A stretch of DNA of 64,000 bases from Microcystaceae cyanobacterium. Its GTDB lineage: Bacteria; Cyanobacteriota; Cyanobacteriia; Cyanobacteriales; Microcystaceae. Shown here in pieces: positions 1 to 64,000 of the stretch. The notes beneath the pieces were generated by a model, which was given only the letters and a program-made list of their open reading frames with translations, was not told where the DNA came from and searched no databases. The stretch is from assembly GCA_041746575.1 (NCBI GenBank), contig JBGTGT010000098.1, forward strand, positions 96,001 to 160,000, given 5' to 3'. The position numbers and the translations under genes were made by a program. The first letter of the stretch is position 1, and each line of letters starts with the position of its first letter.

Positions 1-983
1 ACGATGCTAATCAACCCCAATATTTACTCTGCACTCGACGGACGCGCCTCAAAAAAATTGGACAAAAAGTGATTGTGGGGGATTGGGTGACTATTGAAGA
101 ACCTGACTTTCAGGGAGGAAGAGGGGCAATCAGCGAAGTTCTACCTCGTAAAACCCGCCTAGATCGCCCCTTGATTGCCAATGCAGACCATATTCTTTTG
201 GTTTTTGCGGTTGCTGAACCCGATTTAGACGCGTGGCAACTCAGCCGTTTTTTAGTCAAAGCAGAATCCACTTCACTATCGGTGTCTCTTTGCTTCAATA
301 AAACCGATTTAATCTCAGAAAATCAACAAAAACAATGGCAAGAACGCTTAAGTAATTGGGGTTATGATTCGATTTTTGTGAGTATAAAACATCAACGAAA
401 TTTAGAGAAACTTACGGAACAATTAACAGGAAAAACGTCTATATTAGCTGGACCTTCTGGGGTCGGCAAATCCAGTTTAATTAATTATTTTATCCCTGCA
501 GGATCTCAACGAACCAATCAAGTCTCTGGCAAGTTACAAAAGGGTCGTCATACCACTCGCCATGTGGAACTTTTTGACTTACCTGATGGAGGATTATTGG
601 CTGATAGTCCGGGCTTTAATCAACCTGACTTGAAAACCCATCCGCAAGAATTAGAGTTATACTTTCCTGAAATTCGTCATCGTTTAGCTCAAGGATCTTG
701 TCAATTTAAGGATTGTTTACATCGTCATGAACCCCATTGCGTTGTTCGAGGGGAATGGGAACGTTATGACCACTATTTAAAGTTTTTAGAAGAAACCCTT
801 GCTTATCAATCTGCATTACAACAACGGCCTGATCAAGAATCAAGTTTAAAGCTCAAAACAAAAGGATCGGGTCAACAGGAATATGAACCTAAATTGTCTA
901 GTAAAAAATATCGTCGCCAATCCCGTCGGTCTAAACATCAAAAATTACAAGATTTCTACGAAAATAATTTAGAAGAAGATTGA
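1..983 (+). CDS. rsgA: Ribosome small subunit-dependent GTPase A, 5' truncated by the window edge
   Basis: Frame open from position 3 (DANQPQYLLCTRRTRLKKIGQKVIVGD); circularly permuted GTPase motifs NKTD, GPSGVGKSS, GRHTT, DSPG and Zn finger CQFKDCLHRHEPHC. Confidence 0.96.
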   Translation, partial: DANQPQYLLCTRRTRLKKIGQKVIVGDWVTIEEPDFQGGRGAISEVLPRKTRLDRPLIANADHILLVFAVAEPDLDAWQLSRFLVKAESTSLSVSLCFNKTDLISENQQKQWQERLSNWGYDSIFVSIKHQRNLEKLTEQLTGKTSILAGPSGVGKSSLINYFIPAGSQRTNQVSGKLQKGRHTTRHVELFDLPDGGLLADSPGFNQPDLKTHPQELELYFPEIRHRLAQGSCQFKDCLHRHEPHCVVRGEWERYDHYLKFLEETLAYQSALQQRPDQESSLKLKTKGSGQQEYEPKLSSKKYRRQSRRSKHQKLQDFYENNLEED

Positions 984-1045
984 AAATTAGCTTTATTCTC
1001 AACTGAAATATAGCGAATTTTCTAGACATAACATTTTAGGGTATA

Positions 1046-2308
1046 TTATAATGACCCATGTTTTTGTGCTAATCGGATAGGTCGGACTAGGTAATATAAA
1101 AAACTGAGAGATTTAGGTAAGCTTAAATAGCTTATATCTTCTTCAGTAGGAGTCATGACTAATCGGCAAAACTGTCCCACTAAATAGCCTTTACTTGTCA
1201 TTTTTTGCAGAGAAGGTTCTCTAAGAAGGCGGAATAAGAAATTTTCTAATATACCTTGAAGGTTTTCTGTACCAGCAAACATTTGCTGACAAACTTTCTC
1301 TCCATATAATTTACTGACTGGATCTGTTTTTATTCGTTGTAAAACTGAGTTGGGTATTTCTGATTTAAAGAGATTTTGGGCTAGAAATAATCCAAGTAGT
1401 AAAATTCGTTCAATTCTTATTTCACTAGCTTGCTTAAAAACGAATTCCCAATTCATTTTGGGATGTAATTGAAGAAGTTCAGCTACATCACAAACCCCTT
1501 TGAGCGATCGCCACTGATCTTTCATGGCGTTAATACAAAGAATTAATAATAAATTTTCCGGCGAAAAACTGAGAATTGTTGTATTAGCAAAAGAAACAGA
1601 ATGAACAGAATTCCACCACCAATTGGAATCCATACTCAAAAAAGATTCCTGTCCCGCCAAGGTCCAATGAATTTCCAAAAAAGCAATCTTATCTTTATTC
1701 GGTTTAAACTTATAATTAAACTGAGAAGGAGAACGAAGAAATTCAGACTCTAGTTCATCCGTTATCCCATATTCTGATAAATATTCATTGTTTCTTTCTA
1801 AGATGAGTAAGGGTTGATAATCTTCTGACATTAGTAGCTCTTTGATTTTTAAAATATCCTTTTTATGAACAATAATATCTAGGTCGCTAATCTGTCGAAG
1901 TGCTAGATTTTTATAAAGTAATAAAGCCAGTACCGGTCCTTTATAGGGAATAGCAGAAATATTATGCTCCTTAAATAAATTGAGTAAATCCATTAATTCT
2001 TTGGCTAAAGATAAATTATGCTGTGCATTGCGATGAAAGAAATTCCGTAGTTGAGAAAAAATCGCCGTAGGAACGTCTTCTGGACAAATAGCATTTAAAC
2101 TATAATATAAGAGCGGCATTACTCCATGATGAGCCGATGTTTTAATCAGGTAAGACCAGTCAATTTCCTGTTTAACTAAGGTTTGAATTCGTTTTTTTGT
2201 GATTAAATCAATCTGAGTTCTGGCGCAACATAATAATAATTCGATTTCAGGGCGGGTTTTTGGAATTAGTTGGCTCGAAAAAAGTTGAAGACTAGAGAAG
2301 GTTTTCAT
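1046..2308 (-). CDS. Nucleotidyltransferase family protein (NTP_transf_5 type, as found in lasso-peptide-like clusters)
   Basis: ELLLCCAR...IDWSYL...HHGVMPLLY N-terminus; YKGPVLA..LY.NLALRQISDLDIIV, LEIHW and CDVAELL motifs. Confidence 0.88.
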   Translation of the reverse strand: MKTFSSLQLFSSQLIPKTRPEIELLLCCARTQIDLITKKRIQTLVKQEIDWSYLIKTSAHHGVMPLLYYSLNAICPEDVPTAIFSQLRNFFHRNAQHNLSLAKELMDLLNLFKEHNISAIPYKGPVLALLLYKNLALRQISDLDIIVHKKDILKIKELLMSEDYQPLLILERNNEYLSEYGITDELESEFLRSPSQFNYKFKPNKDKIAFLEIHWTLAGQESFLSMDSNWWWNSVHSVSFANTTILSFSPENLLLILCINAMKDQWRSLKGVCDVAELLQLHPKMNWEFVFKQASEIRIERILLLGLFLAQNLFKSEIPNSVLQRIKTDPVSKLYGEKVCQQMFAGTENLQGILENFLFRLLREPSLQKMTSKGYLVGQFCRLVMTPTEEDISYLSLPKSLSFLYYLVRPIRLAQKHGSL

Positions 2309-2314
2309 CGCATT

Positions 2315-4168
2315 TTACCGATAAGATGAGGTTAAATTGGAACTTGTTAAACTATATTGTTGAGCTTGAATTTGAAACAAATGTGCGTAAGTTTTTCCGA
2401 GTTTCATGAGTTCTGCATGCGTACCATCTTCTACAATCTGTCCTTGTTCAAGAACATAAATTCGATCCGCCATTTTTACAGTTGATAAGCGATGACTAAT
2501 CAAAATCGCTGCTTGATTTTTTAAGAGTTGACGAAATCGTTTAAAGACTTCATATTCCGCCTTAGGATCTAAAGCACTGGTGGGTTCATCTAAGACAATT
2601 AGCTGAGAATCTCGCAAAAATGCTCGTGCTAAAGCAATTTTTTGCCATTGACCAATGCTCAGTTCTTCTCCCTGCTCAAACCATTTCCCCAGAACGGTAT
2701 TATAGCCTTTGGGGAGTTGATTAATCACTTCATCGGCTCCTGCATAACCGGCGGCAACGGCGATTTTTTCGGCTTCAGGGGGAATATTGATGTTGCCAAA
2801 CCAGATATTTTCCTGTACTGTGAGGTGGTATTTGGTATAGTCTTGGAAAATAACGCTAATTTCTTGTCTAAGCTCTGTCAGTCTAAATTGGCGTAGGTCA
2901 ATCCCATCAAGGGTAATATTTCCTTCTGTGGGGTCATAGAGACGACATAAGAGTTTGATTAGGGTGGTTTTACCGGAGCCATTCTCCCCAACTAAGGCAA
3001 CGATTTCCCCCGGTTGAATGGTTAAATTCACCGCTTCTAAGGCTTGTCGGCTACTGGTAGGATATTGGAAACTGACTTGATTAAAAATAATCCCTTTTTG
3101 CATGGGTTGGGGAACAGGTTTAGGATGAAGGGGATCGGCAATTTTAGGTCTCAGATCCAGAAATTCGTAGAGATTAGACAAAAATAGATTATCTGAATAA
3201 AGTCCTGCCAAATCGCCTAAGATTCCTTGAAAAGCGGACTGGATTTTCTGAAATGCTTGATGATACATGACTAATCCGCCTAGCGTAATCGTCCCTTGCA
3301 CAGTTTGATAAGCAATAAAGCCATAAACCCCAAAAACGGCAAGAGTAGAACTGATTTGACTGATTAACTGGCGCAGAGAATATTGAGTGGTGAGTTGCAG
3401 TTTTTCTCGATGCAGTTGACGGCGTAATTGACGAAAACGACGGGCAAACAGCGATCCTAACGCAAATAAACGGATTTCTTTGGCGTGCCAGTCTTGGGTT
3501 AACATCCAGTGAAAGTAATTTGCTCGTCTTTCGGTTGTTGTCTTTTGTCGTTGCCAACGATACACTTGACCGGCGTATTTTAAACGCACGAGAATATTTG
3601 GGATAACCGCTACAATGACAATGGCAATAATCCCCCAGTGTAAAGATAGGAGTAAGCTAGCGATCGCTACTAACGAAACACTATTTTGAGCAATTTGAAC
3701 CAATTTATTGAGAACCTGATTGGGACGAAAGGAAGCTTCTGATTGAGCGCGGTGTAGGGTATCGTAGTATTTAGCATTTTCGTAATATTCCAAATCCACT
3801 TCAATAGACTTAGCGTGAAGCAGTCCATACATATAGTCCGAAACCAACTGAGATTGAATTTCATCGACCAATTTAGTCAAAAAACTGCATAAATTACTGA
3901 TTACCGTCACAGCACCTGCGAAACTAATGAGGGTAAGAACTGTTTGAAAAGCTGAAGCTTTGTTTGGAGCCGTAATACCTATATTAACCGCGTCGACCAC
4001 CAATTTCATGAGATAGAGAGAGAATAGAGGTAAAATCCCTTGAATAAGGATTAAAAATACTCTAGCCATTGTCCAACGGGGACTACTTTGCCAAACTAAA
4101 GAGACAGCACGGCCTAACCGTAGGGATTGGCTGATTTTTGCCCTTAATCTTGTTAAATAAGCCATCAT
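2315..4168 (-). CDS. ABC exporter, fused permease plus ATP-binding domain, no C39 peptidase domain
   Basis: N-terminal TM helices, AKEIRLF, Walker A GENGSGKTT, signature ELSIGQWQK, Walker B LIVLDEPT; likely ATG at 4168 or 4165 just after the lanM stop. Confidence 0.93.
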   Translation of the reverse strand: MMAYLTRLRAKISQSLRLGRAVSLVWQSSPRWTMARVFLILIQGILPLFSLYLMKLVVDAVNIGITAPNKASAFQTVLTLISFAGAVTVISNLCSFLTKLVDEIQSQLVSDYMYGLLHAKSIEVDLEYYENAKYYDTLHRAQSEASFRPNQVLNKLVQIAQNSVSLVAIASLLLSLHWGIIAIVIVAVIPNILVRLKYAGQVYRWQRQKTTTERRANYFHWMLTQDWHAKEIRLFALGSLFARRFRQLRRQLHREKLQLTTQYSLRQLISQISSTLAVFGVYGFIAYQTVQGTITLGGLVMYHQAFQKIQSAFQGILGDLAGLYSDNLFLSNLYEFLDLRPKIADPLHPKPVPQPMQKGIIFNQVSFQYPTSSRQALEAVNLTIQPGEIVALVGENGSGKTTLIKLLCRLYDPTEGNITLDGIDLRQFRLTELRQEISVIFQDYTKYHLTVQENIWFGNINIPPEAEKIAVAAGYAGADEVINQLPKGYNTVLGKWFEQGEELSIGQWQKIALARAFLRDSQLIVLDEPTSALDPKAEYEVFKRFRQLLKNQAAILISHRLSTVKMADRIYVLEQGQIVEDGTHAELMKLGKTYAHLFQIQAQQYSLTSSNLTSSYR

Positions 4169-4173
4169 TTGCT

Positions 4174-7100
4174 TTATTCCCACAACAAGACAGACGGTAA
4201 TTGGTCAGGATAGGCGAGTCGTAGGAGTTGATACCCAATACCTGATGCACCTTGGAAGAAACCGGGGTGAAAATCGAGAATAGGACCATAACCATAATGG
4301 CCTTTTTGTTCGGCGCGTGCGACGACTTGGGAGGCAAGGTTCATCGCTGCATCCACTAATTCAGGTCGGTTGAGTTTACGTCCAGCAGTGAAGAGAAATT
4401 CAACCCGTCCCATATTGCCACAACAGAGATGATCAATGTCTGAGAGTCCGTAATTAAGCGTTGTGGTGATAGCAGCCTCAATATCTTGGCGAATTTCTGG
4501 GGTATCGAGAATATCTAGGGTGGCAACTCTGGCTAATCCAATTCCGGGCGCACCATGGCACCATGAACACATACATCTCGGGTAATCTTTGGTTTGGGGT
4601 TGTCGAAAATCTGGCCAGTTATTGAGTTCGGGGATAAAAACACTGCGTTCGTAGGCGATCGCTTCTTCTGCTGCTTCTTTATAGCGGTTATCGCCTGTTA
4701 ATTTATAGAGACGAAGTAAAGCATAGGCAATTCCTGCCGCACCATGAGAGAAACCTGTTAAGAGTTTTGTTTGTTTATTTTGGCTAACTTCTGATGTTAA
4801 GTTCATCAACTTCAACTGATTTATAATATGATCGCCATATTTTTTGCACTTTCCTAAAATCTTTTGAGATAAAGTAGTTTTATAAATGCCCAGAAAACTT
4901 AGCATAATACCTGCCACACCTGATATTACATCAAGTCTACTCTGTGTTTCTTCTATAGATACTTGAGATACCTGAGCTATGTTAGTTAAATCATCATAAT
5001 CAGTTGATTTGTAACTTGGCATAAAATTATGAACTAGATTTAATCCATAAGATAGTGAAGAAAATTCAAACAACTCTCCTAGTGAATGAATCTCTACATT
5101 TTCATTCACTATACTTTTATTATTTTTTATTTTAGGTAGAATAGAATTCATTAAGTTCTGAAACTCTAAATTATTATTATTGCCGAGAACGTGATCTAAA
5201 GCGCTCAAGAAAATAGCAATTCCAATTGCTCCATTATACAAATAATTATCAATAGGACGAAATTGAAATTTGTTAATTACTTCAAAATACTTGGGAGCAA
5301 ACCAAGTTGATATTTTATTATTTAGCTTTATTGATTTTTTAAACATACTCTCCTTTATTTTTTGGCATTCTTTCACGAAGATATCGTTATTGAATTGTCT
5401 TAGTGGGATTACACAATAAGAACTTTCTTGAGAAACATTGTTATCTAAATTTTGATCAATTATGAAAGAATCTAAAGCTCCTTTTATGAAATAAATCTGC
5501 TGTTTTATATCGGCTTGATTGATTTTTTTTAACCTCTTAAAAACAAAATTGAAACTGGGTTCTTCAAAAAAATTTGTAGAAATCACTTTATTTCCATTAA
5601 ATAAATGAACACTACCAGAGTCAGTTAAAAATAGAGGAATATCTAATTTTTCTAAGGCTTCTATTTCCAAAGATAATAAAGACCAAGTAGAAGGTTTTTG
5701 CTTAGATTTTAGAAGCTGTTTAGAAAGAGTATCCAAAACTATACTTCTTTCAATTCCATTCTTCATACAACTTGGAGTCAGACCAGCCTCTTCAATAACT
5801 CTATAGATTCTGGTTGGACGTAATATATAACGTATTAGTTGATGAGAAAATTTTGCTAGGATATTATTATGTTTTAACAGGTTATTTTTATGTTTAATAA
5901 ATATATCACACATCTGAGTAAATCCATCTAAGATTAGAGTAGAACATATAGAATGATCTATATTGAGTCTTTGATTTGTTAAAAAAGTATTAGTCAAGTG
6001 AAGAGAGTGAGCGTTAGAAAAACGCAACATTGTATCTGTGTTAACATTTTTAAATTCTGATGTAATTACATAAACTGGTTTTGCATTAAACTCTTGTAAT
6101 GCACCAGAGCTAAAAGATTGTCCATTTTCTGCAGACATCCATATTGGTAATAGTCCAGTACGAAGAACAGACTTTTTGAGAAGATTATAACTAAAACTTT
6201 GAATATTATCTTCCAAGTCTTGAGCATTCTCAAGATTTTTTCTAGGATGCATCAACGTCTCTAAATCAATAATCACTGGATATTCTCCATGACTAATGAT
6301 ATTATCAAAGTGTAAGTCTGTAGCATCTAGTAGATAACTTACTGCTAGTAGCATTCCCATTCTGTGATAGTAATATTCAGCCGATTCTCTTGTTGTGAAA
6401 GCATTGCTTTCAACAAACTCAACCCAGCCATATTCAGGGCGAACTAAAGTTTTAATTATCTTGAATTTTAATATTTGTGTTTTATCATTAAAATATTGTA
6501 ACAACTCAAAAAAAAGACTTTCTAAATTTATATTTTTAGGTTTATAGATTAATTTTAGCCCAGATTGAAAATGAATACACAAAACACTTTTGCCATTTTG
6601 GTGTCTATCTGATAAATCAGTTTCAATATGAACTACTTCTTTTAGTTTATTTTGACTAAATTTTTTTTCTATATCTGACCAATCTTGATCAAGACGTTGG
6701 ATTAATAACATAGTATTATTAATCCACATATTAATCACAGTCACAATTAAACGTGCTAATACTGAATACTCGCAAAAAAAGACTTTTATTCGACGCTTAA
6801 GTAAATCATTGATAAAATTAAAATAATCATCATTTTCATATGTACTTTTTTCTTTTCTTGAGATTATACTAAAAGTAGTTTTTTTGCCTATTTTAAAGAG
6901 GAAAAATTCTAGCTCTAAGGTTCTTTCACTTACTTTTGAAAGTGTTCTAAGTAAGCTTTTTTCTAAGTCAAGATGGGCTGATTGACCGATGATATAATAT
7001 TTTTGACCAATTTTTTCTTTGAGTTGATGTCTAGCAAAATTAATAAAGTGAAGATAAAAATCTTCAAAAGGGAGAGTATTATTATTTCTCTTTTTAATAA

Positions 7101-7446
7101 TTTCCTCTTTCTCATTATAGATAGTTTCCTGAAAAGATACAGATATAAACTCTAAAAGCTCATCAAGAGTTTTCAGCCAATTTGGGATAGTTAAGTTCTC
7201 TACACAATCTTGATAAGTAATCGCATTTCTAACATCTGTTAATTCAAGATTAGACCAAGCTAAGCGACGTCTAAATAGACTCCAATTTCCATTTGTTACC
7301 ACTTGGCACCATTTTTCAATAATAAAATCTGAATTCTTTTGGATTGATTTTTTATTAGTATCTATTATTGATCTATGGGTATTCAGAATTTCATTCAAAG
7401 ATTGGCTGTTTGCAAAAATATGCAAAGTTTCTTCGTAAGATAACAT
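4174..7446 (-). CDS. lanM: Class II lanthipeptide synthetase LanM (ProcM-like CCG cyclase motif)
   Basis: Dehydratase motifs SDRH, LIYKP, YGWVEFV, TDLHFDNII, IIDLETL, SVLRTGLLP, RYILRPT; LanC motifs GFSHGAAG, WCHGAPG, HLCCGNMG, GFFQGASGIG; AGGAG RBS upstream. Confidence 0.96.
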   Translation of the reverse strand: MLSYEETLHIFANSQSLNEILNTHRSIIDTNKKSIQKNSDFIIEKWCQVVTNGNWSLFRRRLAWSNLELTDVRNAITYQDCVENLTIPNWLKTLDELLEFISVSFQETIYNEKEEIIKKRNNNTLPFEDFYLHFINFARHQLKEKIGQKYYIIGQSAHLDLEKSLLRTLSKVSERTLELEFFLFKIGKKTTFSIISRKEKSTYENDDYFNFINDLLKRRIKVFFCEYSVLARLIVTVINMWINNTMLLIQRLDQDWSDIEKKFSQNKLKEVVHIETDLSDRHQNGKSVLCIHFQSGLKLIYKPKNINLESLFFELLQYFNDKTQILKFKIIKTLVRPEYGWVEFVESNAFTTRESAEYYYHRMGMLLAVSYLLDATDLHFDNIISHGEYPVIIDLETLMHPRKNLENAQDLEDNIQSFSYNLLKKSVLRTGLLPIWMSAENGQSFSSGALQEFNAKPVYVITSEFKNVNTDTMLRFSNAHSLHLTNTFLTNQRLNIDHSICSTLILDGFTQMCDIFIKHKNNLLKHNNILAKFSHQLIRYILRPTRIYRVIEEAGLTPSCMKNGIERSIVLDTLSKQLLKSKQKPSTWSLLSLEIEALEKLDIPLFLTDSGSVHLFNGNKVISTNFFEEPSFNFVFKRLKKINQADIKQQIYFIKGALDSFIIDQNLDNNVSQESSYCVIPLRQFNNDIFVKECQKIKESMFKKSIKLNNKISTWFAPKYFEVINKFQFRPIDNYLYNGAIGIAIFLSALDHVLGNNNNLEFQNLMNSILPKIKNNKSIVNENVEIHSLGELFEFSSLSYGLNLVHNFMPSYKSTDYDDLTNIAQVSQVSIEETQSRLDVISGVAGIMLSFLGIYKTTLSQKILGKCKKYGDHIINQLKLMNLTSEVSQNKQTKLLTGFSHGAAGIAYALLRLYKLTGDNRYKEAAEEAIAYERSVFIPELNNWPDFRQPQTKDYPRCMCSWCHGAPGIGLARVATLDILDTPEIRQDIEAAITTTLNYGLSDIDHLCCGNMGRVEFLFTAGRKLNRPELVDAAMNLASQVVARAEQKGHYGYGPILDFHPGFFQGASGIGYQLLRLAYPDQLPSVLLWE

Positions 7447-7562
7447 TTTTTTCTCCTTGTATTTTTCTAAAAAATTCTAACTTGTAAATCCGATAAATCA
7501 TCAGCTAGTTACATACATAGCCAATATTTTTATGATAAGAAGAACTAGCTATTGAGTATTGT

Positions 7563-8255
7563 CTAACATATATAATTGTTTGTGCTTGCACAGAATATCG
7601 TGTCCATTAGAGAATCATCCCCAATAATTCCGCAACCAGAAACTTCTACACTATATGTTAAGCTTGATAAGGACTGAAGATAAATAGATAAACTAGGGAT
7701 AAAAGGATTAGGTAAAATCACAAATATTTTATCAGTTTTTTCTTCAAAAATCTTGATAAAAATATTTTGCGAAAGTTCAAGAGTTAGATAAGCTTTTATT
7801 GTTTTTAGTGGCTCTCGAATTAGCCGATCTTTTAAATCTCTATTTCTCCAACAATTAGTAATTAATTGTATAGCATGGTTACTATCTACTACAGTATTTC
7901 GTTGCTGATCCAAAACCCAGCGAGCAACATCCTCATAAGTCATCCCTAAAGCGGCTTGTAATTGCTCTTCAGACATTCCCTCATAAGGATTACAAGGTAA
8001 CACCATATAAATCGTATCTTCTGTTTCCTCAAGTACCTGAATCTCAAGGTCTTCTGGTAATTTTTGGTCTAATTCTTGTTCAATTACTGCTTTAGGATTT
8101 GCTAATAACTCCTGTTTAAAGTCTTCATCTTTTAAAGCACGAGTAATCAGATGAATTTCTAAATCTTTGCGAGTTTGTAAAGCTAACTGAGAATTTGGTT
8201 TAAACTGAAAAGACCATAGGGGTAAGTTGGGGTTCATGCTTTCATGAGTATTCAT
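7563..8255 (-). CDS. NHLP (nitrile-hydratase-like leader) RiPP precursor with two tandem leader domains and a C-terminal Cys-containing core
   Basis: Leader 1 TRKDLEIHLITRALKDEDFKQELLANPKAVIEQEL..LPEDLEIQVLEETEDTIYMVLP; leader 2 LITNCWRNRDLKDRLIREPLKTI...IKIFEEKTDKIFVILP; C-terminus VSGCGIIGDDSLMDTIFCASTNNYIC; directly upstream of lanM. Confidence 0.88.
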   Translation of the reverse strand: MNTHESMNPNLPLWSFQFKPNSQLALQTRKDLEIHLITRALKDEDFKQELLANPKAVIEQELDQKLPEDLEIQVLEETEDTIYMVLPCNPYEGMSEEQLQAALGMTYEDVARWVLDQQRNTVVDSNHAIQLITNCWRNRDLKDRLIREPLKTIKAYLTLELSQNIFIKIFEEKTDKIFVILPNPFIPSLSIYLQSLSSLTYSVEVSGCGIIGDDSLMDTIFCASTNNYIC

Positions 8256-8273
8256 GGTAAAATCTCCTAAAAT

Positions 8274-8645
8274 TTAGTGAAGTTGTTTGCGTTTTTTGAG
8301 AATTTTATTTCCGGCGAAAATAGAGCCAATTACCATTAAGCCAAAGATAGAAGAAGGTTCAGGAATACAAATTGTCTTATCGTCTTGTATATCATCTGAT
8401 GTGAAATCAGTAACCCCTAAGATTTTCAGAGGTTTGCCATTTTGTCCTCGACAATAATAGACTTTATCGCCATCTCCGATATCTTCTTCCTCAAATGCTC
8501 CTCTTTGAGCAAAACAAGTGAACGCAAATTCTTCAAGTGTAAAGCCCTGAGTTGCATAGGCCAATGGATGACTAAATACCAGCATTGCTATTGTAGATAA
8601 GAGAAAGAATCGATAATTATTGCGAATATGACGAATGACTAACAT
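8274..8645 (-). CDS. Small PEP-CTERM sorting-domain protein
   Basis: Signal peptide ending LAYA; C-terminal IPEPSSIFGLMVIGSIFAG followed by basic KKRK; start at 8645 or 8657, overlapping the B2 stop. Confidence 0.85.
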   Translation of the reverse strand: MLVIRHIRNNYRFFLLSTIAMLVFSHPLAYATQGFTLEEFAFTCFAQRGAFEEEDIGDGDKVYYCRGQNGKPLKILGVTDFTSDDIQDDKTICIPEPSSIFGLMVIGSIFAGNKILKKRKQLH

Positions 8646-9115
8646 AATAAAAACCATCCCTTTTTTTGCTCACCGTCAATCGCTGATAAAGGAACTCGAA
8701 TATATCGAGCCATATTCCCTGCACCACCGATAATGACTTTCCCTTCGTATTCTACCCACGCATGGGCTGACATTTTCCCTTTTGGATGTCGGGTAAACCC
8801 AATACAAAGGTCAGGTGAATAACCCCGTTCTTCTAATAGCAATTGAGTCGCTAATGCACGTGCTAAACATCTAATTTTTCGTACATAGTGACTCGCAGTT
8901 CTCACTGTCCATAACACCCTATCTATCTCCACAGAAGCTTGCTCTGCATCGTATAATTTAGGGTTAGACGGAAAGACTTTCGCTAAAAGAAAACGTAACC
9001 TTTGAAAAGGTAAAAACTTCAGTCCGACTCGAATACTTCCTAGTAAAATAAACGCCTTAATCAGCAACAATTTTTCCGAGAAAGTGAGTTGTAGAAACTT
9101 AAGTAGCCTTTTCAT
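8639..9115 (-). CDS. Lasso peptide biosynthesis B2-type protein (transglutaminase-like Cys protease)
   Basis: Amphipathic N-terminus (EKLLLIKAFILL..IRVGLKFLPF), catalytic CLARALA and AHAWVE motifs; ATG at 9115. Confidence 0.9.
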   Translation of the reverse strand: MKRLLKFLQLTFSEKLLLIKAFILLGSIRVGLKFLPFQRLRFLLAKVFPSNPKLYDAEQASVEIDRVLWTVRTASHYVRKIRCLARALATQLLLEERGYSPDLCIGFTRHPKGKMSAHAWVEYEGKVIIGGAGNMARYIRVPLSAIDGEQKKGWFLLC

Positions 9116-9138
9116 GTTCAATGAGTCTTGGTGAATCG

Positions 9139-9209
9139 CTTCTACTTATTACTCGGAAACAGTCACTGACTTTGTGACGCCTTCCGTTAAAGTTGTTACA
9201 AAACTCAAC
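9139..9209 (-). promoter_or_regulatory. Conserved upstream element, copy A (shared with 36619-36689)
   Basis: 59/71 ungapped identity to 36619-36689; contains TTTGTGAC-N16-GTTACAAA inverted repeat; 24 nt from the B2 ATG. Confidence 0.75.
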
Positions 9210-9336
9210 AATTTATAGCCGACAGAATAACAAAACAACCCCTGCAAAAGACGTTGCTAAGTAGGGGAGGAACAAGCAATCATTAAAAATCAAAGAAAAT
9301 ACCGTCTTTTGCCACTGATGAAGTATTTGATTGATG

Positions 9337-9397
9337 GTAGGGGTGCAAGGTTTGCGCCCAAAGTGCAAGGTTTGCGCCCAAAATGCAAGGTTTACGC
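9337..9397 (+). repeat. REP-like hairpin GTAGGGGTGCAAGGTTTGCGCCC, expanded to about three tandem 20-nt units
   Basis: GTGCAAGGTTTGCGCCCAAA twice plus a partial third copy; related copies at 58307 and 60122. Confidence 0.8.
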
Positions 9398-10221
9398 TAA
9401 TTATTAATGATTGTATTTAAGCTTTTTAAAAGAGTTTCGAGGGGAATTGCCCAACTATATTGACTCATCTCTTGTTTTTCCGTTAAGGATGCCCGTGTTC
9501 CGTCTGTAAACACATAAGGATTCCCCCACAGCGGATATTTATGAATGCCGTTAATGCCAATAATTTCGCCAAATTGATTAAATAGCGCACCACCGCTCAT
9601 GCCTTTTCGTACCGTACTCGTATAGCCAATTTGATAACCTCCCGCAAAGGGTTTAGGACTCCATTGACTGATAATTCCCGGATTGAGGACGAATTGCCCC
9701 CTAGAATCTCCATCATCCTCTACGGGAAACCCTGCCGCAAATACCGGTTCACCCCTTTGTGGTTGACTTGAAACGAATAAAGACGCAACCGAATAGGAGA
9801 GAGGACTGGTAAAAGTGACTAGGGCTAAATCTTGATCTCGAAAATTAACGTTTTTTAGGACATTTGCCGGATGAACTTGACCGTCGGGGGTGACGATTCG
9901 ATAATTTTGTTGAGGTTCACCATAAATCATAACATGACGATTTGTTACGACCATATAACGGTTACCCCTTTGTTGAATAATAATCCCTGATCCCCACGTT
10001 TGGCCGGATAAGACTTTGACAGTTACCCTTCTGGCGGTTTGATAAATCTCATTCTGCTCAAATATAGGGGGGAATCGTGGGGAGGGAGAGGTTAAAGAAC
10101 GGGATGGAAACGGTTCATCCATTGGCGTATCGCTAAAATCAAGGGGTTCTTCAATCGCACACCCCGGATTGAAAGATAAAAACGACCAACCCATGAGGAA
10201 TAAAACCTTTTGCCATTTCAT
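9397..10221 (-). CDS. Trypsin-like (S1) serine protease
   Basis: WGSGII, VTNRHV, DLAL and GMSGG catalytic motifs; signal peptide; adjacent to a COP23 gene, a common cyanobacterial pairing. Confidence 0.9.
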   Translation of the reverse strand: MKWQKVLFLMGWSFLSFNPGCAIEEPLDFSDTPMDEPFPSRSLTSPSPRFPPIFEQNEIYQTARRVTVKVLSGQTWGSGIIIQQRGNRYMVVTNRHVMIYGEPQQNYRIVTPDGQVHPANVLKNVNFRDQDLALVTFTSPLSYSVASLFVSSQPQRGEPVFAAGFPVEDDGDSRGQFVLNPGIISQWSPKPFAGGYQIGYTSTVRKGMSGGALFNQFGEIIGINGIHKYPLWGNPYVFTDGTRASLTEKQEMSQYSWAIPLETLLKSLNTIINN

Positions 10222-10339
10222 TTGTCCTTTTTCTCCCCATACCCGTAAATTAACTGAACCAGCCGTTAGCTTTCTTTCCTTGATCTGAAGGTAGGGAATA
10301 AGGACTGAAACCTTCTCCCTAACTTAATAATACGGCCGC

Positions 10340-10981
10340 TTACCAACGAGGTACTTGCGGGGAGTCTGTAGGAGGATTCTGGGGATTAAAGATGCCAGAA
10401 GGACGATTTTCAGGTTGGGTAGGTTGAACGGCTTCAGGGGTAGAATTTTGCAGATATTCTTTCAAGTTTAGGGTCATTGTGCCATTAGCATTTCGGGATA
10501 AGGCACGACTCGGAGTGGCAGGAGATGAGGTACTTGGACTGAGTTGAAAAGAAGGACCTCCAGCACCTGAGCGATTATTTTCGATCTCTTGCAGAACTTG
10601 GTTCGGATTTTGACCGGGTTTGAGGGTAATTAAGACATTATCCTGACTACAGCTTTGGCCGGCACAAATCACCGGTTGACGATTAACTACGCCACTGGTG
10701 AGATAATCTAAGCGTCCAGCAGAATAAAAACGATTCATGCGATCGGATACTTCAGAACAACGGCGAGCAGGGGTATAAGGCGGACGAAAAAAATTAGAAG
10801 TCCATTTGAAGACGGGAATATTACCGTCGGGAGTTTGAGCGTAGGTAGTAGGAGTGTTACTACTATCGCCATTGCAGATAAAGCTGATCGATTGCGCTTG
10901 AGCAGGACGTAGAGGATTCAAAGAGCCTAAAACGATTAGGGTTAAGACCGATAGAGACAATTTCATAGACATAAAAATCAC
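10340..10981 (-). CDS. COP23 domain-containing protein
   Basis: Signal peptide; FIC...PTTYA...PVFKWTS.FF...YTPARRCSEVSDR...YLTSGVVNRQPVICA...LITL pattern. Confidence 0.88.
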   Translation of the reverse strand: MIFMSMKLSLSVLTLIVLGSLNPLRPAQAQSISFICNGDSSNTPTTYAQTPDGNIPVFKWTSNFFRPPYTPARRCSEVSDRMNRFYSAGRLDYLTSGVVNRQPVICAGQSCSQDNVLITLKPGQNPNQVLQEIENNRSGAGGPSFQLSPSTSSPATPSRALSRNANGTMTLNLKEYLQNSTPEAVQPTQPENRPSGIFNPQNPPTDSPQVPRW

Positions 10982-11200
10982 TTCTCCTTAAAGTAGTTAA
11001 AGTAAAATGACGCAGGATAGACTTGCACTGATCCCAGTCTAGTAGAACAGAAAGATGAATTAATTTGATGGTAAAGTACTTGTTTCGTTTTTGAGTCTCT
11101 CTAGGGTTCACTTTAGGAACTGTCAAGCTATCCGAGTCTAAGGGATTGAGGTTTTTTCTCCCTTATGGCATAAGAGAGGGTTTATTCCTTCAGTCCCATT

Positions 11201-13180
11201 TTATCCCCATTCTTCAGGGAAAGCAGGAATTGAATCAATAAGTTTATTGGTATAAGCACTGTTTTGATTTCGCTCATTAATAATTTTGTAGGCGGGTTTT
11301 ACTTCAGGATTTTCGACCGCTTTTCCGTCTTTCATCACTAAAATGCGATCGCTCATAAATCTGACGACACTTAAATCATGGGAAATAAAAATATACGTTA
11401 AGTTTTCTTCTTTTTGCAGTTGTTTTAATAAGTTCAATACTTCTGCTTGAATCGAAACATCTAGAGCAGAAACGGATTCATCACAGATAATTAAACTGGG
11501 TCTTAAGGCTAAAGCGCGTGCAATACAAACCCGTTGTCTTTGTCCCCCCGATAATTCGTGGGGATAACGATTAAAAAAGGACGCATCTAACCCCACTTTA
11601 TTGAGTAAATCTTTTGCTTCTGTCTCTCTATTTTTTATGAATTTACGATGAATAATCATGGGTTCTATGAGGGTTGCTCCAATCGTAATCCTCGGATTCA
11701 AAGAATTATAAGGATTTTGAAATATAATTTGAATTTTGCGCCGTAAATCTCGTAATCTTTTATCTCTTAAACTTAACTGAGATAAATGAATATAATTGCC
11801 GACTTCTTGATCGTAAAAGTTGATTAATCCTTCTGAAGGAATTAAGCGTAAAATCGCACGCGCTAAGGTCGATTTACCACAACCTGATTCTCCAACTAAG
11901 CCTAAGGTTTCTCCTTGATAAACATCAAAACTAATGTTATTTACTGCTTTTTTGAGAGTTTTCTGCTTGAGAAATCCTGATTTTTGGTAGATAACCGAAA
12001 GCTGAGCAACTTTCAAAATAATTTGACTATTTTGGGACGCTACTAAGCGGTGAATTCGGCTCATTTCTTCGGGAAGAGAAATCACTTTATATTGCTGGAG
12101 ATCGTTGGCTTTACTGGTAATGTTAACAATATTATTTTTCTCATCTCTGGTGACTTCCATAAAATCGGAAACAATGGGTAATTTATCCAGCTTAATCTTT
12201 AATCGAGGACGACAGGCTAATAATCCTTTTGTATAGGGATCTTGAGGGGGAGTTGCAAAAATCCCTTGATGATTATCGCTATTCATTTGCTTAAATTCTC
12301 GTTCTTCTCCTTGATACATAACTAAGACAGAATCGGCAATTTGATTAATTACTCCTAAGTCGTGAGAAATAAAAATCATTGCCATATCTCGGTGGGTTTT
12401 ACAAAGCTTTTTAAGTAAGTCAAGAATTTCGTTTTGTGTAGTAACATCTAAAGCAGTGGTGGGTTCGTCGGCAATTAGAATACTGGGATCACAAGAGATA
12501 GCCATGGCAATCATAACCCGTTGTAATTGTCCACCTGAAAGTTCGTGGGGGAATTTATTGAGTAATTTATCTTCCTGTTCTTTTTGATATGTTTTAAAGG
12601 AAATTTTAGGTTTTATGGGAGAGGTGTATTCTTGTTGATACTCGATTTCTAGTTTTTCTAGACTGGGAAACAAAGTCACTTCTCTGAGGCAATTGATCGC
12701 TTGCACTTTGGCTTGTTCTAGGGTAACATTTTGATGTAATTTAACGGCTTCTATTAACTGAAAACCAATCGTATAAACGGGGTTGAATGCACTCATGGGT
12801 TCTTGAAAAATCATGGCAATTTTTCCCCCTCGATAGCGTATTTTTTGTCGTTCTCTTAAGGTTAACAGATCGACGAACTGGGACATTTCTCGGTATTTTT
12901 TGTCTATCTCTAGTCTTTGTAATTCTTCTCTGGTAAAATGACAATTAATTGTACCATTTGTAATTTGACCGACGGCGGGAATTAATCCCATAATGCCTAA
13001 GGCAGTAATCGATTTTCCGGAGCCAGATTCCCCAACAATTCCTAATATTTCTCCCCTTCTGAGGATAAAATTAAGTCCTTTAACGACAGGTTTGAGGGTA
13101 TTTTGTTCTTCGTGGGGAAAAGCGATCGCAAGGTTTTCAACTTGGAGAATCACGTCTGCTTCAGCCAAAAAATCGTTCAT
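11201..13180 (-). CDS. Oligopeptide/dipeptide ABC transporter ATP-binding protein (fused DppD/DppF type)
   Basis: Two ABC domains: GESGSGKS / FPHELSGGQLQR and GESGCGKS / YPHELSGGQRQR. Confidence 0.93.
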   Translation of the reverse strand: MNDFLAEADVILQVENLAIAFPHEEQNTLKPVVKGLNFILRRGEILGIVGESGSGKSITALGIMGLIPAVGQITNGTINCHFTREELQRLEIDKKYREMSQFVDLLTLRERQKIRYRGGKIAMIFQEPMSAFNPVYTIGFQLIEAVKLHQNVTLEQAKVQAINCLREVTLFPSLEKLEIEYQQEYTSPIKPKISFKTYQKEQEDKLLNKFPHELSGGQLQRVMIAMAISCDPSILIADEPTTALDVTTQNEILDLLKKLCKTHRDMAMIFISHDLGVINQIADSVLVMYQGEEREFKQMNSDNHQGIFATPPQDPYTKGLLACRPRLKIKLDKLPIVSDFMEVTRDEKNNIVNITSKANDLQQYKVISLPEEMSRIHRLVASQNSQIILKVAQLSVIYQKSGFLKQKTLKKAVNNISFDVYQGETLGLVGESGCGKSTLARAILRLIPSEGLINFYDQEVGNYIHLSQLSLRDKRLRDLRRKIQIIFQNPYNSLNPRITIGATLIEPMIIHRKFIKNRETEAKDLLNKVGLDASFFNRYPHELSGGQRQRVCIARALALRPSLIICDESVSALDVSIQAEVLNLLKQLQKEENLTYIFISHDLSVVRFMSDRILVMKDGKAVENPEVKPAYKIINERNQNSAYTNKLIDSIPAFPEEWG

Positions 13181-13379
13181 AGGGGAAATTGAGGGATTAA
13201 TCTTGATTTTTTAGTATAACTTCTGTTTACGTTAATTGAAAAAAGATCGGTCAATTAAAGTAGCGATCGCTCGTCTAACAAATGTGGATTCAGGCGTTCT
13301 GATTAAGTACTTAAGGTCAAAAAATAAAGCTTTATGCCAGTATTTTTTCTGCCTTTTGATGGTTTAATCTGCTTTATAT

Positions 13380-13724
13380 CTAAAGACGATAGGCTACAGC
13401 GACGAATTGAGTCCGAAAGGCATTATAAAGACTTGCTGGGTTATTTTCATAAATTTGGAGATCTATCCTTGTATTTTTGACTTTTTCTCCATTTATAGTT
13501 AAAAAGGTGTCACTGAGGTTATCAAGTATCATTAAGCTGGCTATTTTGTCGGTATCTGCAGGATCAAGTGTTCTCAGCCTTGAGGGAGTACCGATGGTCT
13601 GGCGATCGCTTTTATTGATTGTTTGCTCGGGATTAAAAGTGCTTTGAAACGGAACGTAACTGAATAACCCAAGGCAAATTATACTCAAAAAAATTACCCT
13701 TATCCGTCGTTGTCTAAGCCTCAT
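13380..13724 (-). pseudogene. Truncated peptide ABC substrate-binding protein remnant
   Basis: Signal-like N-terminus then IGTPSRLRTLDPAD...ILDNLSDT, typical of the family-5 SBP N-terminus, but only 114 aa; sits upstream of the peptide ABC ATPase. Confidence 0.6.
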
Positions 13725-13885
13725 CTTATTTTCTCAAGTTGGATTGATTATTTCTTCTATTTTAAGGGGTATATTTAAAGCAACATCCTCAACAGATGAA
13801 ACTTGTGATGCTTAATTTCGTCGGAAAGACAGATGGTTCAACCGTTGATATACTAATTAGCACTAGACTTAAGGGATTCAAGGTT

Positions 13886-14797
13886 ATGGGAATTGTAATT
13901 AGTACCGTTAATATGAAAGGGGGGGTTGGCAAAACCACGTTAACCGTTAATTTAGCAACTTGTTTAACAAAATTTTATAATAAACGGGTGTTAGTTCTCG
14001 ATTTGGATGCTCAAATTAGTGCAACCCTCAGTTTAATGTCTCCTCATAATTATGCCGTCACTCGCAAAAAACGTCGGACTTTAAGTTACTTATTGGACAG
14101 TATTATTCAACCGAATCCCTATCGCAAATTAACTATTCACGATATTATTTGTAGCAACGTTTGTGAGGTTAATAATCTTGATTTATTGCCGGGCGATATT
14201 GAGTTATATGATGAATATGTAGTTTCTCAAACACTTCACGAACAATCTCTTTTGAAAGGAATGCCGAGTTTTGAAACGGTCTGGACAAACTTTGAAAAAG
14301 TTTTAGTCAAAAAAATTTTAGATCCCATTATTGAAGAATACGATTTTATTATTATGGATTGTGCGCCGGGCTATAATTTATTAACCCGTAGTGCGATCGC
14401 CGCCAGTGATGGTTATTTGCTTCCTGCGCGCCCTGAACCTTTATCAATTGTTGGAATGCAATTACTAGAAAGACGGATTGCCAAGTTAAAAGAAAGTCAT
14501 CAATCGGAACATTTAGATAATTTACAATTGTTGGGAATTGTTTTTATTCTTTCGGGTGGGGGTTTACTGAGTCGTTATTATAGCCGCGTAATGCGACGAG
14601 TTCAAGATGATTTTCCGCCGCAAAAGTTATTTAATACGACTATTCCTATGGATGTAAATGTAGCCAAAGCAGTTGATTTATTTCAACCGGTTGTTGCTGC
14701 CATGCCGAGTTCTACCGGCTCTAAAGCATTTATTAAATTAACTGAAGAATTTTTACAAAAAACGCAAAATTTACCCATTGAAAATGAGGGTGAATAA
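13886..14797 (+). CDS. ParA/Soj family ATPase
   Basis: Deviant Walker A NMKGGVGKTT, LDLDAQ, DCAPG; likely start MGIVIS at 13886. Confidence 0.92.
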   Translation: MGIVISTVNMKGGVGKTTLTVNLATCLTKFYNKRVLVLDLDAQISATLSLMSPHNYAVTRKKRRTLSYLLDSIIQPNPYRKLTIHDIICSNVCEVNNLDLLPGDIELYDEYVVSQTLHEQSLLKGMPSFETVWTNFEKVLVKKILDPIIEEYDFIIMDCAPGYNLLTRSAIAASDGYLLPARPEPLSIVGMQLLERRIAKLKESHQSEHLDNLQLLGIVFILSGGGLLSRYYSRVMRRVQDDFPPQKLFNTTIPMDVNVAKAVDLFQPVVAAMPSSTGSKAFIKLTEEFLQKTQNLPIENEGE

Positions 14798-15116
14798 TTG
14801 ATCCTTTCTCGATTACGAAACGCAACAATTAAAAGCTAATTTAGCAATTTGGAAATCAGGATCGCTGAGGATACGTCTATCACTATAAATCCTAAAGATC
14901 CACTGTCTGTAGCCAGATTAAATTTATCAATTTATTAAGCATAAAATTGCAGAAATTAGAGATGAATCTCAGCGAAATACCTCAAAGATGACTCTATCGT
15001 TAATTTGAACTTTAGTCGATGACTTATAACAAATGGTAGAAATATCAGCGATTACCTTTACATTTTCTGATACTCACGATTATAATAAGGGCGAAACTTT
15101 AGCAAATGGATAAAAA

Positions 15117-15680
15117 ATGCGACTTTTTTCTCGTTCTTTCGGATTAGTCCTGCCAATCCTTAGTGTATTTGCCCTTACAGCTTACAATACGATGGCGCAA
15201 TCGGAGACTTTCGCCCAAGTCCCCAATCCCATTCCCACCAAAGTCCCTAATCCAGTTCCTACCCAAGTCCCCAATCCCCTCGAAAATTTAACGCCTACGC
15301 CGACTTCCTCCCCTTCGCCGATGACAGATACAGATATGTCAACTTCTGAAGATAAGGATACCACCGCCTCAGAAATTACTATCACTCCTTCATTAACCGC
15401 CGAACAAAAGGCGAAAATGCAGGTAATTGATGCTAACTATGATCCCAAGATCAAAGCCGCTTTAGAAAGCTACGAGATGAGTAAAAAAGCTTTTGACAGT
15501 TTAGTGGGTACAAATCCCCCGACAGAAGCCCTCCGTCAAAAGTACACCCAATTAGCTGATGACCGACGCCAATTATCTGATTTATTATTTGGTCAGATGA
15601 TGGATATGCGGGAGATTCTCACGGAAGAGCAAAAAGCATCTTTATCTGACGAAATTCGCCGAGTTTTAGCAGAAAAGTAA
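15117..15680 (+). CDS. Spy/CpxP-family periplasmic chaperone with Pro-rich repeats
   Basis: Signal peptide, (Q/K)VPNPxPT repeats, two LTxEQ motifs (LTAEQK, ILTEEQK). Confidence 0.82.
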   Translation: MRLFSRSFGLVLPILSVFALTAYNTMAQSETFAQVPNPIPTKVPNPVPTQVPNPLENLTPTPTSSPSPMTDTDMSTSEDKDTTASEITITPSLTAEQKAKMQVIDANYDPKIKAALESYEMSKKAFDSLVGTNPPTEALRQKYTQLADDRRQLSDLLFGQMMDMREILTEEQKASLSDEIRRVLAEK

Positions 15681-15736
15681 CTTGATGAGTAAAAGGATGG
15701 GTTTTTCTGACCTCTCCTTTTATTGGCTATTTCGCA

Positions 15737-16165
15737 TTAAGTTGTAGTGCAGTAATTGTGTCCGAACCACACCCCTAAAGTGAGAGATTCCCCTCGGTAA
15801 GCTTTGACTTTCTCTATATCCATGAGATAAACCCACGCTCGTCCGAGTGATTGATGATTTTTGGGGTTATACACCTCGATTAAAACTCGATAATACTCAT
15901 TTTCTGTGAATCTTCCCTGAGAATTATAAGTTTCTAAGATATCCATTTGAGACAAAACCGTTCTATCCTCAAAGATTAATAAGTATCCTTGTATTTTATT
16001 GTTACCCTGTGTCATCGCGGGATATCCTAAGGCTCTCAAGTGGTAAATTTCCCCCCAAGCGTAAGCTTTGATGGCTTTAATGACTTTTTCAGCACAGTAA
16101 GCCGTATAATTTGCTTCTCCCGGTTTCAATGTGCCATAAACAAAAACATTTAACGGTTGACGCAT
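15737..16165 (-). CDS. Gamma-glutamylcyclotransferase family protein
   Basis: VFVYGTLKPGEANY, GYPAM and AWVY motifs; start MRQPLN at 16165 (the longer ORF overlaps bciB). Confidence 0.9.
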   Translation of the reverse strand: MRQPLNVFVYGTLKPGEANYTAYCAEKVIKAIKAYAWGEIYHLRALGYPAMTQGNNKIQGYLLIFEDRTVLSQMDILETYNSQGRFTENEYYRVLIEVYNPKNHQSLGRAWVYLMDIEKVKAYRGESLTLGVWFGHNYCTTT

Positions 16166-16360
16166 TATCTTTAATCCGACTCTACTCAAATTGATTCTTC
16201 GCCGATTGCCTTGAGCAAGACACCTTTGAAATTTAAGGGGCAAACTTTCTTGAAAGCTAGAAAAGTTAAGTTTTGCAACAGTCCCACAAGGGTCAGCCAG
16301 ACAATTATAAAGTAATCTAAAGAACTGTCTAACTGCAAAATCATCATCAATCAACCCGTT

Positions 16361-17554
16361 ATGACTGCTGTTGCGCCCCATTATAAAGCCAAAAAACTCA
16401 ACCCCAATAGTCGTCGTCCTGCTAAAGCGTTGTGCAGTGAATGCGGACTGTGTGACACTTACTATATTCACTACGTTAAAGAAGCCTGTGCTTTCCTAAA
16501 TCAGCAAATTGCCGAATTAGAACAAATCGCCCACGGAAAAACCCGAAATTTAGAGGAAGAAGACGATTTATACTTTGGGGTTCATACCCAGATGATGTCT
16601 GCACGGAAACAGCAACCGATTGAAGGCGCACAATGGACAGGCATTGTCAGTACCATCGCCATCGAAATGTTGACACAGGGCAAAGTAGAAGGGGTTATTT
16701 GTGTCCAAAACACCGAAGAAGATCGTTTTCAGCCAAAACCCATCTTAGCCACGACTCCTGCGGAAATTTTGGGGGCTAGAGTCAATAAACCAACCCTTTC
16801 GCCCAATTTATCTGTCTTAGAATTAGTCGAAAAATCAAGAATGAAGCGATTATTGGTGATTGGCGTGGGTTGTCAGATTCAAGCGTTAAGAAGCGTCGAA
16901 AAGCAACTCGGTTTAGAAAAACTCTATGTTTTGGGGACACCCTGTGTGGATAATGTGACGCGGGAAGGGTTACAAAAATTTCTCGAAACGACAAGTAAAT
17001 CCCATAATACTGTGGTTCATTACGAATTTATGCAGGATTTTCGGGTACATTTTAAGCATGAAGATGGTTCAAGCGAAACAGTTCCTTTTTTTGGCTTAAA
17101 AACCAATCAACTCAAAGATGTGTTTGCTCCTTCTTGTATGAGTTGTTTCGATTATGTCAATTCCCTCGCCGATATTGTGGTGGGATATATGGGTGCGCCC
17201 TTTGGTTGGCAATGGATTGTCGTTCGCAATGAAAAAGGGCAAGAAATGTTAGACATCGTGCAAAATCAATTAGAAACGCAATCCGTAACCACTCAGGGTA
17301 ATCGTAAAGCGGCCGTACAAAAGAGCATCCCTGCTTACGATAAGGGGATAACCTTACCTATGTGGGCGGCAAAGTTAATGGGAGTGGTTATTGAAAAAAT
17401 CGGGCCCAAAGGATTGGAATATGCTCGTTTTTCTATTGATTCTCACTACACCCGCAATTATCTCTATGTCAAACGCAATTATCCCGAAAAATTAGCAGCT
17501 CATGTGCCAGATTATGCTCAAAAGATTGTCAGTCAGTATCAATTGCCGGATTAA
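16361..17554 (+). CDS. bciB: Ferredoxin-dependent 3,8-divinyl chlorophyllide reductase (FrhB-like, slr1923/CvrA type)
   Basis: RPAKALCSECGLCDT, GAQWTGIVS, GVGCQ, LGTPCVDN, SCMSCFDY motifs. Confidence 0.92.
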   Translation: MTAVAPHYKAKKLNPNSRRPAKALCSECGLCDTYYIHYVKEACAFLNQQIAELEQIAHGKTRNLEEEDDLYFGVHTQMMSARKQQPIEGAQWTGIVSTIAIEMLTQGKVEGVICVQNTEEDRFQPKPILATTPAEILGARVNKPTLSPNLSVLELVEKSRMKRLLVIGVGCQIQALRSVEKQLGLEKLYVLGTPCVDNVTREGLQKFLETTSKSHNTVVHYEFMQDFRVHFKHEDGSSETVPFFGLKTNQLKDVFAPSCMSCFDYVNSLADIVVGYMGAPFGWQWIVVRNEKGQEMLDIVQNQLETQSVTTQGNRKAAVQKSIPAYDKGITLPMWAAKLMGVVIEKIGPKGLEYARFSIDSHYTRNYLYVKRNYPEKLAAHVPDYAQKIVSQYQLPD

Positions 17555-17589
17555 AAACGTATCCGATCACCCCTAAATATGATGTAAAT

Positions 17590-17718
17590 CACCGTCACTC
17601 CCTAATCTAAGATTTAGACTAAAGATAACGCTAAAAACGCTCTCTTTTTAGCGCAAAATAAATTCATAAATCTCCTGCTTTCTCCTGCTATGACCCCTTG
17701 AATACGAAGGGGTTTTTT
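17590..17718 (+). ncRNA. Candidate sRNA
   Basis: TATGAT -10 at 17578; 9-bp stem 17629-17653; two TCTCCTGCT repeats; strong terminator. Confidence 0.35.
17693..17718 (+). terminator. Rho-independent terminator
   Basis: ACCCCTT-gaatacg-AAGGGGT followed by TTTTT. Confidence 0.8.
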
Positions 17719-17743
17719 CATATTTAAAATAACTGATTAAAAA

Positions 17744-17908
17744 AACGTGAGTTCGACGAGGGCAATTATCTCAATTTTTTTGTCCATCCTCGTTGGGATT
17801 AGGAAAAGAAAAACAAATTCTTGATTGGGGGACTAGCCCCCCAAGCCCCCTGCACAAAAAAATTAAAGAAAGAAGTCTCGTAGATTTTCGGATGGTCGAA
17901 TTCACGTT
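17744..17908. mobile_element. MITE-like element, copy 1
   Basis: Terminal inverted repeats AACGTGAGTTCGAC / GTCGAATTCACGTT; no coding capacity; inverted homologous copy at 47828-47987. Confidence 0.8.
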
Positions 17909-18051
17909 AAAATAAAGTCAGGCAGACGTAATTATTGTGGGGCAGGGCATAAATTGATGATGATGGGTGCATTTTCCGAAAAATTTGCCGAATTTTATTT
18001 TGATTGCCTCATTGACATTTATAATCTATAATTCGTAATTTATCATTCATT

Positions 18052-19218
18052 ATGCTGAAGCCGCTTAAAATTATTAATGCACGCTTGCCGGGATATAGCG
18101 AACAACAGCAGATCATTATTGATGAACAGAGATTCATTAAAGATATTTTGGTTAATACAAGCAATTCTTACGCTAATTTACCGATTTTAGATATAGAGGG
18201 AGATTGGCTGTCGTTAGGGGGGGTGGATTTACAGATTAATGGCGGTTTAGGTCTCGCTTTTCCTGATTTAAGAGCAAAAAACATCAGTTATCTTCATAAA
18301 ATTGCCACCTTTCTCTGGGAAAATGGCGTAGATGCGTTTTTGCCGACGCTTGTGACTACTTCTGTCAACAATATTCATCAATCCTTAAGCGTAATTGAGG
18401 ATTTTATGGCAATTCAAGCCTCTGACCCTACAAAATCAGCGAAAATCTTAGGGGCTCATCTCGAAGGCCCCTTTCTCAACCACGAAAAGCGCGGGGCGCA
18501 TCCCTCGCAACACCTTTTAACCCCTAGCTTAGAAACGGTACAATGGATACTTGATCGCTATGCTAATGTCGTAAAAATTATTACCCTTGCTCCAGAACTC
18601 GATCTTACTGGAGAAGTTATTCCTTATCTGCGATCACTGGGTATTATCGTCAGTTTAGGTCATTCTCAAGCCTCGGTCAAGGAAGCAAGACAAGCTTTTG
18701 CCTTAGGAGCTACCATGGTGACTCATGCCTTTAATGCTATGCCTCCTTTACATCATCGTCGTCCGGGGTTGCTAGGAGAAGCTATTTTACAAGAGGGTGT
18801 GTATTGTGGTGTTATTGCCGACGGGCAGCACGTCAGCCCCTTAATGATTAATATTTTACTTCGAGCAAGCCATTACGAGCAAGGCGTTTTTCTCGTCAGC
18901 GATGCCTTAGCTCCTATCGGCTTAGAGGATGGCATTTATCCGTGGGATAACCGTCAAATGGAAGTGAAAAACGGCACGGCGCGACTGGCAGATAAAACCC
19001 TAGCAGGGACAACGTTATCCCTCTTGGTGGGGGCGCAAAATTTAGTAAAATGGGGAGTATGTGAAATTGAACAAGCGATCGCTTTAGCCACTGAAGCCCC
19101 TCGTAAGGCGTTAGGGTTAAAAGGATTAAGCATTGGACAGTCTGCCAATTTCCTTCGTTGGCAAACAGAGAAATCGGGCTTAAACTGGCAACGTTTAACG
19201 ATAAATAGTGACCTTTAG
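18052..19218 (+). CDS. nagA: N-acetylglucosamine-6-phosphate deacetylase
   Basis: GGVDLQING, HLEGPFLN..KRGAH, TLAPE, SLGHS, THAFNAM, IADGQHV motifs. Confidence 0.96.
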   Translation: MLKPLKIINARLPGYSEQQQIIIDEQRFIKDILVNTSNSYANLPILDIEGDWLSLGGVDLQINGGLGLAFPDLRAKNISYLHKIATFLWENGVDAFLPTLVTTSVNNIHQSLSVIEDFMAIQASDPTKSAKILGAHLEGPFLNHEKRGAHPSQHLLTPSLETVQWILDRYANVVKIITLAPELDLTGEVIPYLRSLGIIVSLGHSQASVKEARQAFALGATMVTHAFNAMPPLHHRRPGLLGEAILQEGVYCGVIADGQHVSPLMINILLRASHYEQGVFLVSDALAPIGLEDGIYPWDNRQMEVKNGTARLADKTLAGTTLSLLVGAQNLVKWGVCEIEQAIALATEAPRKALGLKGLSIGQSANFLRWQTEKSGLNWQRLTINSDL

Positions 19219-20195
19219 GCTAACACGCTTTTCTTTACCGAAAGAGGTCGTCCTGTGCCACCTCGTTGGACTAAAATTAATTCAGCCCCAATACTAATGG
19301 CAATTTCTTCGGGGGTTAATGCCCCAATATCTAAGCCAATTGGTGCATAAAAAGAAGTTAAATAAGAGGGAGAAAAATTTAACTTTGCTAAGGCTTTTTT
19401 AACGGCTTGAATTCGTTTCTTTGAGCCAATCATGCCCAGATAGTTATAAGTTATTTGATGGTCTAAAATCGTTTTTAGAGCTTCTAAATCGTATTGATAA
19501 CCTCTCGTCACCAAGGCTAAATATAAGGGTTGGTAATGGACAAATTGGGGTAACGCGACGGAAATAGAATCAGTGAAAATCTGTGTTGCTTGAGGATAAC
19601 GAGATTTATTTGCCCATTCAGGGCGATCATCTTGAATAAATATGTTAAATCCAAGCATATTGCCTACTTTTGCCAACTGTTCTCCCACATGGCCAGCCCC
19701 AATAATCAATAAGAGAGGAGGAGGGTGTACAATTTCGCTAAACCCCGTTTCTGCTGAGGGTTCAGTCAGGTTCTTAAGAAGAAGGTATGGGGATTCTGAA
19801 GAAGAAAAAGGCGTAAAAAGAGTAATTTTTTTTCCTGATTTAAGATAATTAAGGATTTCCTGCCCTAAAGCGATCGCACTTTCCCCAGACCATTTTTCTA
19901 ACCAAACTTGCATCGTGCCACCGCATACGCCTTCAGTGGTTTTATGGCTTACCCCTGATAAATCAATCGTTAGTTTCTGCTTTTTACCCGTTTTTAGGAC
20001 AGTTTGGGCAATTCTACAAACTTTGGCTTCTCCTGCCCCTCCCCCAATGGTATTAATCGTTTCTCCATCGGCACAGATAATCATTTTAGCACCGATTTCT
20101 CTGGGAACCGAACCGCTTGTTTGGATAACCGTTGCTAATACCAATTCTTTTTTTTTAAGGGTGTTTAAAAGGTGTTGAAAAAATTGAACAGACAT
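19215..20195 (-). CDS. xdhC: XdhC/CoxI family molybdenum cofactor insertion chaperone
   Basis: GSVPREIGAKM, GTIGGG-like, GVCGG, IGAGHVG, YLGMIGS, APIGLDIGALTPEEIAISI. Confidence 0.9.
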   Translation of the reverse strand: MSVQFFQHLLNTLKKKELVLATVIQTSGSVPREIGAKMIICADGETINTIGGGAGEAKVCRIAQTVLKTGKKQKLTIDLSGVSHKTTEGVCGGTMQVWLEKWSGESAIALGQEILNYLKSGKKITLFTPFSSSESPYLLLKNLTEPSAETGFSEIVHPPPLLLIIGAGHVGEQLAKVGNMLGFNIFIQDDRPEWANKSRYPQATQIFTDSISVALPQFVHYQPLYLALVTRGYQYDLEALKTILDHQITYNYLGMIGSKKRIQAVKKALAKLNFSPSYLTSFYAPIGLDIGALTPEEIAISIGAELILVQRGGTGRPLSVKKSVLA

Positions 20196-20626
20196 GAATC
20201 AATAATAAATGATAAATAATAAATAACAATAGACCCTCAAACTGATTAATAAGTCTGCAACAATCGAAAAACGATGAGGAATCCTCAGCACACCAAACCG
20301 ATAGATACTTGAGCTATTAGGATTAAAGCAATGCCCCTCGAAATTGTTAGTGATCGCTATGATCCCGTATATTGAATAGGTATAGCGGGAAAAAGCGAAA
20401 ATTTGTCCTTGTTTAATCCGTTCATTTTTTTACTCATTTCGGCCAATCTCTTTAAAATATGAGAAAATAAAGATTAAGCAAGCTTATACCATCTTTCTCT
20501 CAAAAAGTGTAGTCGTTGACACAATGATTTTCCTTTGATAGGGACGAGTTTGCCTTAATTCAGCGACCCTCTATTCGACCTTTTTAGTCTAATTTGTAGT
20601 GAATATTTTGATTCCTTAAACTTGTT

Positions 20627-21979
20627 ATGTCTAACTTCTCTAATTTGAATCTTTTACCTTTACCTCCCGGTTCTTTTGGTCTTCCTATTATAGGTGAAAC
20701 AATCCCTTTTTTTCAAGACAGCAAATTTGTCCAAAAGCATCGTCAAAAATACGGAAATATTTTCAAAACACATCTTTTTGGTTGTCCAACTGTTTTTGTG
20801 ATAGACGAGCAAATAAATCGTTTTATTTTAATGAATGAAGAGAAATATTTTGTGTCAGCTTGGCCAAAAAGTACTCGTGTGCTTTTAGGGAATTATTCTT
20901 TAACCACTAATGCGGGAGAATTTCATACCTCTCGACGACGATTAATATATCAAGCCTTTAAACCGAGAGCATTAGCTAGTTATATTCCCACCATCGAAAA
21001 AATCACTCAGCAGTATCTCCAAAAATGGGAAACAATCGCCAACTTAACTTGGTATTCTGAACTCAGACGTTATACATTTGATGTAGCCTGTACGTTATTT
21101 GTCGGTCAAGAAAAAGGGTCAAATACTGTCTTATTCTCTTTGTTTGAAGAATGGTGCAGTGGGTTATTTAGTTTACCGCTCAATTTACCTCAGACAAGAT
21201 TTGGTAAAGCTTTAAAGTGCCGTTATAAACTTTTAAATGTACTCGAACAAATTATTTTAGAACGTCAGCAACAAGAGAATTTAGGCAATGATGCTTTAGG
21301 AATTCTGTTAAATACAGAAGATGAAAAAGGAGAGAAATTATCGTTAGCAGAGTTAAAAGATCAGATCCTCGTTTTATTATTTGCTGGACACGAAACCTTA
21401 ACGTCTTCAGTGACTTCCTTTTGCTTATTAATGACACAATACCCTGATATTTTCATGAAAGTTGAAGCTGAACAAAAAGCCTTAAATTATCCTGAGTTCA
21501 CCCTTGATACGCTGAAAGAAATGACCTATTTAGAACAGGTTTTAAAAGAGGTTTTGCGTTTGATTCCGCCTGTCGGGGGTGTTTTTCGAGAAGTTATTCA
21601 ATCCTGTGAGTTCAACGGTTTTCAAATTCCTCAAGGATGGAGAGTCCTCTGTTCGATTAAAGGAATGCACGAAGACGAAAAATTATATTTCCATGTCAAA
21701 CAATTTAACCCAGAACGTTTTGCACCTCATCTCGAAATTAACCCAAAATCGAACAATGCTTATATTCCTTTTGGGGGGGGTATAAGAGAATGTATTGGTA
21801 AAGAGTTTGCTCGTTTAGAAAGTAAAATATTAGCCGCTATGTTAGCAAGACATTACGATTGGACATTAAGACCCAATCAAAACCTAGAATTGGTGATGAT
21901 TCCGAGTCCTCGTCCTCGTGATGGCTTAAAAGTCTGCTTCCAAAAAAGTTCATCAGTCAGTAAATCTTCATTGAAATGA
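20627..21979 (+). CDS. Cytochrome P450 (CYP120-like)
   Basis: LPPGSFGLPIIGET, LLFAGHET, EVLR, FNPERF, heme motif FGGGIRECIG. Confidence 0.95.
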   Translation: MSNFSNLNLLPLPPGSFGLPIIGETIPFFQDSKFVQKHRQKYGNIFKTHLFGCPTVFVIDEQINRFILMNEEKYFVSAWPKSTRVLLGNYSLTTNAGEFHTSRRRLIYQAFKPRALASYIPTIEKITQQYLQKWETIANLTWYSELRRYTFDVACTLFVGQEKGSNTVLFSLFEEWCSGLFSLPLNLPQTRFGKALKCRYKLLNVLEQIILERQQQENLGNDALGILLNTEDEKGEKLSLAELKDQILVLLFAGHETLTSSVTSFCLLMTQYPDIFMKVEAEQKALNYPEFTLDTLKEMTYLEQVLKEVLRLIPPVGGVFREVIQSCEFNGFQIPQGWRVLCSIKGMHEDEKLYFHVKQFNPERFAPHLEINPKSNNAYIPFGGGIRECIGKEFARLESKILAAMLARHYDWTLRPNQNLELVMIPSPRPRDGLKVCFQKSSSVSKSSLK

Positions 21980-22046
21980 AATTAGAATTAGTCAGAAAAA
22001 CTATTTAGAATTATCCTAATTTACTTCTTAAAAAAGATAGATAATA

Positions 22047-23219
22047 ATGCTTAATTTTTCTTCTCGTATGCAAGCCGTTCAATCGCCAATTATTCCTCTT
22101 ATTGGTCAACTGATTCAAGAGAATCCGGGGACTATTTCTTTAGGGCAAGGTGTGGTTTTTTACCCACCTCCGCCACAAATTCAGGAAGGCATTACTCGTT
22201 TCTTAGCCAATCCGAATCATCATCTTTATAAATCAGTTCAAGGGATATCCCCTCTGCGGGAGGCAATGGCTGAAAAGTTACGTCAAGATAATCAAGTTAT
22301 TCTTAATTCTCAGCGTGAAATTGTGGTGACAGCCGGCGGCAATATGGCCTTTATGAATGCCCTCTTAGCCATTACATCTCCTGAGGATGAAATCATTCTA
22401 AATTTACCCTATTATTTTAATCATGAAATGGCAATTGTAATGGCAGATTGTCATCCTGTTTGTGTGCCAACGGCTGAAAATTATCAACTACAACTCGATA
22501 AAATTGAAGCGGCAATCACAACCAAAACTCGTGCTATTGTGACCATTTCTCCCAATAATCCAACAGGAGTCGTTTATTCTCAAGAAGCCTTACAGGCGGT
22601 GAATCGACTATGTCAAGAAAAAGGAATTTATCATATTCACGATGAAGCCTATGATTATTTTATCTATGAGCCTTATCAACATTTTTCTCCCGGTTCAATT
22701 CCCAATAGTGAAGCTCATACTATTTTGTTGTATAGTCTCTCCAAAGCTTATGGTTTTGCGAGTTGGCGCATTGGTTATATGGTTATTCCTGAATCCTTAA
22801 AAACAGCGATCGCTAAAATTCAAGATACAATTTTAATTTGCCCTCCTGTAATTTCTCAATATGCAGCTTTGAGTTGCTTGAAGGTGGGAAAAAGCTATTG
22901 TGAACCCTATCTAAAACAACTCAGTACAGTAAGACAAATTGTTCTTGAACAATTATCAAATCTTGAAGACTATTGCACCCTTATTGCAACACAAGGCGCG
23001 TTTTATGTTTTTCTAAAAATCAATCGACCCATTCATGATTTTTCTTTAGTTCAATATTTAATTGAAAAAGAGAAGGTAGCTGTATTACCCGGTCATACTT
23101 TTGGACTTAAGGAGGAATGTTATTTACGAATTGCGTTTGGGGCATTACAAAAAGAAACGGTGAGTGAAGGTATTAATCGCTTAGTAGCTGGTATTAAGAA
23201 CTATATTTGTTATAATTAA
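22047..23219 (+). CDS. Class I/II PLP-dependent aminotransferase
   Basis: ISLGQG, SPNNPTG, DEAY, SLSKAYGFASWRIG. Confidence 0.93.
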   Translation: MLNFSSRMQAVQSPIIPLIGQLIQENPGTISLGQGVVFYPPPPQIQEGITRFLANPNHHLYKSVQGISPLREAMAEKLRQDNQVILNSQREIVVTAGGNMAFMNALLAITSPEDEIILNLPYYFNHEMAIVMADCHPVCVPTAENYQLQLDKIEAAITTKTRAIVTISPNNPTGVVYSQEALQAVNRLCQEKGIYHIHDEAYDYFIYEPYQHFSPGSIPNSEAHTILLYSLSKAYGFASWRIGYMVIPESLKTAIAKIQDTILICPPVISQYAALSCLKVGKSYCEPYLKQLSTVRQIVLEQLSNLEDYCTLIATQGAFYVFLKINRPIHDFSLVQYLIEKEKVAVLPGHTFGLKEECYLRIAFGALQKETVSEGINRLVAGIKNYICYN

Positions 23220-23291
23220 TAGTGGTTTTCTAAAAGGTGAAATTTGTTTAGAAATCAAGCAATTGGACAATTACTTGAAATCATTAAAAAA

Positions 23292-23714
23292 ATGGATTTA
23301 TTAACACAATTACATAGCAAAAAACTATTAATCGTTAATCCTCGACGGAAAAATGGGTTAATTCTTATTAAAGAATATCATGCAGAATTTGCTGGGCCAG
23401 GTGCAGTAGTGGGCAGTGAATTTGATGTAGATGTAAAAAGCCTAATTGCCGTCGGTAAACTGTCTTTAATTACCCCACAAACCCCCAAAGAAACGATTAA
23501 TGCCTATTTAATTCGACGACAATGGGTGAGATTAACCAAGCAAATTACCGATAATCCGATTCCTATTCAACGCGCCCAAGTTATTCTCAATCAATTTGAT
23601 AACTGGTTTGATGCAAAAACCACGGCTCAACTACCTGATGACGCATTTGCCTTATTAGTGGGGGTACTGCCCCAAACCATTCATCAGATGCGGGAAGATT
23701 TACAGGCAATTTGA
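23292..23714 (+). CDS. Conserved cyanobacterial hypothetical protein (degenerate Crp-like)
   Basis: HAEFAGPGAVVG and C-terminal HTH-like LPDDAFALLVGVLPQTI; start uncertain (23244 TTG or 23292 ATG). Confidence 0.7.
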   Translation: MDLLTQLHSKKLLIVNPRRKNGLILIKEYHAEFAGPGAVVGSEFDVDVKSLIAVGKLSLITPQTPKETINAYLIRRQWVRLTKQITDNPIPIQRAQVILNQFDNWFDAKTTAQLPDDAFALLVGVLPQTIHQMREDLQAI

Positions 23715-23769
23715 GTCCTTTTAACGATAAAATCAGGAACGATTAACCCTTATTTTAGGAGAACCTTCC

Positions 23770-24477
23770 ATGGCGAATCCCGATTTGATTAAAGTAATGA
23801 AACAGGAAGTGGGTAAAGCGGCTGCTTCTCGCGTTCAGTCTAACACGGTAGTGGGCTTAGGCACAGGATCAACCACAGCTTATGCGATTCAATACATTGG
23901 AGAACGCTTGAAAAAAGGAGATTTAACAAATATTGTGGGAATTCCGACCTCCTTTCAAGCGGAAGTTTTAGCTAAAGAGTATGGCATTCCCCTAACAACC
24001 TTAGACTTCGTTGATCATGTTGATTTGGCGATTGACGGGGCAGACGAAGTTGATCCCCAGAAAAACCTCATCAAAGGAGGTGGAGCAGCGCATACGCGTG
24101 AAAAAGTGGTAGATTGTCAGGCAAATACTTTTATTGTTGTTGTTGATAGTGGAAAATTAGTAGATAAGCTCAATTCTACTTTTTTATTACCGGTTGAAGT
24201 GATTCCTATGGCGGTTACGCCTGTTATGCGCAAAATTGCACAATTAGGAGGCAAACCCGAATTAAGAATGGGGGTTAAAAAAGCCGGCCCTGTCGTCACT
24301 GATCAGGGTAATTTAGTAGTGGATGTTCAATTTGAAAGTATTGATGATCCGGCGAGCTTAGAAAAAACCTTAAATAATATTCCGGGAGTATTAGAAAATG
24401 GTTTATTCGTTGGTGTTGCTGATATCATTTTAGTGGGGGAAATTAAGGACGATAAGGTCATTGTCCGAGAATTTTAA
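23770..24477 (+). CDS. rpiA: Ribose-5-phosphate isomerase A
   Basis: [26 protein letters not shown]. Confidence 0.98.
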
Positions 24478-24517
24478 GAAAGATTGGAAGTCTTTTTATT
24501 AATAGCAATAAGGGCTT

Positions 24518-25024
24518 TTAAGGATGAATAATAACAGGCACTCCAGTTTCTGCCCATTTGAATAACCACTCGGCATGATCAACAGCAACATTAATACAAC
24601 CATGGCTAATGGGAGTACCAAAACGATGATGCCAGTAAGCTCCATGAATGGCGTATCCTCTATCATAATACATGGCATAAGGGACATCTGAGATGTCATA
24701 ATCATCCCCTCTCATGTGATCTTTCGCTCTTTTATTGTAAATCTCAAAAACCCCTGAAAGCGTTGGTGTATCTGCTTTTCCTGTAGAAACAATGACAGCG
24801 TAAACAGGTTTTTTCCCTTCCCATGCAATTAACCGTTGAGTGGTTAGGTTAATTTCAATCCAGCGTTCTTTTGAAGTTTTAAGAGCTTGTAATTCTTGAG
24901 CAACTTGAGGGGGAATTCCTTGTGCTTGTAGAGGAGAAATATTATCTATTATTGATCCTAGTATAAAAAAAAGTACTATTCCCCTCAAAAAAGTTCTCGG
25001 AAAAAACCTGAGTAGATTATTCAT
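24518..25024 (-). CDS. L,D-transpeptidase (YkuD family)
   Basis: WIEINLTTQRL, VSTGK..TPT, YAIHGAYWH, SHGCIN. Confidence 0.93.
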   Translation of the reverse strand: MNNLLRFFPRTFLRGIVLFFILGSIIDNISPLQAQGIPPQVAQELQALKTSKERWIEINLTTQRLIAWEGKKPVYAVIVSTGKADTPTLSGVFEIYNKRAKDHMRGDDYDISDVPYAMYYDRGYAIHGAYWHHRFGTPISHGCINVAVDHAEWLFKWAETGVPVIIHP

Positions 25025-25317
25025 GATAACCTCTTCTTTAGTTAATAGGTAAACAAAAATAATAAATGTTTATTGCTTTAAAATTAACAATTAATCATAA
25101 AATTTCCTACTTAGAGCAGTTTCAAATATTTAACGATTAATTATTGCTCTATAAGATCCATGTTAATTCTCATTTTGGGACTTGTCAGGTCAATCGTAAG
25201 ATAAGTCCTAGAACTTTTACAATTCTTAACTAACTTGATAAAACGTTAAGTTAGAATACTTAACGAAATTTTCAATATCTCCATCTGGTTTTTCAGGAAA
25301 ATGCGATAAATTAATAA

Positions 25318-26202
25318 ATGAACCATAAATGGGGTTTTTCTTTTATGCAATTCGATTACTTTGATGTCTTAAAATTTCGTCTGATTAATCATCTTCAGCA
25401 TCTAGTCAGAGAGCGAGATCCCTACTTAAATCAAGGCAATCATTTTTATGTCAAAGAATATATTCGTCAAGAATTTCAATCCCTTGGTATGATTGAAATT
25501 CATTCTTTTGAAGTGAGAGGAAAACAACATGAAAACATCATTTTGAATTTACATTCTTCCTCGGAAACTGTACAAAAACCTGTAATTTTAGTGGGCGCGC
25601 ATTATGATACTGTTCCTCGTTCTTCGGGGGCTGATGACAATGCCAGTGGCGTTGCGGTATTATTAGAAATCGCTCGTTTTTTTAGTCAAAAAGAAATAAA
25701 TTTCCCGCTTAGATTTGTTGCTTTTGATATGGAAGAATATGGACTCTTAGGCAGTCAAGCTTATGCGCAATATTTAAAACAAAATCGGCAAGCTATAAGA
25801 TTAATGATTTCCCTAGAAATGCTCGGTTATTGTACTTCATCAGCCAATAGTCAAATTTATCCTGCTGGTTTAAAGTATTTCTATCCGTCAACAGGAGATT
25901 TTATTGCCTTAATTAGTAATTTAAGAACCTTCAATGAGAGTAGAAAAATGAGTCAAGTCATGCGTCAAAATGTTCCTTGTCAAGGGTTAAGTGTTCCTTT
26001 CAATGGTTGGTTGGTTTGGGATACCCGACGCAGTGATCATTCTCCCTTTTGGGATGCCGGATATAAGGCGATTATGGTGACAGATACTGCTAATTTACGC
26101 AATCCCCATTATCATCGCTCAACAGATACCTTAGAAACCCTAGACTTGGACTTTTTAACAAGGGTTTGTTTGGGATTAATTCAAGCAATCAAAGAAATGT
26201 AA
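25318..26202 (+). CDS. M28 family peptidase
   Basis: GAHYD, GADDNASG, FDMEEYGLLGS, SDH.PF, YH..TDT; start may be 25345. Confidence 0.92.
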   Translation: MNHKWGFSFMQFDYFDVLKFRLINHLQHLVRERDPYLNQGNHFYVKEYIRQEFQSLGMIEIHSFEVRGKQHENIILNLHSSSETVQKPVILVGAHYDTVPRSSGADDNASGVAVLLEIARFFSQKEINFPLRFVAFDMEEYGLLGSQAYAQYLKQNRQAIRLMISLEMLGYCTSSANSQIYPAGLKYFYPSTGDFIALISNLRTFNESRKMSQVMRQNVPCQGLSVPFNGWLVWDTRRSDHSPFWDAGYKAIMVTDTANLRNPHYHRSTDTLETLDLDFLTRVCLGLIQAIKEM

Positions 26203-26276
26203 ACTGTCTATAAAGGTTCGATACTTTAATGATGATATGTTATCAAATTACTTTCAATTTCAATCCATAAATTATA

Positions 26277-27767
26277 CTATTTATTTAGGTTCGATTTTTG
26301 CCAAATTCCTATTAAACTAAAAATCCCAATTATCAATAAGCCAAACGTCATAGAAGGTTCAGGAATTTTATAATCTTCAACTTCACCATGGGAAAGACAA
26401 TCGGCTGAAGGGATAGGGCAATCTGGGGATGAAAAGAATTCGCCTTGTGGGGTTATATCTAAGCTAAGGGGATCCCAAGTCAAACGAAAACGGTTATAGT
26501 ATTTTCTGACGTCTCTTGAAATAGGATAACGCTTTTTGAATAACCCCGGTGCCAGAAAAGTAATTGAAGGGTCATCAGGAATGGTACTCGGATTAAGCGT
26601 GAGTAAATCGTCAATCAACAACTCTTCAGGATGATCAAACATTTTATTTTCATTAAAATCTGTCCACGCACGCAGTTGATAAGGATGATCCCCTAACCGA
26701 GAAATATTAAAAATAACATCAATCCAATGCTTACCAAAAATAACACCATCTTCATCGTCTAATGGGCGGGAAAAAACAAAAGGAGAAGGAATTAAATCAT
26801 CTCCATTTGCGGGAATTGTTGGTCGACCATTATGTTCTCCATCTTTAAACGTTCCTAACCGTTGAAACTCTCCTTCATAATAACGAGGTCCATTATTTTG
26901 TAATAGAGTGTCGTAAAAAAAATTGAGGTTAATAGGGCGATCAGGTGCATCGCCAAAATCCCTTTCCCAAACGGCTAATCCACTGGTAGCATCGCCAAAA
27001 TCATCTACATCAACGATGCCAAAACTTAGGTCATAAATTCCGTCTTCTGTAATGTTAAGATTATAAATTCCTGAACTTTCTCGCACAAAAGGCATTTCAA
27101 TCACTGGCGTAAATCCATCAATATTTCGTTCTCGAACACCTCCTGCTGTATTTGAATTAATAAATAGATTTAGGTCTTCGCTTTCATTAACACTGGTTAA
27201 TCGGATGAAGTCATAAATTTCTTCTGTATCTTCTTCTTCGTCGATAATTTTTTTCACCAGTAGAAAAGCGTAGTCACTTGCATCGATAAAATCAAGCGTA
27301 TCAGGATTTAAAATATCACGTCGTTCATCATTAGAATAAAATGTCCAGCCAAAATTATAGGTAAAACCTTGAGGAAAGAAAAATCGCTTTCTAGCCGCAG
27401 AGCCTTCAAACGCTTCTACAAAATTGTCAATATCTGGACTTAGAAAACCATCTGGAATTTTGAGTGCTGTTTCTAGGCTGAAAGCATCAATAGCCGGTTC
27501 TTCACCTGATAAATTATAAATATTACCGATTTCGTTACCTAAATTACTATCCTCTTCTGCTTGTGCATTGGTTGATAAGAAAAGACTATTCCCTTCTGGG
27601 GTTAAGAATGAGTCGCCGAAGAAATCAATATCTGAGGAAAGTGCAGGACGTTGATTTAATCTGATTTCTATACTAAGTCCTCCTAGTAAGATTATTAGCA
27701 ATGTTATGAATTTTGACAAGTTATTAGACTTTTTAAGATGCAACATAGTTAATTCTGGTGTTTTCAT
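26277..27767 (-). CDS. PEP-CTERM surface protein with GEVED domain
   Basis: Signal-like N-terminus; DFGDAP, DDEDGV, LRAWTDFN, RFRL, GEVEDY; C-terminal IPEPS plus TM segment. Confidence 0.88.
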   Translation of the reverse strand: MKTPELTMLHLKKSNNLSKFITLLIILLGGLSIEIRLNQRPALSSDIDFFGDSFLTPEGNSLFLSTNAQAEEDSNLGNEIGNIYNLSGEEPAIDAFSLETALKIPDGFLSPDIDNFVEAFEGSAARKRFFFPQGFTYNFGWTFYSNDERRDILNPDTLDFIDASDYAFLLVKKIIDEEEDTEEIYDFIRLTSVNESEDLNLFINSNTAGGVRERNIDGFTPVIEMPFVRESSGIYNLNITEDGIYDLSFGIVDVDDFGDATSGLAVWERDFGDAPDRPINLNFFYDTLLQNNGPRYYEGEFQRLGTFKDGEHNGRPTIPANGDDLIPSPFVFSRPLDDEDGVIFGKHWIDVIFNISRLGDHPYQLRAWTDFNENKMFDHPEELLIDDLLTLNPSTIPDDPSITFLAPGLFKKRYPISRDVRKYYNRFRLTWDPLSLDITPQGEFFSSPDCPIPSADCLSHGEVEDYKIPEPSMTFGLLIIGIFSLIGIWQKSNLNK

Positions 27768-27906
27768 AATACGTTGTAGGCTGATGGATGTTAGAATGAT
27801 AATCTCAAGAGTCTGATTTGGTTAATAATTTTCCCAGAAGTTTGATGGTTTCAAGCTCTCATCAGAAAACTTTGTACGACTTGACTTGGCGCAAATCTGT
27901 ACCAGC

Positions 27907-30900
27907 TCAAATAATAAAGTTCTCAGCCTGATCTAAGGCATTAATAGTATGATTTTCGAAGTAGATAAAAGGTCTGGCTCTGCGAATTCCCAGTTCGCCA
28001 TCTTCGTCGTATAGAGCAATCGTTGTATCACCTCGTTGTCCCCAACTCAAATAGCCTTGGTCGATGACATCTTGGTAACCTTTAAATGCTAGATCAAGAT
28101 TCTCGAAGAATTCTGTTAAGACAATGTGATCAATTCCGACTTCAAAATCTGTAATAATGTCATCTCTATCTCGAAGCTCAAGGTAAACAAATTGATCTAA
28201 TCCTGCACCACCCGTTAGTATATCTCTGGCATCAGAGCCGATTAAAATATCGTTCCCCTCACCCCCAACTAAAACGTCTCGTCCATAACCTCCAATAAGC
28301 GTATCATGGCCTTCTGCACCTTCAAGGGTATCGTAACCTAACCCTCCATCCATCCAATCATTACCTGCTTCACCATAAAGCAAGTCGTTAAGATTATCGC
28401 CGAATAGGAAATCATCATCATTCCCTCCGTGAAGCGTGTCATTATCAAAGCCACCAGAAAGACTATCTATGCCGTCTCCACCTGATAAATAATCATTACC
28501 ATCGCCTCCACTGAGAGTATCGTCTCCTAAACCACTGATAAGCGTATCATTGCCATTTTCTCCCCTTAAAACATCATTGCCGTCGTCTGAGGTGAGAAAG
28601 TCATCCCCATCTCCTCCACTGAGAGTATCGTCTCCTAAACCACTAATAAGCGTATCATCGCCATTTTCTCCCGTTAAAACATCATTTCCGTCGTCTGAGG
28701 TGAGAGAGTCATCCCCATCTCCTCCCCTTAAAAAATCATCGCCTAAACCACCTATAAGGGTGTCGTTACCGGCTTCTCCTTCTAAAGTATCGTCTCCTCC
28801 ATTTCCTTGTAGAAAATCATTGCCTTCTCTGCCTAACAAAAAACGACTTTGATCGTCATCAATGAAAGTATCATTAAATTGCGTTCCTTCTAATCCTTCG
28901 ACTGATGTAGGAATAATATCACCAATTGCATCCCCTGTTGCTTCTCCTGTGACTAAATTGAGGAGAACACCAGTAGGAGAATTCCGATAACTAACGGTAT
29001 CAATTCCTTTACCACCGTCATAATCATCGCCTCCTGCACTACCCATCAAGAAATCGTCACCGTTATCACCCGAAAGAGTATCATTATTGTTTCCTCCGAC
29101 TAACGTATCATTGCCATTTCCCCCGGCTAAATCGACGGGGACTAAAACGTCTCTATCGACTAGGGTGATATTATCATCTCCTTCACCAGCGTCTCCAATA
29201 ATTTTTTTAAGGCTTTTATAATCTTGAACGACACCAAAAGAAGAAACTAAAATCGTTTCATTGGTAGCCGTAAAAGCTTCGTGCTGAATGACATAGACTT
29301 CGGCAACATCTCCTCTATTATCATTGCGGAAATGAGCATTTGCTCCAATATTTAGCCGTAAAATACCATCGTTAGCAAAGTTTTTAAATCCTAGATTGGT
29401 TGCCAAGAAAGGTGACTGACTATCTTTTTGATTTTCACCTCTAAAGTCAACTGTAAAATTGAGTAATTCTTCTTCGAGGATTCTGTCTTCAATAACGACA
29501 AATTGTTTTCTTGCTATTGCATATCCAATTGAAGCATCTAGGATGAAATTAATCCCTCCTTGAAGATCGAACAGAGAAAGGGGATTCGCTGTAAATCCAT
29601 CAATCAACTCATCTTTTCTGACTTTTCCTTTACTATTAGGAAGTGTATTAGGATCGATCAAGTCTAAACCTATACTGCCTTCAACACCACCAGCAAGTTC
29701 AGCATAAAAACTCAAAATATTGGCAGGAAAACCAATTCCACCTCTAGCAAACACTTCCAGTCCAAAAATTGCTTCGATAAGGGGATTTTCTCCTTCATCT
29801 TTGATATAAAAACCATTGAAAATATCGTCTATATCCTCGGTGTCTAAAAACTGAGTGAGTCCATAAGTGTCATAGCCAAACTCAATGTCACTCGTCGCTT
29901 TAAAAGTCCCTCTCATCCCCGCTTCAGCGAAAACAGGGCCAGACGAAGCAACAAAAAATAAGACTTCTCCTATATCTTTGTTGATCTGTAACTTTGGTAA
30001 TTTATAGTTAAATAGTTCAACATTTTTACCTAGTAATAAGCCAAAAGCTGTTTGTGGATTTTCGATAATTGGAAATTGTATTCCCAGTTTTTGAGAGGTA
30101 TTTAGACTCTTTTTCTCATCAGTTCCATTAGGCAGTTGTTGCTCAAGAGAAGCAGATGTTTTAGTAATAAAAGGAGTAACAAGGCTTAAATTAAAATTAG
30201 AACTTCGGGGATCATTTCCAGTTAAGTTAAAACTACCTAAATTAATGACTAAATCGCTATCAAGAGGAATACTATTAACAAAATTGACAAAATTTAATAT
30301 TTGTTCGAGGGGAGTAATATCAATACCCAGTAAATCCTTAAGTATGAATTCTCCGATCAAAGAATCACTCGCTTCAATGGTTCGCGTTAAAAACTTAGCA
30401 ATCGGTTCAATCGGTTTAGTAATTTCTTGAATATTTTTAAAAATGGGATCGGCAAAATTGTTAAAAAATGTTCCTAAATCAAGTTGGATCTCATCAAAGC
30501 TAATAGAAGGAATATTCCCATTTTCGCTTTCTCCATCAAATTGCCAATCTAAGGTAAAATCTGACATGATAGAAGGCAAAACTTTTGAATCACCAAAGCT
30601 AGTCGTAAGTCCTAAACTTAAATCAACATCGGCATTAAAATCGGGAGTAAAATTGGGGGTTTCATTTAGTCTTAATTGATGATCGCCATCTTCTACATCA
30701 ATCGATAAACTAATTTGAACTTCTGGTGCAGGATTTTTGTCTTCTATATCAAGTTGTAAAAAGCCTAATTTACCCCCTCCTTGTAAATCAACCCCTGCAT
30801 TCAAGCGAAGATTCAACTCTGGATCATTAAAATAATTTGTATCAAAGTAAAATTGAGGTGAATCAGTATTTGTTTGATCAATCCCAAATGCTAAATTAAG

Positions 30901-33900
30901 CTCATATCCTACCCCAACAGTTGCATTTTGAGCCTCAACGCTAAATCCAAGATTCGGTAAACCTAACTCTGTGTCAAAACTTGTAGAAGCATTAAAATTA
31001 CCTTCGAGTTTAGCAGCGATAAAATAACCATCACTATTCAGTGTCAATTCAATATCTTGTTGATTGATATCTCCATCGTTATTAGTATCTAGTAAAGTAA
31101 AATAGCCATCATTACTTTCTGTTAACAACTCAAATAAAGCTTGCTGAATAGCTGAAGTAGTTGAACTAGAAAGATTGATTAATTTATTATTAATGCCATT
31201 TTTGAGGTCTGTAATAAATTGAATAACATCATCACTAAAATCGCCCAGTAGAGGAATTTTATCGCTTAGTTTTTCATTAACTATACCTCTTAATTGTTCC
31301 AATATATAATCTAATCCTAGGCTGAGTAACTCTTTGGTATTGAAACTGCTAGCAAACTCTGTTAGGTTATTAAAGTTTTGACCTTTGTAATTTATATTAG
31401 TTGTACTAGGTTGATTTAGATTAATCTGACTTAAAGCGGTGTTAGGAAATACATAGCCTAAATCTACATCGAAATCATTACTACCATTAATTATCCCTTG
31501 TAGATTTAACGCCGCACTGCCTGATAAAGTGCCATTTACTGTTAGCGATTCTCCGACTCGCCATTTGTTATCATTACCGTCACTAATATCAAGGGTAAAT
31601 AAACTATCTAAATTACTACCATTATCAGTAATCCCGATGTTAATAATCTCAAAGAGTTGAGCATTAGCACTTAAACCCTGTAAATTGGCATTTAATCCTA
31701 AAATCAATTCAGAATTTGAAGAAGTATCGAGATAGAATTGAGGAGTTTGATTAGCATCTAAATCTATGCCAAATCCCCAATCAAAAGCATAATTTAAAGT
31801 AACATTAGCGTCTCCATTAATATTTAATCCTAAACTGGATGTTCCTAATGAACTCCCCAAAGGAAGAATAAAGGTTTCATTACCATCTAAATTTATATCT
31901 AAAATATATCCATCTTGGGTTAACAAGATATCGTTAATGTTAGTAAAATCAAGAATTTGAGCTTGTAAATTATCAATGAAATCTAAAACAATATCATCTA
32001 AATTTCTCAAAAGGGGAATTTTATTAGTTAAGGCGGTGGATAAACTATTTCTCAAATTAGCAAAAAAGAAGTTTAATCCTTCTGTCAATAAAGATTCCGC
32101 ATCAAAATTGTTAACTAATTCAACAGTAAAAGTTTCAGGATTAAATAAATCAGTTGCTTGTAAAGCAATATTGCCAATCTCAAGACTAAGACTGGCATTA
32201 GTATCATTGATAGATATTGGTAAATTACCTTGCAAACTGCCTGTTGCTGTAGATGTTAATAAAGTAGTGATAGGAGTATCTGTTATCTCCCTCAAAGTAA
32301 ACTTACCATCTTGATTAGGATCATTAAAATTAATATTAATTCCCGCATCAATGAGATCGATTGCACCCTTAACGATTCCCGCATTAATAATATTTCCTAC
32401 ATTAACACTCAAATTTAGATTATCTGCATCTACATCAACTTGAAAAATCGCTCGATCTGCTCTAATATAAACTCTCTCACTTGAATCTATTTCTGGTGAT
32501 AAATCAAAACCAACCGTAAATTTAGGTACCTGAGCATCATTTGCCGAAAGAAAGCCAAAGTTCGTCAAAATATCAAGAGTAGCAGAAGCGTCAAAATTGA
32601 TATTTAAGTCGTTGCCTTGCTCTCCTAAACTAAAAGCAATAGTTTCAGTAATAATCTCTTGTAAATCTAGATCAAATTCGATAACAGGTTCTAAATTATT
32701 GGTACTGTTTCCGAATTGATTTTCGATAACTTCAAAGAGTTCTCCAATCGTAGGTGTGGCATCATTGTTAAAATAGTTTTGAAAGGGAGTTCTTAATCTT
32801 TGATCTATTTGATGAGGTAAATTAATTATTTCCGCTAATGTTTGATTGATAATTGGTAAATTAACTGTAAAAGGTGCTAAATCATCTAAATCATCTGCAA
32901 ATTCAACTAAATCATTTAAACCATCAAGAATTAAGTTTTTTAAAGAATTTGGAATCGGAATAATAATAGGAGTATCAGGAATATTGGGACCAAATTCATT
33001 GGCATGAGAAGGTAGAGGATTAGCCGATAAATTTGAGTTACTATTCGGATCATCGGAAGTTGTATCTCCTAAAGCAGGAAATTGCAGTCCATTATTTTGC
33101 CAATCAGTAAACAATTCCCGATAAACAGAACGCAAAATCTCACTTTCCCAGAGGGGAAAATTGCCTGTACCCGAATTATATTTTATATCTATCCAATTCG
33201 ATCCTATTTCACGATAATTATCGTCAGAATCAGCAATTAACGTTTCAGAATCTCTGGTCAATTTAATTTGTTGTACGCTACCATCTGACAAAGATAAAAC
33301 TCGAATAGGACCAGCAACAACATTGCCGTCTGCTACATTTTCTAATTCGATTCTTAAATGACCGCTACTAATCGAAAATTCTCCTAGATTACCAAAAGAT
33401 AATCCTCCATCTTCTGCATCGGCTTCAAAAATCCTTTGATCTTTACTAACTGTTGCAATTGGAGTCGCACCATCATAAATTTTATATTTAGCATTACTAG
33501 CAGGGGTTAAATTTTGATCGGGTAAAGCAGAATTTTCTAAATTATCTACTAATTGGGTAACATTCAATAGCCAAGTTGTCTGAATACGATAATTGCCCGG
33601 CGTTAAATTGGCTTCCCAAACTGCAAAATCTCCCCCGTCATTACTGGTATTTACTCTGAATAAAGCTTTTATGGTCGTTAAACTATCCTGTCTCCAAGAA
33701 TGATCGCTATCAATCGAAAGTAGCCAGGGTTTTGAATCGGCAATTCCGGGTAAAGTCGTCGTTAAAATATTGCCACCATGATTCCCATTTAAATTAAGCA
33801 GAGAGGCATCATAAATAACAGCATTACCATTGTTTTGAGCAGTAAGAACATTTGAAAAAAGTTGACTCAGTTGATTACTACCTATGCTTTCCCCGTCAAA

Positions 33901-36558
33901 AGGAGTCTCTTGTAATAAAAGCAACTTAGATAAAATTACACTATTTTGATAGGCCGAAAACGCTCCTTTATCAAAATTAATTTCATCTTTTAATGCACCT
34001 GTAGGGTTTTCATGGAAATTAATTGTTATACCCCCGACAGAAACTTTTAAATCTTCAGTAATGTCATCTGGAGCAGGATAGTAAATATCATCATCATTTC
34101 CAGCAATTCCAAGATATTGATTCAGCAGTTCTCGATCACCTGATTTAAAAATGGGTATTTCAACATCACCAATTTCGATACTAGCCAAATCCAGTTTAGC
34201 GTTTGTTTGAATAAGAAAATCAAAAAGCTCAAAATCAATGCCAAATACTTCTTCAATTTGATCTTTAATAAAATCGAAAACGAACTGTTCTAAAGTTTCA
34301 ATTCCTACTAATAAAGGATTAATCGCTAATTCTAAAGGCTGAATTACAAATTCATCTAAAGCTGAACCAAAAGTCTGCATAATAGTCCGTATCATTGCTA
34401 GTTCTCTTGGCACTCCTAACATAGGCAAAAGATACTTATTAATAAAAGAGTCAGTCGTTAGCCCATCTCCATTAAGATCATCCAATTCTTCAATTAAAAC
34501 ATCAAAAACACCAACATTATTTTCTTTCTCAATCCCAATCAAGTTATATTCTCCTAACAATCCTCTTTCTTTATTCTGTAAATCTCGACGGCTTTGGGGA
34601 TCATAAAAAGCTCTCGTAAATGCTAATCCAAATTCTGACCAATGGCGTAATCCTTGATCTATATTATTAATCCAAGTTTGTAGATAACCTGTATAAAGAT
34701 TCTCCAGTTCTTCGATTGTTGGCGTTTCTCCTTGAATAAATTTATCAATCAGATCAGCGACTAAGAAATTAAAATCAATTGTTTCTTTCCCTTCAACTTG
34801 CTTACTGAGTAATTCTCTTAATTTGAAAAAAGTATCAATAGCAATTCCTCTTTTTCCCTGTACGATTAACTGCTCATCGCCATTTGCTATTTGATCCCCA
34901 CTCTGTAAATTTTCGACGACAATAATTTTTTGTTCAGTAACTTCTTTGACGGTATAGTCGCCATTATTTTGATTAAATCCTGATGCGCCAAAACGCATTC
35001 CTTGAACTATTCCGTCTTCGAGAAAATTTCCATTTTTACGATTAAAAGAATTGTCAGTAGTGTCAATTGTTAAGAATGTCTTTGCCGTATAGGGAATTTT
35101 GACAAATAATCTTTCATCTCCAGTAGAATTGTCATCTCCTGCTAATAGAGATTCTTTAACCGTAATGCGACCCGTTGTTATCTCAGTAATCGTATAAACT
35201 CCATTATTACGATTAAAACCATTAGTCGTAATTTTTTGTCCCACTACAAAACCATCAAAATTGCCACCATCAGTTCGAATAAATTGACGCTCATCTGAAT
35301 TAACTTTAATAGAAGCAACAATTCCTGTATCTTCCAAATGAGTCGGATCAAATAAAACAGGACGAATTAAACTTTCGTATATGAAACGATTCGGCGCAGC
35401 ATAAGAAATAGCTGGCGTGCTATCATCACTCACATCGTCAGCGATACCATCATCATTTATATAAATAGGTTGACGATCAGGATTATTATCAAAGTTAATA
35501 GTGGCATCTTGAATATACTCTTCCACTAATAAGTGACGCAGTGCATTCGCCACTTCACGTTTATCTTCACTAAGACTACTGGCAACATCACCAAAAGACG
35601 GAAAAACCCCTTCAGCAAATTCATTAACTAAATTGTGCGCCCAAATATCTCCTGCGGCGTGAGTTAAAAAGCCATAAGTCCAAGCTAAGATTTGTGACTT
35701 TTCTATATTACTAAAACTCGGATCGTTTTGGGCTTGCCAAGCCATATCTAGCACTCTTGTTAACCATGTACCGGTTTCTTCAGGATGAATCACGCCAGCA
35801 CCCATTAATATATCGGGAAAACCATCTGGTCCTACTGTTCCAGCATAATAATAATCAGGATAATTTCGTAGTGCCTGTGCAATTTTGGGATGTATATTAT
35901 AATTTTGTCCGTTAATGTTTAACGCTCCATCATCTAATAAATCTGAATGCACATCTTTAGCAATTTCTACATGAGTGTAGGGTTTAAAAGCAACGTCAGA
36001 GAAGGGGTCGTGATCATAATTATCTGCATTCTTTTGCTTATATTGATGTTCAAATCCTAATAAGTGTTTAGCTTCGTGGGCAATAACTTCTACTAAGGTT
36101 TCTACACCGTCAGAAAAATTAATTTGATCGTTAAATATGTTGTCAATAAAAACAAAAGCATTATCGCTATGATTTTGATTATCAAGATCAATTTTTTCTG
36201 CTAATCCATAATAATATCCATATTCATTAAAACTTAAATCAAAGTTACCCAAATAAATGGTCGAATATTTAATATCGCTTGGTTTTTCTAAGACAAAAAC
36301 AGTCTTTAAGTCTTGGTGAATTTCGTTTAAAGAATTAACGATTTTGCTGAAAATATCGTTTGCATCTTGAGTGACATGAGTGGGCAGTGTAAACCCATCG
36401 CTCTTAATACCTTCAATGCGAATATGACCTTGATAAGTTATATTTTCGACAGGATTAATCTCTAAATAAAAGACTTGATTAGAATGATCCTCCTGCGCCC
36501 CATCTGATAGGGAGATTTGAGCGTTAATGGGCGGTGAGTTGTCTAAGTTTTTGGACAT
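27907..36558 (-). CDS. Giant secreted RTX/Ca-binding protein with N-terminal HExxH segment and zinc-dependent phospholipase C-like domain
   Basis: AHEAKHLLGFEH; PYTHVEIA...AGTVGPDGFPD...GFLTHAAGDIWAH...HLLVE; many GGxGxD nonapeptides; C-terminal DIITDFEVGIDHI type-I secretion signal; AGGAAG RBS before ATG 36558. Confidence 0.85.
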   Translation of the reverse strand: MSKNLDNSPPINAQISLSDGAQEDHSNQVFYLEINPVENITYQGHIRIEGIKSDGFTLPTHVTQDANDIFSKIVNSLNEIHQDLKTVFVLEKPSDIKYSTIYLGNFDLSFNEYGYYYGLAEKIDLDNQNHSDNAFVFIDNIFNDQINFSDGVETLVEVIAHEAKHLLGFEHQYKQKNADNYDHDPFSDVAFKPYTHVEIAKDVHSDLLDDGALNINGQNYNIHPKIAQALRNYPDYYYAGTVGPDGFPDILMGAGVIHPEETGTWLTRVLDMAWQAQNDPSFSNIEKSQILAWTYGFLTHAAGDIWAHNLVNEFAEGVFPSFGDVASSLSEDKREVANALRHLLVEEYIQDATINFDNNPDRQPIYINDDGIADDVSDDSTPAISYAAPNRFIYESLIRPVLFDPTHLEDTGIVASIKVNSDERQFIRTDGGNFDGFVVGQKITTNGFNRNNGVYTITEITTGRITVKESLLAGDDNSTGDERLFVKIPYTAKTFLTIDTTDNSFNRKNGNFLEDGIVQGMRFGASGFNQNNGDYTVKEVTEQKIIVVENLQSGDQIANGDEQLIVQGKRGIAIDTFFKLRELLSKQVEGKETIDFNFLVADLIDKFIQGETPTIEELENLYTGYLQTWINNIDQGLRHWSEFGLAFTRAFYDPQSRRDLQNKERGLLGEYNLIGIEKENNVGVFDVLIEELDDLNGDGLTTDSFINKYLLPMLGVPRELAMIRTIMQTFGSALDEFVIQPLELAINPLLVGIETLEQFVFDFIKDQIEEVFGIDFELFDFLIQTNAKLDLASIEIGDVEIPIFKSGDRELLNQYLGIAGNDDDIYYPAPDDITEDLKVSVGGITINFHENPTGALKDEINFDKGAFSAYQNSVILSKLLLLQETPFDGESIGSNQLSQLFSNVLTAQNNGNAVIYDASLLNLNGNHGGNILTTTLPGIADSKPWLLSIDSDHSWRQDSLTTIKALFRVNTSNDGGDFAVWEANLTPGNYRIQTTWLLNVTQLVDNLENSALPDQNLTPASNAKYKIYDGATPIATVSKDQRIFEADAEDGGLSFGNLGEFSISSGHLRIELENVADGNVVAGPIRVLSLSDGSVQQIKLTRDSETLIADSDDNYREIGSNWIDIKYNSGTGNFPLWESEILRSVYRELFTDWQNNGLQFPALGDTTSDDPNSNSNLSANPLPSHANEFGPNIPDTPIIIPIPNSLKNLILDGLNDLVEFADDLDDLAPFTVNLPIINQTLAEIINLPHQIDQRLRTPFQNYFNNDATPTIGELFEVIENQFGNSTNNLEPVIEFDLDLQEIITETIAFSLGEQGNDLNINFDASATLDILTNFGFLSANDAQVPKFTVGFDLSPEIDSSERVYIRADRAIFQVDVDADNLNLSVNVGNIINAGIVKGAIDLIDAGININFNDPNQDGKFTLREITDTPITTLLTSTATGSLQGNLPISINDTNASLSLEIGNIALQATDLFNPETFTVELVNNFDAESLLTEGLNFFFANLRNSLSTALTNKIPLLRNLDDIVLDFIDNLQAQILDFTNINDILLTQDGYILDINLDGNETFILPLGSSLGTSSLGLNINGDANVTLNYAFDWGFGIDLDANQTPQFYLDTSSNSELILGLNANLQGLSANAQLFEIINIGITDNGSNLDSLFTLDISDGNDNKWRVGESLTVNGTLSGSAALNLQGIINGSNDFDVDLGYVFPNTALSQINLNQPSTTNINYKGQNFNNLTEFASSFNTKELLSLGLDYILEQLRGIVNEKLSDKIPLLGDFSDDVIQFITDLKNGINNKLINLSSSTTSAIQQALFELLTESNDGYFTLLDTNNDGDINQQDIELTLNSDGYFIAAKLEGNFNASTSFDTELGLPNLGFSVEAQNATVGVGYELNLAFGIDQTNTDSPQFYFDTNYFNDPELNLRLNAGVDLQGGGKLGFLQLDIEDKNPAPEVQISLSIDVEDGDHQLRLNETPNFTPDFNADVDLSLGLTTSFGDSKVLPSIMSDFTLDWQFDGESENGNIPSISFDEIQLDLGTFFNNFADPIFKNIQEITKPIEPIAKFLTRTIEASDSLIGEFILKDLLGIDITPLEQILNFVNFVNSIPLDSDLVINLGSFNLTGNDPRSSNFNLSLVTPFITKTSASLEQQLPNGTDEKKSLNTSQKLGIQFPIIENPQTAFGLLLGKNVELFNYKLPKLQINKDIGEVLFFVASSGPVFAEAGMRGTFKATSDIEFGYDTYGLTQFLDTEDIDDIFNGFYIKDEGENPLIEAIFGLEVFARGGIGFPANILSFYAELAGGVEGSIGLDLIDPNTLPNSKGKVRKDELIDGFTANPLSLFDLQGGINFILDASIGYAIARKQFVVIEDRILEEELLNFTVDFRGENQKDSQSPFLATNLGFKNFANDGILRLNIGANAHFRNDNRGDVAEVYVIQHEAFTATNETILVSSFGVVQDYKSLKKIIGDAGEGDDNITLVDRDVLVPVDLAGGNGNDTLVGGNNNDTLSGDNGDDFLMGSAGGDDYDGGKGIDTVSYRNSPTGVLLNLVTGEATGDAIGDIIPTSVEGLEGTQFNDTFIDDDQSRFLLGREGNDFLQGNGGDDTLEGEAGNDTLIGGLGDDFLRGGDGDDSLTSDDGNDVLTGENGDDTLISGLGDDTLSGGDGDDFLTSDDGNDVLRGENGNDTLISGLGDDTLSGGDGNDYLSGGDGIDSLSGGFDNDTLHGGNDDDFLFGDNLNDLLYGEAGNDWMDGGLGYDTLEGAEGHDTLIGGYGRDVLVGGEGNDILIGSDARDILTGGAGLDQFVYLELRDRDDIITDFEVGIDHIVLTEFFENLDLAFKGYQDVIDQGYLSWGQRGDTTIALYDEDGELGIRRARPFIYFENHTINALDQAENFII
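28490..28760 (-). repeat. 108-nt (36-aa) tandem duplication within the RTX block
   Basis: GGDGDDxLTSDDGNDVLxGENGxDTLISGLGDDTLS repeated with near-identical DNA; boundaries approximate. Confidence 0.8.
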
Positions 36559-36618
36559 AATAAGCTTCCTACTCAATTATCAAAAGTCAATGAAAAGATC
36601 TCTTGAGTAACTTTGTCT

Positions 36619-36689
36619 CTTCTACTCATTACTCGGAAAATGCAATTGACTTTGTGACATCTCACCTTAAAATTGTTACAAAACTCAAC
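36619..36689 (-). promoter_or_regulatory. Conserved upstream element, copy B (shared with 9139-9209)
   Basis: 59/71 ungapped identity to copy A; TTTGTGAC-N16-GTTACAAA; 61 nt from the giant gene ATG. Confidence 0.75.
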
Positions 36690-36761
36690 CGTTTTGCTAG
36701 TTGAATCGGAAAAAGTGAGAGAAAGCAGGATAAACTTGAGGCTTGAGTGTTCAAAATGACA

Positions 36762-38015
36762 TTAACTTGCTGTCGGCAACTTAACAATAAATGTTGTCCC
36801 TTGATACTGTTGGCTAAATCCATTGGGGCTAATCACCTCAATCGTACCGCCCATCTGCTCAATAAACGCTTTAACGATGGCTAAACCCAAACCCGTCCCC
36901 GGAATATCACTCTCTTCTTGGATTCCTCGATAATTTCTCTCAAAAATACGCTCTTTATCTTCTTCGGGAATACCATAACCCGTGTCAGCGATCGCCATAC
37001 CGAGGTCGTCCTTCGTTTCCACAACAGATACTGCAATTTTGCCACCCATTGGGCTATATTTAATCGCATTATCGAGCAAATTTGTAAAAACCTCTCGCAA
37101 CGCCTTTTTATTTCCTTTTACAAAAATTTTTTTCTCTCCTAAATCAGTCTGAATCGTAATCTGCTTGCTTTCAGCGATCGCAACGGCAGAGGTTAACAGG
37201 GGTGTGATGAGTTCCTGAAGCTCGACGGTTTCAAGGGGTAATTGAGCAGAAGCTAACAAAAGTGGGGTGGAGGAGGGTAACACCTTCTGCTCTAAATCTG
37301 GATTTGCTGGATAACGATGCCAATCTTGTTCAAAAGTGACCAGTAAATCCTGTAGGCGATCGCTTTCTCGGGCAATTCCTTCGACAATACTTTGACTTTT
37401 TTCATCTAATCCCAAGCGTTTTAGCAGTAACTTACTAAACGTGCGTAAGGCGGTTAACGGATTGCGTAGCTGATGCAACAGGTTATCTAGATGATCTGCC
37501 TGTTGTTGTTGTAAATAGTATTGTTGCTGTAACTGGCGTTGATAGCGGTGTTGACGTTGGTCTAAAAAACAAGCGATCGCTAACGTTTCCGCCATTTTCT
37601 TGCCTTGTTCAATGTCTTCTCCTTGCCATGGCTTCTCTTTCCGTTGCGTCACCCACAACCCAAAGATTGTCTCTTGATACATCAAGGGTAAAATCATCTG
37701 ATGATACGGATTATTCATTATCCTATCCCCAAGGGGAATCGGTTCAGCTAACCCCAATGGAGATGAAGATGCTGAGGGCAAGGCTAACGCCGTACAGTCG
37801 GCGGCAATGGCATAGCGATCTCGGTCTAAATCGTTGCTATTAACAGGATACATCGCTACAGGAATCAAAGGTAAGTCATCCTCTGCACTTCCCTGCATAA
37901 GATAAACGGCACTCCAGTCTGCTTTTAATCTATTTCCCCATAAATTGAGTTGAGATTGGCAGATTTTGATAAATTCAGTGCTGGGTGAGGAGAAAATAGG
38001 ATCATGATAAGACAT
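36762..38015 (-). CDS. hik2: GAF-domain sensor histidine kinase, Hik2/CSK-like
   Basis: EFIKICQSQL N-terminus, HQLRNPLTALRTF H-box, NLLDNAIKYS, DTGYGI, GTGLGL. Confidence 0.85.
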   Translation of the reverse strand: MSYHDPIFSSPSTEFIKICQSQLNLWGNRLKADWSAVYLMQGSAEDDLPLIPVAMYPVNSNDLDRDRYAIAADCTALALPSASSSPLGLAEPIPLGDRIMNNPYHQMILPLMYQETIFGLWVTQRKEKPWQGEDIEQGKKMAETLAIACFLDQRQHRYQRQLQQQYYLQQQQADHLDNLLHQLRNPLTALRTFSKLLLKRLGLDEKSQSIVEGIARESDRLQDLLVTFEQDWHRYPANPDLEQKVLPSSTPLLLASAQLPLETVELQELITPLLTSAVAIAESKQITIQTDLGEKKIFVKGNKKALREVFTNLLDNAIKYSPMGGKIAVSVVETKDDLGMAIADTGYGIPEEDKERIFERNYRGIQEESDIPGTGLGLAIVKAFIEQMGGTIEVISPNGFSQQYQGTTFIVKLPTAS

Positions 38016-38256
38016 GAGAACTGATCGTAAAACACTAAAATAATAAAATTAATAATATTAAGTTTTGTATCGTAAGCTAATCGTAACAAAGTCAAGAAAT
38101 ATATACAAAAGGAAAGATTAATTGAGGGATTACCCCTATTGTACCTTGCCAAATTTTTCAAGAATAGGTGTTGCTTTTTCAGTCATCAACCCTTATAATC
38201 CTAATAGATTTTGTAACTATCAATACAGCATATTCCTGATAGAGGAGGTAATTGGG

Positions 38257-38574
38257 TTGGCAAGAAAACGGAAGCGCAAAAGTCGACGTCGCCAAGAAGG
38301 ACGAAAAATACTCGAACTCGTTCCTCAGTACTGCATCGAGAGCGGCGAAGACAAACCAGTAACTGCCGCTAGGAGGTACATCAAGGCTAACGAAATTACT
38401 GCCCCCGCCGTACTTATTGTAAAACGAAATGAGCATACCACCGATAAATATTTTTGGGCTGAAAAAGGTTTATTTGGTGCGCAGTATGTAGAAGAAAATC
38501 ACTTTCTTTTTCCCAGTTTGAAACCCTATCAATCTCAAATTCCAACCCCTGTAACGGTTGGTATCGGAAAATAG
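38257..38574 (+). CDS. DUF3155-type conserved cyanobacterial protein
   Basis: TTG start after GAGGAGG; ARKRKRKSRRRQEGRKILE..PQY..KPVTAAR...FWAEKGLFGAQY. Confidence 0.85.
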   Translation: MARKRKRKSRRRQEGRKILELVPQYCIESGEDKPVTAARRYIKANEITAPAVLIVKRNEHTTDKYFWAEKGLFGAQYVEENHFLFPSLKPYQSQIPTPVTVGIGK

Positions 38575-38655
38575 GAAACGGCATTTTAACAAACTGGATA
38601 TCTTGCTTAGATAGGAGGATTTATCATTTCTCCTATCTTTCTGCGGCTTGCCCGC

Positions 38656-38853
38656 TCAACGCTGATTGGCTCTCGTATCTTTAACCGCCGCCCAAAAAAA
38701 GAGTCCTGTCAGGGGAATACAAACAGCGAGAATAAGTCCTGTGATGGAAGTGCCTAAGTCGGGATTGCCCGATGACAGTTCAAAAATAGATCCCACCGCT
38801 GCGATCGCCGCAATACAAGATCCCAGTAAGAATATACCACTTTTAGGGGTCAC
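38656..38853 (-). CDS. Small two-TM hypothetical membrane protein
   Basis: GTG start after AGGAG; two hydrophobic helices; AIAAVGSIFEL; downstream of def. Confidence 0.75.
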   Translation of the reverse strand: MTPKSGIFLLGSCIAAIAAVGSIFELSSGNPDLGTSITGLILAVCIPLTGLFFWAAVKDTRANQR

Positions 38854-38889
38854 GAATTCTTTCTCCTTTTCAGCAAAATAGCAGAATCA

Positions 38890-39450
38890 TTAAACAGGTT
38901 TAACAGATTGGACGGAAAAGCCATTTTTTTGTAATTCTTCCGTTAAAGCCAAGGAATTATCTACCCGATCTACAAATACAATACCATTAAGGTGATCCAT
39001 TTCATGTTGAATGACTCTAGCCATTAGATCGGCAGCCTGTAACGTTTGGGGTTTGCCATATTCATCTTTATAGGATACTTCAATGGCTTCGGGGCGAATC
39101 ACATCCAGATAGACACCGGGGATACTCAGACATCCCTCTTCTCCTTTACACAAAGTGGAGCTATAACGAATAATTTTGGGATTAATCAACACTAAAGGCG
39201 GATTTTCGGGCTTATCGGGTTCACAATCAATAACAATCAATTGTTTATTGACAGCCACTTGAGGGGCGGCTAACCCAATGCCACTAGAGCTATACATGGT
39301 TTGCAACATTTCCTTCGCCAATTGTCGCATCGAAGCATCCACTTTAGCGACTCGTTTGGCAGGCTGACGTAAAATGCGATCACCGAGATAATGTAGTTTT
39401 AAAGGGGGAGTTTCTAATTTCTTTTTTTCAACGGTAAGGGCAACACTCAT
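38890..39450 (-). CDS. def: Peptide deformylase
   Basis: GIGLAAPQ, EGCLS, QHEMDH. Confidence 0.97.
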   Translation of the reverse strand: MSVALTVEKKKLETPPLKLHYLGDRILRQPAKRVAKVDASMRQLAKEMLQTMYSSSGIGLAAPQVAVNKQLIVIDCEPDKPENPPLVLINPKIIRYSSTLCKGEEGCLSIPGVYLDVIRPEAIEVSYKDEYGKPQTLQAADLMARVIQHEMDHLNGIVFVDRVDNSLALTEELQKNGFSVQSVKPV

Positions 39451-39769
39451 AATAATCTTCAAATCGAACTCGTTATGTTTTTATCTTAACCAATCTGGGC
39501 ATATTGACACTCAGGATTCGGTTTCATTCTGGGGGATGAGGGAATCTCCCAATTGGGGGGAAGTCAGGAAGTCAGGGATCTCGATAGGCTAGGGCTATCA
39601 TCTTTTAAAAAGCGTTGCGCTTAAAGTTAGAGCCAGTCATCTACCTAGTCGAAAAAACTAGCTTTGTCCAATGATGTAGAAGACAATTGGGATTTAGCCA
39701 GTTGTCTAACATCTAGCGAGATTGAAGAACGAACCTCACGCTTACTCGCTCAGTTTCAAGCGTTTCTCC

Positions 39770-40741
39770 TTAATAAAGGCGACTTAGCGCGTAGTCAACC
39801 AAATCGGCCAATACCTGAGCCGAAGGAGAAGCCGAAAGGCAATCGAGGTGTTTAATGGCTCTTTGTCCATGAAAATTCGCTAATTCACGGGAACGCTCAA
39901 TGCCATTGCTTTGTTTAACAAAAGTCAACGCTTGTTCGAGATCCCCTGCTTCGGCAAATTCCCGCTCGATGAGAACGGATAAATAAGGCTTTTCTTCCAT
40001 CGCATAGAGGGCAGGAAGAGTAATAATACCACTAACCAAGTCAGAACCCGACGGTTTGCCCAATACTTCAGTAGGTGAGGTAAAATCGATAATATCATCG
40101 ACAATTTGGAAAGCTAATCCCAAATCTCGTCCATATTGATAGAGGGACTCTGCCACTCGCTCAGCACTATCGCTGAGAATCGCTGAAGCTTTGGCACTGT
40201 TAGCGATCAAAGAAGCGGTTTTGTAGTAGCTTTTTTCGATATAGGTGTCTAGGGTTAAACTGGTATCAAAACGGTTAATGCCTTGTAGAATTTCTCCTTC
40301 AGCGAAGTCACGAATTACCTCAGAAAGGAGTTTAACCACGGTTAGGTTATCTAGATTGGCCAAATACCAAGAAGATTGAGCAAAGAGGAAATCCCCTGCC
40401 AAGACGGCAATACGGTTATCAAATAGACTGTTCACCGTTGGCACATTTCGTCTTAGGGATGCTTCATCTACCACATCATCGTGAACGAGACTGGCAGTGT
40501 GAATCATTTCGGTAATTTCCGCCAGACGTCGGTGACGGGGCGTGATTTCATTATCTAACATCGTCGCACGAGCAACGAGAAGAACAACGGCAGGACGAAG
40601 ACGTTTACCCCCTGCTGAGAATAAATGTTCAGCAGCAGCCCCTAAAATAGGGTGTCTTGCGCTGATTAGGCGTTTTAGATTATCCGTCAAGAGACGTAAA
40701 TCTTCCTCAACTGGGGCAAAAAGGGAGGTCGTTGATATCAT
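39770..40741 (-). CDS. sds: Solanesyl diphosphate synthase
   Basis: GGKRLRP, HTASLVHDDVVD..LRR, AFQIVDD; cyanobacterial TSLFAPVE N-terminus. Confidence 0.92.
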   Translation of the reverse strand: MISTTSLFAPVEEDLRLLTDNLKRLISARHPILGAAAEHLFSAGGKRLRPAVVLLVARATMLDNEITPRHRRLAEITEMIHTASLVHDDVVDEASLRRNVPTVNSLFDNRIAVLAGDFLFAQSSWYLANLDNLTVVKLLSEVIRDFAEGEILQGINRFDTSLTLDTYIEKSYYKTASLIANSAKASAILSDSAERVAESLYQYGRDLGLAFQIVDDIIDFTSPTEVLGKPSGSDLVSGIITLPALYAMEEKPYLSVLIEREFAEAGDLEQALTFVKQSNGIERSRELANFHGQRAIKHLDCLSASPSAQVLADLVDYALSRLY

Positions 40742-40761
40742 CGGTTAGCCAGAGTTGGCAC

Positions 40762-40779
40762 GTTACGAAAGTTTACATA
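40762..40779. promoter_or_regulatory. HLR1-like (RpaB) direct repeat upstream of sds
   Basis: GTTACGAA-AG-TTTACATA, matching (G/T)TTACA(T/A)(T/A)-N2 repeat with one mismatch. Confidence 0.5.
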
Positions 40780-40948
40780 ATTTTATATATATTTTAAGCT
40801 AAGCATCCCAGACAGGGGAAGAGAAAACCCGCCAAATTAAGGAAAAAGTCTTAGAGGTTAACTTTGTACCGGAAAAATTCATAAGTAGAAAAGGGCGAAT
40901 TCTCTAATTTTATTGCTTAAAAGCTGTTCTAAAACTGAATATCTAAGT

Positions 40949-41122
40949 TTATCTTCTTTGGGTGGGTTGAGGCTTGTCTGTGAGTCCCCATTCATTCAGA
41001 ATCTTAACTAATCCGATAGACAAAATTGCTCCTAAGCTGATTCCAACAGCCAATAAAATGATAAAGAGTTTTCTGAAAGCTTTTTGATTTTCGTTGGGAT
41101 TAGGGGGCGGCGATTGATTCAT
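40949..41122 (-). CDS. 57-aa single-TM small protein (below the ORF-track cutoff)
   Basis: AGGAG RBS; MNQSPPPNPNENQKAFRKLFIILLAVGISLGAILSIGLVKILNEWGLTDKPQPTQRR. Confidence 0.7.
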   Translation of the reverse strand: MNQSPPPNPNENQKAFRKLFIILLAVGISLGAILSIGLVKILNEWGLTDKPQPTQRR

Positions 41123-41202
41123 CGTAATTGATCTCCTTGGTTTTTAAGGCAAAAACAGAACAAATTCAGCAGTTTTGAAGCAGGGTAAGGGTTTATTGTC
41201 CT

Positions 41203-42732
41203 TCACCCTAATCCTCTTTCATCGTAAGTATTAATAATTTGACTTACCACTTCTTCAAGGGTTAAATCATCCGTATTGATCACTACGGCATCCTCAGCTT
41301 GACGGAGAGGCGCAAAACGACGATGACTATCGACATAATCGCGTTGTTCAATCTCTTGGGCAAGGGTATCTAATTCTACTGCATATCCCTGCTTTTCTAG
41401 GTCTTTAGCCCTTCTTTTTGCTCTTTCTTGAACAGAAGCCGTCAAAAAGATTTTTAATTCTGCGTTGGGAAAAACCACTGTTCCCATATCTCGCCCTTCT
41501 GCCACTAATCCTCCTTTTTTACCATAAATTTGTTGATATTTCACTAACTGCTGACGTACCGCTTTTTGGGCGGCAATTTGCGAAACCTTAGCGGTGACTT
41601 CAGGACGACGGATAGACTCACTCACCTCTTGCCCATTGACTTTCAAGCCCCCTGTCTCAGGAATTAACACCAGCGTCAAGCTTTCAAGGTGATCAGCGAT
41701 CGCTATTTCATCGTCAAGGGGAATCTGATTTTCGATCACCCACCAAGTAATCCCTCGATACAACGCCCCCGTATCTAAGTATAAAAGATGCAATTTTTGA
41801 GCAATTTGACGAGTAACGGTCGATTTTCCTGCTCCTGCCGGCCCGTCAATGGCAATAATCGGTAACCGTTGCCCTAGAATTAGATTATCAATCAAACGGG
41901 TTTCGCCCACATAGGCAGCGATCGCCAATAAACCCCGATCTTCAAGGGTTTCTAAGGGAATCAACGTATCGGGATGCACTAATTCGGCATATTGTAACTG
42001 AGTATCGGGATTTTTAGCAAATTCTTGACGAACTAAGTGAAGAAGAGCATTAGCCTGTCTTTTTCCATTTAAAAAGGCTTCTTGGGCGCAAAATAAACTA
42101 CGACTCAGGGTAAGGGCTTGCTCTCTTTCCTCTTCATTAAGATACTGATTACGGGAACTATAAGCGAGTCCAGAAGGTTCTCTAACGATGGGACATCCCT
42201 GAATTTTCACAGACAGTTTTAAATCCTTAACTAAACGCCGAATAACCGCCAATTGTTGAGCATCTTTTTCGCCAAAATAAGCCACAGTGGGTTGAATCAA
42301 GGACAAAAACTGAGTAACAATCGTTGCTACCCCTGTAAAATGGCTAGGACGAAATTGACCGCATAATCCCGTCGTCATTGACAGAGGAGGAACAACAGTA
42401 GTGGTTAACCCCTCTTCAGGGGAGCAATCGGGAGTCATCCCTAACGTTTCCCGACTAGGAGCAAAGACAACATCAACACCGAGAGTTTCACATAAGTTAC
42501 AATCTTGTGTTAATTGACGAGGATATTGACTTAAATCTTCATTTTGGCTAAATTGAAGGGGATTAACAAAAATCGTGACAACCGTTGACTGATTTTCCTG
42601 AATTGATCGTTGAATGAGACTTTTATGACCTAAATGTAATGCTCCCATGGTGGGAACAAGGCCAAGAGCGTGATTAGAATCTAAGGTTTGTAAAAACGCC
42701 TGTAGTCCTGCGACTGTTTTCAATAACCGCAT
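41203..42732 (-). CDS. panC-cmk: Bifunctional pantoate--beta-alanine ligase / cytidylate kinase
   Basis: VPTMGALHLGH, FGEKDAQQ, SSRN, RLIDN followed by IAIDGPAGAGKST, DTGALYR, AEGRDMG. Confidence 0.97.
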   Translation of the reverse strand: MRLLKTVAGLQAFLQTLDSNHALGLVPTMGALHLGHKSLIQRSIQENQSTVVTIFVNPLQFSQNEDLSQYPRQLTQDCNLCETLGVDVVFAPSRETLGMTPDCSPEEGLTTTVVPPLSMTTGLCGQFRPSHFTGVATIVTQFLSLIQPTVAYFGEKDAQQLAVIRRLVKDLKLSVKIQGCPIVREPSGLAYSSRNQYLNEEEREQALTLSRSLFCAQEAFLNGKRQANALLHLVRQEFAKNPDTQLQYAELVHPDTLIPLETLEDRGLLAIAAYVGETRLIDNLILGQRLPIIAIDGPAGAGKSTVTRQIAQKLHLLYLDTGALYRGITWWVIENQIPLDDEIAIADHLESLTLVLIPETGGLKVNGQEVSESIRRPEVTAKVSQIAAQKAVRQQLVKYQQIYGKKGGLVAEGRDMGTVVFPNAELKIFLTASVQERAKRRAKDLEKQGYAVELDTLAQEIEQRDYVDSHRRFAPLRQAEDAVVINTDDLTLEEVVSQIINTYDERGLG

Positions 42733-42891
42733 CTATGTCTTAACTCAGTCTATGTCATTTTTAAGGTACCATATTCTTTCCAAAATGCCTTAACTCAATC
42801 CAAAGTGATAGCTATCACCTTAATGCGTAAGATGATTGAGCCCGTTTTTCTAGAGGCTCAACCCTTAAACAATTCTTTGAAACCATTGAAT

Positions 42892-43857
42892 TTACTTCCC
42901 TAAAACATAATAAAAAATCAACGGCGTAACAATAGTCGCATCCGATTCAATCACATAATTGGGAGTATCCACTCCTAGTTTACCCCATGTAATTTTCTCA
43001 CTGGGAACAGCACCACTGTAGGAGCCATAAGAAGTCGTAGAATCGCTAATTTGACAAAAATAACCCCAAAATTGACAATCTTCAGACAAATCTTGTGTTA
43101 TCAAAGGCACAACACAGATAGGAAAATCTCCCGCAATCCCTCCGCCAATTTGGAAGAATCCAATCGTTCCCGTTTGTGTATTTTCTTGATACCAATGGAC
43201 TAAGCGATACATTTGTTCAGTCCCACTTTTCACCGTATCTAGGCGCTGAATGTTGCCTTTGATTACGTTGGAGACAAACATATTACCTAGAGTAGAATCT
43301 TCCCATCCGGGAGTAAAAATCGGTAAATTCTTCTGCCATGCGGCGATTAACCAAGAATCTTTGGAATCTATTTGATAATTATCTTTAATTTTGCCACTTT
43401 CTAATAATTGATACATAAATTCGTGGGGAAAGTAGCGTTTATTTTTTGCTTCTGCCGCTTGCCAAAGGTCAATTAAATGACGTTCAATCACTCTCATCGC
43501 TTCCTCTTCAGGAATACAGGTATCTGTCACTCGATTTAGATGATTTTCCAGCAAAGCCTGTTCATCCGCTAGACTGAGATAACGATAATGGGGAATGCGT
43601 TTGTAGTAATTATGAGCGACGAGGTTAAAGATATCCTCTTCTAAATTCGCCCCTGTACAGCAGATAGCGTGTACTTTGTCCTGACGAATCATTTCCGCTA
43701 GAGAAACGCCCAATTCAGCCGTACTCATTGCTCCTGCAAGGGTAATTAACATCTTATTTCCGTTGGCGAGATGTTGTACCCATCCTTCCGCCGCATCGAC
43801 GCAGGTGGCGGCATTAAAATGACGAAAATGGTGTTGCATGAAGGCTTTAATACTCAT
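42892..43857 (-). CDS. Deoxyhypusine synthase-like protein (possible homospermidine synthase)
   Basis: LAGAMSTAELG, CTGANLEED, NRVTDT, GSYSGAVPSEKITWGK, SDATI. Confidence 0.88.
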   Translation of the reverse strand: MSIKAFMQHHFRHFNAATCVDAAEGWVQHLANGNKMLITLAGAMSTAELGVSLAEMIRQDKVHAICCTGANLEEDIFNLVAHNYYKRIPHYRYLSLADEQALLENHLNRVTDTCIPEEEAMRVIERHLIDLWQAAEAKNKRYFPHEFMYQLLESGKIKDNYQIDSKDSWLIAAWQKNLPIFTPGWEDSTLGNMFVSNVIKGNIQRLDTVKSGTEQMYRLVHWYQENTQTGTIGFFQIGGGIAGDFPICVVPLITQDLSEDCQFWGYFCQISDSTTSYGSYSGAVPSEKITWGKLGVDTPNYVIESDATIVTPLIFYYVLGK

Positions 43858-44011
43858 AGCTTACCCTGATGATGAGGGGGAAAAAGGACAACCTTTTATT
43901 ATACTAGCAATCTAACCTTTGCTTTTTCCACTTTTCTTATTAACGAAAAAGGGAGTATATTGATCATAAGAATCCGAATACAAGTTAGTATTAACGAAAC
44001 TAATAATAACA

Positions 44012-44738
44012 ATGAATCAAACAAGAGCAAGAAGATATATACAGCAAATTGAAGAATACCAGTCCTTTGTGTCTAATTTTCTGCCCCCATCTCCTGAAAT
44101 TGTCATGGATTCGGAAATGTGGCAACTTTTATCCCAAGCAGATCGCGCTTTAGGACGATTAGACGGTTCAACCGATGTACTTCCTAATCCTGATTTATTT
44201 GTTTTTATGTATGCGCGTAAAGAGGCGGTTTTGTCAAGTCAAATTGAAGGCACACAAGCTTCTCTGATTGATATTCGTGAATTTGAATCTCAATCATTTA
44301 TTAATTATCTTTTTACTCTGTGAACAAAAGATTTTAAAATAATTCTTATTTTATATTTCCTATTATTTTAAAAAATATCGCTCTCAATCTTATAATTATC
44401 TTCAATCTGTGCGGGATACTGGAAATTGGGAATTATGGCTAAAATTCTTCCTCAAAGGAATTTATGAAATGGTACAAGAAGCATCAAATACAGCTAGACA
44501 AATTGTGGCGATGAAAGAAACCCATTGTCAACTATTACTTAATCAAATGGGACGGCGATCAAGAAATGCGATTACTTTGCTAGAAAACCTTTATTTTCGA
44601 CCGATTATTTCGATGGCTCATGTTCAGGAAATTACTAAATTATCTTATCCTAATGCTAATACTCTAATTAGAGATTTTTGCAATTTAGAAGAAATTACAG
44701 GACAAAAACGAAATCGAGCTTTTTCTGATGCACCTTAA
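44012..44738 (+). pseudogene. Fic family protein pseudogene
   Basis: Fic_N part (ADRALGRLDG..KEAVLSSQIEGT) joined out of frame at ~44297 to LLIIFLLCEQKILK*FLFYISYYFKKYRS..VRDTGNWELWLKFFL; catalytic HPFxxGNGR absent; internal TAA at 44340. Confidence 0.85.
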
Positions 44739-44835
44739 CTTAGAAATTTTTCAAAATTAAGTTGAACATTTTTGAGAATAAACAGCAAAAACAGAAACTT
44801 ACTCAAGTATTTTATGACCATCATCTCTACTTATC

Positions 44836-46569
44836 ATGCAATCTGTTGACTATACGACGCTTATCGCCCTTTGTACCGATTTAGAAACTCAATGGCTTCC
44901 TGCTAAAGTCGAACAAATCTATCAACGAGATCCCTATACTCTTTCTATTGCTCTGCGTACCTTCAAAAAACGAGGATGGTTGACCTTATCTTGGCACCCA
45001 CAAGCGGCAAGGATTCATATCGGCAATTCTCCCCCGAAAGAACCCGATACCTTCACCTTTAGCGATCAATTGCGTCATCAACTCAAAGGATATGCCCTTA
45101 CTCAAATTAACACGATCGCACCTTGGGAACGGGTAATAGATTTACAATTTGCCCACCGTCCTGATGATCCCTCGATTTGGCATCTTTATGTCGAAATTAT
45201 GGGAAAATATAGCAATATTATCCTTACAGATGCAGATAATCAAATTATTACCCTTGCTCATCAAGTTAACGAAACTCAGTCCACTGTGCGGACGTTACAA
45301 ACCGGACAATTCTACGATTATCCTCCCAAAATGACGGGAACGTTCCCTCGTTTAACGGAGTCTCAAGAACGGTGGAAAGAACGGATTTCTTTGATTCCAG
45401 GAGCAATTCGTCGTCAATTAATGAAATGTTATAACGGATTAAGCCCTATGGTCGTTGATACTCTTTTAGATGCTGTCAATCTTGATGGGAATCAATCGAC
45501 TGAAGCGTTAACAGAAACCGACTGGCAAACTTTATTTACTTATTGGCAAAAATGGTTGAATATCTTAGAAAATAAAGATTTTAAGGCAGGATACACTGAA
45601 AAAGGTTACACTATTCTCGGATGGGGTATTATTCAACCGATTGGCGATATTCAGTCCCTAATTAATGATTATTATGGCGATCACTTAATCCGTCAAACAT
45701 TCCAACAACTGCACCATCAACTGAGTCAGAAAATTAAATCAATTCTTAAAAAATCTAAGCAAAAAGCAGACCAATTTCAAGAAAAATTAGAGCAGTCTGA
45801 TCATGCTGATTATTATCGATATCAAGCGGATTTATTAATGGCGAATCTCCATCAATGGCAACCCGGATTAACGGCTCTTTCCCTCAGCGATTTTGAAACC
45901 GAAGAAGCGATTACCCTAAAACTCGATCCTAAACTTAATGGTGTACAGAATGCCCAAGCTCTCTACAAAAAGCATCAAAAACTAAAAAGGGCAAAACTAG
46001 CGGTTAAACCCTTATTAAATGAAATTTTAACTGAAATCGACTATTTAGAACAGATTGAGGACATCTTAAATCAACTTGATAATAATGGCAGTTTAGAAGA
46101 CTTACAGGCATTAAACGAGATTAAAGAAGAATTGATCGAACAGAATTACCTGAATTTATCCCAACGCATCCCCGAAAAGAATCCCACCTCTCAACCCTAT
46201 CGCTATCATACCCCGTCCGGCTTTGAACTGTGGATCGGGCGCAACAATCGTCAAAATGATGAATTAACCTTTCGCATTGCTAAAGATTACGATTTATGGT
46301 TTCATACTCAAGAGAGTGCAGGGAGTCATGTCTTACTGCGCTTAAAACCGGGTACTGTCCCAGAAGACGAAGACCTACAATGTGCGGCAGATTGGGCAGC
46401 TTATTACAGTAGAGCCAGACAGAGCGAACAAGTTCCTATCGTCTATACTCGTCCAAAACACGTCTATAAACCCAAAGGTGCCAAGCCGGGGATGGTCGTT
46501 TACCAACAAGAGCAAGTGCTGTGGGGAAAACCGGCCAACATTATAGCGTACCGAAAAAATTTAGGTTAG
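44836..46569 (+). CDS. rqcH: Rqc2/RqcH (FbpA/NFACT) ribosome quality control protein
   Basis: LYVEIMGKYSNIIL, NAQALYKKHQKLKR, IGRNNRQND, WFH...GSHV, AAYYS, KPKGAKPGMV. Confidence 0.9.
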   Translation: MQSVDYTTLIALCTDLETQWLPAKVEQIYQRDPYTLSIALRTFKKRGWLTLSWHPQAARIHIGNSPPKEPDTFTFSDQLRHQLKGYALTQINTIAPWERVIDLQFAHRPDDPSIWHLYVEIMGKYSNIILTDADNQIITLAHQVNETQSTVRTLQTGQFYDYPPKMTGTFPRLTESQERWKERISLIPGAIRRQLMKCYNGLSPMVVDTLLDAVNLDGNQSTEALTETDWQTLFTYWQKWLNILENKDFKAGYTEKGYTILGWGIIQPIGDIQSLINDYYGDHLIRQTFQQLHHQLSQKIKSILKKSKQKADQFQEKLEQSDHADYYRYQADLLMANLHQWQPGLTALSLSDFETEEAITLKLDPKLNGVQNAQALYKKHQKLKRAKLAVKPLLNEILTEIDYLEQIEDILNQLDNNGSLEDLQALNEIKEELIEQNYLNLSQRIPEKNPTSQPYRYHTPSGFELWIGRNNRQNDELTFRIAKDYDLWFHTQESAGSHVLLRLKPGTVPEDEDLQCAADWAAYYSRARQSEQVPIVYTRPKHVYKPKGAKPGMVVYQQEQVLWGKPANIIAYRKNLG

Positions 46570-46625
46570 GGAAAAATTTTTCATAATTATTTACAAAGAG
46601 AGGTAGTCGATGTTACCATTTAGAC

Positions 46626-46744
46626 ATAAGAAATTTAAACACCCGGTGCGAATTGGGAACGTGCCAAATCAGTGTGGATTTCCTAGAAGAACAACAACAA
46701 GTCTTGAACAAGTACGGATCGGTCTGAAATAGGCTGATCTTTTT
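46626..46744 (+). ncRNA. Candidate sRNA or pyrB leader
   Basis: TTTACA-N18-TACCAT promoter with extended TG; AAC-rich single-stranded stretch; terminator stem 46717-46739 plus T5. Confidence 0.45.
46717..46744 (+). terminator. Rho-independent terminator immediately upstream of pyrB
   Basis: GATCGGTCT-gaaat-AGGCTGATC-TTTTT. Confidence 0.75.
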
Positions 46745-46767
46745 GCTTTAAGATGATTGAGGGGTGA

Positions 46768-47775
46768 TTGCTTGGGGCTGAACCGATGGATTGGACAAGA
46801 CGACATATTTTAAGCTTAAAAGACTGGCAACCACAAGAATACGAAATTGTGTTACAAACAGCCTCGAGTTTCCGTCAAGTGTTGGGGAGTCGTACCAAGA
46901 AAGTTCCGGCATTACAGGGACAAGTGGTGACAAATATGTTCTTTGAGCCTTCTACCCGTACCCGTAGCAGTTTTGAATTAGCGGCCAAGCGTCTTTCGGC
47001 AGATATTCTTAATTTTGCGCCCGGAACGTCTTCTTTGAGCAAAGGAGAAACCATTTTAGATACTGCCATCACTTATCTGTCCATGGGAACGAATATCATG
47101 GTCATTCGCCATCAACAGGCGGGTGTTCCCCAACAAGTAGCGATCGCGATGGATCAATTAGGGAGTGGGGTGAGTATTCTCAATGCTGGAGATGGACAGC
47201 ATGAACACCCTTCCCAAGCGTTATTAGACCTCTTTACCCTGTGTCGGACGTTTGATCAGGATAATCCCTCCTTGAGCTGTTTAGCCGGTAAAAAAATTGC
47301 TATTGTGGGAGATATTTTACATTCACGAGTTGCGCGTTCTAATATTTGGAGTTTAACGGCCGCTGGAGCAAACGTTCACCTTGCCGCACCGCCTACTTTA
47401 CTTCCTCTGTTATTTAAGGGAATGGTTAACCCCAATTATTCAGGAAAATTATATCTTCATTGGGAACTCGAACCGGCTTTAGAGCAAGCGGATTTTGTAA
47501 TGACCTTACGTTTGCAAAAAGAACGGATGACCGACCATCTTCTGCCCAGTTTACGGGAATATCATCAATATTTTGGTATTACTCGCCAGCGTCTTAGCTT
47601 ATGTCAACCGCACGTTAAAGTGCTTCATCCGGGGCCAGTAAATCGGGGTGTGGAAATTGCCTCAGATGTCATGGATGATCCTCATTTAAGCTTAATTCCT
47701 CAACAAGTTACCAGTGGGGTGGCGGTGCGTATGGCTTTATTGTATTTAATTGGCTTAACAAGCGTAAACGAATAA
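46768..47775 (+). CDS. pyrB: Aspartate carbamoyltransferase catalytic subunit
   Basis: [41 protein letters not shown]; start 46768 (TTG) or 46786 (ATG). Confidence 0.97.
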
Positions 47776-47827
47776 GGAGAGACAAAAGGCAATTCCTCAC
47801 GTGGCTAACCAGAATTCAGGTTATTCG

Positions 47828-47987
47828 ACGTAAGTTCGACCATCAGAAAATCTACGAGTCTTCTTTATTTAATTTTTTTGTGCAGGGGGTTGCTAGTCCC
47901 CCATCAAGAATTTATTTTTCTTTTCCTAATCCCAATAAACGAGAATGAACAAAAGGATTAAAATAATTGCCCTCGTCGAACTCACGT
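47828..47987. mobile_element. MITE-like element, copy 2 (inverted relative to copy 1)
   Basis: ACGTAAGTTCGAC...GTCGAACTCACGT termini; internal sequence matches the reverse complement of 17744-17908. Confidence 0.8.
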
Positions 47988-48070
47988 AATTCGGTTAAAT
48001 TTGGGTTCTTTATCACGAGACTCACGTTTATAATAGAAATAAAGAGAAGCGTATTAGAGGAGTTCCGACT

Positions 48071-48793
48071 TTGCCAACGTTAGGGGTTAATATCGACCAT
48101 ATCGCCACGATTCGCCAGGCTAGACGAACGGTAGAACCTGATCCTGTAGCCGCAGCCGTTTTAGCAGAATTAGGGGGAGCAGATGGCATTACAGCGCATT
48201 TACGAGAAGATCGCCGCCATATTCAAGATCGAGATATTCGTCTTTTGCGCCAAACCGTTCGCACCCATCTTAATCTCGAAATGGCACCCACCGATGAGAT
48301 GATTGCCATTGCCTTAACGATTAAACCCAATTATGTCACTTTTGTTCCGGAAAGACGCGAAGAAGTCACCACAGAAGGAGGAATTGACGTAATGGGGAAT
48401 TTTCGACGCTTTTGTGAGGTAGTAGAGCAACTACAAAGGGCAGATATTCCCGTCAGTTGGTTTATTGACGCAGATGCGGCGCAAATTGAGGCTTCTGCTA
48501 AGACAAAAGCTAAGTTTATTGAACTTCATACTGGAAAATACGCTGATGCATCCGACGAAACTACCCGTTTACAAGAACTGAAGCAACTCAAACAAGGATG
48601 TGAACAAGCGATTTCTGTTGGATTAAGGGTAAATGCGGGTCATGGGTTAACTTATTGGAATGTACATCCTGTGGCAGGTTTACCGGGGATGGAGGAGTTA
48701 AATATTGGTCATACTATCATTAGTCGCGCCGCTTTAGTAGGGATGGAAAGGGCTGTCAAAGAGATGAAACAGGCGATTCGAGGGATATTGTAA
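48071..48793 (+). CDS. pdxJ: Pyridoxine 5'-phosphate synthase
   Basis: [44 protein letters not shown]. Confidence 0.98.
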
Positions 48794-48925
48794 GCTGAAA
48801 TTTGAATTTCTATCATCTAGATTTTAAGTCAGTAGAAATTCAGCTTTATGATAAGCTTTAAATCTTGAGCAGTTATCAATCATTGCCTTGAATAGGAGCA
48901 TAACCGCAGTTATACCCCCTAAACC

Positions 48926-50929
<2,004 letters not shown>

Positions 50930-51133
50930 TTAAAGACTGCTTAGCGTAGGGCTAGTAAGGAAAATTTTTGGGGGATACAGCGTCAGTGACCCGTTAACTG
51001 GAATCCGTTGTCAGTAAACCGTCATTTTAACGCCTAAATCCGACCCCTATTTTTAAGTCTAGGAAGATCCACTTCTTAAAACGTTTAACTTTCCGAAAAG
51101 CAGTTGTCCATTTTTTCAGCGATCTTTGCCATT

Positions 51134-52231
51134 TTATTCAGGAATTTCGGCTATCGTTTCTAATTTTTCTGAGGAAACTTCCTTTTCTGTTTCTAGCGTT
51201 GTGCTGTAGCGTAAATCATCAACAATTTGCTTAATCACACTGGCAATGGGAACGGCTAAAAATAATCCTAGAATACCTCCTAGTTTACCGCCGATAAACA
51301 AAGAAATCAAGATCCAAATCGGGTTTAAGCCAATCAATTCACCCATTAAACGAGGGGCAATGACATTGTCAGTCACTTGGTCAATAATTAAAGCAGAAAG
51401 GAAGAATTTAATGCCTTGATCTACGCTATTAAAACTGAGTAAAACAGAGCCAATAATGATAATGACAGCCGCTAAAAAAGGAACTAAACTGGCGATGCCA
51501 ATGCCAAAAGCAAATAGCAAAGAATAAGGAATTCCGAAAATTACAAAAATTACTGCACGAAAGCCGCTAGCAATTAAAGCAAGTATAGCGCGACTAAAAA
51601 AATAGTCTTTAAACCGTTGATAAATATAAAAACGAACCCTTGCATTCCAAGGAGAAGGTAACCAACTAAAAAGTCCATCCCAAAAAGATTCCCCACCCGC
51701 TAATAAAAAAATGGTAAAAATAAAGATTACTAACACATTAACTAAACTTGTAATTGTGCCGAAGGCAATATTTAAAGCTTGACCCCCTAGTGACTCTATA
51801 CTCGCCGCTAATTTTTTGGTGGCTTCTGCTATTAGCGTATTAATATTAAGGGAGAATTTTTGAGCAAACGGTGTTGCTTGTAAGCTTTTGAGTTGCTGAC
51901 TCGCTTGGCGAACCCAAGTAGGAGCATTTTGAATCAATTCGCTTAATTGATCAATCATGGTGGGGATGATAACGAGTCCTAACACTACCCCCAAAATCAC
52001 GGCACTGAATAAGACTGTCGCGATCGCCAAACTTCGTCGAATGCCCCATTGTTCAAGAACCTTGATTAATAATTCCAGAAAAAAAGCCAGTAGGGTCGCA
52101 ATAATTAGAAAACTAATGAGCGGTTGGCAATATTCAAGAAACACAACGAATAGCCAACCATTAAGACAGAAGAGAGGAAAGACTAGGGATAATTTTAACC
52201 ATTTAGGAAGCTGATACAGCAGATCTATCAT
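51134..52231 (-). CDS. AI-2E family transporter
   Basis: Multi-TM; DQVTDNVIAPRLMG..IGLNP, GILGLFLAVP. Confidence 0.88.
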   Translation of the reverse strand: MIDLLYQLPKWLKLSLVFPLFCLNGWLFVVFLEYCQPLISFLIIATLLAFFLELLIKVLEQWGIRRSLAIATVLFSAVILGVVLGLVIIPTMIDQLSELIQNAPTWVRQASQQLKSLQATPFAQKFSLNINTLIAEATKKLAASIESLGGQALNIAFGTITSLVNVLVIFIFTIFLLAGGESFWDGLFSWLPSPWNARVRFYIYQRFKDYFFSRAILALIASGFRAVIFVIFGIPYSLLFAFGIGIASLVPFLAAVIIIIGSVLLSFNSVDQGIKFFLSALIIDQVTDNVIAPRLMGELIGLNPIWILISLFIGGKLGGILGLFLAVPIASVIKQIVDDLRYSTTLETEKEVSSEKLETIAEIPE

Positions 52232-52330
52232 CGTTCTGTTGCCAAAAAAAGAAGAGGGATAGTTAAGCAGATGCTACTTAAGTTATCATCTCTTCTCGAT
52301 GTTTAAGGTCAATTTATCGAATTTTTCAGT

Positions 52331-53872
52331 TTAAATTTCTCGGCTGGAGTGAATATCTACGCCACTGATGCTTGTGCCTTGAGTGCCAATTAAGACATCT
52401 GCTTCCTTGACGAAGCCATTATAGGCTTCCATGCCGTGTTCACCCACATCTAAACCTTCAAATTCTTCTTCTTGTGTTACGCGAATACCCAAGGTTGCTT
52501 TGAGGGTTGACCAGACAATCAGGCTAAAAGCAATAGTAAAGAGACCAACAGCAACAATACCGATAATTTGGTTGATTAACTGCTGAATCCCGCCACCGTA
52601 GAATAAACCCGTGGTTGTATTGAATAAACCAACCGCTAACGTTCCCCACGTTCCATTAACAAGGTGAACAGAGATCGCCCCAACCGGATCATCAATGTGC
52701 ATTTTGTCAAAGAAGGAAACGGCGTAGACGACAATAATCCCAGCGATCGCTCCAATGATAAAGGCACCTCCATAGCTGACGCCATCACAACCGGCCGTAA
52801 TGCCGACTAAACCTGCCAGAATCCCGTTAATAATCATGGTTAAGTCGGGTTTACCATCTTTAAACCAAGAAGTAAAGGTGGCAGTGATTCCACCAGCGGC
52901 GGCTGCCAAGTTAGTGGTCACAGCAATATAAGGAACTGCCGTATCCGCCGCCAATTCAGACCCCGGATTGAAGCCAAACCAACCAATCCAAAGAATCAAA
53001 CAGCCTAAGGTCGCAATACTGAGGTTATGACCCGGAATAGCATTAATCCGTCCATTGGTATATTTGCCCATGCGAGGGCCGAGAATCCAAGCCCCGACTA
53101 AGGCCGCCCAACCCCCGACAGCATGAACGACGGTTGAGCCTGCAAAATCTCGAAAGCCGCCATCTTCTCCTTGGAGGTTAAATAGCCAACCGCTACTACC
53201 CCAAACCCAATGTCCCGTAATCGGATAGGAAATGCCGACTAATAGAAGGCTAAAAATCAAGAAGTCGGTAAATTTGATTCGTTCTGCCACAGCCCCCGAT
53301 ACGATAGTAGCGGCAGTTCCAGCAAAAGCAACTTGGAATAGGAAGAAAACAGGAACGGGTAAGCCAGCAGGGAAAGGATCAAGTCCATAGGTGGCAGAAT
53401 CCCCACTTAAGAACCAACCTCCGCCGCCCAATACGGAATTGTCGGGGTTGCCAAACATTAAGGAGTAACCAATTGCCCAAAAAGCAACCGTTGCTAGGGC
53501 AAAAACAATTAGGTTTTTCGCCAGAATATTAACGGCATTCTTTTGACGACATAAGCCCGTTTCGAGCATTCCGAAACCCGCATTCATGAAAATGACGAGA
53601 ATAGCGGCGACTAAAACCCAAATAGTATTGAGATAGCCTTGTAGCGTTTCTACATCGGTGGCTGTTTCCGCCATAGTGGTCTTATCTTGGGCAACGACCG
53701 CACCATGCCACAAAACAACGATAAGCGCGGCAAGCGGAATACAAAGCAATAAAGGCGTAGAAAATTGTCTAGTAATGGCTTTTATGGCTTTAAAATAAGG
53801 AAAAATCCCTTTTTTTTCGTATTGCCTACTCAAAGGCGAATTTTGTTCAGTTAAGGTTTTTGTTTTTGGCAT
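52331..53872 (-). CDS. amt1: Ammonium transporter
   Basis: [39 protein letters not shown]. Confidence 0.95.
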
Positions 53873-54182
53873 CTTTTTTTCGTAGTTTCAACATTTCAAC
53901 AGTTAGGTTCGGTATGTAGAACTTAAGTTTTCCCAGAGCTATTTACTCATAACTTGAAGATAAAATTAGATAGTTATGGTAGAGATCAGTTTTAGAGATG
54001 ACTTAGCCCTGAGTTGGGCAGAATTTACGCCTCTAATGACTCTAGTGTGCCTAGAGATGTTTCTTAGTTCGATTCAGGATTTAAGGATACCTTAACCCGA
54101 CTAAGGGGCAAGCACAATTTTAAATCGCCTCTGAACCGAGCCAAAGTCTCTAAATTGTTTATTTTTTCCTTAAAAGACTTCT

Positions 54183-54196
54183 GTAACTTGCGATAC
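54183..54196 (-). promoter_or_regulatory. NtcA binding site upstream of amt1
   Basis: Perfect GTA-N8-TAC (tGTAacttgcgaTACa) about 310 nt upstream of amt1. Confidence 0.85.
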
Positions 54197-54297
54197 ATTT
54201 CACCCAATCTATAGCAAACTTTTAGATTAAAATCCGATTTGTCATAAACAGGGACCAGTCGCCTATCATTTTGACTTTTTTTGCTTAAAAAGACTGA

Positions 54298-54927
54298 TTA
54301 TTCACTGATCACTGCATTATTATAAAGACTCATTGCCTTTTCGACCCCTTCTTTTAAGCTCGTTTCGACTGCCTCAAGGGATAAGTCTAAAACCTTTGAG
54401 ATGATTTTTTGTTCGGGTGGCGTAAACTTGCCTAGCACATGGGAAATTGTCTCTTTATCCGCCTTGGATTGGCCAATGCCGATTCTTAATCGAGGAAAAT
54501 CGGGTGTTCCCAGATGAGAGATTAGGGATTTCATACCATTATGCCCCCCTGCTGACCCAGACAGTCGCAAGCGTAACCGTCCGACGGGTAAATCCAGATC
54601 GTCGTAAATAACGAGAATGGACTGGGAAGATAGTTTATACCAGTCTAAAACGGCTCGGACGGATTGGCCTGAAAGATTCATATAGGTTAAGGGTTTCAAC
54701 AAAAAACGCTTATTTCCGCTTTTTCCTGATCCTTCTGCTATTAATCCTTGAAAACGACGGTGATTTTGCCAAGAAAGAAGCCAACGCTTCGACAAAAGAT
54801 CAACCGCCGCAAAGCCAATATTGTGACGTGTATTTTCGTATTTGGGTTCAGGATTGCCGAGTCCCACAATTAACTGGGGAATAACCGCCGAATTTGCTTT
54901 TTTTTCGTCATTCAGTCGATGAGTCAT
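54298..54927 (-). CDS. pth: Peptidyl-tRNA hydrolase
   Basis: LIVGLGNP, TRHNIGF, KPLTYMNLSG, GGHNG, RLRIGIG. Confidence 0.97.
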   Translation of the reverse strand: MTHRLNDEKKANSAVIPQLIVGLGNPEPKYENTRHNIGFAAVDLLSKRWLLSWQNHRRFQGLIAEGSGKSGNKRFLLKPLTYMNLSGQSVRAVLDWYKLSSQSILVIYDDLDLPVGRLRLRLSGSAGGHNGMKSLISHLGTPDFPRLRIGIGQSKADKETISHVLGKFTPPEQKIISKVLDLSLEAVETSLKEGVEKAMSLYNNAVISE

Positions 54928-55144
54928 GCTGATGAAACAACGTTTCTAAATATACACGAGCGCAAGTCCGATAGTGTTCAGCGGATTGGGATAGGGGAAC
55001 ATTTTCCCGTTGTAAAAGAAATGAGGAGAGTGCCGCCACAAAAACCCGATCTAAATCCCAATTCGGATGATTTTCTAAGTAGTTGGTCAAGGAATCATGC
55101 AATTCTTCTGGAATGTCAGCTAATATGCTCACGGATGTCTTCAT
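54908..55144 (-). CDS. DUF2811-type protein
   Basis: SILADIPEELHDSL..YLENHPNWD.DRVF.AALS.FLLQ pattern; likely start at 55144. Confidence 0.85.
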   Translation of the reverse strand: MKTSVSILADIPEELHDSLTNYLENHPNWDLDRVFVAALSSFLLQRENVPLSQSAEHYRTCARVYLETLFHQHDSSTE

Positions 55145-55250
55145 AGTTACCTCAAATAAACCCACTGATTCTTCTCACCCGCTAACGTTCAAACGGGTTA
55201 ATCGGACGTGGGTAAACTACATTTTGCTATCTGGCTTTAGGCTTGTCAAT

Positions 55251-55268
55251 GCTACGAAATGTTACAGA
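55251..55268. promoter_or_regulatory. HLR1-like direct repeat
   Basis: GCTACGAA-AT-GTTACAGA, degenerate match. Confidence 0.35.
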
Positions 55269-55424
55269 AATTGCCAGAAAGACAATCTTTGAACGAGAGA
55301 ATAAGCCTTGTAGCCCATTTTTTGTTACAAAACTTCAAATTATCTCCGTAGTGATTTCTTTGCTTAAATTAAGAAGCGCATATTCCCCACTGATTCGGCT
55401 TCATTATCCTTTGCGGAATTTTTC

Positions 55425-55454
55425 TGTGGAAAACTCCAATAAAGTTGTGGAAAA
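55425..55454. promoter_or_regulatory. Two DnaA-box-like 9-mers (TTTTCCACA on the minus strand)
   Basis: TGTGGAAAA at 55425-55433 and 55446-55454, with degenerate neighbours. Confidence 0.5.
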
Positions 55455-55578
55455 CGTCGGAAAAGATTGGGGAATACTTGGGGAATGGATAGGAAAAATA
55501 GGGTCCAAAAAATAAGAATTACAAAGTTTGAACAATATGTAACAATTTACAGATAAACCCGCGAGTTTAAAGTACCTT

Positions 55579-55797
55579 ATGGCCAGTACAATAAAGAAAG
55601 GATCATTAGTCCATGTTGTTCGGGAACAATTAGCGAATAGCCTTGAAGCGAAGGCAAGTGATAGTCGCTTTCCCGCCTATCTTTTTGACAGTAAAGGAGA
55701 AGTGGTCGACCTCAAAGAAGACTATGCGCTGGTGCGATTTTATGTTCCCACGCCGAACGTCTGGTTACGCATTGATCAGCTTGAATTAGCTGGATAA
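55579..55797 (+). CDS. ndhO: NAD(P)H-quinone oxidoreductase subunit O
   Basis: [32 protein letters not shown]...[12 protein letters not shown]. Confidence 0.95.
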
Positions 55798-55967
55798 GCC
55801 AGTAAAACGTAATTTCTTCCCCGAAAACAGAGATTCAGCTCAGCCGTAACCCAGTTAACCTTAAATCTCCTACCGCTACACAGAAGACAAACGTCAAGCA
55901 TTGACAGCTCCCGATCTTTGATGTGTAGTGGAGTGAAATTGATTTCTAACGCCAAAATTTTCAAAAT

Positions 55968-56942
55968 ATGACTGAATCTCCTGCTTTTCTTCCCTGTAAA
56001 TCTCCTAGAGTCTGCGTCATCGGTGCAGGTAACGTCGGAAGAACCCTAACTCAACGCATTGCTGAAAAAAAACTGGCAGATGTTGTTCTCGTTGATATTG
56101 TCGAAGGACTGCCTCAAGGGGTGGCGTTGGATTTAATGGAAGCACAAGGCTTAGAAGACCACGATTCCTTAATTTCGGGGACAAATCACTATGAGGAGAC
56201 GGCTGGCTCTGATATCGTCGTGATTACGGCAGGTCGTCCCCGCAAACCCGGTATGAGTCGGGATGATCTGATTGGAATCAATGCCAAAATTGTGCATGAA
56301 TCGGCTCAAAAAGCGATTAAATACTCTCCGAACGCCATTTTTATCATTATTACTAACCCCCTCGATGTGATGACCTATCTAGCGTGGAAAGCCACCGGTT
56401 TATCTCCTCGGCGAGTCATGGGAATGGCAGGGGTGTTAGACTCGTCTCGTTTACAAACTTTTATTGCCATGGAATTGAAAGCATCCACCGCCGATGTTAG
56501 TGCCATGGTGTTAGGGGGACATGGGGATTTAATGTTACCTTTAGTGAGATATTGTACGGTTCGGGGTGTTCCAATTACAGAGTTAATGGATAATAACACC
56601 ATTGACCGCTTAATCGAAAGAACCCGCAATGGTGGCGCAGAAATCGTTAAATTGTTGCAAACAGGGGGTGCCTATTTTGCTCCGGCTTCTTCTGCCAGTT
56701 TGATGATTGAAGCCATCCTACGCAATCAATCTCGATTATTACCGACAGCCGCTTATTTACAGGGAGAATATGGCTTAGATGACATTTTCTTAGGTGTTCC
56801 TTGTCGTTTAGGTTGTCAGGGGGTAGAAGGTATCTTAGAAGTGACGTTAACAGAAGCCGAAAAACAAGCACTTCGTACCTCTGCTGATTCAGTGCGGGAC
56901 AATGTTAAGGTTGCCTTAAAAAGTGTTGGACTGTCATCATAA
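55968..56942 (+). CDS. mdh: Malate dehydrogenase (LDH-like)
   Basis: IGAGNVG, TAGRPRKPGMSRDDL, TNPLD, GVLDSSR, GGHGD. Confidence 0.93.
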   Translation: MTESPAFLPCKSPRVCVIGAGNVGRTLTQRIAEKKLADVVLVDIVEGLPQGVALDLMEAQGLEDHDSLISGTNHYEETAGSDIVVITAGRPRKPGMSRDDLIGINAKIVHESAQKAIKYSPNAIFIIITNPLDVMTYLAWKATGLSPRRVMGMAGVLDSSRLQTFIAMELKASTADVSAMVLGGHGDLMLPLVRYCTVRGVPITELMDNNTIDRLIERTRNGGAEIVKLLQTGGAYFAPASSASLMIEAILRNQSRLLPTAAYLQGEYGLDDIFLGVPCRLGCQGVEGILEVTLTEAEKQALRTSADSVRDNVKVALKSVGLSS

Positions 56943-57037
56943 TAAGGTTATTTATAGCGTAGGCAATTATACAAGCAGTCTCCATCATTCTTTGATTTGC
57001 TTACCTTGCTGTACAAAATTTAAAAGTCAAAATTAAA

Positions 57038-58279
57038 ATGTCACTTGAAAACGTGCTAAAACCTTATCAACGCTTTGGTGTTAATTTAGGGCTAGATCGC
57101 ATTATAATCTTACTTGAATTATTAGGAAATCCTCATCGTCAGGTCCCAATTATTCATGTAGCAGGAACCAATGGCAAGGGGTCAGTTTGTGCTTATTTAG
57201 CCTCCGTTTTACAGGAGGCTGGCTACAAAGTGGGGCGTTATACTTCTCCTCATTTGATCAATTGGACAGAACGAATTCAAATTAATCATTTCCCTATTCC
57301 AGAAACAGAATTTATCGACATTTTTAATACAGTTGAAGCTGTGATTCAAAATACAGAAGATCCCCCGACTTTATTTGAAATCGTAACCGCTATTGCTTGG
57401 TTATATTTTGCTCAATCAAAGGTCGATATTGCTGTGATAGAAGTGGGGTTAGGGGGGCGATTAGATGCCACGAATGTCTGTGATAATTCTCTTGTTAGTG
57501 TAATAACTTCCATTAGTCGGGAGCATTGGCAAGTTTTAGGCAACACACTTTCAGAAATTGCCGCAGAAAAAGCAGGTATCCTTAAATTTAATTGTCCTGC
57601 TGTTATCGGCCAATTACCGCCCGAAGCAGAAGAAGTGATCAAACAAAAAATAGAAACATTACACTGTCCTACGATATGGGTAGAACCGGCTACAAGAATT
57701 GACGATAATTTAGCTGAATATAAACATATTAAATACACTTTACCTCTTTTAGGCGATATTCAACTTATTAATTCTGCTTTGGCGATCGCGGCTTTATCCA
57801 TTTTGCAACAACAAGGATGGCAGATTCCGACAACAGTAATTGAGCAAGGCATGGCAAAAACGCAATGGTTAGGGCGACTACAGTGGATAGATTATCAAAA
57901 TAGACGCATTTTAGTAGACGGAGCGCATAATCCGGCGGCAGCGCAGGGATTAGCACAATATGTTCATGGATTGAATCAACCTGTCACTTGGGTGATGGGA
58001 ATGTTATCGACTAAAGATCATCGAGAAATTTTACAGACCTTATTAAGAAAAGGAGATAATTTATATCTTGTTCCTGTTCCCGATCATAGTACCGCAAACC
58101 CTGAAGAATTAGCACAGTTAGCTTTAGAAATTTGTCCCTGTTTAGCCAAGATTAAAATCGATTGCGATGTTTTTTTTGCGTTAAAAGCGGCAATTCATGA
58201 GTCAAAAAATGACTTAATTGTTCTTTGTGGTTCTTTATATCTAGTTGGCTATTTTTTAAAACAGTTACCCCATAGATAA
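57038..58279 (+). CDS. folC: Bifunctional folylpolyglutamate/dihydrofolate synthase
   Basis: HVAGTNGKGS, YTSPHL, EVGLGGRLDATN, DGAHN, CGSLYLVG. Confidence 0.96.
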   Translation: MSLENVLKPYQRFGVNLGLDRIIILLELLGNPHRQVPIIHVAGTNGKGSVCAYLASVLQEAGYKVGRYTSPHLINWTERIQINHFPIPETEFIDIFNTVEAVIQNTEDPPTLFEIVTAIAWLYFAQSKVDIAVIEVGLGGRLDATNVCDNSLVSVITSISREHWQVLGNTLSEIAAEKAGILKFNCPAVIGQLPPEAEEVIKQKIETLHCPTIWVEPATRIDDNLAEYKHIKYTLPLLGDIQLINSALAIAALSILQQQGWQIPTTVIEQGMAKTQWLGRLQWIDYQNRRILVDGAHNPAAAQGLAQYVHGLNQPVTWVMGMLSTKDHREILQTLLRKGDNLYLVPVPDHSTANPEELAQLALEICPCLAKIKIDCDVFFALKAAIHESKNDLIVLCGSLYLVGYFLKQLPHR

Positions 58280-58306
58280 AAAGTAGAACCCGTTTCTAAC
58301 TTATGA

Positions 58307-58324
58307 GGTGCAAGGTTTGCGCCC
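58307..58324 (+). repeat. REP-like hairpin copy
   Basis: GGTGCAAGGTTTGCGCCC, same as 9342-9359. Confidence 0.7.
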
Positions 58325-58496
58325 AGAAGTGTATGAGATTAATTCACAATTTGCTACAGGACGCGTGAAATCTCGATTATTATTAGTTGATAGATAATGA
58401 AAAAAAGATGATAATACAATGATAAAAAAATGACAAATTTTTTAACAAATATCCGAATATAATAATAAATATTTTAAGAAATTTTTGATAACGATT

Positions 58497-59057
58497 ATGG
58501 AACTCTTGACAACAGGCTTAATGTCTTTGGGGTTAGCAGCCGATGCCTTTGCTGTCTCTTTAACCAGTGGTTTTGCGATTCGTCATATTAAAGTACATAA
58601 AGCTCTAAAAATTGCCCTCTTCTTTGGTATTTTTCAAGGAATTATGCCCTTGATTGGTTGGTTAACTGGATTAACCTTTCGGGAATTTCTCGCCAATTTT
58701 GACCATTGGATTGCTTTTATTTTATTAGCATTTATTGGCAGTAAGATGATTTATGAAGCGTTGTACGAAGATGAAGAAAAGCCTTTTAATCCTCTCGACT
58801 CTTATACCCTTTTATTATTAGCGATCGCCACCAGTATTGATGCCTTAGCGGCAGGTTTGGGCTTATCTGTTATTAAAATGTCTATTTTATTGGCTTGTAC
58901 CATGATTGGAGTGATTACATTTTTAGTTTGCTTTATTGGCGTTTATTTAGGTCATCAATTTGGCAGTTTATTTAATCAAAAAATTGAAATTTTAGGCGGA
59001 ATCACGCTTATTGGCGTTGGTTTTAAAATTTTAATTGCCCATCTGAGAATGCCTTAA
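58497..59057 (+). CDS. mntP: Manganese efflux pump MntP family
   Basis: LAADAFAVS, FGIFQGIMPLIGW, DHWIAF, AIATSIDAL. Confidence 0.93.
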   Translation: MELLTTGLMSLGLAADAFAVSLTSGFAIRHIKVHKALKIALFFGIFQGIMPLIGWLTGLTFREFLANFDHWIAFILLAFIGSKMIYEALYEDEEKPFNPLDSYTLLLLAIATSIDALAAGLGLSVIKMSILLACTMIGVITFLVCFIGVYLGHQFGSLFNQKIEILGGITLIGVGFKILIAHLRMP

Positions 59058-59127
59058 GTTTTTACGCTTTGATCATTAGAGTGAAAAATAAGGTTATTGT
59101 AAGATAATAGAAGTTTTAGGAGGATTT

Positions 59128-59358
59128 ATGTCATCTTCATCCATCTGGAAGTATAAGCCTTGGTGGTGTCAGCCTTGGACAATTCTGCTAACAGGCATCA
59201 GTATTATTGGAGGAAGTTGGCTCATATTTCAGAAAATATGGCTAACGTCTCTTATTAGCTTGTTGATTATGCTGTGGTGGCTTTATTTTTTGATTTTAAT
59301 GCCCTATTTGTTGAAAAAACAAGAAATAATGGCAATATCTCAATTCGAGTCCAAGTGA
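59128..59358 (+). CDS. Small conserved cyanobacterial membrane protein (KPWWCQPW family)
   Basis: WKYKPWWCQPWTILLTG plus two TM segments; AGGAGG RBS. Confidence 0.8.
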   Translation: MSSSSIWKYKPWWCQPWTILLTGISIIGGSWLIFQKIWLTSLISLLIMLWWLYFLILMPYLLKKQEIMAISQFESK

Positions 59359-59360
59359 GG

Positions 59361-59633
59361 TTATCTTAGATGATCAATCAGAGATAAATAATCTGTATAG
59401 GTTGCTTGTTGAATTTCTTGAGACGCTTGTTTAAGAGAAGGTATACCGACTAAGAAACTAAAACTCATTAATCCTAAAGTCGCTAAAGCTCCAATCCAGT
59501 AAAGCCATTGATTTTGAGGAGGGGGAGAACTCACAGGAGATTCTATCTCAAGAATCATGCCTAAATCAGGATATTGAAAGCTTAGAGGAATATAAGAAGA
59601 AGTGTAAGCTTGTTTACGATAGATAAAGTTCAT
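59361..59633 (-). CDS. Hypothetical protein with DUF4278-like N-terminus and a TM helix
   Basis: MNFIYRKQAYTSS resembles the neighbour's MQLTYRGQAYTSS. Confidence 0.65.
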   Translation of the reverse strand: MNFIYRKQAYTSSYIPLSFQYPDLGMILEIESPVSSPPPQNQWLYWIGALATLGLMSFSFLVGIPSLKQASQEIQQATYTDYLSLIDHLR

Positions 59634-59699
59634 GATGAAGACTCTAGTGTTGTTGAGGTTGAATAAAGAATCAAAGGCAGTAAAAGGAATTTCGGAAAT

Positions 59700-59924
59700 C
59701 TAAGCAGAAAGAGGATAAGAAAAAGCTACTCGATGAGATTGAAAGTCCATCATCATAGCGGATTTACTGGTATAAGAAACGCCCCGATAAACTAAATTAG
59801 TCTTAAACGTAACAGCGACAGAAGCCGAACGTTGGTAAGATTGACCGCGATAGGTAAAAGATTGAGAATTAACAGCAGGGGTGTTAGAAGAGGTATAAGC
59901 TTGTCCGCGATAGGTTAGTTGCAT
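59700..59924 (-). CDS. DUF4278 domain protein
   Basis: Three YRG(Q/V)xY repeats; GGAG RBS. Confidence 0.85.
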   Translation of the reverse strand: MQLTYRGQAYTSSNTPAVNSQSFTYRGQSYQRSASVAVTFKTNLVYRGVSYTSKSAMMMDFQSHRVAFSYPLSA

Positions 59925-60048
59925 CGTGTTTGTCTCCGTTGTTTTTCTTGATGCTTACAGTATGTCCCAAGTCTCCGACAGAAAAAATACGGTTTTGTTA
60001 AGGAAACATCAGGAAAAATGTCAGGAAAGTTCAGCATTTATTTGTACT

Positions 60049-60143
60049 AACGTGAGTTCGACGAAGCCTAAATTTAACGAGATATAGTGTTTGGCGACTT
60101 AATGAGGTATATGATTGATGATAGGGGTGCAAGGTTGGCACCC
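60049..60143 (+). repeat. Solo MITE-type terminus plus REP-like hairpin
   Basis: AACGTGAGTTCGACGA at 60049-60064; TAGGGGTGCAAGGTTGGCACCC at 60122-60143. Confidence 0.65.
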
Positions 60144-60174
60144 GAAGGTGTATTTTTAGTTACTTTATTTTTTA

Positions 60175-60798
60175 TTAACCCTTACCCGATTCCTTAGCAA
60201 GGAGGATTAAAGCATTTAAAATGGCCGAGGCGACGGCAGAACCCCCTTTTCGTCCATTGACGCCAATTTGAGGCACAGATAGCTCTTTTAATCTTTCTTT
60301 TGACTCTACAACAGAAACGAAGCCGACAGGAACACCAATGACTAAAGCCGGTTGAATCTGAGCTTGGGAAATCGCCTGACATAGAGCAAGTAAGGCAGTT
60401 GGTGCATTGCCAATGATATAAACGCCTTGGGGGTAGGCTTCAAAACAACGCATCAATCCTGTTTCTGTACGAGTTTTACCCGTTTCGGCTGAATCAGCTT
60501 GTTCAATGGCTGTGATAATCAGATTGTTGAAGGTTTTCTGCACAAGCGTCAAAATGCCCTGCTTGACCATCGTTACATCGACAATAATAGGAGTCTGTTG
60601 ACGTAAGGCAGTGATTCCTTGAGTAATTCCCTTATGGGAAAACCAAACAAGATTTAGAAACTCAAAATCAGCCGTAGCGTGGATAATTCGCCGTGCGATC
60701 GCATATTCTGCAGGATCTAAAAGATGATTGCCTACTTCTTTATCGATAATCTCAAAGCTTTGGCGTAAAATCGGATGATTTAAAGAAGAATCAGACAT
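60175..60798 (-). CDS. cobH: Precorrin-8X methylmutase
   Basis: SFEIIDKE, RRIIHATAD, IGNAPTAL, GVPVGFV..VESK, GRKGGS. Confidence 0.95.
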   Translation of the reverse strand: MSDSSLNHPILRQSFEIIDKEVGNHLLDPAEYAIARRIIHATADFEFLNLVWFSHKGITQGITALRQQTPIIVDVTMVKQGILTLVQKTFNNLIITAIEQADSAETGKTRTETGLMRCFEAYPQGVYIIGNAPTALLALCQAISQAQIQPALVIGVPVGFVSVVESKERLKELSVPQIGVNGRKGGSAVASAILNALILLAKESGKG

Positions 60799-60872
60799 GA
60801 ACATTAGTTCGGGTAAAGAAATCAAGCAGAGGTAAAAAGACTATAAATCAATTTTACTATCCCTAATTCTCT

Positions 60873-61775
60873 CTAAAGACCTAATTTATGCAAAACAGTC
60901 TGAGTAGAAATAATATGACGCTCTAATCCTAACGCTTTTGGCTCAATACCCAACGCTAACCCAATCAATTGGGATAAATGTAAGACGGGGATCCCTAACG
61001 ATTTCTCAATCACTTTTTCTACCTCAGGTTGTCGAGAATCCAAATTCAGGTGACATAAAGGACAAGGCGTTACGAGACAATCTGCCCCTGCATCTATGGC
61101 TTCTAATAGGTGTTTTCCTGCCATTTTAAAGGATTCTTCCGTGGCGTAGCTCGATAACGGCCAGCCACAGCATTTTGTTCTACCTTGATAGTGAATGGGG
61201 GTTGCGCCCAGAGTACGGAAGACATCTTCCATAGATTGAGGAGCAAAAGGATTATCATAAGGTAAGGTTTCTTGCGCTCTGAGTAAGTAACAACCATAAA
61301 AAGCGGCGCATTTTAACTCCTCTAGCGGAAAAATAACTTTTTTCTCCAGATTTTCTAAGCCATAATCGGTGACTAACGCCCATAATAAATGTTTAACGTC
61401 TGTTATGCCTTGATAGGGGGAACAGTGTTCTTTCTCTAAGAACTTGTTAACTTTCGTTAAATAGTCAGGATTATTCGTCTTTGCGTGCTTCAATCGTTCA
61501 TCTACATGACCAATCACGCCCTGACAGGTACTACAGTGGGTTAACAAAGGCAAATTGAGGGATTCCGCCAAGGCAATATTACGAGCATTTACCGTATCTT
61601 CTAAAAGTTGAGATTCTTCTTTGAATGTGCCAGAACCACAACAAGATGCTTTTTTTAGCTCAATTAGCTCAATTCCTAACGCTTGCGTAATGGCGTCCGT
61701 TGATATATACAATTCTCGGCAAGCACCTTGAGCCACACAGCCGGGAAAATAGGCATAGCGAAGTTGAACCATCAT
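60873..61775 (-). CDS. hdrB: Heterodisulfide reductase subunit B family (CCG-domain) protein
   Basis: YAYFPGC, SCCG, CSTC, FYGC, KCCG, PCPLCHLNLD. Confidence 0.9.
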   Translation of the reverse strand: MMVQLRYAYFPGCVAQGACRELYISTDAITQALGIELIELKKASCCGSGTFKEESQLLEDTVNARNIALAESLNLPLLTHCSTCQGVIGHVDERLKHAKTNNPDYLTKVNKFLEKEHCSPYQGITDVKHLLWALVTDYGLENLEKKVIFPLEELKCAAFYGCYLLRAQETLPYDNPFAPQSMEDVFRTLGATPIHYQGRTKCCGWPLSSYATEESFKMAGKHLLEAIDAGADCLVTPCPLCHLNLDSRQPEVEKVIEKSLGIPVLHLSQLIGLALGIEPKALGLERHIISTQTVLHKLGL

Positions 61776-62027
61776 TTAAACGCTGTTCTCCTGAAGCGAG
61801 CAGTGAGATATTTTAAGATCCTTACTGTTCTTGATCATAACGGTTTTGCGGAAAGACGAGGTAAAAATGGCAAATTTCTTAAAGCCTGTGAGTTTAGGGT
61901 ATGACAATATGTGAATTAATCCTGAAAATACCTAGATTTTTTTAGGGAACTCTATTATCCTAAAGATCGTCTGGGTAATATTTGTCTGTAATTTATCCAA
62001 AAACAACATTAAAGTGAGGTTATTGTA

Positions 62028-62600
62028 GTGATTAATAAACTTCAAGCCGTTTCAGGACTGGCTTTAGCGGTAACTGTAACTGCGATTGCGATTGCACCCG
62101 TCAAAGCAGAATCGAAAGAAACCTTAATCAGTCAATTACGGGGCTACGAATTCTATGTTCCTATTGAGGTTTATCAAGACGACTGGCTACAGTGGAAATT
62201 TACCGAAAATATCGTTGTAGGCCGTGTAGTGGCTAAAGTCGGCGATATCTGTACCGTCCGTCTTATTTCTCCTACTGATGTAGAAATCGGCCGGTCGTCT
62301 GGACTGGAACATCTTGGCTGTGGTTGGGAAACCAGTGCGGGGGATGATGTAATCTTGGGTTTTGATGATACTGGCTGGACAATATTGGACGAAGAAGTAT
62401 ATGCTGTACTCTATCGTACTGCCTTACCTCGTTGGATTACCCGTCTTGACCTCAAAGAAGAAGCAGAAGTCCAACGGACTGCCATTGACTGGGGTGATAA
62501 CCGTGAAGTCGAACTTCCTCCTTTACGTCCTCAAGCTGCCACTCCTGTCCCTGCTCCTGTTTACGAACCTGAGCCTGAACCCATTCGAGGTATGTGGTAA
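62028..62600 (+). CDS. Secreted hypothetical protein with Pro-rich linker and terminal PIRGMW
   Basis: GTG start after GAGG; signal peptide ending PVKA; C-terminus PVYEPEPEPIRGMW. Confidence 0.75.
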   Translation: MINKLQAVSGLALAVTVTAIAIAPVKAESKETLISQLRGYEFYVPIEVYQDDWLQWKFTENIVVGRVVAKVGDICTVRLISPTDVEIGRSSGLEHLGCGWETSAGDDVILGFDDTGWTILDEEVYAVLYRTALPRWITRLDLKEEAEVQRTAIDWGDNREVELPPLRPQAATPVPAPVYEPEPEPIRGMW

Positions 62601-62820
62601 TATTTGTTGTTTGTTAAAGTTTTTTTAAGGACTTTCAAACATTCATTATTACAGAGCGTTGCTTGATTAAAAAGTGGCAACGCTTTCATTTTTTTTAACG
62701 TCGTTATTATAACATTAGGTGAAAGATTAATGCGCACTCTCAATTGAGCTTTATATTCCCTGCTCTTTAAGCTTTTAGAATTTCTAAAAATTTGGACTAT
62801 CGCAAGTTAGAGCATGCTGT

Positions 62821-63690
62821 ATGTTTAAAACACAAATGACAGATGATGGTTCTTTAACCTTTTTTTCTTTAGAGTTTGACGAATATTTTCACTCTACTTA
62901 TGGCGCGAAACAAGAAGCAGAAAAGAAATTTATTGAACCTTGTCAGTTATTAGAAAAAGCTCAGAAAAATAACCAGATTACGATTCTCGATATTTGCTAT
63001 GGACTCGGGTATAATAGTGCGGCGGCTTTGGCTAGCATTTGGTTAATTAATCCTCAATGTCATATTAAAATTATCGCCTTAGAAAATGACATAAATGTGC
63101 CTTTGCAAGCCCTTAAAGAACAACTATTATCCCAATGGACTGACCCTATTCCTCCATTACTTACAGACTTTATCTCAAAAAGATCAATTCGTAAAGCTAA
63201 CTTTGAAGGACTTTTTTTACTGGGAGATGCGAGACAAACCATTCAAGACGTATTGACTCAAAAGGTTAAAGCAGATGTCATCTTTTTAGATCCCTTTTCC
63301 CCTCCCCACTGTCCTCAACTCTGGACAGTTGAATTCTTAAAGCGGGTAGCAAATTGTCTAGAATTAGACGGATATTTAGCGACCTATTCCTGTGCCGCTT
63401 CCGTCAGAACAGCTTTACAAATGGCAGGATTAAATATAGGTTCAACCCCTAATATCGGTCGTAAAACACCGGGAACAATTGCAAGCTTTCAAGTTGATCA
63501 TTTACCGCCTTTATCTTTACAAGAAGAAGAACATTTAAAAACCCGCGCCGCTATTCCTTATCGAGATCCCACTTTAACGGCTACGACCTCAGAAATTATC
63601 GAAAAACGCCAACAAGAACAACAAACAAGCGATTTAGAACCCACCAGTCGCTGGAAAAAGCGTTGGTCAAAGATCACCACTCATTATTAA
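62821..63690 (+). CDS. MnmC-type (MnmD-like) SAM-dependent tRNA methyltransferase domain protein
   Basis: TDDGSLTFFS.EF.E.FHS, LDICYGLGYNS, FLDPFSP..CPQLWT, LATYS. Confidence 0.88.
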   Translation: MFKTQMTDDGSLTFFSLEFDEYFHSTYGAKQEAEKKFIEPCQLLEKAQKNNQITILDICYGLGYNSAAALASIWLINPQCHIKIIALENDINVPLQALKEQLLSQWTDPIPPLLTDFISKRSIRKANFEGLFLLGDARQTIQDVLTQKVKADVIFLDPFSPPHCPQLWTVEFLKRVANCLELDGYLATYSCAASVRTALQMAGLNIGSTPNIGRKTPGTIASFQVDHLPPLSLQEEEHLKTRAAIPYRDPTLTATTSEIIEKRQQEQQTSDLEPTSRWKKRWSKITTHY

Positions 63691-63796
63691 TTTCCGTAAA
63701 AAATCGCCTCAATTCTCAAAGAAACGCTACTATAACGATAGGATGGGAAAATTTTATCATTAATCATTCTCTGTTCTGCTTTAGGATAGTAAACGC

Positions 63797-64000
63797 GTGA
63801 ATATTTTCGGTAGCTCTGATCCCGCTCAAATCTTAATCGTTGACGATAATCCCCATAGTCGTCTCTTATTGATGGATTTATTAAAAAAAGCGGAAGCGGA
63901 TTACAATTTGCTTGAATTTGATGGGTTTGGCTCAGTTTTTGCTAAAATTCTGGAAGTCAATCCCGATCTCATTTTACTGGATATCAGGTTGCCCGAAGAC
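63797..64000 (+). CDS. Two-component response regulator receiver domain, 3' truncated
   Basis: GTG start; open frame to the window end: ..QILIVDDNPHSR...NPDLILLDIRLPED. Confidence 0.85.
   Translation, partial: MNIFGSSDPAQILIVDDNPHSRLLLMDLLKKAEADYNLLEFDGFGSVFAKILEVNPDLILLDIRLPED

Follow-up and report, generated by a model that had tools for sequence, protein, structure and literature searches.

An intact cyanobacterial gene cluster combining a class II lanthipeptide synthetase and a tandem-NHLP precursor with lasso-type accessory proteins

The window analysed here, a stretch of 64,000 nucleotides from a Microcystaceae cyanobacterium, contains a conserved gene cluster of cyanobacteria in intact form. 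Its six genes, which encode in order a B2 peptidase, a PEP-CTERM protein, a precursor, a LanM, an ABC exporter and an NTP_transf_5 nucleotidyltransferase, all lie on the minus strand, and every reading frame is uninterrupted (Table 1). The initial annotation described them as co-oriented and tightly packed, including 116 nt before lanM, and the ORF coordinates bear this out: the B2 and PEP-CTERM frames overlap by 7-19 nt, gaps of 18 and 116 nt stand before and after the precursor gene, LanM and the exporter overlap by 10 nt or are 5 nt apart, and 6 nt separate the exporter from the nucleotidyltransferase. A promoter and terminator scan stayed near the shuffled expectation (41 against 31.6 ± 5.1; 6 against 5.1), and no RNA dataset was listed as holding cluster sequence. 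Positions 500-10000 are matched without a difference by three contigs, which come from three runs of a single study that may itself be the source of this DNA. Run X4, considered as the carrier of an alternative cassette, was rejected, as it showed 70% of the words in low-depth fragments with no differing letters. In an empty-site test, the neighbours of rsgA lacked synteny both in two congeners and in other relatives, so that they define no insertion point.

Table 1. Genes and exchange segments of the cluster, with the evidence for each.
Feature	Position	Strand	Evidence
B2 leader peptidase	8639..9121 (start 9121/9115)	-	NF033537 109 bits (cut-off 33); PF13471
Small PEP-CTERM protein	8274..8657 (start 8657/8645, likely 8645)	-	TIGR02595 21 bits (cut-off 16)
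230-aa precursor, two tandem NHLP domains and Cys/Ser/Thr C-terminal core	7563..8255	-	TIGR03793, two stretches
LanM, class II lanthionine synthetase	4174..7446	-	TIGR03897 809 bits (cut-off 304); DUF4135+LANC_like
MsbA-like ABC exporter	2315..4183 (start 4183/4168)	-	No C39 domain among its matches
NTP_transf_5 nucleotidyltransferase (PsmN/LppN-type)	1046..2308	-	PF14907 196 bits
Upstream conserved arm: precursor aa 1-120	7894..8296	-	84% DNA identity to L058, stopping at 7894
Variable AT-rich cassette: NHLP domain 2, core, 116-nt spacer, LanM aa 1-892	4769..7893	-	GC, blastn patches, trees, Mantel
Downstream conserved arm: LanM aa 893-1090, zinc-binding cyclase end	4174..4768	-	95% aa, 83-84% DNA identity to L058 and L076

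Judged by its LanM profile matches, its motifs and its Ser/Thr/Cys core, the cluster is of the class II lanthipeptide type. All kinase/lyase motifs (YKPK, DLHFDN, IDLET and R539..T545) and all cyclase motifs (SHG, WCHG and CCG) are present in LanM, and the catalytic motifs are conserved in 8/8 full LanMs aligned to CylM, with matches to LicM2/CylM; presumably these residues serve phosphorylation, elimination and zinc binding, as known from CylM and LctM. Known NHLP/LanM clusters (PMC2887384; Dpr/Osp, PMC12537861; nostolanthin, bioRxiv 2026.08.14.744816) share the LanM catalytic motifs and the CCG zinc motif, and there too a hypervariable Cys/Ser/Thr core comes after an NHLP leader. The present cluster, in contrast, has one precursor per LanM, with two NHLP domains and a conserved N-terminal extension; it carries B2, a lasso-type ABC protein and NTP_transf_5 instead of a C39-ABC (LanT) or HlyD; and the leader end ELxxxELxxVxGG is mostly replaced by three hydrophobic residues followed by G-S. 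Two NHLP-type units per polypeptide also occur in the fused tandem pairs of Delftia and Acidovorax (TIGR03795; PMC2887384), but these are described, in the part of the source available, as TOMM precursors beside cyclodehydratases that derive from two-peptide pairs, whereas here a single core follows the second domain.

The absence searches covered a host genome that is 99.78% complete, in 134 contigs. The initial annotation noted neither a lasso cyclase, an RRE/B1 nor a C39 domain at the locus; this holds, and the cyclase, RRE and LanT are absent genome-wide too. A profile search of the whole genome found no PqqD/RRE, its single Asn_synthase match is QueC, and tblastn queries, a pair each of lasso cyclases, HprK kinases and PqqD proteins, gave no match. 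LanT, sought as a C39-peptidase ABC (TIGR03796 or TIGR01193), is absent from both cluster and genome; the cluster exporter has no C39 and scores 223 against a cut-off of 853 for the C39-ABC family, and the two C39 matches in the genome are a cNMP-HlyB-type ABC with Ser at the expected catalytic Cys motif and, on another contig, a 170-aa ORF that stands alone. The cluster precursor is the only NHLP gene in the genome. A pattern scan for the lasso leader YxxPxLxxxGxxxxxT found none among the genome's small ORFs and none in NHLP loci, and no signal-peptidase family was found among the six cluster genes.

The accessory proteins point to lasso peptide biosynthesis. The cyanobacterial lasso form, PqqD > B2 > AsnB > precursor > HprK > ABC > NT, is found in L041, L042, L046 and L057. 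Relative to this form and to paeninodin/pseudomycoidin-type lasso clusters (PMC6993621, as far as its available text describes them), B2 is 42-46%, the ABC protein 40-61% and the nucleotidyltransferase 38-41% identical, the exporter reaching about 61% against those of cyanobacterial lasso clusters. The relative gene order is the same, and a decayed PqqD lies upstream of B2 in some relatives. Unlike those clusters, the present one has no cyclase, lasso precursor or HprK, its RRE is neutral or lost, and its B2 tail is new. A precedent is given by linear polyphosphorylated peptides (LPP; PMC13381572), a non-lasso RiPP with lasso accessories (NTP transferase and MsbA-like exporter) and no cyclase; LPP clusters keep RRE and HprK and use a signal-peptidase-I protease, whereas the present cluster retains B2, has lost both RRE and kinase, and has LanM as its modifying enzyme. 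The daptide system was rejected as a precedent, its peptidase being a site-2 protease and not B2. We found no description of this cluster type in the literature, and the supplementary tables of genome-mining studies may list such clusters.

The arrangement is conserved well beyond the window. Of 23 loci, the window's included, 22 could be assessed for the B2-precursor arrangement, and in all 22 B2 or a piece of it lies directly upstream of the tandem-NHLP precursor or is separated from it by the PEP-CTERM gene alone. Within the order, 4 of 401 genomes carry the precursor, always behind B2, while it was found in 0 of 400 other genomes in a sample of the phylum; named Nostoc records give adjacent accessions for B2 and precursor. 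Since the same gene order recurs in distant cyanobacteria, the arrangement is not due to chance. No C39 family was found among the scanned neighbours, viral contigs held no relative of the cluster, and plasmids yielded two generic NHLP matches only. Eroded copies exist: L039 and L058 are without a full ABC gene, LanM is truncated in L064, and B2 is a 43-codon remnant in L074. The initial annotation had allowed that the gene set might not be conserved elsewhere, or that homologous loci might always carry a lasso cyclase and a lasso precursor; the set recurs in homologous loci, and no lasso cyclase or lasso precursor was found there, the cyclase having no match in any of the 22 related loci or in the host genome. 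The reading of the cluster as a deletion remnant is rejected because the gene set is conserved and B2 is under selection.

Selection is clearest where B2 is compared with the RRE gene that precedes it. In the same five loci, RRE remnants have a pooled pN/pS of 0.92 (8 synonymous and 23 nonsynonymous changes) against 0.34 for B2 (31 and 20; Fisher p=0.003), while lasso controls give 0.18-0.31, and the RRE gene is broken in L061, L067 and L068. Thus, the surviving RRE genes evolve neutrally while the adjoining B2 stays constrained. Cys83 and His118 of B2 (numbered from the ATG at 9115) are invariant in 61 rows; the Asp that we take to be usual at His+12 is replaced by Gly both here and in cyanobacterial lasso B2s. 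A C-terminal W-x-L tail distinguishes all 22 B2s of NHLP loci from the other B2s (0/17); in the window it ends W154-F-L-L-C (about 8689-8642) and is predicted to be disordered when modelled alone (pLDDT<50 at 145-158). The B2 of L055 falls outside the 17-row B2 clade on a long branch, with a p-AU of 0.52 for monophyly. A complex prediction for precursor and B2 (alignments A4 and A3) scored 0.01, pointing neither way. According to a review (PMC10885120), the B2 (C96) peptidases known from lasso peptide pathways depend on an RRE and need a penultimate Thr. Where that register falls behind the G-S motif, Thr is neither conserved nor enriched (18% against a background of 14%), which weighs against the reading favoured below.

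The precursor shows where such a peptidase might act. Its PNLPLWS-type N-terminal extension (8237-8175) precedes NHLP domain 1 (8174-7953) and NHLP domain 2 (7871-7707); both folds are modelled confidently, the N-terminal 27 residues and the core not. The upstream arm contains invariant residues in a 96-row alignment, and in the extension, which is family-specific, P, L, P, W, S and S22 are at 100% in 119 sequences. The family's junction motif, three hydrophobic residues followed by G (80%) or A and then S (60%), occurs in 88 of 126 precursors; the pattern missed the other 38 and the window's atypical junction, for which S206-G207|C208 or G212-D213|D214 are candidates. A minority keep the classical ELEAVAG upstream of the junction. 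The window's core (residues 208-230) has 2 Ser, 2 Thr and 3 Cys, and 86 of the 88 family cores with the junction motif contain Cys. Some cores are long or Cys-free (L055), and some bear an S74 domain.

Taken together, the most probable reading, in our judgement, is a class II lanthipeptide on a lasso-derived chassis, in which an RRE-independent B2 would remove the leader. The cluster would descend from a cyanobacterial lasso operon (PqqD > B2 > cyclase > precursor > HprK kinase > ABC > nucleotidyltransferase) that may have lost cyclase, precursor and kinase and gained the tandem-NHLP precursor and LanM. LanM, assigned to its class by HMM and motifs, would bind NHLP domain 2, dehydrate Ser and Thr of the core and close the thioether rings. 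B2, working without an RRE, would then bind the precursor in its constant N-terminal half, with the C-terminal tail of B2 as the plausible contact, and cut off the leader of about 210 aa at or near the hydrophobic-G-S junction. The nucleotidyltransferase might decorate phospho-Ser/Thr left by the LanM kinase, as PsmN does on kinase-phosphorylated pseudomycoidin (PMC6993621, available text), and the ABC protein would export the product. The decoration step may not occur, because a single clade is rejected for the nucleotidyltransferases found in these loci (p-AU 6e-7), the phosphate-elimination residues of LanM are intact, and the HprK that feeds PsmN is absent.

An alternative, which we think unlikely, confines B2 cleavage to a site close to the N-terminus that follows a relic lasso leader (T-P-N-L-P-L-W-S ... 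S22); this would leave a two-domain protein of about 205 aa with a lanthionine-cyclised tail or a core freed later by another protease. The family-specific, nearly invariant extension and the long, Cys-free or S74-bearing cores would suit this, as would an 8-residue stretch that, in 68 of 120 precursors, fits a profile of cyanobacterial lasso leaders better than any other part and outscores 99.7-99.9% of background 8-mers. These eight positions were, however, chosen post hoc, after viewing the sequences, and the stretch scores about 0 bits, where true leaders reach 23, and -6 in the window; a 20-residue profile ranks it first in 0/120, with an hhalign probability of 0.3%. We rejected the relic leader as a weak, post hoc match, and a G-S junction before a hypervariable core resembles an ordinary NHLP leader end. 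That same junction resembles double-glycine sites, so a protease encoded elsewhere could cut it, B2 and the nucleotidyltransferase being kept for another reason or as slowly decaying passengers. We doubt this as well, even with the stand-alone C39-like ORF, the mixed nucleotidyltransferase phylogeny and the report that deleting LppN in a heterologous host caused no visible change (PMC13381572): B2 shows purifying selection where the RRE next to it is neutral, keeps its Cys and His, has gained a conserved tail and adjoins the precursor in 22/22 loci; the nucleotidyltransferase, whose D-x-D motif is intact in the window (SDLD from residue 141), is present in 9/9 loci long enough, with D-x-D seen in 8/9; and the host genome has no LanT.

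The PEP-CTERM gene stands apart from this set. Its product has a signal-like N-terminus, an acidic domain of about 65 aa with two conserved Cys, and IPEPSS with a transmembrane segment and basic tail, and it falls below the cut-off in Pfam PF07589. The gene lies between B2 and precursor in 2 of the 22 assessable loci (the window and L058) and is absent from the other 20, including the complete L059, L073 and L076. The mature domain has no credible relative besides L058 among 1.84 billion representatives, a word search with the mature region found only itself, and a third profile match was dropped as a 4752-aa repeat protein lacking any matched stretch. The two members known so far belong to loci that pair as sisters in the B2 tree (99/96), which indicates a single insertion event. 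The gene is a rare selected accessory of one lineage, outside the core set, and any part it plays in maturation would be hypothetical. The initial annotation's non-canonical lanthipeptide pathway therefore stands in part: lasso-type B2, ABC and nucleotidyltransferase flanking a LanM/NHLP precursor are conserved, whereas the proposed link to cell-surface/EPS sorting, with the gene in 2/22 loci, is unsupported as a family trait. A rough pattern picks out about 37 further PEP-CTERM-like ORFs in the genome, which also has two exosortase matches (PF09721), one beside polysaccharide export genes. We consider it very unlikely that the lanthipeptide is tied to the cell surface via this protein, for example by B2 transpeptidation onto its conserved Lys (NGKPLK) or through a Cys that adds to a dehydro residue. 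In favour of this link, the gene is in tight translational packing with its neighbours and kept at 56% identity in a distant Okeania record (dN 0.32 and dS 0.86 against L058, dN/dS about 0.37), B2 gives transglutaminase-like matches in a fold search, if weak ones only (Z 4.5-5.6), and covalent oligomers are reported for a lanthipeptide of Nostoc (bioRxiv 10.64898/2026.08.14.744816). Against it stand the rarity of the gene, the commonness of PEP-CTERM genes in this genome and the routes of export: PEP-CTERM proteins exit by Sec, and B2, on reading its sequence, has no evident signal peptide.

The second half of the precursor and most of LanM seem to be exchanged among strains as a single block. 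This block has a GC content of 0.285-0.31 against 0.47 and only short blastn patches to any relative. The tree of LanM 1-892 joins L058 with L039 (100/99), whereas that of LanM 893-1090 joins L058 with the window and L076 (100/100). In a Mantel comparison, precursor residues 121-230 track LanM 1-892 (rho 0.89) and not the precursor's first half (0.12), a pattern that is no proof of binding between LanM and NHLP domain 2, as adjacent segments share history by linkage alone. Among 159 precursor pairs at least 95% identical over aa 7-120, 141 were below 60% identity in NHLP domain 2 and 143 below 40% in the tail, a discordant share inflated by clustering of the protein database at 90%, which removed pairs alike throughout. 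Because the two LanM parts give conflicting trees and unrelated cores follow precursor N-termini that are nearly identical, cassette exchange is suggested; homologous exchange between the two conserved arms would be its route and a source of diversity, so that each core would travel with its own LanM while B2, ABC and nucleotidyltransferase remain. The initial annotation had recorded neither the cassette structure nor the B2 tail.

A more ambitious reading, which we regard as quite unlikely, is that of a plug-in RiPP platform. NHLP domain 1 and the N-terminal extension would act as a built-in RRE replacement that recruits the tailed B2, and NHLP domain 2, core and most of LanM as an exchangeable cartridge; the nucleotidyltransferase would capture phospho-Ser/Thr from LanM to give sugar-phosphate- or nucleotide-capped lanthipeptides, and the window/Okeania product would be displayed on its dedicated PEP-CTERM protein.

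If the favoured reading, a lanthipeptide on a lasso-derived chassis, is true, an RRE-free B2 that strips a folded leader of 200 residues from a lanthipeptide would be a new mode of leader-peptidase action and a useful tool, and the label "lasso B2" would be wrong for hundreds of genes in Microcystis, Dolichospermum, Nostoc and Microcoleus. The cluster is also a clean test of NTP_transf_5 action without HprK kinase, an issue in both lasso and LPP biosynthesis. Finally, the apparent exchange of core and most of LanM together would be a route to diversity unlike the prochlorosin model of many precursors and one enzyme, and the cassette family exposes at least 120 distinct uncharacterised cores, several of them in bloom-forming genera.

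The six genes that the initial annotation read as B2 (a lasso-type leader peptidase), a PEP-CTERM gene, a tandem-NHLP precursor, LanM, an ABC exporter and a nucleotidyltransferase (NT) are all present and intact in the window, in this order and in the same direction on the minus strand, between rsgA on one side and a trypsin-like/COP23 pair on the other. In a family scan, B2, NHLP (two stretches), LanM and NTP_transf_5 (the NT) exceeded curated cut-offs, and PEP-CTERM did so narrowly; the ABC exporter has no C39 domain. The lack of lasso and LanT-type genes first noted at the locus extends to the genome (99.78% complete), in which we found no PqqD (the RRE, or B1), no lasso cyclase (the Asn_synthase match is QueC), no lasso-cluster HprK-type kinase, no LanT and, by pattern scan, no lasso-type precursor. 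Its two C39 matches are a cNMP-HlyB exporter, with Ser at the motif position usually taken by the catalytic Cys, and a stand-alone 170-aa ORF. The window's NHLP gene is the only one in the genome, and two exosortases, also suggested as search targets, were found.

Positions of features in the window and in related loci
Feature	Location	Remarks
rsgA	window 69-983	converges on the cluster, ending at 983; open frame begins before the window and spans 357 aa in the genome; listed GTG start internal
Conserved arms	window 4174-4768 and 7894-8296	84% DNA identity to L058
Cassette	window 4769-7893	one short patch similar to L058
Imperfect tandem repeat	window 9316-9395	upstream of B2; unit about 20 nt
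GT2 glycosyltransferase	L039:6677-7618	right behind the NT
Locus without lanM	L055:7879-13996	
Cyclase-free clusters	L040:5784-13544; L053:5683-8988; L054:4887-7554	

Sequence like the tandem repeat occurs on several other contigs of public sequencing runs, so it is a dispersed cyanobacterial repeat.

The gene set, whose synteny across cyanobacteria the initial annotation proposed to check, is conserved. There are 180 precursor relatives of similar length, and the named sources among the best 120 are Microcystis, Dolichospermum, Nostoc, Roholtiella and Synechocystis. We compared DNA of 23 loci, namely the window, L038, L039 and L055 from genomes, the Okeania record L058, and L059-L076. In all 22 assessable loci, four of them cut by contig ends, B2 is found whole or in part immediately upstream of the precursor; L069 has just 109 nt upstream of its precursor. 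Of the 17 loci in which over 300 nt of downstream sequence are available, 14 have a lanM there (exceptions L055, L068 and L071), an NTP_transf_5 gene occurs in 9/9 loci of sufficient length, and the complete order B2, precursor, lanM, ABC, NT is found in the window, L059, L073 and L076. In Nostoc sp. CENA67, the accessions of B2 and precursor also follow one another directly, as do their locus tags in Nostoc minutum NIES-26. Homologous loci with a lasso cyclase, which would have spoken for a deletion remnant, were not encountered, as no locus of the set gave a cyclase match. Occurrence is patchy: among 401 genomes of the order, 4 carry the precursor family, and none does among 27 other genomes of the taxonomic family or among 400 further genomes sampled across the phylum. 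Two loci hold stacked cassettes: L065, with two tandem precursors of different N-terminal types, and L074, in which another lanM is followed by a 43-codon B2 remnant and a second precursor. In L039, which carries the glycosyltransferase, the ABC gene is only a remnant.

The sequences point to a lasso operon as the origin of the cluster. Next in similarity are the B2 genes of ordinary cyanobacterial lasso clusters (PqqD, B2, the cyclase AsnB, precursor, HprK, ABC, NT), and at the same position before B2 a PqqD gene is retained in the NHLP loci L059, L066 and L072, read through into B2 in L073 and L075, and broken in L061, L067 and L068. Pooled pN/pS for this PqqD is 0.92, a neutral value (five loci, ten non-independent pairs), while in the same loci B2 has 0.34 and the precursor N-terminus 0.22, and PqqD and B2 of lasso-cluster controls give 0.18-0.31. 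Distinct changes (8 synonymous and 23 non-synonymous in PqqD versus 31 and 20 in B2; p = 0.003) agree, and thus the RRE is dead, with B2 kept. Cys83 and His118 persist in B2, which has also acquired a C-terminal tail of 10-14 residues ending in W-x-L-(F/L), present in 22/22 B2s of NHLP loci versus 0/17 others, and in 74 of 120 database relatives after removal of one truncated false match; W154 is invariant across 61 rows, which were selected for having the tail. In the B2 tree, 17 of 18 NHLP-locus B2s share one branch (85/91), and that of L055 is a long branch outside it, with monophyly not rejected (p-AU 0.52). The NTs of these loci do not form one clade.

Other arrangements surround this family. 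In L055, a tailed B2 precedes a tandem-NHLP precursor whose tail is acidic and lacks Cys. Instead of lanM, the locus has PqqD-like, HprK-like and acyl carrier protein genes and an AMP-binding enzyme; NTP_transf_5 lies on the opposite strand and a condensation-TPR protein upstream. This layout fits a chassis open to different modifying enzymes. In P0262, a tailed B2 reads on into another small ORF with a hydrophobic, Ser-rich end; other precursor types may also follow tailed B2s. In the family precursors P0004 (Microcystis aeruginosa CS-1036) and P0038, the frame continues past a short core into a Peptidase_S74 endosialidase chaperone domain, which begins S-D-R-N-L-K, and a coiled coil; this may be a follower segment of the RiPP precursor that trimerises and cleaves itself. 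L040, L053 and L054 run PqqD, B2, precursors with lasso-type leaders, HprK, (ABC) and NT, AsnB being absent as judged by ORF layout only; their products resemble linear phosphorylated peptides that B2 cleaves, and the L040 cores are GGR repeats.

The cassette, which holds NHLP2, the core and LanM 1-892, appears to have a history of its own. GC is 0.285 over LanM 1-900 and 0.31 over precursor 111-230, versus 0.47 over LanM 901-1090 (genome, 0.40). LanM 893-1090 shares 95% identity with L058 and L076, and LanM 1-892 only 32% and 28%, respectively. In trees of the eight full loci, the former part unites L058, the window and L076 (100/100), and the latter L058 and L039 (100/99), with the window on a long branch. 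Strong selection on the cyclase end could account for the high identity; it would leave the conflicting trees and the GC step unexplained. NHLP2 and the core co-travel with LanM: precursor 121-230 follows LanM 1-892 (rho 0.89, Mantel p < 0.001) rather than precursor 5-120 (rho 0.12, p 0.31). B2 shows a moderate correlation with precursor 5-120 (rho 0.58), and one with the cassette as well (0.51-0.57). Over residues 7-120, 159 pairs drawn from 125 distinct precursors reach 95% identity or more, of which 141 fall below 60% in NHLP2, 143 below 40% in the tail and 9 are alike throughout, a comparison biased by 90% database clustering, which takes out pairs alike throughout. In five close loci, synonymous distance rises from about 0.06 in PqqD to 0.2 in B2 and above 1 for most precursor pairs. 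The cluster contains no recombinase gene, and exchange would have proceeded by homologous recombination. Four public runs revealed no second cassette in the window's population.

The enzyme classes, the intact catalytic motifs, selection on B2, loss of the RRE and the co-travel of NHLP2 and core with LanM are established; maturation of a lanthipeptide by lasso-derived enzymes would proceed as follows. LanM would read NHLP2, and PMC12537861 describes NHLP binding by the LanM DprM. B2, as the sole protease conserved across NHLP loci, would then remove the leader. In 88 of 126 precursors, leader conservation stops at three hydrophobic residues followed by G/A and S, behind which lie cores with a median length of 21 residues and an abundance of Thr, Cys, Gly and Ser. 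Candidate cut sites in the window's precursor follow G207 or D213, and the cut site is uncertain because the lasso penultimate Thr was not seen at the lasso register. At the precursor N-terminus, a relic lasso leader was considered and set aside, the match being weak and post hoc. With HprK gone, the LanM kinase is the cluster's only source of phosphate, on which the NT would speculatively act, a step made speculative by the intact LanM elimination residues. For comparison, PsmN is reported in PMC6993621 to attach hexose to pseudomycoidin phosphorylated by a kinase, an activity that requires its D-x-D.

A tie to surface or EPS sorting, as a trait of the family, finds no support. The PEP-CTERM gene lies between B2 and precursor in 2 of 22 loci, the window and L058, and complete loci outside the window lack it. 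These two are sisters in the B2 tree (99/96), hence one insertion, and a profile search with the mature domain returned their two proteins only. Between them, dN is 0.32 and dS 0.86, so the gene is constrained and must do something; by a rough pattern, the genome has about 37 PEP-CTERM-like ORFs, the window's included. This gene may have a lineage-specific link to surface sorting.

The openly accessible full-text literature that we searched holds no description of B2 combined with NHLP/LanM, and neither "lasso" nor "transglut" occurs in the main text of Walker 2020. Unlike lasso clusters, LanT-export systems and linear polyphosphorylated peptides, to none of which it can be assigned, the window cluster would work like an NHLP class II lanthipeptide cluster, into which every membership test that could be run places it. 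The features brought out here are an intact copy, neutral decay of the RRE, the B2 tail, cassette exchange and a PEP-CTERM gene limited to one lineage.
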